Shown here: positions 1 through 64,000 of the stretch, piece after piece
How positions within the stretch are numbered: the stretch's first letter is position 1
Layout: each line of letters starts with the position of its first letter
Assembly: GCA_947625375.1 (NCBI GenBank)
Contig: CANQOC010000005.1
Span: 45,630-109,629 of the forward strand
DNA from: an uncultured Clostridia bacterium
GTDB lineage: Bacteria; Bacillota; Clostridia; Oscillospirales; Ruminococcaceae
Reading direction: 5' to 3'
DNA length: 64,000 nt
Made by a program: the position numbers and the translations under genes
The notes under the pieces: model-generated
Told to the model about the DNA's origin: nothing
Seen by the model: the letters and a program-made list of their open reading frames with translations, nothing else
The model's database searches: none

Positions 1-8339: not shown

Positions 8340-9220
8340 TCGATTTCGCTGTCGTCGGGTTCGCGGGTCGTGAGGCGCTGAATCCAGAGTCCGGGCGCGG
8401 AGATGATTTTTGTGAATATGTTGTCATATCTCCCCGCGAGCTTTATAAGCTCATAGGCGACCGAGACGATTACCGGGAGTATGCAGAGCTTAAGGACGAC
8501 GCGCAGCCAGAGGTTCCCCCACTGAATCCGGAACAGCGAGGTCACGACTATCGAGATAAAGAGGACGAGGAACATGAACGACGTCCCGCACCTCGGGTGG
8601 AAGCGGCGGTGCTTTCTGACGTTTTCGACGGTGAGCTCTTCGCCAGCCTCGTAACAGGCGATGGTCTTGTGCTCGGCGCCGTGATATTCATAAGTCCTGC
8701 GAATGTCCTTTAAAAGCGCCGTCAGCGCAATATAGACGATGAACACCGCCATCTTTATAAGTCCCTCGATGACGTTCTTCGCAAGGTCGGGAAGCTCGAC
8801 AAATTTTGATATAATCTTTGTGACCGTCGCGGGGACGAGGATAAAGAGTCCGAGCGCGAGCGCGATTCCGAGCACCGAGGCAATCACCATCACCACCGCC
8901 ATAAGCTTGTCGCCGAGCTTTTCGGTAATCCACTTTTCGGCCTTCGAGGGTTCCTCCTCGGGAAGACCCTGCATCGACTTGTCCGCCGACTTCGAGAGGC
9001 ACTTATAGCCGTCGACCATCGAGCTGACGAAGTTGAACGGTCCGCGGATAAACGGGACCTTTTTGTACCACCCCGCGGGTTTAAGCTCCCACTGCTCGAC
9101 GTCGATTTCTCCGTTCGGGAGCCTTACCGCCATCGCCTCGGTCTTCGGTCCTCTCATCATAACGCCCTCGATGAGCGCCTGTCCGCCTATCTGCGTCTTA
9201 AAAGGTTTTTTATCAGCCAA
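8279..9220 (-). CDS. DUF1385-family membrane protein (commonly linked to prmC)
   Basis: N-terminal IGGQALIEGVMMRGP, several TM helices and YHGAEHK motif. Immediately upstream of prmC, as is usual for this family. Confidence 0.85.
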   Translation of the reverse strand: MADKKPFKTQIGGQALIEGVMMRGPKTEAMAVRLPNGEIDVEQWELKPAGWYKKVPFIRGPFNFVSSMVDGYKCLSKSADKSMQGLPEEEPSKAEKWITEKLGDKLMAVVMVIASVLGIALALGLFILVPATVTKIISKFVELPDLAKNVIEGLIKMAVFIVYIALTALLKDIRRTYEYHGAEHKTIACYEAGEELTVENVRKHRRFHPRCGTSFMFLVLFISIVVTSLFRIQWGNLWLRVVLKLCILPVIVSVAYELIKLAGRYDNIFTKIISAPGLWIQRLTTREPDDSEIECAIAAFMPCIPEEKGSDRW

Positions 9221-9222
9221 TT

Positions 9223-10650
9223 TTACTTCTCCTTTCCGCCTCCGGCTTTCATTCCGGGGAGGGATATCCTTACGGTTGTTCCCTTTCCGAGCTCGCTGTT
9301 GATGAGGAGCTGTCCGCCGTGCATTTCGATTATTTCATCAGCGACCGCAAGCCCGATTCCCGAGCCGCGGCGCGTGTGATTCGCCTTATAAAACTTTGTC
9401 TTGACCTTCGGTAAATCCTCGGCGCTTATTCCGACGCCGGTGTCCGAGACAAGTACGACCGCGTCGCCGTGGTCCTCGAACGCCTCGATAGATACCGTCC
9501 CTCCCGGGTTTGAATACTTGACCGCGTTGTCGATAATATTGATGAACACCTGTCTTAATCGCTGCGCGTCGCCGTAGACGAACGGGAGCATCTCCGGCTC
9601 GAAGTATTCAATTCCGATTCCGAGCTCCTTCGCCCTCTCGGTATATATCAGGACCGCGTCGCCGAGCTCGGCCAGAATGTCGGTCTTCTCTTTCGTCAGG
9701 GTGAACCGCCCGTCTTCAATCCGAGAGAAGTCCAAAAGCTCCTCGACCATTCCCGAAAGACGCTCGGTCTCTCCGGTGATGACCCTCATTCCCTTTCGGA
9801 AGGTTTCGGGGTCGTTCCCGACCTCGCAAAGCGTCTCGCTCCAGCCTTTTATCGCGGTCAGCGGCGTCCTTAATTCGTGCGACACCGAGGAAATAAACTC
9901 GTTCTTCATCTTCTCGGTGTTCTCGAGGGCGCTCGCCATATAGTTTATCGAGTCACAGAGGTCGCCGAGCTCGTCGTCGGTCCGCTTTTCTATTCTTACG
10001 CTGAAATCGCCGTCGGCATATCCCCGCGCGGTCTCGCTTATCTGTCTCACCGGGAGGACGATTGACTTTACGAAATAAAGTCCCGACGCGAGCATCAGAA
10101 GAAATATCACCGCCGACACCGAGACAAGCACCGCGGCGATTCCCCCGAGCTGTCGGTCAACGGTGTCGAGCGAGGTCATTATGCTCATCGCGCTGTACTC
10201 TTTTAACGGACTCGGGAGGATTACGGTATAGCTCATAACGTGCTCCCCGCTCTGTAGCCTGCGCTCCGAGGAGGCGGTTCCGTCGTCCGAGACGAGCGCC
10301 GAGAAATAGTCGCCTGTGCCGAGCCAGTCGGCAGGCTGAAATCCCGAGCTCGTAAGGGTGACCTTTCCGGCGTCGTCGATAGCCATAAGCTCGAAGCGCT
10401 CTTTCTCCGAAAACTGCTCCACCGTGTTCCTGACCTCGGTGCGGTATGACGCCGAGCCGGAAAACCGGGACAGCGACCCGCTAACGGTCTCCATTCGGGA
10501 GACGAGGTACTGCCTCACCGTGCCGAGATAATAGTTCCGCGCCATAAACAGCGTCAGCACCGACACCGCCGTGAGCACAAGGAGAACAAGGCCGAGCGTA
10601 TTGAACGCCCAGCGTATCGTTATCGAATGCTTGAAGCCTTTTTTTCTCAT
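9223..10650 (-). CDS. Sensor histidine kinase (2 TM, HAMP, HisKA, HATPase)
   Basis: H-box SHELRTPLTAI, N-box IDNAVKYS, G-boxes DTGVGI and GSGIGL. Confidence 0.92.
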   Translation of the reverse strand: MRKKGFKHSITIRWAFNTLGLVLLVLTAVSVLTLFMARNYYLGTVRQYLVSRMETVSGSLSRFSGSASYRTEVRNTVEQFSEKERFELMAIDDAGKVTLTSSGFQPADWLGTGDYFSALVSDDGTASSERRLQSGEHVMSYTVILPSPLKEYSAMSIMTSLDTVDRQLGGIAAVLVSVSAVIFLLMLASGLYFVKSIVLPVRQISETARGYADGDFSVRIEKRTDDELGDLCDSINYMASALENTEKMKNEFISSVSHELRTPLTAIKGWSETLCEVGNDPETFRKGMRVITGETERLSGMVEELLDFSRIEDGRFTLTKEKTDILAELGDAVLIYTERAKELGIGIEYFEPEMLPFVYGDAQRLRQVFINIIDNAVKYSNPGGTVSIEAFEDHGDAVVLVSDTGVGISAEDLPKVKTKFYKANHTRRGSGIGLAVADEIIEMHGGQLLINSELGKGTTVRISLPGMKAGGGKEK

Positions 10651-10656
10651 GATTTA

Positions 10657-11364
10657 CTAAGCGTCCTGACTGCACCACTTATAGCCGTAGCCCCAGATTG
10701 TTGTGATATACTTCGGGTTGGTCGGCTCGTCCTCTATCTTCATTCTTATTCTTCTTATGTTCACGTCGACGATTTTCTCGCCGTAATAGTCGTCGCCCCA
10801 GATTGAGCGGAGTATGCTTGTGCGGTCGAGGGCGGTGTTCTGGTTCCTGAAGAAAAATTCGAGTATCTGATACTCAATCTGCGTCAAATCAATCGGGACG
10901 CCGTTCTTTCTCACCGTCCTGCTCTTTGTGTCGAGTATAAAGGGACCGGAGGAGATGACCGAGGGGTCGTCCGAGGTGCGGTCCGCGGTCATGCTGACCC
11001 TTCGGCAAACCGCGTCGACCCGCGCGACAAGCTCGGTGACCGAAAACGGCTTTGTGATGTAGTCGTCCGCGCCCATCATAAGCGAGCTGACCTTATCAAT
11101 CTCCTGAGACTTCGCCGAGAGCATTATTATTCCGACCTTGTCGGACATCTCGCGGAGCCGCTTGCAGACCTCGAAGCCGTCGATTCCCGGCATCATTATG
11201 TCGAGCAGGGCGACGTCGAATTCTCCCTTTTTTTCTTCAAAGACCTTAACGGCGTCTTCGCCGCAGCCGACGTCGGTGACTTCATAGCCGCTCCGGCTGA
11301 GGTTGAGGACAATAAACTCCCTTATCGATGCCTCGTCCTCGCAGACAATGATTCGCTTGCTCAT
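10657..11364 (-). CDS. OmpR/PhoB-family response regulator
   Basis: Receiver domain (DVALLDIMMPGIDG) plus a winged-helix output domain (ITTIWGYGYKW). Confidence 0.93.
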   Translation of the reverse strand: MSKRIIVCEDEASIREFIVLNLSRSGYEVTDVGCGEDAVKVFEEKKGEFDVALLDIMMPGIDGFEVCKRLREMSDKVGIIMLSAKSQEIDKVSSLMMGADDYITKPFSVTELVARVDAVCRRVSMTADRTSDDPSVISSGPFILDTKSRTVRKNGVPIDLTQIEYQILEFFFRNQNTALDRTSILRSIWGDDYYGEKIVDVNIRRIRMKIEDEPTNPKYITTIWGYGYKWCSQDA

Positions 11365-11379
11365 TAAAAATCATCTCCG

Positions 11380-12669
11380 TCAGTCTATAGTGTGGAAGTT
11401 GTCGCGGATTTCGTCGGACGTCAGCACAAGGGGCTCGTCCGGCTTTGCGCGCACAAGGAAATAATAATTCTTTGTCTCTTCGGCGAGAAGTATGTCATAT
11501 CCCGCGGCGGTATACGCGTCTCCGCCCGAGCTTTCGGCCGAGGCGAAGCTTATAATCGGGGTCATCAGCGAAATGTCCCCCTTTTCGGGTTCATAGCGGC
11601 AGAAGGTCACCTCGCCGGTGCTCTGGTTTCTTATCACGGTGACGACGTTGAGCCATCTGTTCGGGATTGTGAAGATATATCCGTCCCGGAGGTTGCAGTA
11701 TGCACTTGAACCGTATTCAAAAAGTCCGGTAGTAAAGTTGAATTTAAGGAAAGTCGCGAGATATTCCGCCTCGCCCCAAGACGCCGAGCCGTACCCCGTG
11801 AAGAGACCCACCGTCGGGATTTCGACCGTTCCGTCGCCGTCGTAGTCGCGGGAGAGATATCCCGCCGGGCGCTGTGTCGCGGAATACATTCCCCGCCCGA
11901 AGACAAGGCTCGTCAGACCCGCGCGTCCGAATGTGAATATATCGCTCGAAAGACCGCCGTTTTCCCCGGCGATGTCGAGATAAAGCGCGGTCCCGCCGTC
12001 AATCTTCCCAAAGGCAAACCCCGCGACCGACGACGCGCCGGTGTCGAGCTCGCAGACATAGCTCTCATATCCCGCTTCTCCGCCCGCCTTTAATACGCTG
12101 ACGGAGACGCCGAGCGCGCTTCGCTTTACAAGCGCGATTTCCTCGGTGCCGCAGCCGTCTAAGTCGGCGGTCTCGAGGAGGGAATAGGTGTCTTCATATA
12201 CCGATTCGAGGAGACCCGAGCCGTAGCGGTACATTCTGACCGAGTTTTCGTCATATTCCTGCGACGCGAAGCCGACGACGGTGTCGCTTCCGCTGAAAAT
12301 AACCTTGTCGACCGAGCTTCCCGCGCCGGCAAGCTCGCACATCGAATGCCAGTCGCCGTCGCCGTCGCGGTCGAGAACCGCTATCTTAACATTGGACTCG
12401 GCAACCGAGCTCAGCGAATAGAACGCGAGCGCCTCGTCCGAGCCGTCTCCGTCGACGTCGTTTAAAATGAAGGCCGAGCGGTAGTCGCCGTTTCGGGGAT
12501 ATTCAAGGGTGATGCCCCGCCCCGTGCTTTCAATCAGAGCCTGATAAATTGCGGACTGCTCGTCGGCAATGCTGGGTGCGCTGAGAAGACCGTCCACCGA
12601 GAACGTAATCGCCTGACATCCGCAAAGAAGCAGACAGGCAAGTATCATCAAAAGCTTTCTCACCGGCAC
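11380..12669 (-). CDS. Lipoprotein with FG-GAP/VCBS-like Asp-Gly repeats
   Basis: Signal peptide with lipobox LLLCGC. Repeated DVDGDGSDE, DRDGDGDW, DLDGCGTEE and DYDGDGTVE motifs. The start may be the GTG at 12663. Confidence 0.7.
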   Translation of the reverse strand: MPVRKLLMILACLLLCGCQAITFSVDGLLSAPSIADEQSAIYQALIESTGRGITLEYPRNGDYRSAFILNDVDGDGSDEALAFYSLSSVAESNVKIAVLDRDGDGDWHSMCELAGAGSSVDKVIFSGSDTVVGFASQEYDENSVRMYRYGSGLLESVYEDTYSLLETADLDGCGTEEIALVKRSALGVSVSVLKAGGEAGYESYVCELDTGASSVAGFAFGKIDGGTALYLDIAGENGGLSSDIFTFGRAGLTSLVFGRGMYSATQRPAGYLSRDYDGDGTVEIPTVGLFTGYGSASWGEAEYLATFLKFNFTTGLFEYGSSAYCNLRDGYIFTIPNRWLNVVTVIRNQSTGEVTFCRYEPEKGDISLMTPIISFASAESSGGDAYTAAGYDILLAEETKNYYFLVRAKPDEPLVLTSDEIRDNFHTID

Positions 12670-12682
12670 CCCTCTTTAACGC

Positions 12683-12720
12683 AAAAATGAGACAGGCAAA
12701 TTCCGCCTTATCTCATTTTA
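12683..12720 (-). terminator. Rho-independent terminator downstream of hicB
   Basis: On the minus strand aaaatgaga...tctcatttt forms a stem followed by a T-run. Confidence 0.55.
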
Positions 12721-12855
12721 GCACAAATTTATAAAAGTTGCAAGTAGTAGTTAGAGAATAGTAGTCAGTAGTTAGTTATTCTTTTAAAACCGCAAGCATG
12801 AGCGGTGACAAAGCTGCTGTTTACAAAATCCGGCATCTATCCTCTAATCATCTAA

Positions 12856-13245
12856 CTATCTATCCTCCAAATGCAGTCTCTTTTTCAGTCCCTCCTGCAA
12901 TACTCCGGAGAAGTTTATGTGTGCGGATTCGGCCGCTTCGTTGAGCCATGACGGAACGGTGAGCGTTTTCTTTACCGAGCGGGTGTCGTGCGCACGCTTA
13001 TAGGAAAGGTCGTCATAGTCGATTATCATCATGAAATCCGGCGCTTCGACCTTAATCTCCTCTGGACGGGACGGAGCGGGAACAGACTTAAGTCCGTCAA
13101 GATAGAGTCCGACGGCGTCGCGAATCATCTCCACCGCCTCGGCGACGGTTTCGCCCTGTGAAAAACAGCCGTCAAGGTCGGGCACGCTCACCGAATAACC
13201 CTCGGCTTCGGGGTGAAAAACTGCGGGATAATATAGCTTTTTCAT
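12856..13245 (-). CDS. hicB: HicB-family antitoxin
   Basis: N-terminal YPAVFHPEAEGYSVSVPDLDGCFSQGETVAEAVEMIRDA (HicB fold) and a C-terminal RHH-like DNA-binding part. Follows hicA. Confidence 0.88.
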   Translation of the reverse strand: MKKLYYPAVFHPEAEGYSVSVPDLDGCFSQGETVAEAVEMIRDAVGLYLDGLKSVPAPSRPEEIKVEAPDFMMIIDYDDLSYKRAHDTRSVKKTLTVPSWLNEAAESAHINFSGVLQEGLKKRLHLEDR

Positions 13246-13285
13246 TATAAATCACTCCTTAATTCGGTATGTTTAACGGCGCGGA

Positions 13286-13474
13286 TTATTTTATCCCCGC
13301 CTGTTTAAGAATACTCTGCTCGGTGCCTTTTTTAAGCTCCTTGGCGTGAAAGGGGACGATTGCGGTCTTGCCCGTTTCGGGATTGTAATATTTTCGGTGA
13401 GAGCCGTTCGAGCTTATGAACTCAAACCCGTTTTCTTCAAGCAGCTTTACTATCTCCCGAGGCGTCATCGGCAT
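13286..13474 (-). CDS. hicA: HicA-family mRNA interferase toxin
   Basis: 62 aa with REIVKLLEENGFEFISSNGSHRKY...VPFHAKELKKGT, typical of HicA/YcfA. Confidence 0.88.
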   Translation of the reverse strand: MPMTPREIVKLLEENGFEFISSNGSHRKYYNPETGKTAIVPFHAKELKKGTEQSILKQAGIK

Positions 13475-13675
13475 TTTATAATCCCCACCTTTCAGCGATT
13501 ATATTATAGCACGTATTATACGTACTGTCAAGCGATTTAGAGGTTAGATGATTAGAAGATAGATAGTTAGAGGATAGAAATCCTATCCTCCACTTTTATA
13601 AACTATAAACATTTTCGCGCTCTATCTTCTATCCTCTAACTCTCTAATCATCTGTCCTCTCAATTCTGCCAATCT

Positions 13676-13701
13676 AAAAGCCTTCCTTTCGGAAGGCTTT
13701 C
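13676..13701 (-). terminator. pspA terminator
   Basis: Stem aaagccttcc, loop, stem ggaaggcttt, with a T-run on the minus strand. Confidence 0.75.
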
Positions 13702-13719
13702 TTTACGAATATGTGTGAA

Positions 13720-14388
13720 TCAGAGGCCGAGCTCGGCTTTCATCTTCGCAAGCTCGTCGTCGACCGAGGCGTCGGTCTTGCTGTACTTGTCGACAAGGTC
13801 TTCGACGGTGTCCTTCTTGACGTTGAGCTCGGCTTCGGCCATCGCCTTGTCGAATGCCTCGTTTGCCTTTGCTTCCATTCTGTCAAAAGCCTCGAGGGAG
13901 GCGGTCGAATCCATGCCGGCGGTCATGTCGTTGATTTTGTCCTGTGCCTTGGCGGCGGCGCTCTTCGCCTTGATGTTCGCCTTTCTGTCCTCAAGCTCGC
14001 GGATGTCGTCTACAAGCTTGTCGTACATCTGACGCATCTTTTCGGCGTTGTCGTGCGCAAGAGCATAAGCCTTTTCACGGTCGGCGACAACGCTCTCGTA
14101 GCGCTGTTTCTCCGCGATAAGCTTTCTTGCGGCGTCTTCGTCTCCCGCCTTAAGGGCGTTCTGTGCGCTCTTGACGGCCTTGTCGACCTTCTCCTGAGCG
14201 TCGTCGAGGTCGCGCTTCGCCTTGTTTTCGGCGGCGATGACTCCGGCGGTCTCCTTTTTGACCTCGGCGAGATTCTCGCGCATGTCGAGCAGATACTGGT
14301 CTACCATCTTTGCGGGGTCCTCGGCCTTGTCAAGAAGGGCGTTGATATTAGATTTCATAATATCAGCGAATCTCGAAATAATACCCAT
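13720..14388 (-). CDS. pspA: PspA/IM30-family membrane stress protein
   Basis: MGIISRFADIMKSNINALLDKAEDPAKMVDQYL... Long coiled coil, 222 aa. Confidence 0.92.
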   Translation of the reverse strand: MGIISRFADIMKSNINALLDKAEDPAKMVDQYLLDMRENLAEVKKETAGVIAAENKAKRDLDDAQEKVDKAVKSAQNALKAGDEDAARKLIAEKQRYESVVADREKAYALAHDNAEKMRQMYDKLVDDIRELEDRKANIKAKSAAAKAQDKINDMTAGMDSTASLEAFDRMEAKANEAFDKAMAEAELNVKKDTVEDLVDKYSKTDASVDDELAKMKAELGL

Positions 14389-14408
14389 TTTAATCTTCCT
14401 TTCGGCTT

Positions 14409-15485
14409 TTATTCCAAAGGCGTTTCGAGAATCCTGCGCGTCTCTTCGTTGCGCTCTTTCTCTTGTTTACGCCGTTTGTTCATGATTATGATAATGATTA
14501 CCGCGACAACTATCACGAGCACGATTATAAGCACAATCTTCGCGATGTCGTTCCCCGTCGTCGTCTTGGTCATAATGCGCTCGGCGGTGCGGTTAAAGGT
14601 GTTTGCGATGGCGTCCTCGGTCGTTCCGTAGCCGTACCACTCCTGGTCGCAAATCGTCCAGAAGATGTCGACCGCCTCGGAGTCCATCACCCCGAGAGCG
14701 TCTGACCCGCCCTCGTAGTGCATATATCCGACGTCGTCGCTGTATTCCTCTTCAAAATAGAAGAACGCGAAGGTATAGCCGTTGCCGATTTCGGTTTCAT
14801 AGTATTCGCTCGCGAATTCCGCCTTTTCTGCGTCGGTTCTGAGCTCGGGGCGGTAGGCGACGAGGTAGACATAAGGCTGTACGCCGGTCATGTCGTAGAA
14901 CTCCCGAAGCTGACGCTCAAGGCCGGAGACCGAGCCATCCTCGCTTATCCAGCCGATTTCGTCGACGACGCAGTCGTTGGTCCACGACGTATTTTCGAGC
15001 TTTTCACGGTTATACGAGCTTGCGGGGACCGCCTCCGAGGAGGAGCCGCCGCCAGTGCCGCCGACCATCGACATTATCAGCATAAATATCACCGCAATGA
15101 TGACGATGACGACCAAGCCGGTTATGCACCCGGAGCAGCCGAAGAGGGAGCTTCGCCCGAACAAGCCTCCGCCGCCGTTGTTGTTTATGATGACGGGGCC
15201 GCTCTGCCGCCGCGATGTGTTATATGTATTCGGCATACCGAAACCTCCGATGCCACCCAAGCCGCCGAACGAGCCGGACGTTCCCGACGTCCTCTGTGCC
15301 GACGGTGACGACGACGGCCGGGACGCGCTTCTGCTGTTTGATGAACCCGCGCGCGACGAGCCGCCGAACGACGCGCGGTGCCCGCCGCCGCTGTGACTCG
15401 ACGAGCGGTGTCCTCCGCCGCTGCTGCTGTGAAAACCTCCGCCGCTGCTGTGGAAGCTTCCGCCTCCGCCGCCCGCTCTGCCCAT
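14409..15485 (-). CDS. Membrane protein with Gly/Ser/His-rich N-terminus and a possible TPM-like domain (PspA-associated)
   Basis: Low-complexity GGGFHSSSGGGHRSSSHSGGGH region, a TM helix, a globular domain of about 190 aa and a second C-terminal TM. The TPM assignment is tentative. Confidence 0.6.
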   Translation of the reverse strand: MGRAGGGGGSFHSSGGGFHSSSGGGHRSSSHSGGGHRASFGGSSRAGSSNSRSASRPSSSPSAQRTSGTSGSFGGLGGIGGFGMPNTYNTSRRQSGPVIINNNGGGGLFGRSSLFGCSGCITGLVVIVIIAVIFMLIMSMVGGTGGGSSSEAVPASSYNREKLENTSWTNDCVVDEIGWISEDGSVSGLERQLREFYDMTGVQPYVYLVAYRPELRTDAEKAEFASEYYETEIGNGYTFAFFYFEEEYSDDVGYMHYEGGSDALGVMDSEAVDIFWTICDQEWYGYGTTEDAIANTFNRTAERIMTKTTTGNDIAKIVLIIVLVIVVAVIIIIIMNKRRKQEKERNEETRRILETPLE

Positions 15486-15499
15486 TTCCGACCGCTCCT

Positions 15500-16393
15500 T
15501 TCCTTAAAAAGCATATTCCGATATAAGTGTAGCATATTTATCGAAAGTTGTCAACTTTTAGAGGGAAAAGGTATTCGCTTCGCTCATGCTATTTTCAGTC
15601 ACCCCTCCCCGACCCTCCCCTCGAGGGGAGGGGGTGTGGAGGAAACTTACACTAATATAATATAGCAAAGTGTACGTCTCACCTTTCTAAAAGGTATTCG
15701 CTGCGCTCATGCTATTATAGACTCCCTCCCCCTTCCCCTCCCACATGGGAGGGGGTTGTATTGCTCATACTTTACAGCGCCGCCTAACGGCGGGGAAAAT
15801 TTGCGTGATGTCATACTTCACTAAATGCGTTCACTTTGTGGCGGACGTAAATGTATCACCTTTGACAACTTCTCCGTCCATTTTCTTCCACACCCCCTGC
15901 CCCCTCTCCCTCAGTGAGAGAGAGGGGGTTCCACCCCACACCCGGCCGTTCACGTTCGTGAACGGCGCGACCACTCCCCTCGAGGGGAGTGGTACTTGGC
16001 ATGGAGGATACTTTGGCAGGTTTTAGAAAAGTTGCGTGCTGACGAACTGCCTTGCTATAAGGAGTCCGCCTGCGGCGGACGCTCCTCGCGTCACTCGGTC
16101 GTGACGCGTTTCGCTGGTTCCCCCACCCCCTATCCCCCTCCCCGACGGGGAGGGGGATACAACACCAAAGTTTGGCTTGCCGCCTATCGGCGGGGAAAAT
16201 TTGTACGACAACTTGACATGCTCAAGGCGGTTCCCCTGCTTCTGACATCTGACCTCTCACTTCTGTTCTCTGAAAGTGCGCAATCCGGCGCGCTTGCGCT
16301 CAGCGAATTCCTTTTACAAGTCCGTACTCCCCCTCTCCAATCGCTCACGCCCCCATCTCCACCCTCTATCCTCCAACTTTCCAATCATCTATC
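15500..16393. repeat. Mosaic intergenic block of hairpin modules
   Basis: Contains aaggtattcgcttcgctcatgct plus ccctcccctcgaggggaggg modules. 16061-16300 is colinear with 21171-21415. Pyrimidine tracts at 16229-16272 and 16345-16394. Confidence 0.9.
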
Positions 16394-16422
16394 TTGACAA
16401 CCTCGAAAAAGTCCGCTATAAT
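16394..16422 (+). promoter_or_regulatory. Sigma-A type promoter of the alaS leader
   Basis: TTGACA (16394-16399), 17 nt spacer, TATAAT (16417-16422). Confidence 0.75.
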
Positions 16423-16435
16423 TTTATCGGAAAAG

Positions 16436-16650
16436 CGTTGACGGGAATGACCGGGTGACTGCCCGAAGAGAGCGCGCGGACGGTGAAAGCGCGCGGCACG
16501 ACCCCCGGGTGCTACCCCCGAGCTCCGCGGAAAACCGCGGCGTCCGACCGGCGTTAGCGGTCGCTAAAGGCGGACTCTGTCCGCGAATTTGGGTGGTACA
16601 GCGAGCGACTTCGCCCCAATTTAAGGGGCGGGGTCTGTATTTTTTCGGAC
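16436..16650 (+). promoter_or_regulatory. T-box leader (Ala specifier) with terminator
   Basis: AGAGA box (gaagagagcg), candidate specifier GCU at 16511-16513 followed by A, T-box sequence aatttgggtggtacagcg at 16587-16604, terminator hairpin gccccaatttaaggggc followed by a T-run. Confidence 0.85.
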
Positions 16651-16687
16651 TGCCGCCGCTCGGAAATAATTTTTTGGAGGAATATAT

Positions 16688-19333
16688 ATGAAATGGACCG
16701 GACTTAACGACCTTCGCGAAAGCTTTCTGACCTTTATGGAGTCAAAGGGCTGCCTGAGGCATAAGAGCTATCCCCTTGTGCCGCAAAACGACAAGAGTGC
16801 CCTTCTCACAATCGCCGGAATGGCTCCGCTGAAGCCGTATTTCACCAAACAGGAGGTTCCGCCGAGGACCCGCATGACGACCTGTCAGAAGTGCATACGC
16901 ACGAACGACATCGAAAACGTCGGCAAGACCGCGCGTCACGGAACTTTCTTCGAGATGCTCGGAAACTTCTCCTTCGGCGATTACTTTAAAAAAGAGGCCA
17001 TCCCGTGGGCGTGGGAGTATTTCACAAAGGTGCTCGAAATCCCAGAGGAAAAGCTCTATGTGACCGTCTATGAGGACGACGACGAGGCCGCGAAAATCTG
17101 GCACGAGGACGTCGGTCTTCCCGAGGAAAAAATCTTCCGCTTCGGGCGGGTGGACAACTTCTGGGAGGCCGGAATCGACGGCCCCTGCGGACCCTGCTCC
17201 GAAATCTATTACGACCGTGGACCCGAATACGGCTGCGGCAAGCCGGACTGCGCCGTCGGGTGCGACTGCGACAGGTATATGGAGGTCTGGAACCTCGTTT
17301 TCACACAGTTTGAGAGGCACGAGGACGGGACCTATACCGAGCTTGAACAGAAGAACATCGACACCGGAATGGGACTCGAACGCCTTGCGACGGTGATGCA
17401 GGGGGTCGACTCAATCTTCGACGTCGACACCGTCAAGGCAATAAGGGACCACGTCTGCCGGATTGCCGGCTGTGAATACGGCGTCGACCACAAAAAGGAC
17501 GTCTCAATCCGCGTCATCACCGACCACATCAGGGCGGTCACCTTCCTCGCCTCCGACGGCGTCCTTCCGTCGAACGAGGGAAGAGGATATGTCATGAGAC
17601 GGCTTCTGAGAAGAGCCGTGCGGCACGGAAAGCTCCTCGGAATAAACGGTCTCTTCCTCAAAGACCTTGTACGGACGGTCGCAGACTGCTCGATGTCGGA
17701 ATACAGCGAGCTCGACGAAAAATACGACTACATCGTAAAGCTCCTCACAAACGAGGAGAAGAACTTCAACGACACAATCGACCGCGGAATGGTGATGCTC
17801 GGGGGATATATCGACGAGCTTACGGCGTCGGGCAAAAAGGTCCTCGACGGAAAGAAGTGCTTCTTCCTCTCCGACACATACGGCTTCCCGATTGACCTTA
17901 CCCGCGAAATTCTCGAGGAAAAGGGCCTTGAATGTGACGAGGAAGGCTTCAAGGAGGCATTGCAGGTCCAGAAGGACACCGCGAGGGCGGCGCGCGGCGA
18001 CTCGAAATACATGGGCGCCGACGAAACCGTCTTCCACCGAATCGACAGGGAGTATTCGACCGAATTCGTCGGATATGAGCGGCTCGAGGCCGAGTCGGTC
18101 ATCGACTTTATCGCGACCGAGGACGAGCTGATTGAAGCCGCCGGCGCTGGCGACGAGGTATATATCGTCTCAAAGTTGACCCCGTTCTATGCCGAGAGCG
18201 GCGGACAGGTCGGCGACCGCGGCGAAATCACCACAAAGACCGGTAAATGCGAGGTCGTCGACACCAAAAAGGCGGTCGGCGGAAAGACCGCTCACAAGGT
18301 CAGGGTTGTCGAGGGCGCAATCGAGGTCGGACAGACCGCCGAGTTCAGGGTCGACCGCGAATACAGGCTTGCGGTCATGAGGAACCACTCCTGCGCTCAC
18401 CTTCTCCAAGCGGCGCTCCGCTCGGTCCTCGGGGACCACGTCCACCAGGCCGGACAGCTCGTCGACAGCGAAAGGCTCCGCTTCGACTTCAACCACTTCA
18501 GCGCGATGACTCTCGACGAGATACAGCGCGTCGAAATGCTCGTCAACAGCTTTATTCTCCGCGCGCTCGACATCACCACACAGGTCCTGCCGATTGAAGA
18601 GGCGAGAAAGCTCGGCGCGATGGCGCTCTTCGGCGAAAAATACGGCGAGACAGTTAGGGTCGTCTCGATGGGAAACGCCTCGATGGAGTTCTGCGGCGGC
18701 ACTCATATGGACAACACCTCTAAAATAGGTCTGTTTAAGATAATCTCCGAAAGCTCGGTCGCCGCCGGCGTCAGAAGAATCGAGGCGGTCACCGGAAAGG
18801 GCGTCCTCGAGGTGATGGGTCACCAGATTGAAATGCTCAACGAAGCCTCGGGAATCCTTAAGCTCACCAACCAGAACGAGCTTGTCGGACGGGTCAAGGG
18901 GCTTATGGAGGAAATCCGTGCGCTCGAAAAGGACAAGTCCGAGCTTGCGGCGTCGATTGCCGAAATGCGCTCGAAGTCTTTGATGGACCACACCGTCGAC
19001 GTCAAGGGAATCAAGCTTATCACCGCGATGTTCAACCCGATGAAGCCGGACGAAATCAAGCTTATGGCCGAGAAGATAAGAGACAAGGTTCCCGAAATCG
19101 TCTGCGTAATCGCGGGGGTAAACGGCAAGGCCGCGAACATCGTCGTGACCGCCGGAAAGGAAGCCGTCGCGAAGGGTGTCCACGCCGGAAAGGCGGTCGG
19201 AAAAATCGCCGCGGTCACCGGTGGACGCGGGGGCGGACGCCCCGACACCGCGATGGCGGGCGTCGGAGACATCTTTAAGATAGACGAGGCGCTCGCCGCC
19301 GCCGAGGAAATCGTCGCAGAGTTTATATCATGA
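16688..19333 (+). CDS. alaS: Alanine--tRNA ligase
   Basis: 881 aa. Class II catalytic core, editing-domain zinc motifs HSCAHLL and CGGTHM, C-terminal DHHA1-like region. Confidence 0.98.
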   Translation: MKWTGLNDLRESFLTFMESKGCLRHKSYPLVPQNDKSALLTIAGMAPLKPYFTKQEVPPRTRMTTCQKCIRTNDIENVGKTARHGTFFEMLGNFSFGDYFKKEAIPWAWEYFTKVLEIPEEKLYVTVYEDDDEAAKIWHEDVGLPEEKIFRFGRVDNFWEAGIDGPCGPCSEIYYDRGPEYGCGKPDCAVGCDCDRYMEVWNLVFTQFERHEDGTYTELEQKNIDTGMGLERLATVMQGVDSIFDVDTVKAIRDHVCRIAGCEYGVDHKKDVSIRVITDHIRAVTFLASDGVLPSNEGRGYVMRRLLRRAVRHGKLLGINGLFLKDLVRTVADCSMSEYSELDEKYDYIVKLLTNEEKNFNDTIDRGMVMLGGYIDELTASGKKVLDGKKCFFLSDTYGFPIDLTREILEEKGLECDEEGFKEALQVQKDTARAARGDSKYMGADETVFHRIDREYSTEFVGYERLEAESVIDFIATEDELIEAAGAGDEVYIVSKLTPFYAESGGQVGDRGEITTKTGKCEVVDTKKAVGGKTAHKVRVVEGAIEVGQTAEFRVDREYRLAVMRNHSCAHLLQAALRSVLGDHVHQAGQLVDSERLRFDFNHFSAMTLDEIQRVEMLVNSFILRALDITTQVLPIEEARKLGAMALFGEKYGETVRVVSMGNASMEFCGGTHMDNTSKIGLFKIISESSVAAGVRRIEAVTGKGVLEVMGHQIEMLNEASGILKLTNQNELVGRVKGLMEEIRALEKDKSELAASIAEMRSKSLMDHTVDVKGIKLITAMFNPMKPDEIKLMAEKIRDKVPEIVCVIAGVNGKAANIVVTAGKEAVAKGVHAGKAVGKIAAVTGGRGGGRPDTAMAGVGDIFKIDEALAAAEEIVAEFIS

Positions 19334-19350
19334 TACGGGAGGATTTAAAA

Positions 19351-19704
19351 ATGAAAGACTGTTTATTCTGTAAAATAATCGGCGGGGAGATTCCGTCGAA
19401 AAAGGTCTATGAGGACGAATACTGCTATGCCTTCGAGGACATCGCGCCGGTCGCTCCGGTCCATATCCTCTTTGTCCCGAAGGAGCACATCGGCGGTGCG
19501 TGTGAAATCACCCCCGAGAATTCGGCGGTCGTCGGAAAGATTTATGAGGCAATCGCCAAGGTCGCGGCGGAAAAGGGTCTTAAGGACGGCTGGCGGGTCG
19601 TCTCGAACAACGGCCCCGACGCGGGACAGACCGTGTTTCACCTCCACTTCCACCTCATCGGCGGACGTCCGCTCGGAGTGATGGTGAGCGAGGAAAAAAA
19701 GTGA
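19351..19704 (+). CDS. HIT-family nucleotide hydrolase
   Basis: Histidine triad HLHFHLIGG. The ATG at 19351 follows SD gggagga. Confidence 0.9.
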   Translation: MKDCLFCKIIGGEIPSKKVYEDEYCYAFEDIAPVAPVHILFVPKEHIGGACEITPENSAVVGKIYEAIAKVAAEKGLKDGWRVVSNNGPDAGQTVFHLHFHLIGGRPLGVMVSEEKK

Positions 19705-20213
19705 TAGTCTGGATAAGCGGGGCATACGGCGTCGGGAAGTCGACACTTGCCGAGGCGCTCTCCCCGAAGATGAACGGCGCAATCATATTTGACGCCGAAG
19801 AGGTTGGAAACGCTGTGCGGGAAAACTATCCCGGCGAGCCGTTCGGCGTCGTCTTCGAGGACTATCCCCTCTGGGGCGAGTTCTGTATCCGCCTTTTAAA
19901 AGATATCGCCGAAAAGTATGACAAAGACATTCTTGTGCCGATGACGCTTGTCCGTAAAAAGTCGCAGAGGATTATCGACACCTTAAAAAAGGACGGCCTT
20001 GACACGCGGCTCGTGATTTTAGAGGCGTCGCACAAAACCGTCCGCGACAGGATTCTGATGCGCGGCGAGGACGAGGACTGTTGGTGCATCGAAAACATCG
20101 AGATGTCGCGGAACGGCTCGGGTCTTTTAGACGGCATAAAAATATCCGCCGACGGGAGGACACCTGAGGAAATCGCCGAAGAAGTATTATACAAATTGAA
20201 ATATAAATCTTGA
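19701..20213 (+). CDS. P-loop NTPase/kinase, TmrB-like
   Basis: N-terminal Walker A ISGAYGVGKST. The GTG start overlaps the HIT gene stop (GTGA). Confidence 0.7.
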   Translation: MIVWISGAYGVGKSTLAEALSPKMNGAIIFDAEEVGNAVRENYPGEPFGVVFEDYPLWGEFCIRLLKDIAEKYDKDILVPMTLVRKKSQRIIDTLKKDGLDTRLVILEASHKTVRDRILMRGEDEDCWCIENIEMSRNGSGLLDGIKISADGRTPEEIAEEVLYKLKYKS

Positions 20214-20236
20214 ATTATACCGAAAGGAGTCATTTT

Positions 20237-20782
20237 ATGGCAGATTATTACACCTTACACGTCGCGGGACTTGAGCGTCAGCTTGCAATCTGTCCGGTGA
20301 ACGAGCACCTTGATATCGCGGGGTTCATCATGTTTTCCGACGTTGAGCTTACGGTCGCGTGCGCGAGGGAGCTTTTAAAAAAGGTCCCGGAGTTCGACGT
20401 AATCGTCACCGCCGAGTCGAAGGGAATTCCGCTCGCTTATGAGATGGCGAGGCAGGCGGGAAACGGCATGAAATACATTGTCGCGAGGAAGATGCCGAAG
20501 CTCTATATGCGCGACCCGATTTCGGTCGACGTCCGCTCAATCACCACCGCCGCCGACCAAAAGCTTTGGCTCGACAGGAACGAGGCGGACTATATGAGCG
20601 GGAAGAGGATACTCATCGTCGACGACGTCGTCTCGACCGGAGAGAGCCTTGAAGCGCTTTTGAAGCTCATCTCGCACACCGGCGGCGCAGTCGCCGCACA
20701 GGCCGCTGTTCTCGCCGAGGGCGACGCCGCGAACCGCGACGACCTGATTTACCTCGAAAAGCTGCCGCTGTTCTTTAAGTAG
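20237..20782 (+). CDS. Phosphoribosyltransferase-family protein (purine/adenine PRTase-like)
   Basis: PRPP-binding loop ILIVDDVVSTGESL. SD aaaggag lies upstream of the ATG at 20237. Confidence 0.8.
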   Translation: MADYYTLHVAGLERQLAICPVNEHLDIAGFIMFSDVELTVACARELLKKVPEFDVIVTAESKGIPLAYEMARQAGNGMKYIVARKMPKLYMRDPISVDVRSITTAADQKLWLDRNEADYMSGKRILIVDDVVSTGESLEALLKLISHTGGAVAAQAAVLAEGDAANRDDLIYLEKLPLFFK

Positions 20783-20785
20783 AGC

Positions 20786-21797
20786 AAAAATAAAAGTTTT
20801 CGATTGAACCTTTTTCAAAAGGTTCACGAGAGTCCAGAGGCGAGCAGCCTCTGGTCGCGACCGCAGTCGCGAAATCCTATACGAAGTGCGCTCCGCAAGG
20901 GGTGAATTGAAAAAGCAGTCCGGTGGACTGTTTTTTCAAGAGGGGACGACCTGTAAGAGAGGGCGTCCCCTTTATATTTCCGTCATGCGACAGCATGGCG
21001 GCACCTTGCGTCAATGCGGCGTCTGCACAAACTTATCCCGCCGACAGGCGGCACTCTCGCCTTTAGCTATGCAGAGCCCCCTCCCATGTGGGAGGGGATT
21101 GCTTTGTCAAAGCTTAGTGAGCCGCCCGACTGCGGGAGAAATTTGTGACAGTACCGTACGCTGCTAAAAAGGAGTCCACCTAACGGCGGACGCTCCTCGC
21201 GTCACTCGGCCGTGACGCGTTTCGCCTGTTCCCCCACCCCCTACCCCCTCCCCGCCGGGGAGGGGGTTATGCGTCGCTAAGCTTTTGATTGCCACCTGAC
21301 GGCGGGGAAAAATTGAGCGGCAACAAGACTTGCTCAAGGCGGGTCTGTTGGCTCTGATATCTGACAATTTCAATTCTGCTCTCCGACCGGGCGCAGTCCG
21401 GCGCGCTTCGCGCGCAAACGAAAGGAGCAGGAAAACTCCCTCCGGAGTTTTCCTGCTCCTTTCGTTTCGGCAGCCTTCGGCTGCCGCGGACTGCGCCCTC
21501 ATGGGAGCTGAAGCCTAAGCTATGCGTTCCCCCTTCCCATGTGGGAAGGGGGACAGGGGGATAGGAGTTTATAAATAGCATGAGCGCAGCGAATTCCTTA
21601 TAGCAAGGTATGACACCGCGCTCATGTTTTATTTTACCTGCGCAAGTGTCCTCCCCGCCGGTACCACTCCCCTCGAGGGGAGAGCAGTCAGAATACAGAT
21701 ATCAGAAGTTAGAAATCAGATTCTATCCTCTATCTTCCATCATCTAATCTCTAACTTCTGACATCTGACTTTCTCACTTCTGTTCTCTGTCAGCGGC
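20786..21797. repeat. Mosaic intergenic block of hairpin modules (about 1 kb)
   Basis: Starts with aaaaataaaagttttcg plus palindrome 20805-20826. Shares ordered modules with 24262-24650 and 45165-45690. Carries nested hairpin 21391-21497 and ends in an inverted purine/pyrimidine tract pair at 21690-21795. Confidence 0.9.
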
Positions 21798-22193
21798 TCA
21801 ATACGTCTCCATCTGCCCGCTGAACATTCCGCGGAATCCGAAGCGCTCGTAAAACGGTCTGAGACTCTCTTCGTATATCACCGAAATCATGTAGATATGC
21901 CTCGACCTGAGATATTCAATCATTCTGTTCATCAGCTCGGTGCCGATGCCCCTGCCCTGACAGTCCGGCGAAACCGTCAAGTCCTGAATATATGCGTCGG
22001 TCACGCCGTTTGATACACAGTCGATATATCCGACAAGCCTTTCGCCGTCATAAGCCGCGATGTGGCAATACGACGTCATCAGCGGGTTCTTATATTCGTC
22101 TTCCATTCGGTTCCAGCCGACGGATTCGCGCAAATCCGCCAAATCCTTTGCCGACACTTTTTCATTTAATTTATATAACATATCTGCCTTCAC
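21798..22193 (-). CDS. GNAT-family N-acetyltransferase
   Basis: Acetyl-CoA binding motif QGRGIGTELMNRMIEY. 131 aa. Confidence 0.85.
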   Translation of the reverse strand: MKADMLYKLNEKVSAKDLADLRESVGWNRMEDEYKNPLMTSYCHIAAYDGERLVGYIDCVSNGVTDAYIQDLTVSPDCQGRGIGTELMNRMIEYLRSRHIYMISVIYEESLRPFYERFGFRGMFSGQMETY

Positions 22194-24220
22194 TCCTCCA
22201 CCCTCTCAAACAGCCTCTTCACCCTCTCCCTGAGCGGTTCGCAGCCGGGGAGGGATATCCTGCCGGTGTCGGTAAGGCTGTCGGCGGTGGACTGCGCCAG
22301 CGCGACAAGCTCGCTGTCCGAGGCGAGGTCGGCAATCTTCAGCGGCGGGAGACCGTGCTGCGCCGAGCCGAAGAAGTCGCCGGGGCCGCGTATCTCGAGG
22401 TCGGCCTCGGAAATCTCGAAGCCGTTGTTTGTGGAACACAGGATTTTCAGCCGCTTTCTGACGTCCTCCGATGGGTTGTCGGTGATGAGTATACAGGACG
22501 AAGCGCGCTCGCCCCTGCCGACGCGCCCCCTGAGCTGGTGGAGCTGAGACAACCCGAAGCGGTCGGCGTTTTCGACGGTCATGACCGACGCGTTCGGGAC
22601 ATCGACCCCGACCTCGACTACGGTCGTGCAGACCAAAAGGTCGTATTTCCCGTCCTTGAAGTCGCGCATGACCTCGTCCTTCTTTGCCGCGGGAAGCTGT
22701 CCGTGGAGGACGCCGACGCGGTATCCCGAAAATTCACCCTCGGAAAGCTCCTTCGCATAGTCGACGACGTTCTTCATCGCGCCGTCGCCCGCTTCGACCG
22801 CCGGACAGACGATATATGCCTGACCCCCGGCGTCGAGCTCCTTTCTGACAAAGGCCATCGCGCGGCTTCTGAGGCTTTTTCCGGTGACGGCGTAGGTCTT
22901 GATTTCCTTTCGACCCGCCGGAAGCTCGTCGAGCACCGAGATGTCGAGCTCGCCGTAAATCATAAGCGCGAGGGTCCGCGGAATCGGCGTCGCCGACATT
23001 ACGAGGCGGTGCGGGTTCTCCCCTTTTTGCGCAAGCGCGGACCTCTGTGCGACGCCGAAGCGGTGCTGTTCGTCGGTGATGACAAGCCCGAGGCGGGAGT
23101 ATTCAACCCCGGTCTGGAAGAGAGCGTGCGTCCCGACGATGACGTCGAGCTCGCCGTTTTTTGCCGCGTCGACGACCGCCGTCTTCTGCTTTTTCGTCAG
23201 CGACCCGGTAAGGAGACCGACGCGGACGCCGGAGGGTTCGAGAAATCCCCTGAGCGAATCGTAATGCTGTGACGCAAGAATTTCGGTCGGCGCCATCATG
23301 ACCGACTGCGCGCCGTTTTTCGCGGCAAAATAGCAGCACGCCGCCGCGACGGCGGTCTTGCCCGAGCCGACATCACCCAAGAGGAGGCGGTTCATCGGGG
23401 TCGGACAGGCCATGTCGCGCATACACTCGGAAATCGCGCGGAGCTGTGCGCCGGTGAGGCGGAACGGGAGGGCGGAGGTATACCCCGAAATGTCGACAGG
23501 CTTCATCGCGAAGGTCGTCGAGCGGCGGACGCGCTCTCTCATCTCGGTCATTCCGAGGCGGAGGGTGAGAAGCTCGTCGAAGGCAAGGCGCTTTCGGGCG
23601 GGTTCGGCCTCGCCGCGGGTCCTCGGGAAGTGGATTGCGCGGAGGGCGTCGTATTCCGGCATCAGCCCCGCTTTTTTAATGATGTCGGCGGGGAGGAATT
23701 CGAGCTCGTCGGGGCGGACGAGCGACAGCGCGTTTTTGACGGCGACGGTGACGGCGTTGCGGTTGAGTCCGGCGGTGAGCGGATAGACCGGAATGATTTT
23801 GTCGGCGGAGGTGCTCTTAATAACGGTCGGCGAGGACATCTCGCGGCGGGTGAGGTTTCCGGTGACTTTTCCGCAGAGGAGGTATTTTTCCCCGATTTTA
23901 AGGGAGTCAAAGAGATACTGGAGGTTGTATATAGTGACGGTGAGGTCGTCGGTGCCGTCGGTCGCGAGGAGGCGGAAGACGGTCATTCCCTTGCGAATTC
24001 GCGCCGGCGCCTGTTTCCTGACGATTTCGACCTCAACGACATTTACCCCGCCGAGCTCGGTCATCATAACCGGCACAGGCGAGGTGCAGTCGATATAGCT
24101 CCGCGGGAGGTGGTAGATGAGGTCGCGGACGGTTTTTATGCCGAGCTTAAGAAAAAGCGCGGCTTTTTTCTCGCCGACGCCCTTTACGCCGGTGATGCTT
24201 TCGTCAAGCCTTGAGGACAT
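22190..24220 (-). CDS. recG: ATP-dependent DNA helicase RecG
   Basis: Walker A GDVGSGKT, DEQH box (ITDEQHRFG) and motif VI QLRGRVGRG. The ATG at 24220 follows SD gaggag (the ORF track extends to 24286). Confidence 0.95.
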   Translation of the reverse strand: MSSRLDESITGVKGVGEKKAALFLKLGIKTVRDLIYHLPRSYIDCTSPVPVMMTELGGVNVVEVEIVRKQAPARIRKGMTVFRLLATDGTDDLTVTIYNLQYLFDSLKIGEKYLLCGKVTGNLTRREMSSPTVIKSTSADKIIPVYPLTAGLNRNAVTVAVKNALSLVRPDELEFLPADIIKKAGLMPEYDALRAIHFPRTRGEAEPARKRLAFDELLTLRLGMTEMRERVRRSTTFAMKPVDISGYTSALPFRLTGAQLRAISECMRDMACPTPMNRLLLGDVGSGKTAVAAACCYFAAKNGAQSVMMAPTEILASQHYDSLRGFLEPSGVRVGLLTGSLTKKQKTAVVDAAKNGELDVIVGTHALFQTGVEYSRLGLVITDEQHRFGVAQRSALAQKGENPHRLVMSATPIPRTLALMIYGELDISVLDELPAGRKEIKTYAVTGKSLRSRAMAFVRKELDAGGQAYIVCPAVEAGDGAMKNVVDYAKELSEGEFSGYRVGVLHGQLPAAKKDEVMRDFKDGKYDLLVCTTVVEVGVDVPNASVMTVENADRFGLSQLHQLRGRVGRGERASSCILITDNPSEDVRKRLKILCSTNNGFEISEADLEIRGPGDFFGSAQHGLPPLKIADLASDSELVALAQSTADSLTDTGRISLPGCEPLRERVKRLFERVEE

Positions 24221-24261
24221 GATACTCTCCTCACATAAAAATAAAGTTTGATTGACCTGTT

Positions 24262-24650
24262 GCAAAAATAAAAGTTTTCGGTCCACCCTTTTTCAAAAGG
24301 GTGGCGAGAGTCCAGAGGCGAGAAGCCTCTGGCCGCGACCGCAGTCGCGGAACACTTGCGAAGCGAAGCGCAGGAGGGTAGTCAAAACAATTCGGTGAAT
24401 TGTTTTGACGTAGGGAACCCTCGCCGGGGGTTCCCTACTTGCTGAGCGATGAGCGAAGCAAGCAAAAAGCACAGTTATGCTCAAATATCCCCCGCCGCAA
24501 GGCGGCACTGCAAGGGCGTCCCCTTATGATACCGTCATGCGTCAGCATGACGGCACCTCATGGGTACAAAGATTCCCCCGTTCTTCCCTCTCCCCTACCC
24601 GCTCAGATGTCGGAAGTCCAATTTCTATCTTCTATCCTCTAACCTCTATC
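24262..24650. repeat. Mosaic intergenic block of hairpin modules
   Basis: aaaaataaaagttttcg plus palindrome 24283-24304, ccagaggcgagaagcctctgg, ccgtcatgcgtcagcatgacgg, and a terminal pyrimidine tract at 24612-24650. Confidence 0.9.
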
Positions 24651-25263
24651 TCACAAAATTAGTAAACGTCATCTTCCCCTTTTCGGGCAGACCGAATTTC
24701 TCCTTGCCGAGAGCGATTGAGCGGATTAAAAAGCTCATGTTCTCGGCGAGCATCCTGACGGTTTCGATGCCCTCGGCGTCCTGCTCGGCCTCGCCCTTCG
24801 ACATTCCGTGGACCATGTTCCAATAGCGGCTCGAGGCGACCGGCATTCCGCTGATGGTGAAATACTTGTTGAGGACGTCGAACGTCGCGGTACAGCCGCC
24901 CCGCCTCGCGACGGCAACGGCGGCGCCGACCTTCATCGTCTTGTCGAAGGAGGTGCTGTAAAAAAGTCTGTCCAAAAAGCTGATGATATTGCCGTTCGGC
25001 GAGGCGTAATAGACCGGACTCGCGGCGACAAGTCCGTCCGCGCGTTCAAAAATCTCCGCGGCTCTGTTGACGGAGTCGTCGAAGACGCATTTTCCGGTCT
25101 GACCGCACTTCCCGCAGGCGATGCAGCCTCTGATATCCTCCCCGCCGATTTCGAGGATTTCGGTGTCAATCCCGTTTTTGGCGAAGACCTCGGCCATGTT
25201 TTTAAGCGCAATCGAGGTGTTCCCGCCGCGTCGCGGACTTCCGTTTATCATCAGAACATTCAT
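24646..25263 (-). CDS. NADPH-dependent FMN reductase / iron-sulfur flavoprotein-like
   Basis: MNVLMINGSPRRGGNTS and a Cys cluster CIACGKCGQTGKC. ATGA start/stop overlap with the upstream flavodoxin gene. Confidence 0.85.
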   Translation of the reverse strand: MNVLMINGSPRRGGNTSIALKNMAEVFAKNGIDTEILEIGGEDIRGCIACGKCGQTGKCVFDDSVNRAAEIFERADGLVAASPVYYASPNGNIISFLDRLFYSTSFDKTMKVGAAVAVARRGGCTATFDVLNKYFTISGMPVASSRYWNMVHGMSKGEAEQDAEGIETVRMLAENMSFLIRSIALGKEKFGLPEKGKMTFTNFVR

Positions 25264-25754
25264 GCGAGCACCTCTTTTTTGATGTCGGCAATCCAAGCGT
25301 CAATCTCCTTTTCGGGGGTGATGAGTCCGAGCTTTCCGAATTCAAGCCTCATTCCCGAGAAGAGCATCGCGCCCTTTGTCTCTTTTCTCATGTCCGAAAT
25401 GGCGTGCCCCGGCTGTCCGGCGTGGGTCTGGAACGGAATCACGGTCTTTCCGGCGAAGTCGGTCGACCTCATGAAGCTCAGCACCGCCGGCGCCATCGTG
25501 TACCACCATGTCGGGGTGCCGACGACGATGCAGTCATAGTCGGCGGGATTGTGCACAAGCGGCTTGAGTTCGGGACAGAACCCGCTTTCGGCCTCGCGCT
25601 TCCCCTGTTCGACGGCGGCGTCATAGTCCGCGGGATAGGGCACGGCGGTCTCGAGCCTCTCGACGTCCGCCCCGAGCTCCCCGGCGATTTTCAGCGCCGC
25701 GCTCTCGGTGTCCTTCCCCGACATCGAATAGTATACAACCAGTGTTTTTGACAT
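25260..25754 (-). CDS. Flavodoxin-family protein
   Basis: TLVVYYSMSGKDT FMN-binding loop. The ATG at 25754 follows SD aaggaagga. Confidence 0.85.
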   Translation of the reverse strand: MSKTLVVYYSMSGKDTESAALKIAGELGADVERLETAVPYPADYDAAVEQGKREAESGFCPELKPLVHNPADYDCIVVGTPTWWYTMAPAVLSFMRSTDFAGKTVIPFQTHAGQPGHAISDMRKETKGAMLFSGMRLEFGKLGLITPEKEIDAWIADIKKEVLA

Positions 25755-25989
25755 ACAAATCCTTCCTTTCGGCTTTTTATTTAATTGTATACTCTGCACG
25801 GGAGTTTGTCAAGTTAGAGGGTTGGAGGATAGATGATTAGAGGGTAGAAGATAGAGCGTTGGAGGATAGAAGTCCCCAAAAAATGACCAATCACAAAATA
25901 ATCCTGCAAATTGGACGGGGTTATGCAGGGTGTACACCTTAAAAGCGCGGTAATTATGAATATTTGGAGATTATGTTATTCATTTTCGG

Positions 25990-26018
25990 TTGACAACGGG
26001 ACTTTTATATGATAAAAT
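25990..26018 (+). promoter_or_regulatory. Sigma-A promoter upstream of citrate synthase
   Basis: TTGACA (25990-25995), 17 nt spacer, TGaTAAAAT extended -10 (26010-26018). Confidence 0.65.
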
Positions 26019-26059
26019 ATCATTATCACTCTTAAAAACTTCCGGAGAAAGGAAAGAAA

Positions 26060-27415
26060 ATGAAACTCAGGATTGACGAGCGCTACCGCAAGGCTTTGGG
26101 CAGCGCGATTACCCGCAACAACATCATCGACCCGAAATACTACGCCAAGTACGACGTTAAGCGCGGCCTCCGCAACGCCGACGGAACCGGCGTTATGGCG
26201 GGCATCACCAATATCTGCAACGTCCACGGATACATTATGAACGAGGGCGAAAAGCAGAACATCGAGGGCGAGCTTTTTTACCGCGGATACAGCATCAACG
26301 ACATCGTCGCCTCGGTCGAGGAGTCGGACAGATTCGGCTACGAAGAGGTCGTCTACCTCCTTCTGATGGGAAAGCTTCCCTCGGCCGACGAGCTCGGGAG
26401 GTTCAACAAGGCGATTTCCCTTAACCGCGAGCTTCCCGAAGGATTTTTTGAAGACATGATTCTAAAAGCGCCGTCGCGGGACATTATGAACAAAATCGCC
26501 CGCTCGATTCTCGCGCTGTATTCCTATGACGATTCGCCCGAGACGAAGGATCCCGAGGACGAGCTTATGACCGCGATTTCGATTATCTCAAAGCTTCCGG
26601 TTATCGTCGCTTCGGCGTATCAGGCAAAAAGGCGCTTCTATGATTCACAGACGATGTATATGCATCAGGTCAGACCGGAGGAGAGCACCGCCGAGACGAT
26701 TCTCTCGCTTTTAAGGTTCGACCGCAAATTCACCTTTGAGGAGGCAAAGCTCCTCGACGTCATGCTTATGCTTCACGCCGAGCATGGCGGCGGAAATAAC
26801 TCCGCATTTGCCTGCCGCGTTCTGACGTCGTCCGGGACCGACCCCTATTCGGCATATTCCGCGGCCATCGGCGCATTAAAAGGACCTCTTCACGGCGGCG
26901 CGAACCTTAAGATTCTCGAACAGCTCGACTATTTAAAGGGCAATATCCGCAACTGGCAGGACGAGGGCGAAATCCGCGACATGATTAAAAAAATCCTCTT
27001 AAAAGAGGCGGGAGACCGCTCCGGAAAGCTCTACGGAATGGGGCACGCGGTTTATACCCTCTCCGACCCGAGGGCGGTTATCCTTAAGCGCGAGGCGAAA
27101 AAGCTCGCCGAGGGGACGGAATACGAGGCCGAAATCGGTCTTTTGGAGGCTATCGAGCGGAACGCACAGGAGGTCTTCACCGAGGTCACCGGCAAGGAAA
27201 AGACCCTTTGCGCCAATGTCGACATGTACTCCGGAATGTGCTACCGTATGCTCGGAATACCCGACGAGCTCTGCACGCCGATGTTCGCGATTGCGCGAAT
27301 TGCCGGCTGGGCCGCCCACAGAATCGAGGAAAAGCTCACCGGCGGAAGAATAATCCGCCCGGCATATAAGGCGGTCAGCAGGCCGAGGACATATCTGAAG
27401 CCGGAAGAAAGATAA
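26060..27415 (+). CDS. Citrate (or 2-methylcitrate) synthase
   Basis: Signature GMGHAVYTLSDPR, catalytic His contexts LHAEHGGGNNS, 451 aa. Confidence 0.92.
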   Translation: MKLRIDERYRKALGSAITRNNIIDPKYYAKYDVKRGLRNADGTGVMAGITNICNVHGYIMNEGEKQNIEGELFYRGYSINDIVASVEESDRFGYEEVVYLLLMGKLPSADELGRFNKAISLNRELPEGFFEDMILKAPSRDIMNKIARSILALYSYDDSPETKDPEDELMTAISIISKLPVIVASAYQAKRRFYDSQTMYMHQVRPEESTAETILSLLRFDRKFTFEEAKLLDVMLMLHAEHGGGNNSAFACRVLTSSGTDPYSAYSAAIGALKGPLHGGANLKILEQLDYLKGNIRNWQDEGEIRDMIKKILLKEAGDRSGKLYGMGHAVYTLSDPRAVILKREAKKLAEGTEYEAEIGLLEAIERNAQEVFTEVTGKEKTLCANVDMYSGMCYRMLGIPDELCTPMFAIARIAGWAAHRIEEKLTGGRIIRPAYKAVSRPRTYLKPEER

Positions 27416-27433
27416 ACTGTACATTTAAAAAGC

Positions 27434-27462
27434 ATTGGCGGGAATGAGATTTTCCCGCCAAT
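27434..27462. terminator. Bidirectional terminator between citrate synthase and degV
   Basis: Stem ttggcggga / tcccgccaa with flanking A- and T-runs. Confidence 0.65.
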
Positions 27463-27495
27463 CTTTATTTTATTAAAGGAGGTCACTGTCAAGGG

Positions 27496-28344
27496 TTATC
27501 TGTCGGCCGCAAAGTATGCCGCGCCGATTGCGCCTGGCCCGACGTGTGTCCCGACAAGGCAGCCAATCTCGGCGATGTCGAGGCTGTCGGCATGGCCGGT
27601 CCAAAGGTGCGAGAAGTCCGAGATATAGCTTTTCAGCACCGAGTCGTCGGTGCCGGTATATCCGAGCAGCACCGGCATCGAGAAGTCGACGCCGCCGGAC
27701 TTGGCGATTTCCTGCTCAAGAAGGTTGTTGCTCTGCTTCGCGCCGCGCGCCTTTCCGAGAAGGACGACCTCGCCGCCCTCGACCGCTATGACCGGCTTGA
27801 AGGACAAAAGCTCGCCCGCGAAAGCGACGGTCCTTGAAATGCGTCCGCCGCGCTTCAGGTATTCAAGCGTTTCTACCCGCGCGACAATCCTCACCCGTCC
27901 TTTTTTCGCCTCGATTTCTTCGGCAGTCTCCTTCGCCGAAAGTCCCTCGCCGATGAGCTTTAGGGCATATGCCGAAAGGACGCCGGTCCCGATTGTGACG
28001 GTTTCGGAGTCGACGACGAAGATTTTCCCGGGATAGTCCCGCGCCGCGACCGAAGCGCTCTGATAAGTCCCCGAGAGCTTTTTCGACAGCGTTATAACGA
28101 CCGCCTCGTCCCCCGCTTCGACCGTCTCTTTATATACCTTTGAGTAGTCGAACGGCGTCGCCTGACTCGTCGTCGGCAGGACGCTCGATTCGGCGAGCAT
28201 TTTGTAAAATTCCGCGTGGGAAAGGTTTACGCCGTCCTCGTATCTCTTTTCGCCGAAAAACACCGGCAGCGGCACGAATTTAAAGTTCTTCTTTATCCCC
28301 TCGGCGACGTCCGCCGAAGAGTCGAGTATGATTCTTACAGACAT
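27496..28344 (-). CDS. DegV-family fatty-acid-binding protein
   Basis: 282 aa. N-terminal IILDSSADV and overall DegV pattern (TSQATP...). Confidence 0.9.
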   Translation of the reverse strand: MSVRIILDSSADVAEGIKKNFKFVPLPVFFGEKRYEDGVNLSHAEFYKMLAESSVLPTTSQATPFDYSKVYKETVEAGDEAVVITLSKKLSGTYQSASVAARDYPGKIFVVDSETVTIGTGVLSAYALKLIGEGLSAKETAEEIEAKKGRVRIVARVETLEYLKRGGRISRTVAFAGELLSFKPVIAVEGGEVVLLGKARGAKQSNNLLEQEIAKSGGVDFSMPVLLGYTGTDDSVLKSYISDFSHLWTGHADSLDIAEIGCLVGTHVGPGAIGAAYFAADR

Positions 28345-28356
28345 TATATACCTCCG

Positions 28357-28854
28357 TTAAGCCTCGGAAAGCTGTTCTTTTACGGGCGCCTCTTCGGGCG
28401 CAGGGTTCGGGATACCGGTACGGCAGAGCTCGCGAAGGTTTTCGCTGACCGTTTTAAGCGCCGAATAGAGCACCTCGCGCTGTTCCGCCGAAATCCCCTC
28501 TCCGGCGATTCTCTCGGCGGCCTCGGCCTTTCTCACGACGCTTTCGGTGATTGCGAGACCGTATTCGGTGAGGACGAGCCTTGCGCGGTAGAGGTTCCCC
28601 GAGCCGCTCTCTTTTTTAAGTATTCCCTGTGCCTCAAGGACCGCGACCGCCCGCGAGACGTCGGCTTTATCGCGCGAGCAAAGCTGTCCGAGCTGGGTCG
28701 CCGTGACCCCCTCGGGGCGGCGGTACATCGCTATAAGATAGACCGCGTATGCGCCCTTTAGGCCGTAAAACTCCATCTCCTCGGCGGCAATCCTGTTCCA
28801 GCAGCGCTGGATTTCGTAAACGGTGTTGGTGAATTTTTCAAATCTTTCTAACAT
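28357..28854 (-). CDS. MarR-family transcriptional regulator
   Basis: Winged-HTH region TATQLGQLCSRDKADVSRAVAVLEAQGIL. 165 aa. Confidence 0.88.
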   Translation of the reverse strand: MLERFEKFTNTVYEIQRCWNRIAAEEMEFYGLKGAYAVYLIAMYRRPEGVTATQLGQLCSRDKADVSRAVAVLEAQGILKKESGSGNLYRARLVLTEYGLAITESVVRKAEAAERIAGEGISAEQREVLYSALKTVSENLRELCRTGIPNPAPEEAPVKEQLSEA

Positions 28855-28881
28855 AGGTCATTCTCCTCCCGTACCTCAATC

Positions 28882-28915
28882 ATTATAGCCGAAAGATGTT
28901 GAATTGTCAACATCT
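28882..28915 (-). promoter_or_regulatory. marR promoter with overlapping palindromic operator candidate
   Basis: On the minus strand: TTGACA (28905-28910), 17 nt spacer, TATAAT (28882-28887). A 9-bp inverted repeat agatgttga-N4-tcaacatct (28894-28915) covers the -35 element. Confidence 0.6.
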
Positions 28916-29024
28916 ATTTTGCGGTTTCACCCAATTTTCATAATTCGCGGGGTCATATCCCGATTGCATTTTTTCCGCCGGTATGATATACTTGTGCCGA
29001 TGAAAGGATTTAGGAGGAGATATT

Positions 29025-30569
29025 ATGGCAGCATGGCTTGAAAACGCGATTTTTTACGAGATATATCCCCAGTCGTTCCGCGACAGCAACGCCGACGGCA
29101 TCGGCGACTTCAACGGAATTGCCGAAAAGCTTGACTATATCCGCAGCATCGGCTGCAACGCAATCTGGATGAATCCCTGTTTCGAGTCGCCGTTCGGCGA
29201 CGCGGGGTATGACGTGTCCGACTACTATAAGACCGCGCCGAGATACGGCACAAACGAGGACTTAAAGCGCCTCTTCGACGCCGTCCATCAGCGGGGGATG
29301 CACATACTTCTGGACCTCGTCCCGGGGCACACCTCGGTGGAGCACCCTTGGTTCCGGGAGTCGATGAAGCCGGAAAAGAACGAGTTCACCGACAGATACG
29401 TCTGGACCGATTCGGTCTGGACCGAGCCGGACGGAATGGCGAGCCTCCGCGGGATATCCGACCGCGACGGCTCCTGCGCCGTAAACTTCTTCTCGCACCA
29501 GCCGGCGCTCAACTACGGCTTCTATAAACCCGACCCGAAAAAGAGCTGGCAGCAGGCGACCGACGCCGAGGGTCCCCGCGCGACCCTCGAGGCGATGAAG
29601 GACGTGATGAGATTCTGGCTCGGACTCGGCGCCGACGGCTTCCGCGTCGACATGGCTGGGTCGCTCGTCAAGAACGACGAGGACGGGAAGGGGACGATTG
29701 CCCTCTGGCGGAATGTCCGCGAGTTTTTGGACAAAGAATTCCCCAACGCGGCGATGGTCTCGGAGTGGGGCGAGCCGGATAAATCCCTCCTCGGCGGCTT
29801 CCACATGGACTTCCTTCTTCACTTCGGCCCGTCACACTATAACGACCTCTTCCGCTGTGAAAATCCGTTCTTCTCGGACAGCGGAAAGGGCGACGCCTCG
29901 GAGTTTGTGAAAAAATATCTCGACAGCTATAATAAAGCGGGCGGAAAGGGACTTATCTGTATTCCGTCCGGAAATCACGACATGGACAGGCTTGCGCGGA
30001 CGATTCACGGCGACAACCTTAAGATTGCCTTTGCGTTTCTTTTGACGATGCCGGGCGCGCCGTTCATCTATTACGGCGACGAAATCGGAATGAGGTATGT
30101 CGAAGGACTCGTTTCGGTCGAGGGAGGGTTCGGGCGGACCGGCTCGCGCTCGCCGATGCAGTGGGACAGCTCGCCGAACGCCGGTTTCAGCTCTGCGCCG
30201 AAGAGCGCGCTCTATATCCCGATTGACGAATCGCCCGACCGCCCGACGGTTGAAAGACAGAATTCCGACCCCGGGTCGCTTTTGAACGAAATCCGCCGGC
30301 TAACCGCGGTGAGACAGGCTCATAAGGCGCTCGGCAGCAGCGGCGGAATCGAGTTTGTGTGCGTAAAAAAGAACGAGTGCCCGCTTGCGTATATCCGCAG
30401 CGACGGCGACAAGGACCTCCTTGTAATCCTGAACCCGTCGGCCCACGAGGTCGAGTTCGACTTCGGTAAAAAGCCGAAGTACAAGGTCTACAGCTTCGGC
30501 GGCGAGAGCTTTTTTGCCGCCGGAAAGGTGCGGGTTCCGGCGCGATTTGCGGGGATTTACGGAATATAA
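29025..30569 (+). CDS. GH13 alpha-amylase-family glycosidase (alpha-glucosidase-like), cytoplasmic
   Basis: GH13 regions DLVPGH, GFRVDMAG, VSEWGE and GNHDMDR. No signal peptide. Confidence 0.9.
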   Translation: MAAWLENAIFYEIYPQSFRDSNADGIGDFNGIAEKLDYIRSIGCNAIWMNPCFESPFGDAGYDVSDYYKTAPRYGTNEDLKRLFDAVHQRGMHILLDLVPGHTSVEHPWFRESMKPEKNEFTDRYVWTDSVWTEPDGMASLRGISDRDGSCAVNFFSHQPALNYGFYKPDPKKSWQQATDAEGPRATLEAMKDVMRFWLGLGADGFRVDMAGSLVKNDEDGKGTIALWRNVREFLDKEFPNAAMVSEWGEPDKSLLGGFHMDFLLHFGPSHYNDLFRCENPFFSDSGKGDASEFVKKYLDSYNKAGGKGLICIPSGNHDMDRLARTIHGDNLKIAFAFLLTMPGAPFIYYGDEIGMRYVEGLVSVEGGFGRTGSRSPMQWDSSPNAGFSSAPKSALYIPIDESPDRPTVERQNSDPGSLLNEIRRLTAVRQAHKALGSSGGIEFVCVKKNECPLAYIRSDGDKDLLVILNPSAHEVEFDFGKKPKYKVYSFGGESFFAAGKVRVPARFAGIYGI

Positions 30570-30584
30570 TTAAGGAGATTTATC

Positions 30585-31265
30585 ATGAACAGGATAAAGG
30601 TTTCGGAGGACACATATATTTTCGACGAAGGCGGGGTGCGGTTCTTTCTTCTGACGGGGACCGAGCGCGCGCTTCTGATTGACAGCGGCATGCAGACGAG
30701 GAACGCGAAGGAGCTTGCCGAAGAGCTTACGGCGCTGCCGATTGAGCTTCTGAACACCCACGCCGACTGCGACCACACCGCGAGCAACGGCGAATTTGCG
30801 CGGTTCTACATGAATCCGGCGGAATTCGGCAATTACTATCGGTCGGGCGGATTGGGGGAAGCGGTCCCGGTCTGGGAAGGCGACGTCATCGACCTCGGCT
30901 CGCGCCCGCTGAGGATAATCGCGATGCCGGGGCACACTCCGGGGAGCATCGCCGTTCTCGACGTCAACTCGCGGCGGCTCTTCAGCGGCGACCCGATACA
31001 GGACGGGCGGATATTCATGTTCGGCGTCTGGCGGGACCTCCGCGCATATATTTCGAGCCTCGACCGGCTGATGACAATGACCGGCGACTTCGACGCAATC
31101 TACCCCTCACACGGGAGCTGTCCGGTCGGCAAGGAGCTTATCCCCGCGCTTCGCTCCGCCGCGGCGGATATCCTCGTCGGAAAGCTTGCGGGCCGCCCCG
31201 AGGAGATGTTCGGCACCAAGGTTACGGCCTATGACGCCGGCGCCGCGGTGATACTCGGGGACTGA
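30585..31265 (+). CDS. MBL-fold metallo-hydrolase
   Basis: Variant metal motif NTHADCDHT and downstream MPGHTPGS. Confidence 0.8.
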   Translation: MNRIKVSEDTYIFDEGGVRFFLLTGTERALLIDSGMQTRNAKELAEELTALPIELLNTHADCDHTASNGEFARFYMNPAEFGNYYRSGGLGEAVPVWEGDVIDLGSRPLRIIAMPGHTPGSIAVLDVNSRRLFSGDPIQDGRIFMFGVWRDLRAYISSLDRLMTMTGDFDAIYPSHGSCPVGKELIPALRSAAADILVGKLAGRPEEMFGTKVTAYDAGAAVILGD

Positions 31266-31353
31266 GAAAAGGTGAAGCGGGACAACGCATGAGGGCGGGG
31301 TTCCGCTTTTTTGATTTCTAACTTCTATCCCCCAACCCTCTACCCCTCCATTA

Positions 31354-31382
31354 TTGACATTCCCTCCCCTTTGTGGTAAAAT
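31354..31382 (+). promoter_or_regulatory. Sigma-A promoter of metY-metA
   Basis: TTGACA (31354-31359), 17 nt spacer, TGgTAAAAT extended -10 (31374-31382). Confidence 0.65.
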
Positions 31383-31418
31383 TGTCAGAAAAGCCTGATA
31401 TGAAAGGATGCGCAAGAT

Positions 31419-32702
31419 ATGTCCGAAAAAAGAATAGAGACCGTTTGTGTACAGGGGGGATATGTCCCCGGGAACGGAGAGCCGCGGCAGGTGCCGATTA
31501 TTCAGTCCACAACCTTTAAATACGCCACCGGTGCCGAGATGGCGAAGCTTTTCGACCTCGAGGCCGAGGGATATTTCTATTCGAGACTTCAGAACCCGAC
31601 CTGCGACACCGTCGCCCGTAAAATCTGCGAATTGGAGGGCGGGACCGCCGCGATGCTGACCTCGTCGGGACAGGCGGCAAACTTCTTCGCCGTCTTCAAT
31701 ATCGCCTCCTGCGGGGACCACGTCGTCGCCGAGTCGTCAATCTATGGCGGGACCTTCAACCTCTTCGCCGTCACGATGAAGAAGATGGGCATCGACTTCA
31801 CCTTTGTCGCGCCCGACTGCTCCGAAAGCGAGCTCGAGGCCGCGTTCCGCCCGAACACAAAGGCCGTCTTCGGCGAGACCATCGCCAATCCCGCGCTCCG
31901 CGTCCTCGATATCGAGCGCTTCGCGAATGCCGCGCACCGCCATGGCGTCCCCCTTATCGTCGACAACACCTTCGCGACACCGATAAACTGCCGTCCGTTC
32001 GACTTCGGCGCCGACATCGTCACCCACTCGACCACCAAATACATGGACGGGCACGGCTCGGCGGTCGGCGGCGCAATCGTCGACGCGGGCCGATTCGACT
32101 GGTTCGCACACGCCGACAAGTTCCCCGGTCTCACCACCCCCGACGACAGCTATCACGGCATCACCTATGCCGAGCGCTTCGGGAAAGAGGGCGCTTTTAT
32201 CACCAAGGCCACCGCACAGCTTATGCGCGACTTCGGCTCGACCCCGTCGCCGTTCAGCGCCTATCTTCTCAGCCTCGGCCTCGAAAGCCTCCACGTCAGG
32301 GTCGCGCGGCACTGTGAAAACGCTCGGGCGGTCGCCGAATATCTTCTTACCGACGACAGAATCAGCTGGGTCTTCTATCCCGATTTAAAGGACAACGTCG
32401 ACCATAAGCTCTGCGAAAAATACCTCCCGAACGGCTCCTGCGGGGTCATCAGCTTCGGGGTAAAGGGCGGGCGCGAGGCCGCCGAGAGGTTCATGTCGAA
32501 CCTGAAGCTCTGCGCAATCGAGACACATGTCGCCGACGCGCGCACCTGCTGCCTCCACCCGGCAAGCACCACCCACCGTCAGATGAACGACGCCGAGCTC
32601 GAGGCTGCCGGGGTATCTCCCGACCTTATCCGCCTCTCCTGCGGCATCGAAAACGCCGACGATTTAATCGGAGACATAAAGCAGGCGCTTGACAATCTGT
32701 AA
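31419..32702 (+). CDS. metY: O-acetylhomoserine aminocarboxypropyltransferase/sulfhydrylase
   Basis: Cys/Met-metabolism PLP family. PLP-lysine context HSTTKYMDGHG. 427 aa. Confidence 0.92.
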   Translation: MSEKRIETVCVQGGYVPGNGEPRQVPIIQSTTFKYATGAEMAKLFDLEAEGYFYSRLQNPTCDTVARKICELEGGTAAMLTSSGQAANFFAVFNIASCGDHVVAESSIYGGTFNLFAVTMKKMGIDFTFVAPDCSESELEAAFRPNTKAVFGETIANPALRVLDIERFANAAHRHGVPLIVDNTFATPINCRPFDFGADIVTHSTTKYMDGHGSAVGGAIVDAGRFDWFAHADKFPGLTTPDDSYHGITYAERFGKEGAFITKATAQLMRDFGSTPSPFSAYLLSLGLESLHVRVARHCENARAVAEYLLTDDRISWVFYPDLKDNVDHKLCEKYLPNGSCGVISFGVKGGREAAERFMSNLKLCAIETHVADARTCCLHPASTTHRQMNDAELEAAGVSPDLIRLSCGIENADDLIGDIKQALDNL

Positions 32703-32758
32703 TATCACCGGCAGAATATACCGAAAGTTGACAAAATCGCGTATTTTAAGGAGTATTT

Positions 32759-33676
32759 ATGCCAATAAAGATACCGAATTCACTGCCCGCCGCGAAAACC
32801 CTCGCGGCGGAAAACATCTTTGTGATGGACGAATCCCGCGCCACGACGCAGGACATCCGCCCGCTGAGAATACTTATACTCAACCTCATGCCGACAAAAA
32901 TCGCGACCGAGACACAGCTTGCGCGGCTTCTGGGAAACACCCCGCTGCAGGTCGAGATGGAGCTTATCCGCACGGCGAGCCACGAGTCGAAGAACACCTC
33001 GGCGGAGCACCTTATTTCGTTCTACAAGACCTTTGACGACATAAAGAACGAGCGCTTCGACGGAATGATTATAACCGGCGCGCCGGTCGAGCACCTTGAA
33101 TTTGCCGAGGTCGAATACTGGGACGAGCTCTGCCGGATATTCGAGTGGTCGAAGAGCCATGTCCACTCGACGTTCCACATCTGCTGGGGCGCACAGGCGG
33201 GGCTCTATTATCACTTCGGCGTGAAGAAGATTCCGCTCGAAAAAAAGCTCTTCGGCGTCTTTGAGCACCGCGTGAGCTATAAGAACCCCATTCTGTTCCG
33301 CGGCTTCGACGACGTCTTTTATGCCCCTCATTCCCGAAATTCCGCCGTCGACGAGGCTGCCCTCCGCGCAGTTCCCGAGCTTAAAATCCTCGCCGAAAGC
33401 GACGAGGCGGGGATATATGCCTGTATGACCGAGGGCGGGAGACAGATTTTCATCACCGGTCACTCGGAATACGACCCCGACACTCTCGCGAAGGAATATT
33501 TCCGCGACCGCGGCAAGGGGATTGACATTGCGCCGCCGAAAAACTATTTTCCGAACGACGACCCGAACAATCCGCCCGAGGTCCGCTGGAGGGCGCACGC
33601 AAATCTTCTGTTCTCAAACTGGCTCAACTACTTCGTTTATCAGACGACGCCCTATGACGTCGGAGAAATACACTAA
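32759..33676 (+). CDS. metA: Homoserine O-acyltransferase MetA
   Basis: [11 protein letters not shown]...[15 protein letters not shown], a typical MetA N-terminus, plus the catalytic Cys context HICWGAQ. Confidence 0.93.
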
Positions 33677-33690
33677 GACCGGAGGAAGAC

Positions 33691-34707
33691 ATGACCGAAA
33701 ACAACAGCGGGGCGCTGTCCTGCGGCATCGAAAAACAGACCGAGAAGCTCGCCGAATCGGTTAAGGAGCTTCAGACCGAGCTTGAAGAGCTTTATTACGT
33801 CCCGCTGGCCGAGAATGCCGGAAAGAAAGAGGGGCGCGACGCCGAATGTCTTAAGGCGGCGGAGGAAGAGCTTGAATCGCTCAAAAGGACCGCGCGCGGG
33901 CTCTTTGCCGCGCATCAGTCGGTCTCGGCGATGGAGGACGAGCTTCGTTCGCGGACCCGCGACACAAAGCGGAGCATTAAGCGGCGGAAGCTCGGCGCGT
34001 TCAATCCCCCGCCGAACGGCGCGATTGACCTCGAGGAAGTCCGGAAGGACCACTTTGCGCGCGGACTCAACCTCTATAAGCTGCTCCTGCTCCTTATTGT
34101 CGGAAGCTTCGCCGGGGTCATCATCGAGATGATATGGTGCTATCTCTCGCGGGGATATCTCGAAAGCCGCCGCGGACTCGTCTACGGCCCGTTCAACCTC
34201 CTCTACGGCGCCGGCGCGGTGCTCCTGACTCTTGCGCTCTATCGGTTCCGCAACCGCGGATACTTCTGGTCCTTCGCGGGAGGATTCATCGTCGGAAGCG
34301 TCCTCGAATACGTCTGTTCATGGGGACAGGAGCTTGTGCTCGGCTCGCGCTCCTGGGACTACAGCGATATGCCGCTGAATATAAACGGGAGGATATGCTT
34401 TGTATACTCCGTCTTCTGGGGAGTCCTCGGCGTGCTTTGGATAAAAGACCTCTATCCCCGCGCGGCAAAGCTTATCCTGAAGATTCCGAACACCGCCGGG
34501 CGCGTAATCACGGTATCGGTCACGGTATTTCTCGTCCTTGACGCGGCGGTCACGGGAGTTGCGCTCGCAAGGTGGTCGCAGAGAATGTCGGACAAGGCCG
34601 CGCCGGACAGCGGCTTCTGGGAGTTCATCGACGAGCGCTTCCCCGACAGCCGAATGGAGCGGATTTTCGCGAATATGGAGTTCGGCAGCGGCGAGGCGGG
34701 GTCATAA
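33691..34707 (+). CDS. Membrane protein: N-terminal coiled coil plus PF06541-like (putative ABC-transporter type IV / DUF1113) domain
   Basis: About 110-aa charged helical N-terminus, then 5-6 TM helices with GLVYGPFNLLYGAGAV and SWDYS motifs. Confidence 0.65.
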   Translation: MTENNSGALSCGIEKQTEKLAESVKELQTELEELYYVPLAENAGKKEGRDAECLKAAEEELESLKRTARGLFAAHQSVSAMEDELRSRTRDTKRSIKRRKLGAFNPPPNGAIDLEEVRKDHFARGLNLYKLLLLLIVGSFAGVIIEMIWCYLSRGYLESRRGLVYGPFNLLYGAGAVLLTLALYRFRNRGYFWSFAGGFIVGSVLEYVCSWGQELVLGSRSWDYSDMPLNINGRICFVYSVFWGVLGVLWIKDLYPRAAKLILKIPNTAGRVITVSVTVFLVLDAAVTGVALARWSQRMSDKAAPDSGFWEFIDERFPDSRMERIFANMEFGSGEAGS

Positions 34708-34909
34708 AAATAATAAAATCCCTAAAGAAAATCTCAAAAAGGGGTTGCAAACGGCAAATCTTTGTGGTAGAATGGTAAAAGTGTATGACTTTACACCCGA
34801 AGAGATGCCGTTTTTGTAACCGAAATGTAATTGCTATTTTCGGGAAAACGTGATACAATAATAAAGCAAATTATTACAAGGGATTAACCCCGTATGGAGA
34901 TAGATATAT

Positions 34910-36190
34910 ATGGATAGATTCGTAATTCACGGCGGAAAGCCGCTTAAGGGCGAGGTCGCCATCAGCGGCGCAAAGAACGCCGCCGTCGCAATTATCGCCG
35001 CGACAATCCTCTCGGACGAGCCCTGCCTTTTGGAGAACGTCCCCGAGATTCAGGACATAAACGTATGCGTCAAGATTCTCTATGAGATGGGCGCAAGCAT
35101 TAAGATAATAGATAAAAACACCATCCGCGTTGACACCCGCGGGATTTCCGACCCCGTGGTTCCCTATGAGCTCGCAAGAGCCTGCCGCGCATCGAGCTAT
35201 TTCCTCGGTACGCTTCTGGGAAGATTTAACAAGGCGGATGTTCCTATGCCCGGGGGATGCGACCTCGGCGACCGCCCCATCGACCAGCACCTTAAGGCGT
35301 TCAACACCCTCGGTGCGCGTCACGCCATCGACGGCGGCGTCGTGAGCCTGCGCGCGGATAAGCTGATTGGGAGTCAGATTTATTTTGATATAGTCACCGT
35401 CGGCGGAACGATTAACGCAATCTTTGCAGCGGTAAAGGCCGAGGGTCTGACCGTCATCGAGAATGCCGCCAAGGAGCCTCAGATTGTCGACCTCGCGAAC
35501 TTTCTGAACTCGATGGGCGCGGACATCATGGGCGCGGGTACCGACGTCATCAAAATCCGCGGAGTCAAGCGCTTAAAGGGCGTGACCTACGGCGTTATCC
35601 CCGACCCGATTGAAGCGGGAACATATATGGTCGCGGCGGCCGCCACCAAAGGCGACGTCGTCATCACAAACATCATTCCGAAGCACCTTGAGTCCATCAC
35701 CGACAAGCTCCGCAAGGCGGGCGCTTTTGTCGAGGAATTCGACGAGAGTATTCACGTCAGGGCGGACGGTCCCCTTATGAAGACAAGCTTCAAGACTCTT
35801 CCGCACCCCGGCTTCCCGACCGACATGCAGCCGCAGTTTTCGACGATGCTCTCGACCGCCGAGGGGACAAGCGTTGTCACCGACAACATTTTCGACAACC
35901 GCTTCCGCTACGCCAACGAGCTTCGCCGCTTCGGCGCCGACATCACCGTCGAGGGCACTACCGCGGTGATACAGGGCGTTCCCGAGCTTTCGGGCGCAAC
36001 CGTCAAGGCGACCGACCTCCGTGCCGGCGCGGCGCTTATAATCGCGGGACTTATGGCGAACGGGACGACCGTCGTCGAGGACATATACCACATCGAGCGC
36101 GGCTATGAGAACATCGACGAAAAGCTCCGCGCGCTCGGCGCCGACATCGTCCGCGAGACCGATTACGACAGCACAAGAAGAGCCGGATGA
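34910..36190 (+). CDS. murA: UDP-N-acetylglucosamine 1-carboxyvinyltransferase
   Basis: Active-site loop [15 protein letters not shown]. 426 aa, full-length MurA pattern. Confidence 0.97.
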
Positions 36191-36298
36191 GCGGAATCGC
36201 GGTCTGCGGAATGAACGGCAAGGGCGCTTTTCGAGCTTGACGGCGAAAGACCGGCCGCGGAGAACGTCGGAATCATTCTCAACTATATAACGGAGCAT

Positions 36299-36326
36299 AA
36301 GCTGTCTCTCTGACAGCTTTCTTTTT
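36299..36326 (+). terminator. murA terminator
   Basis: Stem aagctgtc, loop tctc, stem tgacagctt, followed by a T-run. Confidence 0.7.
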
Positions 36327-36341
36327 GAAAGGAAGACGGAT

Positions 36342-37127
36342 TTGGCAAGATTTTACCCTCTTTTTTCGTCAAGCTCGGGCAACTGTCACTTTATCGGCTC
36401 GCCGTCGGGCGGAATACTGATTGACGCGGGCGCAAGCTGCAAAAAGACGGTGGCGGCGCTCAGGCAGAACGGAATCATGCCCGAGGCGGTGCACGCGGTG
36501 TTCATCACCCACGACCACTCGGACCATATAAACGGGTTAAAGGTTTTTCTCAAGTGCTTTAACGTCCCGGTGTTCGCCTCGGCGGGGACGGTTGGGTTTT
36601 TGGAGAGCGGCGGATATCTCCCCGATGGCGCTTTTGCGCACGACATCGGTAGCGGCGCCGAGGTCGGCGGGTTCTTCGTCACATCGTTCAAAACGCCGCA
36701 CGACGCCGTCGACAGCGTCGGATATAAGATACATACCCCGGACGGCAAGACCTGCTGTGTCTGCACCGACCTCGGGACCGTCACCAAAGAGGTTCACGGC
36801 GAGCTTTTAGGCTCGGACCTCGTCCTCCTGGAGTCGAACTATGACGAATCGATGCTCCGCAACGGCGGGTACCCGTTCTATCTCAAAAAGAGGATATCCT
36901 CGGAAAACGGGCATTTATCGAACGCGGACAGCTCAAAAGAGGTCAGGATTCTGATTGAAAACGGAACGCGGCGGATTATCCTCGGGCACCTCAGCCGCGA
37001 GAACAACACCCCGCGAATCGCCGAGAATACGCTTTTGAGGACGCTCGGCGCGGATTTCGTCCGCAACCGCGACTATATGCTTATGATAGCGCCGGTCGAG
37101 ACGCCGGGAATGGAGGCGGTGTTCTGA
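36342..37127 (+). CDS. MBL-fold hydrolase (YycJ/WalJ-like)
   Basis: HxHxDH motif ITHDHSDH. TTG start with SD aaaggaag. Confidence 0.8.
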   Translation: MARFYPLFSSSSGNCHFIGSPSGGILIDAGASCKKTVAALRQNGIMPEAVHAVFITHDHSDHINGLKVFLKCFNVPVFASAGTVGFLESGGYLPDGAFAHDIGSGAEVGGFFVTSFKTPHDAVDSVGYKIHTPDGKTCCVCTDLGTVTKEVHGELLGSDLVLLESNYDESMLRNGGYPFYLKKRISSENGHLSNADSSKEVRILIENGTRRIILGHLSRENNTPRIAENTLLRTLGADFVRNRDYMLMIAPVETPGMEAVF

Positions 37128-37612
37128 TGCTCGGGGTAAATGTCGTCTGTGTCGGAAAGCTTAAGGAGCAGTATTGGCGCGACGCCTGTGCAGAATACAT
37201 CAAACGTCTCGGGGCGTACTGCCGCCTGTCGGTGATTGAGCTGAGCGAGTCGAGACTGCCGCAAAAGCCGTCCGACGCCGAAATAAACGCGGCGCTCTCA
37301 GCCGAAGGGAAGCTGATGGACGCTTATTTATCGCAGAAGGGCGCTTTTAACATCGCGCTCTGTGTCGAGGCGGAACAGATGACCAGCGAGGAGCTTTCAA
37401 AGCGCATAGATGCGATGTCCGTCTCGGGTTTCGGGTCGGTCAATATCTTTATCGGAAGCTCGTTCGGACTCGACCAAGGGGTCAAATCCGCCTGTGATTT
37501 AAGGCTCGGAATGTCAAAATTTACCCTGCCGCATCAGCTGGCGCGGGTCGTGATTCTGGAACAGCTTTACCGCGCGTTCGGCATATCGGCAGGGTCGAAG
37601 TATCACAAATGA
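37127..37612 (+). CDS. rlmH: 23S rRNA (pseudouridine1915-N3)-methyltransferase
   Basis: SPOUT-family RlmH pattern: CVGKLKEQYW...FIGSSFGL...LPHQLARVVILEQLYRA. Confidence 0.92.
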   Translation: MLGVNVVCVGKLKEQYWRDACAEYIKRLGAYCRLSVIELSESRLPQKPSDAEINAALSAEGKLMDAYLSQKGAFNIALCVEAEQMTSEELSKRIDAMSVSGFGSVNIFIGSSFGLDQGVKSACDLRLGMSKFTLPHQLARVVILEQLYRAFGISAGSKYHK

Positions 37613-37623
37613 CAGGTGAGGAT

Positions 37624-38061
37624 ATGTTAAAGATAAGAAAAATGGAAAGCCGCGACACCGAGGCCGTCATCGGCATGATGGAGACGTTTTATGCCTCCCC
37701 TGCGGTGATGACAAACGGTTCGCGGCAGATTTTTATGAACGACGCCGCCGAATGTGTCGGCGAAAGTCCGTTTCTCGACGGAATAATTTTCGAGGAGGAC
37801 GGCGAAATCGCGGGGTACGCGATGATTGCGCACAGCTTTTCGACCGAGTTCGGGCGGCGCTGCGTCTGGGTCGAGGACCTCTATATCCTCCCGGAATACC
37901 GCCGGCGCGGCATCGGGAGCGAATTCTTCGCGTGGCTCGAAAAGAGCTTTCCGGGGCAGGCCGTCAGGCTCGAGGCCGAGCGCGAAAACTCGGCGGCAAT
38001 AGCGCTCTATGAAAAGTGCGGCCTGCGGGAGCTCGGCTATCTCGAGATGATAAAGCTTTAA
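37624..38061 (+). CDS. GNAT-family N-acetyltransferase
   Basis: Motif A RRRGIGSEFFAWLE. SD ggtgagga lies upstream of the ATG at 37624. Confidence 0.8.
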   Translation: MLKIRKMESRDTEAVIGMMETFYASPAVMTNGSRQIFMNDAAECVGESPFLDGIIFEEDGEIAGYAMIAHSFSTEFGRRCVWVEDLYILPEYRRRGIGSEFFAWLEKSFPGQAVRLEAERENSAAIALYEKCGLRELGYLEMIKL

Positions 38062-39071
38062 AGTCCCGCGCCTTTAAGAAGTCCCTCGAAGACCGGCTTC
38101 GCGTCGTCATAGATACAGAGGCGCCTGCGGTCGAAGAGGCGGAAGTCGCGGCCCCCGTTGTCCCACCAGACCGGCACCATTCCGTATCTTATTGCACCTC
38201 CGACGAAGCACTCGCCCCAGCGGCGGCGGTCGTCGGGGTTGTTTTTGTTTATGATTCCCATTTCGCCGATTACGACCGGTATCCCCTTTGAGACAAAGCA
38301 CTCGTTAAGCTTCTTAAAGGTAAAGTCGAGCTCGCGTTCGCCCGCCTCGCCGAAGCGGTTGACGGCGGGGTCCTCCAAAAGACAGAGCGGCACCGGCTGG
38401 TATGAATGTACCGAGACGATAATCCTGTCCGACGGGTCGGAGGGGACGCGGAACGCGGGGACAAAGGTGTGATGCGGGGCGGCGGCGTATGACGGGGTCA
38501 TTAAAAACCGCTCGGAATTGTTCCCGCCCGACGCCCTCACCGTCTCGACAAAGACCTCGTTATAGCGGTTGATGTATTCAATCGCGTCGAGACAGAGGCG
38601 GTCGGAGAGGTCGAGGTTCCATTCGTATTTGTGCCGCAGCATTCTCGGCTCGTTCATCGACTCGAAAATCAGCTTCTGACCGAAGCCGCCGAAGCGCTCG
38701 GAAAGCTGTTCCCAGATTCGGCGGATATATACCTTTCCGCTCTCGAAGCCCTCGGCGGTCGGTTGGAAGAGGTGGTTGTCGTGATGAATGTTGACGATTG
38801 TGTAAAGTCCGGCGTCGAGGGAATACCCCGCGGCCTCGGCGACGCGCTCCAGAAACGCGGGGTCGATGTTATACTCCGCGTCGACATGGCGGCTCCACGA
38901 CACCGGCAGACGCAGCGTTTTAAAGCCGTATGACGCGATTTTTTCGAGCATCGCGCGCTCGGTTCGCGGGTTGCCCCATGAGGTTTCGTCCGGGGCGGCG
39001 TCGAAGGTGTTGCCGAGGTTCCATCCGATTCCCATGTCGGTCATAAGCCTTTCGGCGAGACGTTTCTCCAT
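38058..39071 (-). CDS. GH5 glycoside hydrolase (cellulase family), no signal peptide
   Basis: GWNLGNTFDA, acid/base ESMNEPR and nucleophile context VIGEMG. Confidence 0.88.
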   Translation of the reverse strand: MEKRLAERLMTDMGIGWNLGNTFDAAPDETSWGNPRTERAMLEKIASYGFKTLRLPVSWSRHVDAEYNIDPAFLERVAEAAGYSLDAGLYTIVNIHHDNHLFQPTAEGFESGKVYIRRIWEQLSERFGGFGQKLIFESMNEPRMLRHKYEWNLDLSDRLCLDAIEYINRYNEVFVETVRASGGNNSERFLMTPSYAAAPHHTFVPAFRVPSDPSDRIIVSVHSYQPVPLCLLEDPAVNRFGEAGERELDFTFKKLNECFVSKGIPVVIGEMGIINKNNPDDRRRWGECFVGGAIRYGMVPVWWDNGGRDFRLFDRRRLCIYDDAKPVFEGLLKGAGL

Positions 39072-39089
39072 CTGACAGTCCTTTCGGGA

Positions 39090-40271
39090 TTACTCGGGTC
39101 TCGATGACTTGATTTCGTCGAGCGGGGTGACAAGTCCTGCCATAAGCCCGTCATATGCCGACTTGCTCTCTCCGTATACCTCGAGGTTTACGCGGTCGAA
39201 GAGACCGAACGCCTCGCTTCCGGGGGCGACGTTTCCGTTGTCCCACCAAACACAAACCTGTCCGCGGCTCTTCGCCTTCGCGACAAAATAGGTCGCCCAA
39301 TCCTGACGGTCATAGGGGTTGCTCTTGTTCGTGATTCCCATTTCGTCGATGATGACGCCGACGCCGTTTTTGCCGAATTTCTCGTAGTTTTTATCGATGA
39401 CGTCGTCAATCGAGCCGCGCGCCGCGGCGTCAAAGGTCTTTATATCCATTCTGTCGCCGTTCATCGCGAGGTCATAGGGGGTATAGGCGTGGACCGAAAT
39501 CAAAAGCTTTCCCTCGGCCGAGTCGGTCGGGAGCTTATAGGGGTCTTGGAGCGCATAGTACCCCGAGCCGCAGTATACCCCGAGGAGAAGATATCTCTCG
39601 GGATTCCTTCCGCCGGCGGCGCGGACGATGTCGACAAACCTCTGGTTGCAGTTGCTGATGATTTTTAAGGCGTCGAGGCAGTCGGTGTTGTTATAGTCGA
39701 CCCACCACTCATACTGCGTATTCGTAAGGCGCGGCTCGTTCATCGACTGGAAGATAAGGTGCTGGTCATAGTCCTTGAACCTCTCCGCAATCTGTGCCCA
39801 GATTTTTTCGATATAGTTATAGGTCTCGTCCTCGTGGGACTTCGAGGGATAATAGAAATCGTTGTCGTGATGAGAATTGAGGATTACGAACATGTCGTTG
39901 TCGAGAGCATAGTTCACAACCTCTTCGACGCGGTCCATCCAGTCTTCGTCGATGACGTAGTCCGGGGCGCCGGAGGTATGAAGTCCCCAAGAGGTCGGAA
40001 TCCTTATCGTGTTGAACCCGAGCTCGTGGATTTTATCTATCATCTCGTGGGTCGTGACCGGCTGGTACCAAGCGGTTTCGCCCTCGGGCGCGTCAAGGGT
40101 ATTTCCGAGGTTCCACCCCACGCCCATCTCGGACAAAAGCTCGTCCATCGAATATTCCTCGGCATTTACGGCCGCGTCGCCGTGGGTGTTGCCGACAGAA
40201 TCGCCGTTCCCGCAGGAGACGAGCGACAGCGCAATCAGCGCCGCAAGCATCAGAGTAAGAAATCTTTTCAT
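39090..40271 (-). CDS. GH5 glycoside hydrolase (cellulase family), lipoprotein
   Basis: Signal peptide with lipobox LVSCG, then GWNLGNTLDA, QSMNEPR and IIDEMG. Confidence 0.88.
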   Translation of the reverse strand: MKRFLTLMLAALIALSLVSCGNGDSVGNTHGDAAVNAEEYSMDELLSEMGVGWNLGNTLDAPEGETAWYQPVTTHEMIDKIHELGFNTIRIPTSWGLHTSGAPDYVIDEDWMDRVEEVVNYALDNDMFVILNSHHDNDFYYPSKSHEDETYNYIEKIWAQIAERFKDYDQHLIFQSMNEPRLTNTQYEWWVDYNNTDCLDALKIISNCNQRFVDIVRAAGGRNPERYLLLGVYCGSGYYALQDPYKLPTDSAEGKLLISVHAYTPYDLAMNGDRMDIKTFDAAARGSIDDVIDKNYEKFGKNGVGVIIDEMGITNKSNPYDRQDWATYFVAKAKSRGQVCVWWDNGNVAPGSEAFGLFDRVNLEVYGESKSAYDGLMAGLVTPLDEIKSSRPE

Positions 40272-40447
40272 ATCAAATCCTCCTTTAAATCAAAAAACTC
40301 CGGACTTATTATAATCCAACCCGCCGCTGTTGTCAACCGGATTAGAGGTTAGAAATTAGAGATTAGAAATTAGAAGTCAGAAAAATGCCCGCACGGTTAG
40401 ATGCGGGCGATTTTAAGGAAAAAGCTGTTATGCCGTTGTCGGTTAAA

Positions 40448-40708
40448 TCAGTCTCCCGAGCCGACCGGGCCGTTATATCCGCACCAGTCGCAGACAAGGC
40501 TGTTTCCGCCGTCGTACAGATAGATATACGACCCGCCGGACTTCTTGCACATCGGGCAGCAGGGCGCCGGGCGCGTCTTCTGCTCCGCGCCGTCGGATTT
40601 TTTCAGCATCGCGCCGACGCTCTTAATCACGTCGCCGACAATTCCGCCCCCGACAGCTCCCGAGAGCTCGCCGTCTTTAAGCTCGCAATCCTCTTTTCTG
40701 TTGGACAT
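40448..40708 (-). CDS. Array A member A10: double-glycine-leader peptide with zinc-ribbon-like core
   Basis: Leader ...ELKDGELSGAVGG. Core GIVGDVIKSVGAMLKK, a linker, then CCPMCKK...CDWCGYNGP. Confidence 0.75.
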   Translation of the reverse strand: MSNRKEDCELKDGELSGAVGGGIVGDVIKSVGAMLKKSDGAEQKTRPAPCCPMCKKSGGSYIYLYDGGNSLVCDWCGYNGPVGSGD

Positions 40709-40751
40709 TCCGTCAGCCTCCTTTCGTCCTCGGCCGGTCGGCCTTGGGTTA

Positions 40752-41069
40752 TCATCTCATCGTGACAAAGCCGAATTCGTCTTTTCCGATAGAGTCAGGC
40801 TTCGGGGGTTCTTTTTCCTCATGCTTTGGGCGGAACATGGACAGCCAAAAGTCTCCGCACGCTTCCAAAAAATCGTCAAGGATTTCAATTCCTCCGGCGG
40901 CGCCTTCGATTTCCTCGTCAGAAATCTCTCCGCTCCTCGCGTTTATCTTAGAGAAAAACTTCTCGGCGTCTTCCGGCGCGAGGTCCTTGCCGTTTTCCTT
41001 TGCAAGCTCGATAAGCTCGCCGGCGGACTTTGCCGCCCTTGCCCTTTTAATGAATTCTTCTTGTGTCAT
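40752..41069 (-). CDS. Array A member A9: Nif11-type-leader precursor
   Basis: Leader MTQEEFIKRARAAKSAGELIELAKENG...SGEISDEEIEGAAGG. 45-aa core IEILDDFLEACGDFWLSMFRPKHEEKEPPKPDS... Confidence 0.8.
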   Translation of the reverse strand: MTQEEFIKRARAAKSAGELIELAKENGKDLAPEDAEKFFSKINARSGEISDEEIEGAAGGIEILDDFLEACGDFWLSMFRPKHEEKEPPKPDSIGKDEFGFVTMR

Positions 41070-41092
41070 AATATTATCTCCTTTCGGTATTT

Positions 41093-41410
41093 TTATCTCA
41101 TCGTGACAAAGCCGAATTCGTCTTTTCCGATAGAGTCGGGCTTCGGGGGTTCTTTTTCCTCATGCTTTGGGCGGAACATGGACAGCCAAAAGTCTCCGCA
41201 CGCTTCCAAAAAATCGTCAAGGATTTCAATTCCTCCGGCGGCGCCTTCGATTTCCTCGTCAGAAATCTCTCCGCTCCTCGCGTTTATCTTGGAGAAAAGC
41301 TTCTCGGCGTCTTCCAACGCGAGGTTATTGCCGTTTTCCTTTGCAAGCTCGATAAGCTCGCCGGCGGACTTTGCCGCCTTTAATGTTTTAATAATTTCTT
41401 CGTTAGCCAT
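41093..41410 (-). CDS. Array A member A8: Nif11-type-leader precursor (paralog of A9, identical core)
   Basis: The C-terminal two thirds are identical in protein to A9, while the N-terminal leader is diverged. 341-bp tandem duplication. Confidence 0.8.
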   Translation of the reverse strand: MANEEIIKTLKAAKSAGELIELAKENGNNLALEDAEKLFSKINARSGEISDEEIEGAAGGIEILDDFLEACGDFWLSMFRPKHEEKEPPKPDSIGKDEFGFVTMR

Positions 41411-41458
41411 AATAATATCCTCCTGTAAATAAGTATCGGCTTTACTGTCCGAAGATTC

Positions 41459-41782
41459 TCAGTTCTTAATGATAACCTTCTTATTACGCGGATCCAACAG
41501 CTGGCAGAGCAGCATATCGGGTTCATGACCCAGATGTCTGCAGGTTCCGCAGCACCCCTGAAGAATAACCTTGGCTTCGCCGTTGGTAATGCCCTTTTGG
41601 CGCGCGTAAAGGGAAATATTCATTTCGCTCGGAGTGCTGTCGCCCGGCTGATACTGTCCGATAATACACTTGGTGTCAAGCTTAATGACGGGATAGTCGA
41701 GAGAGCCTTCGCCCCCGCCCGCCGCGGCGCTGAGCTTAACGTCGTTAATTTCGCTGTGCTTAATAATCTCTTCATCTGCCAT
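41459..41782 (-). CDS. Array A member A7: short GG-leader precursor with 84-aa core
   Basis: Leader MADEEIIKHSEINDVKLSAAAGG. The core ends ...LQGCCGTCRHLGHEPDMLLCQLL... Confidence 0.72.
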   Translation of the reverse strand: MADEEIIKHSEINDVKLSAAAGGGEGSLDYPVIKLDTKCIIGQYQPGDSTPSEMNISLYARQKGITNGEAKVILQGCCGTCRHLGHEPDMLLCQLLDPRNKKVIIKN

Positions 41783-41823
41783 AATATCGCCTTCTTTCTT
41801 AACGATTAAATTAACCCGGGTTA

Positions 41824-42159
41824 TTAGTTTAGATATAACGGTCCTTCATATCCGCAGTCGTCACAGTAAATCATCTTTGTGCCGTCGGGAGCGTCGTGAA
41901 TAAAAATCCATGCCGACGACGTCTGACCGCAAATCGGGCATTTTTCGGGAGTCCAAGGCGGCGCCGCGGGAGTGGGAGCTTTCGGCTCTTTCTGCTTTTT
42001 CGGCTTAGAGTCCTTTCCACCGTAAAACAAACCGCCGATAGATTCCTTGACCCAGTCAACTACTCCCCCGCCGGCGACATTGTCGAGATTGTCGTCCGAG
42101 ATTTCGTGCGGCTCGGCGGCCTCGATTTTTTCTTCTTTTTTGATTTCCTTTTCAGACAT
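41824..42159 (-). CDS. Array A member A6: GG-leader peptide with zinc-ribbon-like core
   Basis: Leader ...HEISDDNLDNVAGG. Core GVVDWVKESIGG, a Lys/Pro-rich linker, then CPICGQ...CDDCGYEGP. Confidence 0.75.
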   Translation of the reverse strand: MSEKEIKKEEKIEAAEPHEISDDNLDNVAGGGVVDWVKESIGGLFYGGKDSKPKKQKEPKAPTPAAPPWTPEKCPICGQTSSAWIFIHDAPDGTKMIYCDDCGYEGPLYLN

Positions 42160-42205
42160 AATATTATCTCCTTTAAATAAATTTCGTCAGTCGGATATGC
42201 GGTCA

Positions 42206-42451
42206 TCAGACCGAGGACAAGGGCCCCTCATATCCGCACAGCAAGCATTTAATCATAACCGTGCCGTCATCGGCCGCGGTGCCGAAAACAAAAACATTGT
42301 CCACAGGCTTATGGCAAAAGGGGCAGAGGTCGGGTTCCTTCGGCTTCTCCCAAGGATAATGCAAATCCGCCTTAATCCAATCATCGATTGCTCCCCCTCC
42401 CGACGCCTTTTCGAGAGCGCCGTCCGAGAGCTCGCTGTTAAGCCTTTTCAT
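42206..42451 (-). CDS. Array A member A5: GG-leader peptide with zinc-ribbon-like core
   Basis: The ATG at 42451 follows SD aaggagga. Leader MKRLNSELSDGALEKASGG. Core GAIDDWIKADL...CPFCHK...CLLCGYEGP. Confidence 0.75.
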   Translation of the reverse strand: MKRLNSELSDGALEKASGGGAIDDWIKADLHYPWEKPKEPDLCPFCHKPVDNVFVFGTAADDGTVMIKCLLCGYEGPLSSV

Positions 42452-42474
42452 TGCAGCTCCTCCTTCGCGGGTCA

Positions 42475-42657
42475 TCAAAGCCTGCACATGCCGTTGCCGC
42501 AATATTGTCTGCAGTTGTCACAGGACTTATCTTTACTGCCATACTTCCCATTAAAAAGGTCGCAGTAATGCTCGGGCGGGCAGTCGTGACCCCCGTCGAC
42601 CCCGACGCTCTTTCCGCCGGTAACCTTCTCGGTTTCAATGTCTTTAGATTCTTTCAT
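42475..42657 (-). CDS. Array A member A4: bacteriocin-type GG-leader, 6-Cys core
   Basis: MKESKDIETEKVTGG then KSVGVDGGHDCPPEHYC...SCDNCRQYCGNGMCRL. Confidence 0.8.
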   Translation of the reverse strand: MKESKDIETEKVTGGKSVGVDGGHDCPPEHYCDLFNGKYGSKDKSCDNCRQYCGNGMCRL

Positions 42658-42682
42658 TGTAAAGTCCCCTTTCTTCAGTCAA

Positions 42683-42868
42683 TCAAAGTCTGCACCTGTT
42701 GTTGCCGGAATACGCCTGACAGTTGTCACAGGACGTATCCTTCTTCCACTTATCCTTCGCGCAAAATCCTCCGCAGGTATGCGCGGGCGGGCAGTCGTGA
42801 CCCCCGTCGACTCCGACGCTCTTTCCGCCGGTTGCTTCCTCAATCTCGAAATCATTAAGCTCTTTCAT
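42683..42868 (-). CDS. Array A member A3: bacteriocin-type GG-leader, 6-Cys core
   Basis: MKELNDFEIEEATGG then KSVGVDGGHDCPPAHTCGGFC...SCDNCQAYSGNNRCRL. Confidence 0.8.
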   Translation of the reverse strand: MKELNDFEIEEATGGKSVGVDGGHDCPPAHTCGGFCAKDKWKKDTSCDNCQAYSGNNRCRL

Positions 42869-42891
42869 TGTAAATCCTCCTTAAAATAATG

Positions 42892-43110
42892 TTATCGTGC
42901 ATGGTTGCACAGGTCTTTTCCGTCGTTGTTTTTTCCGCAATGGTGACGGCAGTTGTAACAGGAATCCGGGTCTCCCGGAAGTCTTCCGCTGCCCTCTTTC
43001 TCGTGATAATACTTGCATATCTTGCTTTCGGGACAGGTCCAATAGCCGTAGACGTTGACGGTTCTTCCGCCGGTGACTTCCTCAATCTCGAAATCATTAA
43101 GCTCTTTCAT
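42892..43110 (-). CDS. Array A member A2: bacteriocin-type GG-leader, 6-Cys core
   Basis: MKELNDFEIEEVTGG then RTVNVYGYWTCPESKIC...GDPDSCYNCRHHCGKNNDGKDLC. Confidence 0.8.
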   Translation of the reverse strand: MKELNDFEIEEVTGGRTVNVYGYWTCPESKICKYYHEKEGSGRLPGDPDSCYNCRHHCGKNNDGKDLCNHAR

Positions 43111-43127
43111 TGTAATTCCTCCTTAAA

Positions 43128-43355
43128 TTACGGTTCCCACCAAGCTAATGTGCACAGGTTTTCTCCCTTTTGATTATATCCGCAGAAGAAGCGGCAGTAG
43201 ATGCAGGAATCAGGGTCTCCCGGCTGTTTGACCATGCCATCCTTAAATAAATAATGCTTACACATACGGCTTTCGGGACCAACCCAATAACCTATCGGGT
43301 TGACACTTCTTCCTCCGGCGGCCGTCTCGAGTTCCTTGTCGTTAATTTCTTTCAT
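43128..43355 (-). CDS. Array A member A1: bacteriocin-type GG-leader, 5-Cys core
   Basis: MKEINDKELETAAGG then RSVNPIGYWVGPESRMC...GDPDSCIYCRFFCGYNQKGENLC. Confidence 0.8.
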   Translation of the reverse strand: MKEINDKELETAAGGRSVNPIGYWVGPESRMCKHYLFKDGMVKQPGDPDSCIYCRFFCGYNQKGENLCTLAWWEP

Positions 43356-43405
43356 TGTAATTTCTCCTTTCAGCGATTTAGCTCGCGTTGTTTTCTTGTA
43401 CTTCC

Positions 43406-43469
43406 ATTATACCACTATTTTTTGATTTTGGCGTGTCGTTTACGTCACATTTCGTGTCGTTTACGTCAC
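43406..43469 (-). promoter_or_regulatory. Array A promoter: two phased 16-bp direct repeats plus an extended -10
   Basis: On the minus strand: GTGACGTAAACGACAC, gaaat, GTGACGTAAACGACAC, 21 nt, TGgTATAAT. The -35 is weak (ACGCCA). Confidence 0.7.
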
Positions 43470-44245
43470 TTTTGCGCGTCAACCGAAACCGCGAACAGCC
43501 TTTCGGCATTTTCCCGCGCCGAAAATAGGATTGAATCGGGGTCGGTGCCGCGAAGCTCGGCGGCCTTTGCGGCGGTATATTTTATCATCGAGCTGTCGCT
43601 GGTCTTCCCGCGGAAGGGTTCGGGCGCCATATAGGGGCAGTCGGTCTCGAGGAGAAGCCTGTCCCCCGGCATTTTTTGGACGACCTCCTGTGCCTTCTTC
43701 GAGTTTTTGAAGGTGAGTGCGCCGGTGAAGCCGAGATACATTCCGAGCGAGAGAATCTCCTTCGCAGTCTCCCATGAGCCGGAGAAGCAGTGCATCACCC
43801 CGCGTGGTCTAAGCTCGCGGAGGATTTCGACACAGTCCCCGGTGGCGTCGCGCGAGTGGACGATTATCGGGAGTCCGAGTGAATTCGCCATCTCAATCTG
43901 TGCGCGGAAAAGCTCAATCTGCGCCGCGCGGTCGTATCCCTCATAGTGATAGTCGAGGCCGATTTCGCCGACGGCGACGACCTTTTTCGAGCCGAGAGCA
44001 ATATCCCTGAGCCGCGAGAGGCTGTCCGAGGAATACTCCGAGGCATATTCGGGGTGAATTCCGACAGAGGTATAATACCGCGGGTATTTTTCCGACATCA
44101 TTAAGCCGAATTCCGCCGACTTCGGGTCGGTCGAAGCGTGAATAATCCCGCAGACATCGCCCGAAAATAGCGACGAAACAAGGGCGTCGGGGTCGGGAAA
44201 ACGCGGGTCGTCGTAGTGGGAATGAGTGTCGAAAATAAGTGACAT
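43466..44245 (-). CDS. tatD: TatD-family metal-dependent hydrolase/DNase
   Basis: FDTHSHYDD and further conserved His/Asp positions (VHSRD, MHCFSG, ETDCPY). The ATG at 44245 follows SD aaaggcgg. Confidence 0.9.
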   Translation of the reverse strand: MSLIFDTHSHYDDPRFPDPDALVSSLFSGDVCGIIHASTDPKSAEFGLMMSEKYPRYYTSVGIHPEYASEYSSDSLSRLRDIALGSKKVVAVGEIGLDYHYEGYDRAAQIELFRAQIEMANSLGLPIIVHSRDATGDCVEILRELRPRGVMHCFSGSWETAKEILSLGMYLGFTGALTFKNSKKAQEVVQKMPGDRLLLETDCPYMAPEPFRGKTSDSSMIKYTAAKAAELRGTDPDSILFSARENAERLFAVSVDAQK

Positions 44246-44334
44246 AATAAAACCGCCTTTCGGAAAATATTGACTTGAAAAAAATGTATGATATAATAAA
44301 GACACCGAAGATTTTACTAAGAGGAGCTGTAAAT

Positions 44335-45162
44335 ATGTTAAAAACGCTTTTCCCGAACGGACTGAAAAAGGCGTTCACGCTTAGCTATGACGACGGCTGT
44401 TATGATGATATCAGACTTTTGGGCATGATGTCAAGCCGCGGGATTCGCGGGACGTTCAACATTAGCTCGGGAATAACCCGTCCCGAGGGGCAGGAATTTA
44501 TCGGCGCTTGGGAGAGAATGACGCCGTCGGAGCTTGAAAACTATGACCGCGAGGGAATCGAGGTCGCGGTTCACGGCGTCCGCCACCGCGATTTTACGAA
44601 AATTTCGGAGTCCGAGCTTATCTATGAGATTATGGCGGACAAGAGCGCGATTGAGCGCCGGTTTTCGAGGGTCATACGCGGCGCGGCGTACCCCTATGGC
44701 AGCTTTGACGACCGCTCGGTCGAGGCGCTGAGGCGCTGCGGGATAAAATACTGCCGGACAGTCTGGTCCGACGATTCGTTAAAAATGCCGGCGGACTGGC
44801 TTCGGCTGCGCCCGAGCTGTCACCACAGCGACCCGAAGCTCGGCGAGATGACCGAAAGGCTTTTGGGCGAGGATGAGCCGGAGAGGAGAATGCTCTATGT
44901 CTGGGGGCATACGCCCGAGTTCCGGCGGGACAGCAACTGGGAGCTGATGGAGAGGCTGCTCGACCGCGTCGCGGGGCGGAAAGACGTCTGGTACGCGACG
45001 AACATCGAGATTTGCGAGTATGAGCTTGCGGCGCGTGCGCTCGAATACTCCGCCGACGGCGGGTACGTCTTTAATCCGACGTCGCTCGAAATCTGGCTCG
45101 AGCGCAACGGCGAGCCGATGAGCGTCAAGCCGAACGAGACCGCCGAAGCGTGGAGAGAATAA
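44335..45162 (+). CDS. Polysaccharide deacetylase-family protein
   Basis: NodB-like FTLSYDDG motif and HGVRH. The ATG at 44335 follows SD agaggag. Confidence 0.8.
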   Translation: MLKTLFPNGLKKAFTLSYDDGCYDDIRLLGMMSSRGIRGTFNISSGITRPEGQEFIGAWERMTPSELENYDREGIEVAVHGVRHRDFTKISESELIYEIMADKSAIERRFSRVIRGAAYPYGSFDDRSVEALRRCGIKYCRTVWSDDSLKMPADWLRLRPSCHHSDPKLGEMTERLLGEDEPERRMLYVWGHTPEFRRDSNWELMERLLDRVAGRKDVWYATNIEICEYELAARALEYSADGGYVFNPTSLEIWLERNGEPMSVKPNETAEAWRE

Positions 45163-45164
45163 AA

Positions 45165-45690
45165 ACTAAAAGTTTTCGCTCAAGCCTTTTTCAAAAGGCT
45201 TGCTGTGCAAGCCGGTTTTGTTCCTGCTCGACCGCCCTCGCGATACCGAACCGTTTCGGTTGTCTTGCAGACAAAACCGGCGTGCACCGGTCCAGAGGCG
45301 AGTAGCCTCTGGTCGCGCTCCGCAGAGCGCGAAATCCCCTACGAAGTGCGCTCCGCAAGGGGTGAATTGCAAAAAACTATCCTGTGGATAGTCGATTACG
45401 ACAAAATGAGGGCAAAGGCGAAGCCTTTGCTTAGGCGTCGCTGACGAAAGTACGACACTGTAGTCATTTGGGCGACGCCTTGAGGCCACTGCAAGAGAGG
45501 GCCTCCCCTTATGATTCCGCCGTGCGACAGCGCGGCGGCACCTCGTAGTCACTCGTGCGACGCCTTGGGACCCCTCGCCGGGGGTCCCCTGCTTGCCGAA
45601 CGATGAGTGAGGCAAGTGAAAAGTCCGGCGATGTGCAAGCCTTCCCCGTCATGCGACAGCATGACGGCACCATCGTCCCCACACAAAAAA
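45165..45690. repeat. Mosaic intergenic block of hairpin modules
   Basis: aaaaactaaaagttttcg plus palindrome 45181-45202, ccagaggcgagtagcctctgg, tgcgctccgcaaggggtgaattgc, ccgtcatgcgacagcatgacgg. Colinear with the 20.8 kb and 24.3 kb blocks. Confidence 0.9.
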
Positions 45691-45731
45691 CCGAGGAGCA
45701 AATGCCCCTCGGCTCTTTATTTATTCTGCTG

Positions 45732-46427
45732 TCATACGCCGTACTTGGCGGTGTTGCACTTGATTCCGACGCCCATGGTCGAAGAGATGACGATGGACTT
45801 GAGATACTGGCCCTTTGCGGCGGCAGGCTTTGCCTTTACGACCGCCTCGACAAGCGTCTCATAGTTCTCGGCGAGCTTTTCCTTGCCGAACGAAGCCTTT
45901 CCGATGGGGCAGTGAATGATGTTGGTCTTGTCGAGCCTGTATTCAATCTTACCGGCCTTGGCCTCGGTGACCGCCTTGGCGACGTCGGCGGCGACGGTGC
46001 CCGCCTTCGGGTTCGGCATCAGTCCGCGGGGACCGAGGACCTTACCGAGACGTCCGACAACGCCCATCATATCGGGCGAGGCGATTACAACGTCGAAGTC
46101 CATCCAGTTTTCCTTCATAATTTTGTCGACATATTCCATTCCGCCGACATAGTCCGCGCCGGCTTCCTTTGCGGCGTCATACTTATCTTCCTTGCAGAAT
46201 ACAAGGGTGCGGACGGTCTTGCCGGTGCCGTTCGGAAGGACGACGGCGCCGCGGACCTGCTGGTCTGCGTGACGCGAGTCGACGCCGAGGCGGATATGAA
46301 CCTCAATCGTCTCGTCAAACTTTGCCTTCGCGTTGGAAGCGGCGAGCTCGCAGGCTTCGAGGGAATCGTAGAATTTTGTTTTGTCGACAGTCTTTAAGCT
46401 GTCAGTATATTTCTTACCGTGTTTCAT
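45732..46427 (-). CDS. rplA: 50S ribosomal protein L1
   Basis: 231 aa, [20 protein letters not shown]... with conserved L1 core. Confidence 0.97.
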
Positions 46428-46507
46428 TATAGATAATCTCCTTTATAATCGTTGTGGTAAGCGGATAAGGAAAATCCTCCCACTGATACAGACAGGGCCA
46501 AAGCCGC

Positions 46508-46933
46508 TTATTCGGCGACGGTGACGCCCATCGAACGGGCAGTGCCCGCAATCATCGACATTGCGGCTTCGACGGAACCGGCGTTGAGGTCGGGAAGCTT
46601 TTGCTCAGCAATCGCCCTAAGCTGGTCCTTGGTGATGGTCGCAACCTTCTGTTTGTTCGGGACGCCCGAACCCGACTCGATGCCGCATGCCTTCTTGATG
46701 AGGACGGCAGCCGGCGGAGTTTTGGTGATAAAGGTGAACGAACGGTCCGCGTATACGGTGATGACAACGGGGATTATCAAACCGATGTCGTTTTTGGTTC
46801 TTTCGTTGAAGTCCTTGGTGAACGCCACGATGTTTACGCCGTGCTGACCGAGCGCGGGTCCGACCGGCGGCGCGGGGGTGGCTTTGCCCGCGGGAATCTG
46901 TAACTTAATGATGCCTGTTACTTTCTGTGCCAT
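46508..46933 (-). CDS. rplK: 50S ribosomal protein L11
   Basis: [35 protein letters not shown]. The ATG at 46933 follows SD ggagg (the ORF track extends to 46993). Confidence 0.97.
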
Positions 46934-47023
46934 AATAATCTTCCTCCAAAATTTGTGGTAAAGGCGGGCCGTTAAAAATTTCGGCTCTCCCACTCAGGCT
47001 TGCGGAAAATACCCGCAAGCCGC

Positions 47024-47566
47024 TTATTCTTCGGCTCTCGCGACCTGTGATACCGGCAGGGTTGCCGGGGTTTCGCGGCCGAACATTGATACAACGATGT
47101 CGACGGTCTGTTCCTCAAGATTGATTGACCGAACGGTTCCGACCCAGCCGTCGAACGGTCCGCCGAGAACGGTGACCTCGTCGCCGACCTTGTAGTTGAC
47201 GCTGGTCTGTACCTTTCTGACGTCGACTCCGAGCGCCGCGACCTCTTTATCGGTGAGCGGCACGGGCTTTGAGCCGGGTCCGACAAATCCGGTGACTCCG
47301 CGGGTGTTGCGGACGATATACCACGACTCGTCGGTCATGACCATCTTTACGAGAACATAGCTCGGGAAGAGCTTTGATTCCGCCTCTTTCTTGTTGCCGT
47401 TTGCGTCGGTCTGTTCAACAATCTCGACCGGCACCCTGACCTGTTGAATGGTGTCCTGAAGCTTTCGGTTTTCAACGACCTTTTCGATATTCTGGGCGAC
47501 CTTGTTTTCATAGCCCGAATATGTGTGGACGACGTACCACTTTGCGGTAAGCTCTGTATCCATCAT
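47024..47566 (-). CDS. nusG: Transcription termination/antitermination factor NusG
   Basis: NGN domain WYVVHTYSGYENKV and KOW motif GDEVTVLGGPFDGWVGTV. The ATG at 47566 is preferred over the TTG at 47572. Confidence 0.95.
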   Translation of the reverse strand: MMDTELTAKWYVVHTYSGYENKVAQNIEKVVENRKLQDTIQQVRVPVEIVEQTDANGNKKEAESKLFPSYVLVKMVMTDESWYIVRNTRGVTGFVGPGSKPVPLTDKEVAALGVDVRKVQTSVNYKVGDEVTVLGGPFDGWVGTVRSINLEEQTVDIVVSMFGRETPATLPVSQVARAEE

Positions 47567-47605
47567 AATCAATTCCTTTCGCTATCGGGCCGGACTTAAA
47601 CCGAA

Positions 47606-47833
47606 TCAGGCTCCTATCACAAGTCTCATCAGAAGCGCGAATACCGAGTCGACGGCAAAGAGCGCCGCGCCGCTGATAATGCAGACGACAAGAACAACGG
47701 CTGTGTTGTTCAGCACCTGTTTCTTACTGGGCCATACAACCTTTTTTACTTCGGCGACCGAGTCGCGGAAGAACTTTACGATTGCTTTCCAAATCCGAAC
47801 AAAGATGTTGGGGCCCTTCTTTTCGCTTGCCAT
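47606..47833 (-). CDS. secE: Preprotein translocase subunit SecE
   Basis: 75 aa with a single C-terminal TM and EVKKVVWPSKKQV motif. Lies between rpmG and nusG. Confidence 0.9.
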   Translation of the reverse strand: MASEKKGPNIFVRIWKAIVKFFRDSVAEVKKVVWPSKKQVLNNTAVVLVVCIISGAALFAVDSVFALLMRLVIGA

Positions 47834-47847
47834 TCCTGCTCCCCCTT

Positions 47848-47997
47848 TTACTTTGTCTCTCTGTGGAGAGTGTGCTTGCGGCAGAACTTGCAGTATTTGT
47901 TCATTTCAAGCCTGTCCGGATCGTTTTTCTTGTTCTTTTTTGAACAATAGTTTCTTTGCTTGCACTCTGTGCACGCCAGTGTAATCTTTACCCTCAT
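47848..47997 (-). CDS. rpmG: 50S ribosomal protein L33
   Basis: 49-aa ORF absent from the track: [49 protein letters not shown]. Confidence 0.9.
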
Positions 47998-48274
47998 TTT
48001 CGGCACCTCCTAAAGTATTTGCCCGCACGGGTGATGCGGACTTTGTTATTGCCTCCCTCCCTGACTCGGCGGAAAAGTCACCGCCGGTCTGCGGGCGCAC
48101 TAAAAAAGACCCCGCAAAGAGGTAAAGCTATTTTATCACGCCTCCTCCCGCTTGTCAAGCGTTTGGAGTAAAAATTTTTTAGATGATTAGATGATTAGAA
48201 GATAGAAGATGGTAATCTTGACGGTTGCGGGATGATATGATAAAATGATGAAAAAACAGAGAGAGGGTCGCGGA

Positions 48275-49069
48275 ATGAAGAAAAAACGGATTATTTGCGC
48301 GTGCGCGGCGGTGACGGCGGCGGTCGCGTATCTCACCTTTGAAAATACTGCCATCGGCGTGACGAGATACCGCTTCGACTCGGAAAAGGCGCCCGAGAGC
48401 GGTCTTCGGATATGTCTTCTTTCGGACATTCACGTCAAGGAGCACGGCGGGAATCACGGACGGCTTATCCGCCTTACCGCCGCACAGAAGCCGGACGTCA
48501 TCGCGATATCCGGCGACCTCGTCGACTCGCGCGACACCGACACCGACGCCGCAATCGCGCTCGCCGAAACGCTTTGCTCGATAGCGCCGGTATATTATGT
48601 CACCGGGAATCACGAGGAGCGCCTTCCGGTGGAGATGTACCTCCGGCTTTTGGACAGCCTTTCGGCGGCCGGGGTCCATGTCCTCGACGGCGAATCGGCG
48701 CTCATCGCGAAAAACGTCTTTATCTCGGGAATTCACGACTCGCCGTCCTTCGACGCGAAGTCCGCGGCGGCGCTCGTCCGCCCCGGCGCTTATAACATCA
48801 TTATAAATCACCGCCCGCAATTCGCGCCCGACTTTTCGTCGGCGGGGTTCGACCTCGCCCTCTGTGGGCACGCTCACGGCGGACAGGTGCGAATCCCCTT
48901 TATCGGCGGACTTATCGCGCCGGACCAGATGCTCTTTCCGAAGCTTTCCGAGGGCGTCCACCGCTACGGAGCCGGCGCAACCGTCATCAGCCGCGGAATC
49001 GGGAACAGCCTTATCCCGTTCAGAATCAACAACCGCCCCGAGATAGTCGTTATCGACATTAACGGTTGA
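48275..49069 (+). CDS. Metallophosphoesterase (calcineurin-like), membrane-anchored
   Basis: Motifs LSDIHV, GDLVD, GNHE and GHAHGG, with an N-terminal hydrophobic anchor. The ATG at 48275 has an SD. Confidence 0.85.
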   Translation: MKKKRIICACAAVTAAVAYLTFENTAIGVTRYRFDSEKAPESGLRICLLSDIHVKEHGGNHGRLIRLTAAQKPDVIAISGDLVDSRDTDTDAAIALAETLCSIAPVYYVTGNHEERLPVEMYLRLLDSLSAAGVHVLDGESALIAKNVFISGIHDSPSFDAKSAAALVRPGAYNIIINHRPQFAPDFSSAGFDLALCGHAHGGQVRIPFIGGLIAPDQMLFPKLSEGVHRYGAGATVISRGIGNSLIPFRINNRPEIVVIDING

Positions 49070-49221
49070 TTTTTTATCATCAAAGACCCCCGAATTTTTT
49101 GATATAATATACAAAACAAGCCGAAGATTATTGTAATAACTGTTAGTTGAAATGAGGTTGTTTCGGTGATATAATATATATGTTACATTCCGCCCGTCAG
49201 GCGGATGAATGGAGGTAAACT

Positions 49222-50721
49222 ATGTTGAAAAAAATCATATCGCTGCTCCTTGCGGTACTTATGATTGTCGCGCTTGTCGGCTGTGGAAAATCCGGGAGAG
49301 AGATTATTAAGCTCACCCTTTCCACCGAAGACTCCGCCGCAATCCTTGCCGCCGCGGGCATCAGACTCCCCGCGCCCGAAGAGGCCGCCGGAGCCGGCAC
49401 CACCGTCAAGTGGTTCAGCCACGACGACTGGTTCCACAACTATGACGAAGGCGAAGTCGTAAACACCGGATTCTTCACCTTCACCGAAATGTACGGCTGT
49501 GAGCTCGAATGGGTACAGACCGTTTGGGGACAGAGATTCGACGACCTTGCGAATCAGATTCTCGGCGGAACCCCCCCGGATTTCACCTCGGCCGAGACCT
49601 CGCTCTTCCCGATGAAGGTTATGAAGGGCATCATTCAGCCTGTTGAGGACTACATAGACTACGATTCTCCGCTCTTTGCCGAGATGAAGCCCTATGTCGA
49701 CACCTATTTCACCCTCAACGGACACCAGTATTACATGCTCACCGATATGGGATTCGGCTGTGTCTTCCCGTATAACAGAAGAGTCATCAACGACTTCGGC
49801 TATGACGACCCCGCCGACCTCTTCTATAACGACCAGTGGACCTGGGACGAATTCTCCGAAATGTGCCTCGACTTTACCGACCCCGACGCCGACAGATACG
49901 CGCTCGACGGCTGGTACTTCTCGAGAGCGATTATGCAGTCCACCGGCGTATCCGTTGTCGGATATAACGCCGATACCGGACGCTTCTTCTCGAACCTCGA
50001 CGATCCGAGACTCGAAAGAGCCGCGGACGCCCTCTATGAGCTTCAGAAGAACGAGACCTGCTATCCTTGGTGGAACGGTTGGGTCACAAGAAACGGCGGC
50101 GTCGAGGGCGGCGGCGTAAAGGACGGCCTCTGCCTGTTCTGGCCTGTCGGCTCTTGGGGATTCACCGGTCCTGTTGAGACGATTGCCGCCAACTGGGGCG
50201 ACGTAACCCAGAACGAGCTTATGTTCGTTCCTTCCCCGAGAGACCCGAACGGCGACGGCAACTATTACCTCGACTGTGAGCCGAACGGATACGTCCTCAT
50301 CAATCAGGCCGAGAACCCCGAGGGCGTTGCGCTTCTTGCGATGTGCGACCGCTTCAAGATTGTCGACCCGACCGTCGTGAACATCGACGAGTATCAGCTT
50401 AAGAACACCTATAAGTGGACCGACGAGATGCTCGACATGTATCACACCTGCTACGAGATGGCCAACTCGGGCGTCGGAAATATCCTCCTCACCTACGGCG
50501 TTGACGCCGACGCGGGATACGGCTCCGACATCGGCGGAATGCTCCGCAACTTCAACGACGACATCGGTCACCCGACCTCTGCCGGCGGTGCCGCGACTTG
50601 GGCACAGGCAAAGGCTTCGTATCAGGATACGCTTGAATACAACATCGACGAGCTCAACAAGAGACTCGACGAGTTTGAAGCAAGCGGCGGTGTCGCAGAG
50701 CCTTCTGCGGGCAACAGCTGA
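49222..50721 (+). CDS. Lipoprotein, extracellular solute-binding-protein-like (orphan)
   Basis: Signal peptide with lipobox LVGCG. About 470-aa SBP-like body, paralogous to 50922..52379. No permease or ATPase genes are adjacent. Confidence 0.75.
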   Translation: MLKKIISLLLAVLMIVALVGCGKSGREIIKLTLSTEDSAAILAAAGIRLPAPEEAAGAGTTVKWFSHDDWFHNYDEGEVVNTGFFTFTEMYGCELEWVQTVWGQRFDDLANQILGGTPPDFTSAETSLFPMKVMKGIIQPVEDYIDYDSPLFAEMKPYVDTYFTLNGHQYYMLTDMGFGCVFPYNRRVINDFGYDDPADLFYNDQWTWDEFSEMCLDFTDPDADRYALDGWYFSRAIMQSTGVSVVGYNADTGRFFSNLDDPRLERAADALYELQKNETCYPWWNGWVTRNGGVEGGGVKDGLCLFWPVGSWGFTGPVETIAANWGDVTQNELMFVPSPRDPNGDGNYYLDCEPNGYVLINQAENPEGVALLAMCDRFKIVDPTVVNIDEYQLKNTYKWTDEMLDMYHTCYEMANSGVGNILLTYGVDADAGYGSDIGGMLRNFNDDIGHPTSAGGAATWAQAKASYQDTLEYNIDELNKRLDEFEASGGVAEPSAGNS

Positions 50722-50921
50722 TAAATATCAACCTCAAGAGGGGCATTTCGCCCCTCTTTGTTATATCTCTCCGCGAAATTCCTTAAAGCAAGGTATTGTA
50801 TAACATGATAATAAATATAAGCAGTTTTTGTGTTTAATGCCTATTGCCAATATGCCGCGGGGTATGATAAAATTAAGAGACGGCTTTTACCGTAAAAACA
50901 TTATATTTAGGAGGACTGAAA

Positions 50922-52379
50922 ATGATAAAAAGGGTTCTGGCTCTCGGTCTTGCCCTTTTGGTGATTATCGCGCTGATGGGCTGCGGCGCCAATAAGAGAC
51001 AGATTATTGAGCTTACACTTTCGACCGAAGACGCAGAGGCGATTCTCGCCGCGGCGGGAATTCGGCTTCCCGACCCCGCGACCGCTCCGGGCGCGAATTC
51101 GACAATCGTCTGGTACAGCTGGTACGACGACTTCCACGCTTACAGCGAGGGCGAGGTTGTCAACACCGGTTACTTTACCTTCAAAAACTTCTACGGCTGC
51201 GAAATCGACTGGGTTGAGTGCACTTGGGACGAAAGGTTCACAAGAGTTGCGGCGCTCGTCCTCGGAGGCACCCCCCCGGACTTCTATAACGGCGAAACCG
51301 AAAACTTCCCTTATTACGCTATTCACAACGTATTCCAGCCGATTAACGACTATATCGACCTTGACGACCCGCTCTGGGACGGCATTTCGGACTATATGCG
51401 TAAATATTTCTCGCTCGGCGACGACGTATATCTCCTTTGCACCGACCTGTTCTTCGGAAGCGTTATGGCTTATAACCGAAGAGTCATCGAGGACTACGGC
51501 TTCGACGACCCCGCCGAGCTCTTCTATGACGGCGAGTGGACTTGGGACGCATTCGAGGAAATGGCGATGGACTTCTCGGACGAGGAGCTTGACCAATACG
51601 CTCTCGACGGCTGGTTCTATGCCGGCGCATTCCAGCGCGCAAGCGGCGCCCCGATAGTTACATATGACCTTGAGACCGAAAAGTTCGTCTCGAATATGGA
51701 CGACCCGAGACTCGAGCGCGCAAACGACTTTCTCTATAACCTCAACAAGAACGGCTGTATCTTCCCGTGGTTCAACAACGGGTATCAGGTCAGGAATCAG
51801 GGCGCTTCCTCTGCCGCCGACTACGGCGACGGCCTTAAGGAAGGACAGCTTCTCTTCAGCACCGGCGGTCCTTACTTCTTCACCGGACCCGTCGACGAAA
51901 TCTCGATGGAATATGCCGACGTAACCGCGGGCGAGCTTATGTTCGTCCCGATTCCGAGAGACCCGCAGGGCGACGGCATAAACTATGTCGAATCCGACCC
52001 GGCAGGCTACAGCATCATTCAGGACGCTCCCAACCCCGAGGGCGTTGCGCTCCTTGCGATGTGCGACCGCTTCAAGGTCATCGACCCGACCGTCATCAGC
52101 ATCGACAAGCTCCAGAAGATTGAAAAATACCTCTGGACCGACGAGATGCTCGAGATGTATGACTACTGCGTCGAGATGGCAAACAACTCCGACTCGGTTA
52201 TCCTCGCCTATGACGCGGCGGGATTCGGCGGAAACCTCTACTCGACCATCGACACCATCGAAAAGAACGGCATGCAGCTCAACACCAGCACTTGGGCACA
52301 GATTAAGGAAGCCAACAGCGATATGCTCCAGTATTATCTCGACGACATCAACGCCGAGATTGAAGGACTTTTAAGCTGA
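50922..52379 (+). CDS. Lipoprotein, extracellular solute-binding-protein-like (orphan paralog)
   Basis: Lipobox LMGCG. Shares LTLSTED..AILAAAGIRLP, GGTPPDF and ENPEGVALLAMCDRFK with the upstream paralog. Confidence 0.75.
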   Translation: MIKRVLALGLALLVIIALMGCGANKRQIIELTLSTEDAEAILAAAGIRLPDPATAPGANSTIVWYSWYDDFHAYSEGEVVNTGYFTFKNFYGCEIDWVECTWDERFTRVAALVLGGTPPDFYNGETENFPYYAIHNVFQPINDYIDLDDPLWDGISDYMRKYFSLGDDVYLLCTDLFFGSVMAYNRRVIEDYGFDDPAELFYDGEWTWDAFEEMAMDFSDEELDQYALDGWFYAGAFQRASGAPIVTYDLETEKFVSNMDDPRLERANDFLYNLNKNGCIFPWFNNGYQVRNQGASSAADYGDGLKEGQLLFSTGGPYFFTGPVDEISMEYADVTAGELMFVPIPRDPQGDGINYVESDPAGYSIIQDAPNPEGVALLAMCDRFKVIDPTVISIDKLQKIEKYLWTDEMLEMYDYCVEMANNSDSVILAYDAAGFGGNLYSTIDTIEKNGMQLNTSTWAQIKEANSDMLQYYLDDINAEIEGLLS

Positions 52380-52398
52380 TACGGCTCTGTTGAAAAAT

Positions 52399-52430
52399 AA
52401 AGCGGTGTACTTCGGTGCACCGCTTTTTTT
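52399..52430 (+). terminator. Terminator after the second SBP-like gene
   Basis: Stem agcggtgtac, loop ttcg, stem gtgcaccgct, followed by ttttttt. Confidence 0.8.
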
Positions 52431-52449
52431 ATATATTTTCACGCCGAAT

Positions 52450-52513
52450 TTGACGCAGATGACACCTTTTTCCCGCAAACGACAAGGCACAGAGGGAAAA
52501 GATGTGATATAAT
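52450..52513 (+). promoter_or_regulatory. Array B promoter: degenerate copies of the array A direct repeat plus an extended -10
   Basis: TTGACGCAGATGACAC (12/16 match to GTGACGTAAACGACAC), about 20 bp on TTCCCGCAAACGACAA (11/16), then 22 nt to TGaTATAAT (52505-52513). Confidence 0.6.
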
Positions 52514-52557
52514 CATAATGTAAAGTAATTTTTTATCCACCGAAAGGAGCTATTATC

Positions 52558-52989
52558 ATGAACGAAATCATTAAAAAAGCAAGAGCGGCAAAGTCGGCCG
52601 GAGAGCTCATCGAGCTTGCGAAAGCCAACGGCAAGGACCTCACCAAAGAACAGGCCGAGATGTTCTTCAAAAGCCTCAGCCAAGGCGGCGAGATATCCGA
52701 CGAGGAGCTTTCGAGCGCGGTCGGCGGGTGCGGCGGTTCGGAAATATCCTGGGAGAAGAGCCTCGGCTTCTCGAGAATCGATTGCCGAAAGGGCGACTTC
52801 GTCGGGGGACACACCTTTGCGGCGAAGACGTATTGGAAGTGCGCCATCTGCGGGGGACACATCTACTGCGACGGTCCTTTGACCGCATACACCAACTGCA
52901 CCCACCTCAAGCAGCATAAGGTCCTCGGCTGTAACAACTGCTTTTTCAACGAGAACGGAAAATGCAACTACTATGACGACAGCCTTTGA
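52558..52989 (+). CDS. Array B member B1: Nif11-type-leader precursor, 86-aa 9-Cys core
   Basis: Leader MNEIIKKARAAKSAGELIELAKANG...GEISDEELSSAVGG. The core starts CGGSE, contains WKCAIC and ends GCNNCFFNENGKCNYYDDSL. Confidence 0.8.
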   Translation: MNEIIKKARAAKSAGELIELAKANGKDLTKEQAEMFFKSLSQGGEISDEELSSAVGGCGGSEISWEKSLGFSRIDCRKGDFVGGHTFAAKTYWKCAICGGHIYCDGPLTAYTNCTHLKQHKVLGCNNCFFNENGKCNYYDDSL

Positions 52990-53019
52990 TTAAGGGCAGG
53001 GTTCTGAGGAGGTATTATC

Positions 53020-53445
53020 ATGAACGAGGAAATTTTAGCAAAGGCAAAGGCGGCAGGTTCGCCGGAGGAGCTTTTAAAGCTTGCTCACGAAAACGGCATG
53101 TCCTACTTTACCGAGGAGAACGCGAACGCTTATTTCAACGTCCTGCACCAGAGCGGCGAGATTACGGACGAAGAGCTTGAAAAAGCGGCGGGAGGCTGCA
53201 AGAGCAACAAGAGGCGTGTCGTTACGCTCGGATACATCTGCCCCGTAAACTACGGAGGCTGGAAGTGCAAGGACTGCCTTGCGCCGAACAACGTCTGCAA
53301 GTGCTGGCTACAGCCGCCGGAGCTTTCGCGCAAGTTCCACGCGTCAATCTTCGCGTGGTGCGCCGATACATGCAGCACCTGCGCGTGGTGTTCATATGAA
53401 AGCGGCATATGGTACTGCAACAACCCCGAAGCAAACGAACTGTAA
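53020..53445 (+). CDS. Array B member B2: Nif11-type-leader precursor, 82-aa 11-Cys core
   Basis: Leader ...AAGSPEELLKLAHENG...SGEITDEELEKAAGG. The core starts CKSNK, contains WKCKDC and CSTCAWCSYESGIWYCNNP. Confidence 0.8.
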   Translation: MNEEILAKAKAAGSPEELLKLAHENGMSYFTEENANAYFNVLHQSGEITDEELEKAAGGCKSNKRRVVTLGYICPVNYGGWKCKDCLAPNNVCKCWLQPPELSRKFHASIFAWCADTCSTCAWCSYESGIWYCNNPEANEL

Positions 53446-53465
53446 TCCCGAAGGGAGAATTTAAC

Positions 53466-53891
53466 ATGTTTAACGAAGAAATGATTAAAAAAATCCGCGG
53501 ACTCGGCTCGCCCGAGGAGCTTATTGAGTTCGGAAAGGAAAACGGCGTCGCAATCAGCAAGGAGACGGCGGAGAAGTATTTTAACTCGCTTCACGGCAGC
53601 GGCGAAATCTCGGACGAGGAGCTTGAGAACACCGCCGGCGGCTGCGGCGGAGGCTATTCGCCGTCGATATATAAGCAATGCCCCGAATGCGGGACAAATA
53701 TCGCGATGAAGGACTTCCGCGACGTCAAGGTTATCGTCAGCGACGAGGTTCTCCACCAGTGGGGATATCCGACCGGCGTATGCCCGAAATGCAACGTCCG
53801 CTATGCTTATGTCCGCGCGCTGAATATGCTCTATCCCGTATCGGTTGACGAAAAGGGCACTTGGGTCATAAGACCGCCGCACAGATATTAA
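53466..53891 (+). CDS. Array B member B3: Nif11-type-leader precursor, 82-aa core with two CxxC pairs
   Basis: The ATG at 53466 follows SD aagggaga. Leader ...SGEISDEELENTAGG. Core CGGGYSPSIYKQCPEC...GVCPKC. Confidence 0.8.
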   Translation: MFNEEMIKKIRGLGSPEELIEFGKENGVAISKETAEKYFNSLHGSGEISDEELENTAGGCGGGYSPSIYKQCPECGTNIAMKDFRDVKVIVSDEVLHQWGYPTGVCPKCNVRYAYVRALNMLYPVSVDEKGTWVIRPPHRY

Positions 53892-53903
53892 AGGAGCTTT
53901 ATC

Positions 53904-54398
53904 ATGAACGACGAAATTTTAGCAAAGGCAAAGGCGGCGGGGTCGCCGGAGGAGCTTTTGAAGCTGGCTCACGAAAACGGCATGTCCTACTTTACCGAGG
54001 AGAACGCAAGGGCGTATTACAGCCTTATGCACCAAAGCGGTGAGATATCCGACGAGGAGCTTGAAAACGCGGCGGGAGGCTGTCGGAAGGGCGGGTATAG
54101 GGTTGTCTCGCGCGGAAATGTATGCGGCTTGGGGCAGTCGGTGGCAATCAACGGCTTCTATGCGTTCACTGAGTGGAAATGCAAGACCTGTAAAGAAATG
54201 CCGGGAGCCGGACTTAGCTTTGAAGACTGGTATAATGTTCACAGGTCATGCAGCTGCAACCGCAGCATATTAGACTCTGTTGCATTTTCGCTCGGCGTAT
54301 CCGTCAACTTCGGGGCGGTCGGAGTCTGCGGCTCCTGCGATTGGTGCAATTACGTCGACGGCGTTTGGATTTGCACAAACCCGCGTGATGCCGAGTGA
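53904..54398 (+). CDS. Array B member B4: Nif11-type-leader precursor, 105-aa 10-Cys core
   Basis: The leader is nearly identical to that of B2. The core starts CRKGG, contains WKCKTC and CGSCDWCNYVDGVWICTNP. Confidence 0.8.
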   Translation: MNDEILAKAKAAGSPEELLKLAHENGMSYFTEENARAYYSLMHQSGEISDEELENAAGGCRKGGYRVVSRGNVCGLGQSVAINGFYAFTEWKCKTCKEMPGAGLSFEDWYNVHRSCSCNRSILDSVAFSLGVSVNFGAVGVCGSCDWCNYVDGVWICTNPRDAE

Positions 54399-54415
54399 AC
54401 ATAACTGAGAAAGCC

Positions 54416-54547
54416 ATGAAAGAAGAAATCATTAAAAACGGCGAGATTTCAGACGACGAGCGTGAAAGCGCGGTCGGCGTCCTCGACTACAGGCGCTTCT
54501 CGGAGGTGCAGATTATCGAGGTCTATCACGCATACGGCGGCTTCTGA
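54416..54547 (+). CDS. Array B member B5: 43-aa ORF with a collapsed or decayed leader (remnant or possible signalling peptide)
   Basis: Not in the ORF track. MKEEIIKNGEISDDERESAVGVLDYRRFSEVQIIEVYHAYGGF. Retains the leader ends (EEIIK and GEISDDE..SAVG) but has GV in place of GG. Weak SD. Confidence 0.4.
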   Translation: MKEEIIKNGEISDDERESAVGVLDYRRFSEVQIIEVYHAYGGF

Positions 54548-54557
54548 TTAAAGAAAA

Positions 54558-54587
54558 GGCTTTCCGAATTTCGGTAAGTCCTTTTTT
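54558..54587 (+). terminator. Terminator closing array B
   Basis: Imperfect stem ggctttccga / tcggtaagtc followed by tttttt. Confidence 0.55.
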
Positions 54588-54660
54588 ATGACCCTTGCGG
54601 CGGACAACGCTTAAAAACTCCGTTTTCGCATATAATCATTATATACGAAGAAAGGGAGCG

Positions 54661-54852
54661 ATGAAGATGGCAGATTCAAAGTACACAAGCGTGAGATACT
54701 GTCCTCATCTCGGGCACAACGTGATTATCGAGCAAAGGATTCGCGGCGGGGTTATTTGTCTCGAGTGCCTCAACCGTGCGGACTGCGGGTATTCGGAGGA
54801 AGGCTGCCGGAATAGACTGATAGAGGATAGACGGTTAGAGGATAGAAGTTAG
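54661..54852 (+). CDS. Small leaderless Cys-rich protein (63 aa)
   Basis: SD aaagggag lies upstream of the ATG at 54661. MKMADSKYTSVRYCPHLGHNVIIEQRIRGGVICLECLNRADCGYSEEGC... The last ~10 codons and the stop lie in a purine tract. Confidence 0.5.
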   Translation: MKMADSKYTSVRYCPHLGHNVIIEQRIRGGVICLECLNRADCGYSEEGCRNRLIEDRRLEDRS

Positions 54853-55075
54853 AGAAGTGCGTCATGCGGGTTTGATGAGACATCGCACCCCGGGCGCAGC
54901 CGGCGCGCGGAGCGCGCGAGGGTATAAAAGGAAAACTCCTGCCGGAGTTTTTCTTTTTATACCCTCCGGCCGCCTTTCGGCGGCCGCGGGCTGCGCCCGT
55001 CGGAGAGCGAAGTCAGGAGGGTTGATGCAGGAACTCACTCCCCCGCCCCCGATTTTCTGACAATCTGTACTCTAA
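54815..55075. repeat. Purine tract plus nested-hairpin module (third copy)
   Basis: Purine tract gatagaggatagacggttagaggatagaagttagag. Nested hairpin at 54892-54998, homologous to 3521-3623 and 21391-21497. Confidence 0.85.
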
Positions 55076-55080
55076 ACGGC

Positions 55081-55109
55081 TTGACACCCGGGGAAAATGC
55101 GGGTATAAT
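55081..55109 (+). promoter_or_regulatory. Sigma-A promoter of greA-lysS
   Basis: TTGACA (55081-55086), 17 nt spacer, TATAAT (55104-55109). Confidence 0.7.
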
Positions 55110-55148
55110 TGTATCCGAATAGACCGAAATAAACGGAGGTATGTTATT

Positions 55149-55625
55149 ATGGCTATGAAACAGACAACTATGTCGCGCGAGGGATTCACAAGGCTCCAGG
55201 AAGAGCTCGAAAACCTTGTCACAATAAGAAGAAAGGAAGTCGCGGAAAAGCTTAAAGAGGCGCGGTCATACGGCGACCTTTCCGAAAACGCCGAATATGA
55301 CGAGGCGAAGAACGAGCAGGGTATGCTTGAGGCACAGATTGCGGACCTCGAAATGATTATCGCGAACGCGATTATCGTCGACGACGACAGCCTGAGCCTC
55401 GACGAGGTCGGAATCGGTTCCCTTGTAAAGCTCAAGGACTTCGACCTTGACGAGATTATTGAGTATCAGATTGTCGGCTCGACCGAATCCGACCCCGACG
55501 CAGGAAAAATCTCGGACGAGTCCCCTATCGGCAAGGCATGCCTTAAAAAGCGCGTCGGCGACGTATTCGAGGTCGACGTTCCGTCGGGTACGCTAAAGTT
55601 TGAAATCCTCGACATCAGCAGATAG
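55149..55625 (+). CDS. greA: Transcription elongation factor GreA
   Basis: 158 aa. Coiled-coil N-domain with DLSENAEYDEAK and the Gre C-terminal domain. Confidence 0.96.
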   Translation: MAMKQTTMSREGFTRLQEELENLVTIRRKEVAEKLKEARSYGDLSENAEYDEAKNEQGMLEAQIADLEMIIANAIIVDDDSLSLDEVGIGSLVKLKDFDLDEIIEYQIVGSTESDPDAGKISDESPIGKACLKKRVGDVFEVDVPSGTLKFEILDISR

Positions 55626-55639
55626 GATTGGAGAAAAGC

Positions 55640-57217
55640 ATGACAGAAGAAATCATCAACGCCGAGGAGCGCGAGCTTTCCGGCGAGGAAATCAACGAGC
55701 TGAAGAGAATAAGAATGGACAAGCTCGACGCCCTTAAGGCAGAGGGCCGAAATCCGTTCGTCATCACAAAATTCGACTGGAATATCCGCTGCACCGAGCT
55801 TAAGGAATATTATCTCAAGGAAGAAAACAAGGCCAAGGAAGCCGCGGGCGGCGACGAGGAAAAGCTTGCCGCCGAGCTTGAAAAAATCAAGGAGAAGAAG
55901 TGGCGCGTCGCCGGAAGAATACTCTCCCGCCGCGACATGGGCAAGGCAAATTTTATTGACGTACAGGATTCGACCGAGCGGCTTCAGGTCTATGTCCGCT
56001 CGAACGACATCGGCGACGGTGTATTTTCCGACTTCAAAAAGTGGGACATCGGCGACATCGTCGGCGTCGAAGGCTTTGTTTTCAGGACGAGAAGGGGCGA
56101 AATCTCGCTCCACGCGACGAGCATCGTCCTGCTCACAAAATCGCTCCTACCGCTCCCCGAGAAGTGGCACGGACTTAAGGACCGCGACCAGCGTTACCGC
56201 CAGAGGTATGTCGACCTTATCGTCAACCCGGACGTCAGAAAGACGTTCATCAACCGCTCGAAGATAATAAGCTCAATCCGCCGCTATCTTGATTCACAGG
56301 GATTTATCGAGGTCGAGACGCCGATGCTTGTGCACAACGCCGGCGGCGCCGCGGCGCGTCCTTTTAACACGCATTACAACGCGCTGAACGAGGACGTGAA
56401 ACTCAGAATCTCGCTCGAGCTTTACTTAAAGAGGCTTATTGTCGGCGGCATCGACAGGGTGTACGAAATCGGGCGGGTCTTCCGCAACGAGGGCGTCGAT
56501 ACCCAGCACAACCCCGAGTTCACGCTGATGGAGCTTTATCAGGCATACACCGACTATCACGGAATGATGGATTTGACCGAGAATCTCTACCGCCACGTCG
56601 CGAACGAAGTTCTCGGAACGACACAGGTCCCTTGGGGCGACGTTATAATCGACCTCGGAAAGCCTTTTGAGCGAATCACGATGGTCGACGCGGTGAAAAA
56701 ATACGCCGGAATCGACTGGAAGACCGTGAAGACCGACGAAGAGGCCTTCGCGATTGCCGACGAAAAGCATATTGAGTATGACAGAAAGCGTCACAAAAAG
56801 GGAGATATCCTTAATCTGCTCTTTGAGGAATATGTCGAGGAGCACCTTGTTCAGCCGACGTTCATCATGGACCACCCGGTCGAAATCAGTCCGCTGACAA
56901 AGCGCAAGCCGGACGACCCCGACTATGTCGAGCGGTTCGAGATGTATATCAACTGCGGCGAGATGTGCAACGCCTACAGCGAGCTGAACGACCCCGTCGA
57001 CCAGCGCGAGCGCTTCATGCGGCAGGAGGAGCTTTTGAAGCTCGGCGACGAGGAAGCCAACTCGATTGACGAGGACTTCATGCGCGCCCTCGAAATCGGA
57101 ATGCCCCCCACCGGCGGCATCGGCTTCGGCATCGACCGCATGATTATGCTCCTCACCAACTCTCCGGCGATAAGAGATGTCCTGCTGTTCCCGACGATGA
57201 AGTCAATCGACAAGTAA
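55640..57217 (+). CDS. lysS: Lysine--tRNA ligase (class II)
   Basis: OB-fold anticodon-binding domain, class II motifs (FRNEG, GGIGFGIDR). The ATG at 55640 with SD ggag is preferred over the TTG at 55628. Confidence 0.96.
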   Translation: MTEEIINAEERELSGEEINELKRIRMDKLDALKAEGRNPFVITKFDWNIRCTELKEYYLKEENKAKEAAGGDEEKLAAELEKIKEKKWRVAGRILSRRDMGKANFIDVQDSTERLQVYVRSNDIGDGVFSDFKKWDIGDIVGVEGFVFRTRRGEISLHATSIVLLTKSLLPLPEKWHGLKDRDQRYRQRYVDLIVNPDVRKTFINRSKIISSIRRYLDSQGFIEVETPMLVHNAGGAAARPFNTHYNALNEDVKLRISLELYLKRLIVGGIDRVYEIGRVFRNEGVDTQHNPEFTLMELYQAYTDYHGMMDLTENLYRHVANEVLGTTQVPWGDVIIDLGKPFERITMVDAVKKYAGIDWKTVKTDEEAFAIADEKHIEYDRKRHKKGDILNLLFEEYVEEHLVQPTFIMDHPVEISPLTKRKPDDPDYVERFEMYINCGEMCNAYSELNDPVDQRERFMRQEELLKLGDEEANSIDEDFMRALEIGMPPTGGIGFGIDRMIMLLTNSPAIRDVLLFPTMKSIDK

Positions 57218-57399
57218 AGGCCGCTGTTTATGCGCCTTCGCGAATATTTAAGCGCATTGAATACACCGGTGTATACATCATGAGGCGTTGAGCTATAGTA
57301 AATGATAAAGTGCCCCCGTTTCGTAAGAGACGGGGACGGATTTTTGTCTGTGACCAGTATATTTTTATATTTTTAAATATAAAGTTGTTCTTCACTACG

Positions 57400-57666
57400 C
57401 ACTGTGAAACTACCGATATCGATAATGATTTTGTCAGCGCAAACGATTTGTATACCGAGTATCTCGCATTTTGCAGAGAAAACAGCATGCAGGCGTTGAA
57501 CTCAATGCCGGGGTTCTCGCAAAGGCTGATGTACTTGTACGCTCCTGCTATTGAATCGGATAGAAAGGGCAGTCTCAACGGATACCGAAGGCTTAAACTA
57601 TACAAAGACCCTGTCGTGTTTGTAGGGTCGAAGTCAGCTACAAGCGAAAAAGCAGATCAAGAGTAA
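57400..57666 (+). pseudogene. C-terminal remnant of a phage/plasmid (P4-family-like) primase
   Basis: DFVSANDLYTEYLAFCRENSMQALNSMPGFSQRL resembles the primase C-terminal region. The N-terminal catalytic part is absent, and the upstream part of the ORF is AT-rich and unconvincing. Confidence 0.3.
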
Positions 57667-57755
57667 TAATAACCTAAAGACGATATTTTTAAATATTTAA
57701 ACTGTATAATATCCTTCTGAAACATCGTTTCAATTATATTTCAAGAGGATTTATT

Positions 57756-58127
57756 ATGTCTAAAATCACTATTTTGGTCGTCGAGCCCAGCAAAAAGCCC
57801 TATGTCAAAGAAATCGAAAACACCCTTAAATCACTTCAACATGAAGTCGAAGGTTACATTCAAGCCGTCTATCCTTGGAAGGAGCCAGCAGCTCTGATTT
57901 GCGACGAAGAATCAAAGCTAAAGAATAAGCCTTTCAACCGAGCAATGAGAGATGAGGACGGCAAAATCTACGATTATATCTCCGGCACTTTCCTGATCAC
58001 CGGTCTCGGCGAGGAAGACTTTGCTTCGCTGTCGCCGGAGCTGGTTACTCACTTCTCCGACCTATTCTCCGTTTCCGAAATGCTCGTCAGCATCGACGGG
58101 AAGCTGACCGTCCTGCCGATGAATTAA
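57756..58127 (+). CDS. DUF3846-domain protein
   Basis: ITILVVEPSKKPYVKEIENTLKSLQHEVEGYIQAVYP...ALICDEESKLKNKPFN, the pattern typical of DUF3846 found on Firmicutes mobile elements. Confidence 0.7.
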   Translation: MSKITILVVEPSKKPYVKEIENTLKSLQHEVEGYIQAVYPWKEPAALICDEESKLKNKPFNRAMRDEDGKIYDYISGTFLITGLGEEDFASLSPELVTHFSDLFSVSEMLVSIDGKLTVLPMN

Positions 58128-58168
58128 GAAGGCAGATTCAGTCCCACCTTCTATATAAGAGGAGAGAC

Positions 58169-60088
58169 TTAATTTTGAAAGTACTCCGATACCGCCTTAA
58201 CAAACTCATCTTTGGTAAGAGGCTGCTTGCCGGATTTACCGCTTACGGGCGCCTGTGACTGCCCCTGCGCAGGCGCAGCAGTTTCAGTCGAATTTTCGGA
58301 AAGCATTTCAGGATTAAGGTCAAAGAGAGTCATCTGACCTGAGTCTTCATTCTTTTCCTTCTTCTGTGTAGCCATGAAGTTCTTAACATATTCCTGATAA
58401 ATCTCAAGCTGCGTTTTCGGATTGCTGACTTCGGCAAACGACTTCACGCCGGACGCCGTAATTGCAAAATCAAGCAGAGAAAGCTGACCATCGTCCACAG
58501 TAGCCGATACACCTACGGACTCCGAAGGCTCAACAGCAGCCTTATCGAGATCACGATAACGGAAGATATCACTGCTCTTGATTTCATCTACAATTTCTCT
58601 GTAATGGTCATGTGCAACAATGTCAAGAGAGTCCAAGTCCTCATTGCCCGTCTGTTCTCCAAATGGGAGCCTCAAGCCGCGGCCAATAGTCTGCATAGCA
58701 AGAATTTCGCTTTTTGCCGCATTAAGCGGGATAATCGTAAAGAGGTTATTGACATCCCAGCCTTCCTTCAGCTTATAAACGTGCAAAACAATCTCAATCG
58801 GGTTGGAAGAACTCTCTATAGAGAGCAAAAGACGGATATTCTCTTCTGATTCTTCACCAGTCTGTTTTGAATGGATTTCTATAACCTTGCCCTTATACTT
58901 GCCGTTTTGGAAGTCATCGCTGTCGATAAGCACACGTATTTTCTTTGCATGGTCTGTATCTTTGCAGGCAATAAGAACAATCGGTTTCACATAGCCGAGA
59001 TCATTCTCATTGCAATAGTCTCCTTTTTCATCACAAAGTAACAGTACCGGGAAGAGAAGTTTTGAGGAATCGCAGAAGGCTCCTATAAACAGGATTCCGT
59101 GCGATCCGAGAACTTTTTCTCCCCAATTATCAACTTTCCAGTAGTGAAGTCCGCCGTCAACTTCCAGCTCATCAAATGCACTCCAGTATTCCACGTCGTG
59201 CAGGTACCTTGCAATGTCAGCCTTAGTCGCTTCGAGTGCCTGTTCCTTTGCACCGCTGCTTTCGGTGAGCAGAATGGAGCGGAGTTCTCTTGCTTTCTTG
59301 TCCCGATTTGCGTTCAGTTTGCGATCCAGCTTGTCAAAGGCTTTCTTAAACTCCGCTGTGGTGTTGCAGGTCTGGTAGTCCTGACCTTCGATGTAGCGTT
59401 TGATAAATACCTTTTCGCTTCCGAAAATACGCTGGTCAATAAATGATACCAGTCCGTGAAGATCTGTCAGCGAATTCTGAAGAGGTGTAGCAGTCAGCAA
59501 AATCTTCGGTATGCCCTTGGATAGTTCATACAGATTCTTTGCACGTTTCGTTCCGTGAAATACGTTTCTTAGGTTGTGCGCCTCATCGATAATGATGAAA
59601 TCCCACTTCACCTCCGGGAACCGTTTCATCAACTTTGATGAGTAGTCGTAGGTGGTAATGACAATTCTGACAGAATTATTGTCAGTAAGTCTCTTACGCC
59701 AGTCTGAACTATCTTTTTCTACTGTAATCCTGTCAAGTATCACTGACTCCAAATTGAACTTATCCTCAAGTTCCAGTTCCCACTGTTTTCTCAATGATGC
59801 CGGGAGTGCAATCAAGACACGCTTTGCGCCGGACTCAAGAACATATTTCAGTACAAGTCCGGCTTCGATGGTCTTTCCGAGTCCTACCTCATCGGCAAGT
59901 ACGATACCACCTGTTTTCAACGCTTGGATAGCAGCGCAGAAGGCATTTATCTGATGAGGATTCAATTCAATGTTCGCGTCCAAAAGGAAGTGGAACGGAG
60001 ATGCCTCAAGTTCCAGCTTTTTATATCTGCTGAATTGCTCAAGGAGCAGGTTACCTTCCATCTGTATCTCCTTTATACAGTTGCTCAA
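58169..60088 (-). CDS. Superfamily-2 helicase: SNF2-like N-terminal lobe, type III Res-like C-terminal lobe, no nuclease domain
   Basis: Motif I ADEVGLGKT, II IIIDEAHNL, III LLTATPLQN, then KLKEGWDVNNLFTIIPL...QTIGRGLRLPFG. The start (60088 or 60061) overlaps the MTase stop. Confidence 0.8.
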   Translation of the reverse strand: MSNCIKEIQMEGNLLLEQFSRYKKLELEASPFHFLLDANIELNPHQINAFCAAIQALKTGGIVLADEVGLGKTIEAGLVLKYVLESGAKRVLIALPASLRKQWELELEDKFNLESVILDRITVEKDSSDWRKRLTDNNSVRIVITTYDYSSKLMKRFPEVKWDFIIIDEAHNLRNVFHGTKRAKNLYELSKGIPKILLTATPLQNSLTDLHGLVSFIDQRIFGSEKVFIKRYIEGQDYQTCNTTAEFKKAFDKLDRKLNANRDKKARELRSILLTESSGAKEQALEATKADIARYLHDVEYWSAFDELEVDGGLHYWKVDNWGEKVLGSHGILFIGAFCDSSKLLFPVLLLCDEKGDYCNENDLGYVKPIVLIACKDTDHAKKIRVLIDSDDFQNGKYKGKVIEIHSKQTGEESEENIRLLLSIESSSNPIEIVLHVYKLKEGWDVNNLFTIIPLNAAKSEILAMQTIGRGLRLPFGEQTGNEDLDSLDIVAHDHYREIVDEIKSSDIFRYRDLDKAAVEPSESVGVSATVDDGQLSLLDFAITASGVKSFAEVSNPKTQLEIYQEYVKNFMATQKKEKNEDSGQMTLFDLNPEMLSENSTETAAPAQGQSQAPVSGKSGKQPLTKDEFVKAVSEYFQN

Positions 60089-61337
60089 AAATACCCATTG
60101 CTATCCCTTTGGCCATCATCGGAGGCACAGCATTTCCAATCTGAACAAATTGAGATGTGCGTGGTCCCTCAAAGAAATAGCTGTCCGGGAAGGACTGTAT
60201 TCTTGCTGCCTCGCGGACGGTAATTGATCTATTCTGTTCAATATCAGGATGAATGAAATAATGACCATCCTTTGAAAGGTGTGCCAGAATGGTATGGCAA
60301 CACGATTCATCACCTTCGACAACTTTGAACCTATCCGTGAACGAATGTCTGTTTTTATGCGTCTTCAATTCATCCGGGAGATTGTTGTAGTTGAGGCGTT
60401 TATGACCATCATTCCACAGTTCAACCGCTCTCCTGTAAATCTTGATATCCCGATCTATATTCGGTCGGCAATTATGGTGAGTCAGAACATCATCTTTCGT
60501 CCGTATTCCATATTCCGTGACATAACTGCTTGCTTTTGATTTAGCATATTTATCGGAGCTCTCGCCTGGATGCAGTTTAGGCAGATCAACAAAGAGATCA
60601 TTGACTATAGCGCCCGTTTTGATTTCAAGAAAATCGGGATACTTTAGACCGCTTTTCTTTAGCCACCCCACGATAATCATTCGGCGCCTGTTTTGGAGAA
60701 CGCCGAACGTGTGTGCGTTCTGCTCCCGACATTCAATTTCGTAACCCACTCGTTTTAAGTATTTCTGAATGTTCTTCCAAGTAGCTCCGCCGTTGGCCGA
60801 TTCAATACCCGTGACATTCTCGAAAACGAACATACGAGGCTGATAGCGTTTTAGGAAACGTGCGTACAGTTTGTATAAGTAGTTACGAGGGTCTTCTGCC
60901 ATTGGCACTTCCATGTGGCTGCTTTGCGCTCTGCCCACTAAGGAGTAAGCTTGGCAAGGAGGGCCTCCAACAATAACATCAATCTTAGTGATGCCTCGAA
61001 TTTTCATTATCCCATCAATGGTCTTGAAAATTGCCGGGAGCGTCTCGTCTGACATCGTTTCATTGATGATGGTTTTTGTTATGGAAGCAGGTATCTGCTT
61101 CATAAAATCGTCGCGGGAGATTTTCCCCAACACGTATTTTTTATATAAGCCGAGATTGTCAGTGCCTTTCAAATAATAATAGGCACTTCTCGTTTCAAGC
61201 GTTTTTGCTGCAAACTTATTCATTTCAACATGAGCTACAGGTTTGAACCCAGCCTGAAGAAACCCTTCTGAAAGACCACCTGCTCCTGCAAAAAGGTCAA
61301 TGAAATTGTAGCTATATTGCGCATCTATCTTTGGCAT
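60051..61337 (-). CDS. dcm: DNA (cytosine-5)-methyltransferase
   Basis: Motif I DLFAGAGGLSEGF, IV GGPPCQAYS, VI FVFENV, X QIGNAVPP. Confidence 0.93.
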   Translation of the reverse strand: MPKIDAQYSYNFIDLFAGAGGLSEGFLQAGFKPVAHVEMNKFAAKTLETRSAYYYLKGTDNLGLYKKYVLGKISRDDFMKQIPASITKTIINETMSDETLPAIFKTIDGIMKIRGITKIDVIVGGPPCQAYSLVGRAQSSHMEVPMAEDPRNYLYKLYARFLKRYQPRMFVFENVTGIESANGGATWKNIQKYLKRVGYEIECREQNAHTFGVLQNRRRMIIVGWLKKSGLKYPDFLEIKTGAIVNDLFVDLPKLHPGESSDKYAKSKASSYVTEYGIRTKDDVLTHHNCRPNIDRDIKIYRRAVELWNDGHKRLNYNNLPDELKTHKNRHSFTDRFKVVEGDESCCHTILAHLSKDGHYFIHPDIEQNRSITVREAARIQSFPDSYFFEGPRTSQFVQIGNAVPPMMAKGIAMGIFEQLYKGDTDGR

Positions 61338-61361
61338 ATAGTTTCCTCGTCACTCTTCGTT

Positions 61362-61619
61362 TTAATCGGAAGGCTCTTGTTCTTCCACACTGTTCTTGTC
61401 CGATTTCATTGGCGCCGAATCTGGGACGAATTCCATAATGTCAGCAACATCGCATTTTAGTTCCTGACAGATTTTTGAAAGAACCTCTGTGGTTACATTC
61501 TCATCTTTGGTGAGCTTAGCGAGTGAAGAAGAGCTGATACCTGCTTTTTTTCGCAGATCAGACTTTTTCATCTGCTTATCAATCAGTAACTTCCACAGCT
61601 TGTTATAACTCATCTTCAT
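61362..61619 (-). CDS. XRE-family HTH regulator (controller-protein-like, upstream of the MTase)
   Basis: 85 aa. HTH MKKSDLRKKAGISSSSLAKLTKDENVTTEVLSKICQEL. Confidence 0.85.
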   Translation of the reverse strand: MKMSYNKLWKLLIDKQMKKSDLRKKAGISSSSLAKLTKDENVTTEVLSKICQELKCDVADIMEFVPDSAPMKSDKNSVEEQEPSD

Positions 61620-62070
61620 TTTGTTTTATTCCTCCGTGTCCCATTGTCTTCAATATAGTTTACGATTATTTGTTGGCAGTTTCAATTATTTTATTATAAT
61701 GACATCAGTGCTGGAAAAGAAGCTACATTGAGACGTAAAATACGTTAAATTTATTATAGCATAAAAGTGTCCGTTTGTCAAATCAATCGTTCGCGTTGTG
61801 GATATTTTTCGGTCATTAAGGATGTATTTATGGCGATACCCCAATTATACACCAATCCGGCAGTTGACGCATTAGTTTACATTGATAAATAATCACCGGT
61901 AAATGTATAAAGTGCAACGGCAGCAAGTCCGATAAAATTTAGTCCCTTACTTATCCCGCAAAATATCCAAAAAACTGTTTACAAAACGGAAAAAGTGTGG
62001 TAAAATATACATAGGTCATATCAGCCGATTAAAGCGGCGGGTGACACTATTTTTGAGAAAAGGTGATTTT

Positions 62071-62451
62071 ATGGATTTCAAAACCGCGGTCACAAGCGTA
62101 CTGAAGACCAACTACGCCAACTTTAACGGAAGGGCAAGGCGCAGCGAATACTGGTACTACACCCTGTTTACCATCATCGTCGAGCTCGTCCTCACCGTCA
62201 TTCAGAAGCTGACGTCGGGCGTACCCGTTGTCGGCCTGATTGTGAACATTCTCATCGTGATAATCGGCCTTGCGCTCTTCATTCCCGGCCTCGCCCTCTG
62301 TTTCAGAAGGCTTCACGACACCGGCCGCAGCGGCATCTGGATTCTTATCGGACTGATTCCGCTCATCGGCGAGATTATTCTCATCGTCTTCTTCGTCCAG
62401 GACAGCCAGCCCGGCGACAACAAATACGGCGCCAACCCCAAAGGGGTATGA
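62071..62451 (+). CDS. DUF805-family inner-membrane protein
   Basis: GRARRSEYWYYTLF signature, TM helices and RRLHDTGRSGIW. The ATG at 62071 follows SD aaaggtga. Confidence 0.88.
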   Translation: MDFKTAVTSVLKTNYANFNGRARRSEYWYYTLFTIIVELVLTVIQKLTSGVPVVGLIVNILIVIIGLALFIPGLALCFRRLHDTGRSGIWILIGLIPLIGEIILIVFFVQDSQPGDNKYGANPKGV

Positions 62452-62498
62452 CGGAAAGCGCTCCGAGAGGAGCGCCCCGATAAAACAGATATGTTTTC

Positions 62499-62532
62499 CG
62501 AACCGATGTATCACTGCATCGGTTCGTTTTTT
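62499..62532 (+). terminator. DUF805 gene terminator
   Basis: 10-bp stem cgaaccgatg / catcggttcg followed by tttttt. Confidence 0.8.
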
Positions 62533-62762
62533 ATGACGGCGAAAGCGTATACATAAGCATTATTTCCTCCTACGCGCGGCGTGAGCGGTGATGCCCGAAA
62601 AAGGCATAAAAAGCGTCACAAGCGATACAAAGCTTGCGACAGGGGTCCCCGCAAAGCGAAGCTTTGTGGGGAAAAAGCCGGAGCGACGGAGCGAGTGAGA
62701 GGCGGCATTGAGTGCGTAAGCATGAAAATGCCGTCGCGAACGATACGAAGTCCGCGACGGCT

Positions 62763-62818
62763 TGGCGGAGAGGAAGGGATTCGAACCCTTGTGCCTTTTG
62801 GGCAAACGGTTTTCAAGA
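62763..62818 (-). pseudogene. Truncated tRNA-Ser(UGA) 3' fragment: putative att site of an integrated element
   Basis: The reverse complement CTTGAAAACCGTTTGCCCAAAAGGCACAAGGGTTCGAATCCCTTCCTCTCCGCCA covers the anticodon loop, long variable arm, T-arm, acceptor 3' strand and CCA. No matching 5' acceptor or D-arm is found upstream. Confidence 0.7.
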
Positions 62819-63070
62819 CTTTTCGGTTATTCGGAAGTTAAAGTAAGTTGACCGAAATCAGTTTAAGATAAGCAACCCGTAAAACCGCTTGTATAAGCGC
62901 TTTGCAAGGTCTGATTATCCGAAAAGCCTTTAAAATCGGGCGTTTGCAAGGTCGGCTCGAAAACAGCATTTTGGGGGAGAAAAATGCACGTTGGAGAGAA
63001 AAAGGAGAGAAAACAGGAGAGAAAAGTGATAACCTTGCCATGCTGATTTTAACGATAGGAGTTATCACTT

Positions 63071-63673
63071 ATGAGAGAAAATAAAAGGCTTTTCAATCAG
63101 CTCCGTTCTGAATATCCCAACGGACTGTCTAAGGAGCAATTTTACAAAATCGCGCATATCAGCAAGGCTACCGCCCGTTATCTTCTTCAAAGCGGCAAGG
63201 TTCCGTGCAAGGACACCGGCAAGAAAACGCGCTGCTATCTAATACAAGTCGAAGATGTGATTTTTTATCTGCAAGACCGCGAGGCACACCCGGACAAATA
63301 TTTGGCGATTGACGGTTGGTATTCCGCAAACTCTAAAGTTCGGAAAGACTTTATATCATACCGTCAAGAGCTTCGCAGGATCAGCAAGAAACAGGTCAAG
63401 AAGCTCAAAGAGCATATCGAAACTCAGACAGACGAAGTCGGCGACCTGCTGAACATCAAAATAATCAGCAAGGTCACCGGATACAGCTGCTCTTCAATTT
63501 GCAGATGGTGCGAAAGCGGGAGACTCCGCTCCTTCAGAATCTCAGGGGCATATAATGTACCGAAAGAATGGCTCGTTGAGTTTTTGATTTCGGAATACGC
63601 GAGCGAGATAGTGAGAAAGTCAAAGCGGCATCTTGAAATGATAAGGGAGTTTTTGGCGAAAGAAAACTGCTGA
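63071..63673 (+). CDS. Helix-turn-helix (excisionase-family-like) DNA-binding protein
   Basis: Two HTH-like segments (YKIAHISKATARYLLQSGKVPC; SKVTGYSCSSICRWCESGRLRSFRISGAYNVPKEWLVEFL). Confidence 0.55.
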   Translation: MRENKRLFNQLRSEYPNGLSKEQFYKIAHISKATARYLLQSGKVPCKDTGKKTRCYLIQVEDVIFYLQDREAHPDKYLAIDGWYSANSKVRKDFISYRQELRRISKKQVKKLKEHIETQTDEVGDLLNIKIISKVTGYSCSSICRWCESGRLRSFRISGAYNVPKEWLVEFLISEYASEIVRKSKRHLEMIREFLAKENC

Positions 63674-63836
63674 AATCGGACAGGATTTTGTCAATGATGA
63701 TACTGTAATCTAACAAAAAATCAAGACACGTGCCACAAATAGCCTTGACAAGTTCAGAAAAATGTGATATAATAACCCCGCTTACGATTGTATCGCGCAC
63801 GGATGTTTATATATTTCATTTGGAGGCTTTTCAATA

Positions 63837-64000
63837 TGGCAAATGACAGAACAAGTAGATTTAAAATCGGGGACATTGTAGTCTTAACACACTCCACATG
63901 TGGATTGCTTGAAAATATGAAAGTGGTTGTCAAAAAAGCTACGAAGGATAACGATGAAAAAATTGAAGTTGAGACATTTTGCGGACCTGAAGTTGAGGCA
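63837..64000 (+). CDS. Hypothetical protein, N-terminal part (3' end outside window)
   Basis: SD ggagg lies 8 nt upstream of the ATG. MANDRTSRFKIGDIVVLTHSTCGLLENMKVVVKK... is open to the window end. Confidence 0.4.

What the first reader, a model, noticed from the sequence alone, without database searches (positions are those of the whole stretch)
52558..54398. B1, B2 and B4 cores are homologous: a shared WKCxxC motif and a C-terminal CxxCxxC...G-x-W-x-C-x-NP block
B1, B2 and B4 have YWKCAIC, GWKCKDC and EWKCKTC in the first half of the core. B2 and B4 end with CSTCAWCSYESGIWYCNNP and CGSCDWCNYVDGVWICTNP, while B1 ends with the related GCNNCFFNENGKCNYY. B3 instead has two CxxC pairs (CPEC...CPKC). 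The B2 and B4 leaders are almost identical although their cores differ in length by 23 aa. That combination points to leader conservation with core diversification. The CxxCxxC spacing resembles ferredoxin-type cluster ligands, and NC-x-H/NC-x6-8-C stretches are faintly reminiscent of DUF1540, but neither can be verified by eye.
Basis: partly seen in the sequence, partly recalled or inferred. Interest (0 to 1): 0.6.

Follow-up and report, generated by a model that had tools for sequence, protein, structure and literature searches.

The report
Cysteine-rich cores on Nif11 export leaders
Four tandem genes in a rabbit-gut Clostridia genome join a cleave-and-export leader to small cysteine-rich mini-proteins; two of them (B2, B4) belong to one rare new family that in related genomes lies next to a radical-SAM enzyme, while B1 belongs to a separate family that shares only a short zinc-knuckle-like motif.

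Summary
The motifs are present at the stated coordinates. B2 and B4 cores are truly homologous: shuffle z = 11.8, and a profile scores them at E 1e-26 to 1e-30. B1 is not demonstrably homologous. A profile built without B1 misses it at E<10, and HHalign gives 39% probability over 15 columns. B1 shares only the W-K-C-x-x-C knuckle, which is not chance (joint p about 1e-8), and belongs to a separate family (WxCxxC…CxH…LxCxNC…C).

The B2/B4 family is very rare. It gave 9 clusters among 1.84 billion representatives, all carrying a roughly 60-aa leader. It occurs in 8 of 61 related genomes, with up to 18 copies.

In six of those genomes the arrays lie next to one radical-SAM/SPASM enzyme. In this genome that enzyme, the only C39 exporter (NHLM type) and every peptide array share one LytTR-type promoter.

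No DUF1540, ferredoxin or zinc-ribbon Pfam hit was found, and the CxxCxxC third Cys is not conserved. Between strains the cores stay 95-99% identical while the leaders are swapped by recombination.

Most likely these are exported, probably rSAM-modified, zinc-ribbon-like mini-proteins. The chemistry and the metal are untested.

The parts
52454..52513 (+). Activator-type promoter of array B. Two units, CGCAGATGACA (52454-52464) and CGCAAACGACA (52474-52484), followed by an extended -10 TGATATAAT (52505-52513).
   Evidence: alignment with the array A promoter; ten such sites in the genome, each with a TATAAT-like -10 hexamer (TATAAT or TACAAT) at a similar distance. Four of them were not used to write the pattern.
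52558..52989 (+). B1: a 57-aa Nif11-type GG leader plus an 86-aa core (52729-52986). It belongs to the B1-type family: WxCxxC...CxH...LxCxNC...C.
   Evidence: TIGR03798 E 0.012; family alignment A5; not in the B2/B4 family; AF2 pLDDT 59.
53020..53445 (+). B2: a 59-aa Nif11-type GG leader plus an 82-aa core (53197-53442). It is the founding member of the B2/B4-type family.
   Evidence: TIGR03798 E 2.3e-5; E 2.5e-30; AF2 pLDDT 86.6, pTM 0.71; no PDB fold match.
53466..53891 (+). B3: a 59-aa leader plus an 82-aa core with N-terminal Cys and a classical CPxC...CPxC zinc-ribbon pattern. It is unrelated in sequence to B1, B2 and B4.
   Evidence: weak zinc-ribbon Pfam hits; no core similarity; orthologs in G015 and G026 arrays beside the rSAM.
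53904..54398 (+). B4: a 59-aa leader plus a 105-aa core (54081-54395). It is B2/B4-type, with a 13-aa and a 10-aa insertion relative to B2.
   Evidence: E 6.7e-6; z 11.8 against B2; E 3.7e-26; alignment A4.
54417..54547 (+). B5: a 43-codon remnant of a short-leader precursor, with GV where GG is expected. An intact GG-plus-Cys-rich-core version exists in another strain (L050:548-889).
40448..43469 (-). Array A: further GG-leader precursor genes with other core types. It is driven by the same promoter type (repeat units begin near 43465 and read on the minus strand).

Best explanation
B1-B4 are one co-transcribed array of precursor genes. Each joins a Nif11-type double-glycine leader to an 82-105-aa cysteine-rich core that begins with Cys directly after Gly-Gly.

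B2 and B4, together with two paralogs on contig C3, form one family. Its pattern is GG|C-x3-6-G-[RK]-x-V-[TS]-x3-4-C ... W-x-C-x-x-C ... C-x-C ... C-x-x-C-x-[WYF]-(C)-x-[YF]-x-x-G-x-W-x-C-[NT]-N. About eight Cys are conserved, and the fold is confidently predicted, compact and without an analogue in the PDB.

B1 belongs to a second family built from the same kind of parts: W-x-C-x-x-C ... C-x-H ... L-x-C-x-N-C ... C. B3 is a plain zinc ribbon.

Shown here:
- The families and their narrow, patchy distribution.
- The shared promoter.
- The genome's single C39/NHLM exporter.
- The physical adjacency of these arrays to one RRE-like radical-SAM/SPASM enzyme in related genomes.

Inferred:
- A LytTR-type regulator switches on all arrays, the exporter and the rSAM together.
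- The rSAM binds the leader and installs one or a few Cys-derived crosslinks.
- The PCAT cuts after Gly-Gly and exports the core.
- The released mini-protein is held together by two tetrahedral Cys/His sites (most likely zinc) and/or thioethers.
- The product acts outside the cell in competition or signalling.
For: Leaders:
- TIGR03798 aligns up to the GG in all four leaders.

Exporter:
- There is a single C39 gene in the genome. Together with its neighbours it matches the NHLM trio: TIGR03796 at 4.8e-136, TIGR03797 at 7e-68 and TIGR03794 at 1.7e-10.
- A histidine kinase and a LytTR-type regulator lie next to it. This is read from the sequence and was not scanned.

Promoter:
- Ten promoter sites were found. 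They precede every array, the exporter operon and the rSAM gene.

rSAM enzyme:
- It has Radical_SAM and SPASM domains plus a 90-aa N-terminal extension.

Co-occurrence in 61 related genomes:
- The core family occurs in 8 and the rSAM ortholog in 9; 7 have both.
- The arrays are adjacent to the rSAM or in one operon with it in G015, G023, G026, G029, G030, G040 and in L013.
- G041 holds a compact cluster: precursors, rSAM, HlyD-like protein, PCAT.

Core features:
- 67 of 72 Nif11-length leaders are followed by Cys, against 0 of 21 short leaders.
- In the B1 family the CxH His is present in 12 of 13 members and is Cys in the 13th, as expected of a metal ligand.
- AF2 model of the B2 core: pLDDT 86.6, pTM 0.71.

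Precedents:
- An rSAM/SPASM enzyme installs thioethers on a Cys-rich protein, CrpA/CrpC (PMC13692751).
- PCAT1 is described as processing and exporting both peptides and proteins (PMC6959990).
Against: - In this genome the rSAM is on another contig (C14), not beside array B.
- G025 keeps an intact B4-type gene without a detectable rSAM in a 99%-complete assembly.
- The confident AF2 fold suggests the core can fold without modification.
- No Pfam zinc-ribbon model hits the B1, B2 or B4 cores.
- I could not read model coordinates, so the grouping of Cys into two sites is inferred from sequence only.
- The leaders score below the TIGR03798 cut-off.
- The rSAM fits no named maturase family (best 109 bits against cut-offs of 231-874), so its chemistry is unknown.
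- There is no expression, mass or metal data.
Confidence: 0.6

Rival explanations
1. Unmodified cargo. The cores are exported by the PCAT as self-folding mini-proteins, like class II bacteriocins or other PCAT polypeptide cargo. They would be stabilised by zinc or disulfides, and the radical-SAM enzyme would serve only other peptides, such as the short-leader ones or the B3-like zinc ribbons.
For: - There is no maturase in the window.
- G025 has an intact B4-type gene but no rSAM ortholog.
- AF2 predicts the B2 core confidently from 14 sequences.
- The genes immediately next to the rSAM in G015, G026, G029 and G041 are B3-like zinc ribbons rather than B2/B4-type.
Against: - B2/B4-type genes lie in the same operon directly upstream of the rSAM in G023, G040 and L013.
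- Co-occurrence is 7 of 8.
- The rSAM gene carries the same promoter as array B.
Confidence: 0.25
2. All three cores (B1, B2, B4) are one divergent homologous family, and B1 has simply drifted beyond detection.
For: - The shared WKCxxC motif is not chance.
- The order of parts is the same in all three: C1, an early Cys, a W-knuckle, a Cx[C/H], and a C-terminal CxxC...C.
- One B1-type member (G023b_5675) hits the B2/B4 profile at E 1.9e-4 in a set of 100 cores.
- Both types sit in the same arrays.
Against: - The profile built without B1 does not detect B1.
- HHalign gives 38.7% probability over 15 columns.
- Pairwise z-scores are 0.6 and 3.1.
- B1 lacks the N-terminal G-R-x-V-T segment and the G-x-W-x-C-N-N end.
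Confidence: 0.4
3. The cores are Fe-S (ferredoxin-like) or DUF1540-like metal-cluster domains.
For: The CxxCxxC spacing in B2 and B4, and many Cys in an anaerobe (sequence).
Against: - No Fer4 or DUF1540 hit at E<=10 on the cores, or at E<=1 on the full proteins.
- The middle Cys of CxxCxxC is missing in many family members, such as C3_3, P0012, P0013 and G023b_7580.
- There is no CxxxCP element.
Confidence: 0.04
4. They are intracellular Nif11-domain proteins that are never cleaved or exported, for example small regulators with a metal-binding C-terminus.
For: The leaders score below the TIGR03798 cut-off, and there is no exporter in the window.
Against: - GG sits at the same position in all leaders.
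- The genes form tandem arrays with variable content between strains.
- They are co-regulated with the PCAT operon.
- The compact G041 cluster includes the PCAT.
- Short classic GG-leader peptides sit in the same arrays.
Confidence: 0.05

Closest known systems
Nif11/NHLP-leader precursor systems with the NHLM three-gene exporter (TIGR03798 with TIGR03794/03796/03797; Haft and colleagues, recalled from memory), including prochlorosin-type 'many precursors, one enzyme' arrangements
   Same: Long helical leader ending in GG. Many dispersed precursor genes per genome. One exporter with a C39 peptidase. One tailoring enzyme that serves diverse cores.
   Different: The cores here are 80-105-aa folded Cys-rich domains, not 15-30-aa peptides. 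The enzyme is an unnamed rSAM/SPASM, not LanM. The leaders fall below the family cut-off. The host is a gut Clostridia bacterium, and control is by a LytTR-type promoter.
LahA precursors and the LahT C39 domain of Lachnospiraceae bacterium C6A11 (PMC6363468)
   Same: A Firmicutes genome in which several Nif11-like-leader precursors are processed by one PCAT-type double-glycine protease.
   Different: As I recall, the Lah precursors are lanthipeptide-type short cores. No rSAM or Cys4 mini-domain is involved.
CrpA/CrpC of Methanococcus voltae (PMC13692751)
   Same: An RRE-bearing rSAM/SPASM enzyme next to a cysteine-rich protein-sized substrate, on which it installs ranthionine thioether crosslinks.
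   Different: It is archaeal. No Nif11/GG leader or PCAT export was noted. No sequence relation was tested. The chemistry of the enzyme here is unknown.
PCAT1 of Clostridium thermocellum (PMC6959990)
   Same: A C39-ABC transporter that removes a GG secretion signal and exports its cargo; the paper describes PCATs as processing and exporting peptides and proteins.
   Different: As I recall, its cargo CtA is a polypeptide of about 90 aa that is not Cys-rich and has no associated rSAM.
Zinc ribbons and RanBP2-type knuckles (W-x-C-x2-4-C-x3-N-x6-C-x2-C, recalled from memory)
   Same: W-x-C-x-x-C followed a few residues later by a second Cys pair. P0016, a protein with five WKCxxCGRINRNYxGTCACG repeats, matches that part of the core profile.
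   Different: The second pair is C-x-C or C-x-H, not C-x2-C, and the spacing differs. No Pfam zinc-finger model hits the cores. Metal binding is untested.

Membership tests
Nif11-like leader peptide family (TIGR03798 / PF07862) | Score at or above the curated cut-off (32.3 bits for TIGR03798; 23.8 for PF07862) | tested here: not met
   Scores are 15.8 (B1), 24.5 (B2), 23.5 (B3) and 26.3 (B4) bits. The alignments run to the last model position at the GG. PF07862 gives 12-13 bits.
Nif11-like leader peptide family (TIGR03798 / PF07862) | Leader ends in a Gly-Gly cleavage motif followed by a variable core | tested here: met
   AVGG, AAGG, TAGG and AAGG lie at residues 54-57 (B1) or 56-59 (B2-B4).
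Nif11-like leader peptide family (TIGR03798 / PF07862) | The genome encodes the NHLM export trio | tested here: met
   C2:50837-56764 matches TIGR03796, TIGR03797 and TIGR03794. Only the first 400 aa of the two ABC proteins were scanned, so their scores are below the whole-protein cut-offs.
Double-glycine (PCAT) cargo | A C39 peptidase-ABC transporter with the catalytic Cys is present | tested here: met
   PF03412 gives 120.5 bits, and there is a single copy. The 'ECGAASL' motif is visible.
Double-glycine (PCAT) cargo | Cleavage after GG and export | not testable with these tools
   Needs a protease assay or a secretome.
rSAM/SPASM-modified RiPP (sacti-/ranthipeptide-like) | The precursor is encoded next to, or co-regulated with, an rSAM/SPASM maturase | tested here: met
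   Adjacent in G015, G023, G026, G029, G030, G040 and L013. In this genome the gene is not adjacent, but it carries the same promoter type.
rSAM/SPASM-modified RiPP (sacti-/ranthipeptide-like) | The maturase belongs to a characterised family | tested here: not met
   The best NCBIfam score is 109 bits against cut-offs of 231-874. The closest PDB entry is SkfB at E 1e-11, over the core domain only.
rSAM/SPASM-modified RiPP (sacti-/ranthipeptide-like) | Thioether or other crosslink in the product | not testable with these tools
   Needs mass spectrometry.
4Fe-4S ferredoxin-type motif | CxxCxxCxxxCP with all Cys conserved; Fer4 HMM hit | tested here: not met
   No Fer4 hit. The third Cys is only partly conserved (60-90% of 54 members) and there is no CxxxCP.
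DUF1540 | Pfam HMM hit | tested here: not met
   No hit at E<=10 on the cores or at E<=1 on the full proteins.
Zinc ribbon | Two Cys knuckles on beta-hairpins that bind one Zn | tested here: inconclusive
   Knuckle motifs and a C-terminal beta-hairpin (E65-68/E71-74) are seen in the B2 model. The B1 family shows a His/Cys swap. No Pfam hit for B1, B2 or B4, no PDB fold match, and the metal is untested.

The most novel reading that the evidence does not exclude
These gut Clostridia secrete a recombining, co-regulated library of folded, zinc-finger-like mini-proteins. I counted 31 GG-leader genes in this 2-Mb genome. Each would be delivered by a RiPP-type leader and stamped by one radical-SAM enzyme, possibly at the invariant Cys next to the cleavage site. 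The B2/B4 type would be a new two-site, eight-ligand fold with no solved analogue, that is, protein-sized 'RiPPs' whose scaffold is a metal site rather than a macrocycle.
Probability: 0.3. Interest if true: 0.75.

Novelty: new variant of a known kind. Interest (0 to 1): 0.5.

Why it matters
RiPP and bacteriocin biology is built on short peptide cores. Here the same leader, maturase and exporter logic is applied to 80-105-aa cysteine-rich domains that are predicted to fold on their own.

The B2/B4 family is almost private to one genus of rabbit-gut bacteria, yet it is expanded to as many as 18 copies per genome. That pattern points to fast-moving ecological use.

If the radical-SAM enzyme does modify these domains, the system offers an experimentally tractable case of protein-sized substrates for RiPP-type chemistry. 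It would also offer a natural library of small stable scaffolds.

The strain comparison shows that leaders and cores are exchanged as modules. This is relevant to how such libraries evolve and to engineering leader-guided modification.

Tried and rejected
- Pfam and NCBIfam scans of full proteins and of cores alone found nothing beyond sub-threshold Nif11-leader hits. For B3 there were weak zinc-ribbon hits.
- Foldseek of the confident B2 model against the PDB gave a best E of 4.7, which is no match.
- AF2 of the B1 core with 13 family members gave pLDDT 59, too weak for a fold comparison with B2.
- HHalign of the B1 family against the B2/B4 family gave only a 15-column local match.
A single-protein scan then gave 5 loci and the organism names.
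- The class-wide search for the rSAM found only one further genome among 300, so its wider distribution could not be mapped.
- Searches (wrong reference; wrong strand) were wasted.
- One regex for the long C-terminal block was mis-specified, and its zeros mean nothing.
- Cys parity as a test for disulfides was uninformative: there are 5-12 Cys per core, both odd and even.
- Three literature searches found no paper that describes this core family or an rSAM acting on zinc-ribbon precursors.
Full report
**What is there**

The region 52558-54398 holds four tandem plus-strand genes, each with its own GGAGG-type ribosome-binding site:
- B1, 52558-52989
- B2, 53020-53445
- B3, 53466-53891
- B4, 53904-54398

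A 43-codon remnant, B5, follows at 54417-54547. Upstream are two solute-binding lipoprotein genes. Downstream are greA and lysS. No modifying enzyme or exporter lies within about 15 kb.

Every protein starts with a 57-59-aa helical leader. The NCBIfam model TIGR03798 (Nif11-like leader) aligns with it up to its last position at a Gly-Gly. E-values are 1e-2 to 7e-6, all below the curated cut-off. The core begins with Cys immediately after GG in all four.

**Checking the observation**

All quoted motifs are present at the stated places.

WKCxxC is not a chance product of Cys-rich composition. In 200,000 composition-preserving shuffles it occurs in 0.16%, 0.62% and 0.13% of B1, B2 and B4 cores.

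The B2 and B4 cores are clearly related. The local alignment score is 100 against 31.5 ± 5.8 for shuffles, z = 11.8.
- an N-terminal C-x3-5-[RY]-R-V-V-[TS]-x-G-x-x-C segment
- the W-K-C-K-x-C knuckle
- a C-x-C pair
- the C-terminal block

B1 is different.
- Its core gives z = 0.6 against B2 and 3.1 against B4.
- A profile of 14 B2/B4-type cores that excludes B1 finds B2, B4 and two paralogs on contig C3 at E 1e-17 to 1e-30 among all 27,599 ORFs of the genome. It does not report B1 at E<10.
- From arrays in related genomes I collected a 13-member B1-type family. Its pattern is W-x-C-x-x-C ... C-x-H ... L-x-C-x-N-C ... C.
- HHalign of that family against the B2/B4-type family gives 38.7% probability over 15 columns around the knuckle only.

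So B2 and B4 are homologs. B1 shares a module and a general layout, but common descent of the whole core is not shown.

**Conservation beyond the window**

The genome is a 2.04-Mb, 98.6%-complete MAG. Its nearest relatives are 'uncultured Clostridia bacterium, Lapin' rabbit-gut MAGs.

It has two more B2/B4-type genes on contig C3: C3_2, with HWTCDIC ... CDICYYCSYERSAWWCNNT, and C3_3.

Word-based searches of 5.8 billion proteins found only 5 relatives of the B2 core and 3 of the B4 core.

An exhaustive profile search of 1.84 billion cluster representatives found 9 hits at E<1e-3.
- Eight of them are small proteins of 74-163 aa.
- In seven of these the match starts at residue 59-65, that is, after a full-length Nif11-type leader. 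P0011 (111 aa, match from residue 31) has a shorter leader and P0015 (74 aa, match from residue 9) has none.
- The ninth, P0016, matches only the knuckle region through five WKCxxCGRINRNYxGTCACG repeats.

Among 61 related genomes the family occurs in 8: seven of 37 in the genus (this genome included) and one other family of the order. Copy numbers reach 18. On 54 members the conserved positions are V9, C15, W22, C24, C27, C59, C62 and C74, with C34/C36 and the 'third' Cys of CxxCxxC only partly conserved. The family is therefore real, rare and lineage-restricted.

**Context that explains it**

The genome has one C39 peptidase gene. With its neighbours it forms the NHLM export trio (TIGR03796, TIGR03797, TIGR03794). 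A histidine kinase and a LytTR-type regulator lie next to it; I read this from the sequences and did not scan them.

It finds ten sites, each with two 11-bp units about 20-21 bp apart and a TATAAT-like -10 hexamer (TATAAT or TACAAT) at a similar distance. Four of them were not used to write the pattern. The ten sites precede:
- every GG-leader array (A, B, C3, C25, two arrays on C14, and one repeat peptide)
- the exporter operon
- a radical-SAM gene at C14:10256-11698

In all I counted 31 GG-leader genes.

The radical-SAM protein has Radical_SAM and SPASM domains and a 90-aa N-terminal extension. It belongs to no named maturase family. The closest solved structure is SkfB, at E 1e-11 over the core domain.

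**The link between cores and the enzyme**

- Orthologs of this enzyme (62-68% identity within the genus, 41-47% in two other families of the order) occur in 9 of the 61 genomes. Seven of the 8 genomes with the core family have it.
- In G015, G023, G026, G029, G030 and G040, and in metagenome contig L013, the arrays of B2/B4-, B1- and B3-type genes lie directly beside the enzyme gene.
- In G023, G040 and L013 a B2/B4-type gene sits in the same operon just upstream of it.
- G041 has a compact cluster: two Nif11-leader GG|C zinc-ribbon precursors, the rSAM, a third precursor, a HlyD-like protein and the PCAT.
- One counter-example exists. G025 keeps an intact B4-type gene without a detectable rSAM.
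- In a 300-genome sample of the class, the enzyme was found in only one further genome.

**What the cores look like**

AF2 predicts the B2 core with pLDDT 86.6 and pTM 0.71 from 14 sequences. The model has a short N-terminal strand (the VVT segment), a helix and a C-terminal hairpin over SYES-G-IWYC. Foldseek finds no PDB analogue. The B1 model is weak, with pLDDT 59.

The sequence logic suggests two four-ligand sites.
- One is a 'minimal module': an early Cys, often C-P, then C-x-x-C, then a last Cys. The short-leader peptides next to the enzyme also carry it (18 of 21).
- The other is an inserted W-x-C-x-x-C ... C-x-[C/H] knuckle.

In the B1 family the last ligand of the knuckle is His in 12 of 13 members and Cys in the 13th. 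That pattern fits a metal ligand better than a disulfide or thioether. I could not inspect model coordinates, so this grouping is inference.

Cys directly after GG follows 67 of 72 Nif11-length leaders and 0 of 21 short leaders. It therefore travels with the leader type rather than the core type.

**Leader versus core evolution**

Three metagenome contigs carry the same locus from other strains, with the same lipoprotein gene upstream.
- Gene content differs. B4 is replaced by a P0013-type gene in L049. In L050 there are extra B1-type genes, an intact B5 and a different order.
- For the same core, DNA identity is 95-99.6%, while the leader can be only 69-82% identical.
- Synonymous divergence is 0.39-0.44 in such leaders against 0-0.12 in the cores of the same genes. 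pN/pS is similar in the two parts, 0.24 and 0.29.
- P0007 carries a B4 core behind a B2-type leader, and P0001 a B2 core behind a half-B4-type leader.

Leaders are thus shuffled among paralogs by recombination. The B2/B4 leader similarity in this genome is 95% DNA identity over codons 1-34 and 79% after that, which looks like a conversion tract.

**Verdict**

The ferredoxin and DUF1540 leads fail.

The best reading has four parts:
- a LytTR-controlled regulon of Nif11/GG-leader precursors
- zinc-ribbon-like mini-proteins as cores
- probable modification by one unnamed rSAM/SPASM enzyme
- cleavage and export by the NHLM PCAT

This is a new variant of a known kind of system. Earlier notes of this scan describe similar cassettes in other gut and rumen Clostridia, which I treat as leads only. 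Chemistry, metal content and function remain untested.

Noticed in passing
window 54417-54547: A 43-codon ORF (MKEEIIKNGEISDDERESAVGVLDYRRFSEVQIIEVYHAYGGF) looks like a collapsed leader with GV in place of GG. The same 43-aa form is kept in strains L051 and L052. L050 has an intact version with GG and a Cys-rich core (548-889).
   Followed up: partly
window 54661-54852: A small Cys/His-rich ORF (MKMADSKYTSVRYCPHLGHNVIIEQRIRGGVICLECLNRADCGYSEEGC...) lies between array B and greA. It has no leader and no Pfam or NCBIfam hit.
   Followed up: partly
G000 C14:7959-10013 (-) and C14:10256-11698 (+): Eight tandem short-GG-leader peptides, six of them ending DC-[IV]-NC-xx-YD-[YF]-xxxx-KC-[TV]-[NK]-x-x-GIR-[FY], lie divergent from the radical-SAM/SPASM gene. 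The end block resembles the B2/B4 C-terminal block, but the profile E-values are only 0.6-8.
   Followed up: partly
G000 C14:11777-12151 (-): A peptide with two internal copies of a GG-leader-like unit followed by TFT[IF]LSM(N/D)DEQQSK lies behind the same promoter type. It is a possible multi-copy signal-peptide precursor.
   Followed up: no
G000 C14:29504-31358 (+): Seven more short-GG-leader peptides with a CC-x-x-[FY] ... CC-x-x-C-x-Y-[FL] pattern lie behind two further copies of the promoter.
   Followed up: no
G023 contigs C29, C41, C43 (L040-L042): One species of the genus carries 18 matches to the B2/B4-type profile plus many B1-type genes, in arrays of up to 18 consecutive precursor genes.
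   Followed up: partly
P0016 (652 aa, metagenome protein): A protein with five repeats of WKCxxCGRINRNYxGTCACG separated by Pro/Ala/Glu-rich linkers. It is the only non-leader protein that matched the knuckle part of the core profile.
   Followed up: no
window 58169-61337 and 58000-64000: An SNF2-family helicase and a C-5 cytosine DNA methylase lie on the minus strand in a stretch where GC falls from about 55% to 41-46%. This suggests a mobile or defence island.
   Followed up: no
L013:7158-8635 and G000 C2:48270-52288: STAS anti-anti-sigma and HATPase anti-sigma genes lie next to the peptide arrays in L013, where a sigma factor gene is also present (Pfam listing). My reading of the ORFs, not a scan, is that proteins with similar features, plus a SpoIIE-like one, lie beside the exporter genes in this genome. 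This may be a second regulatory layer.
   Followed up: no
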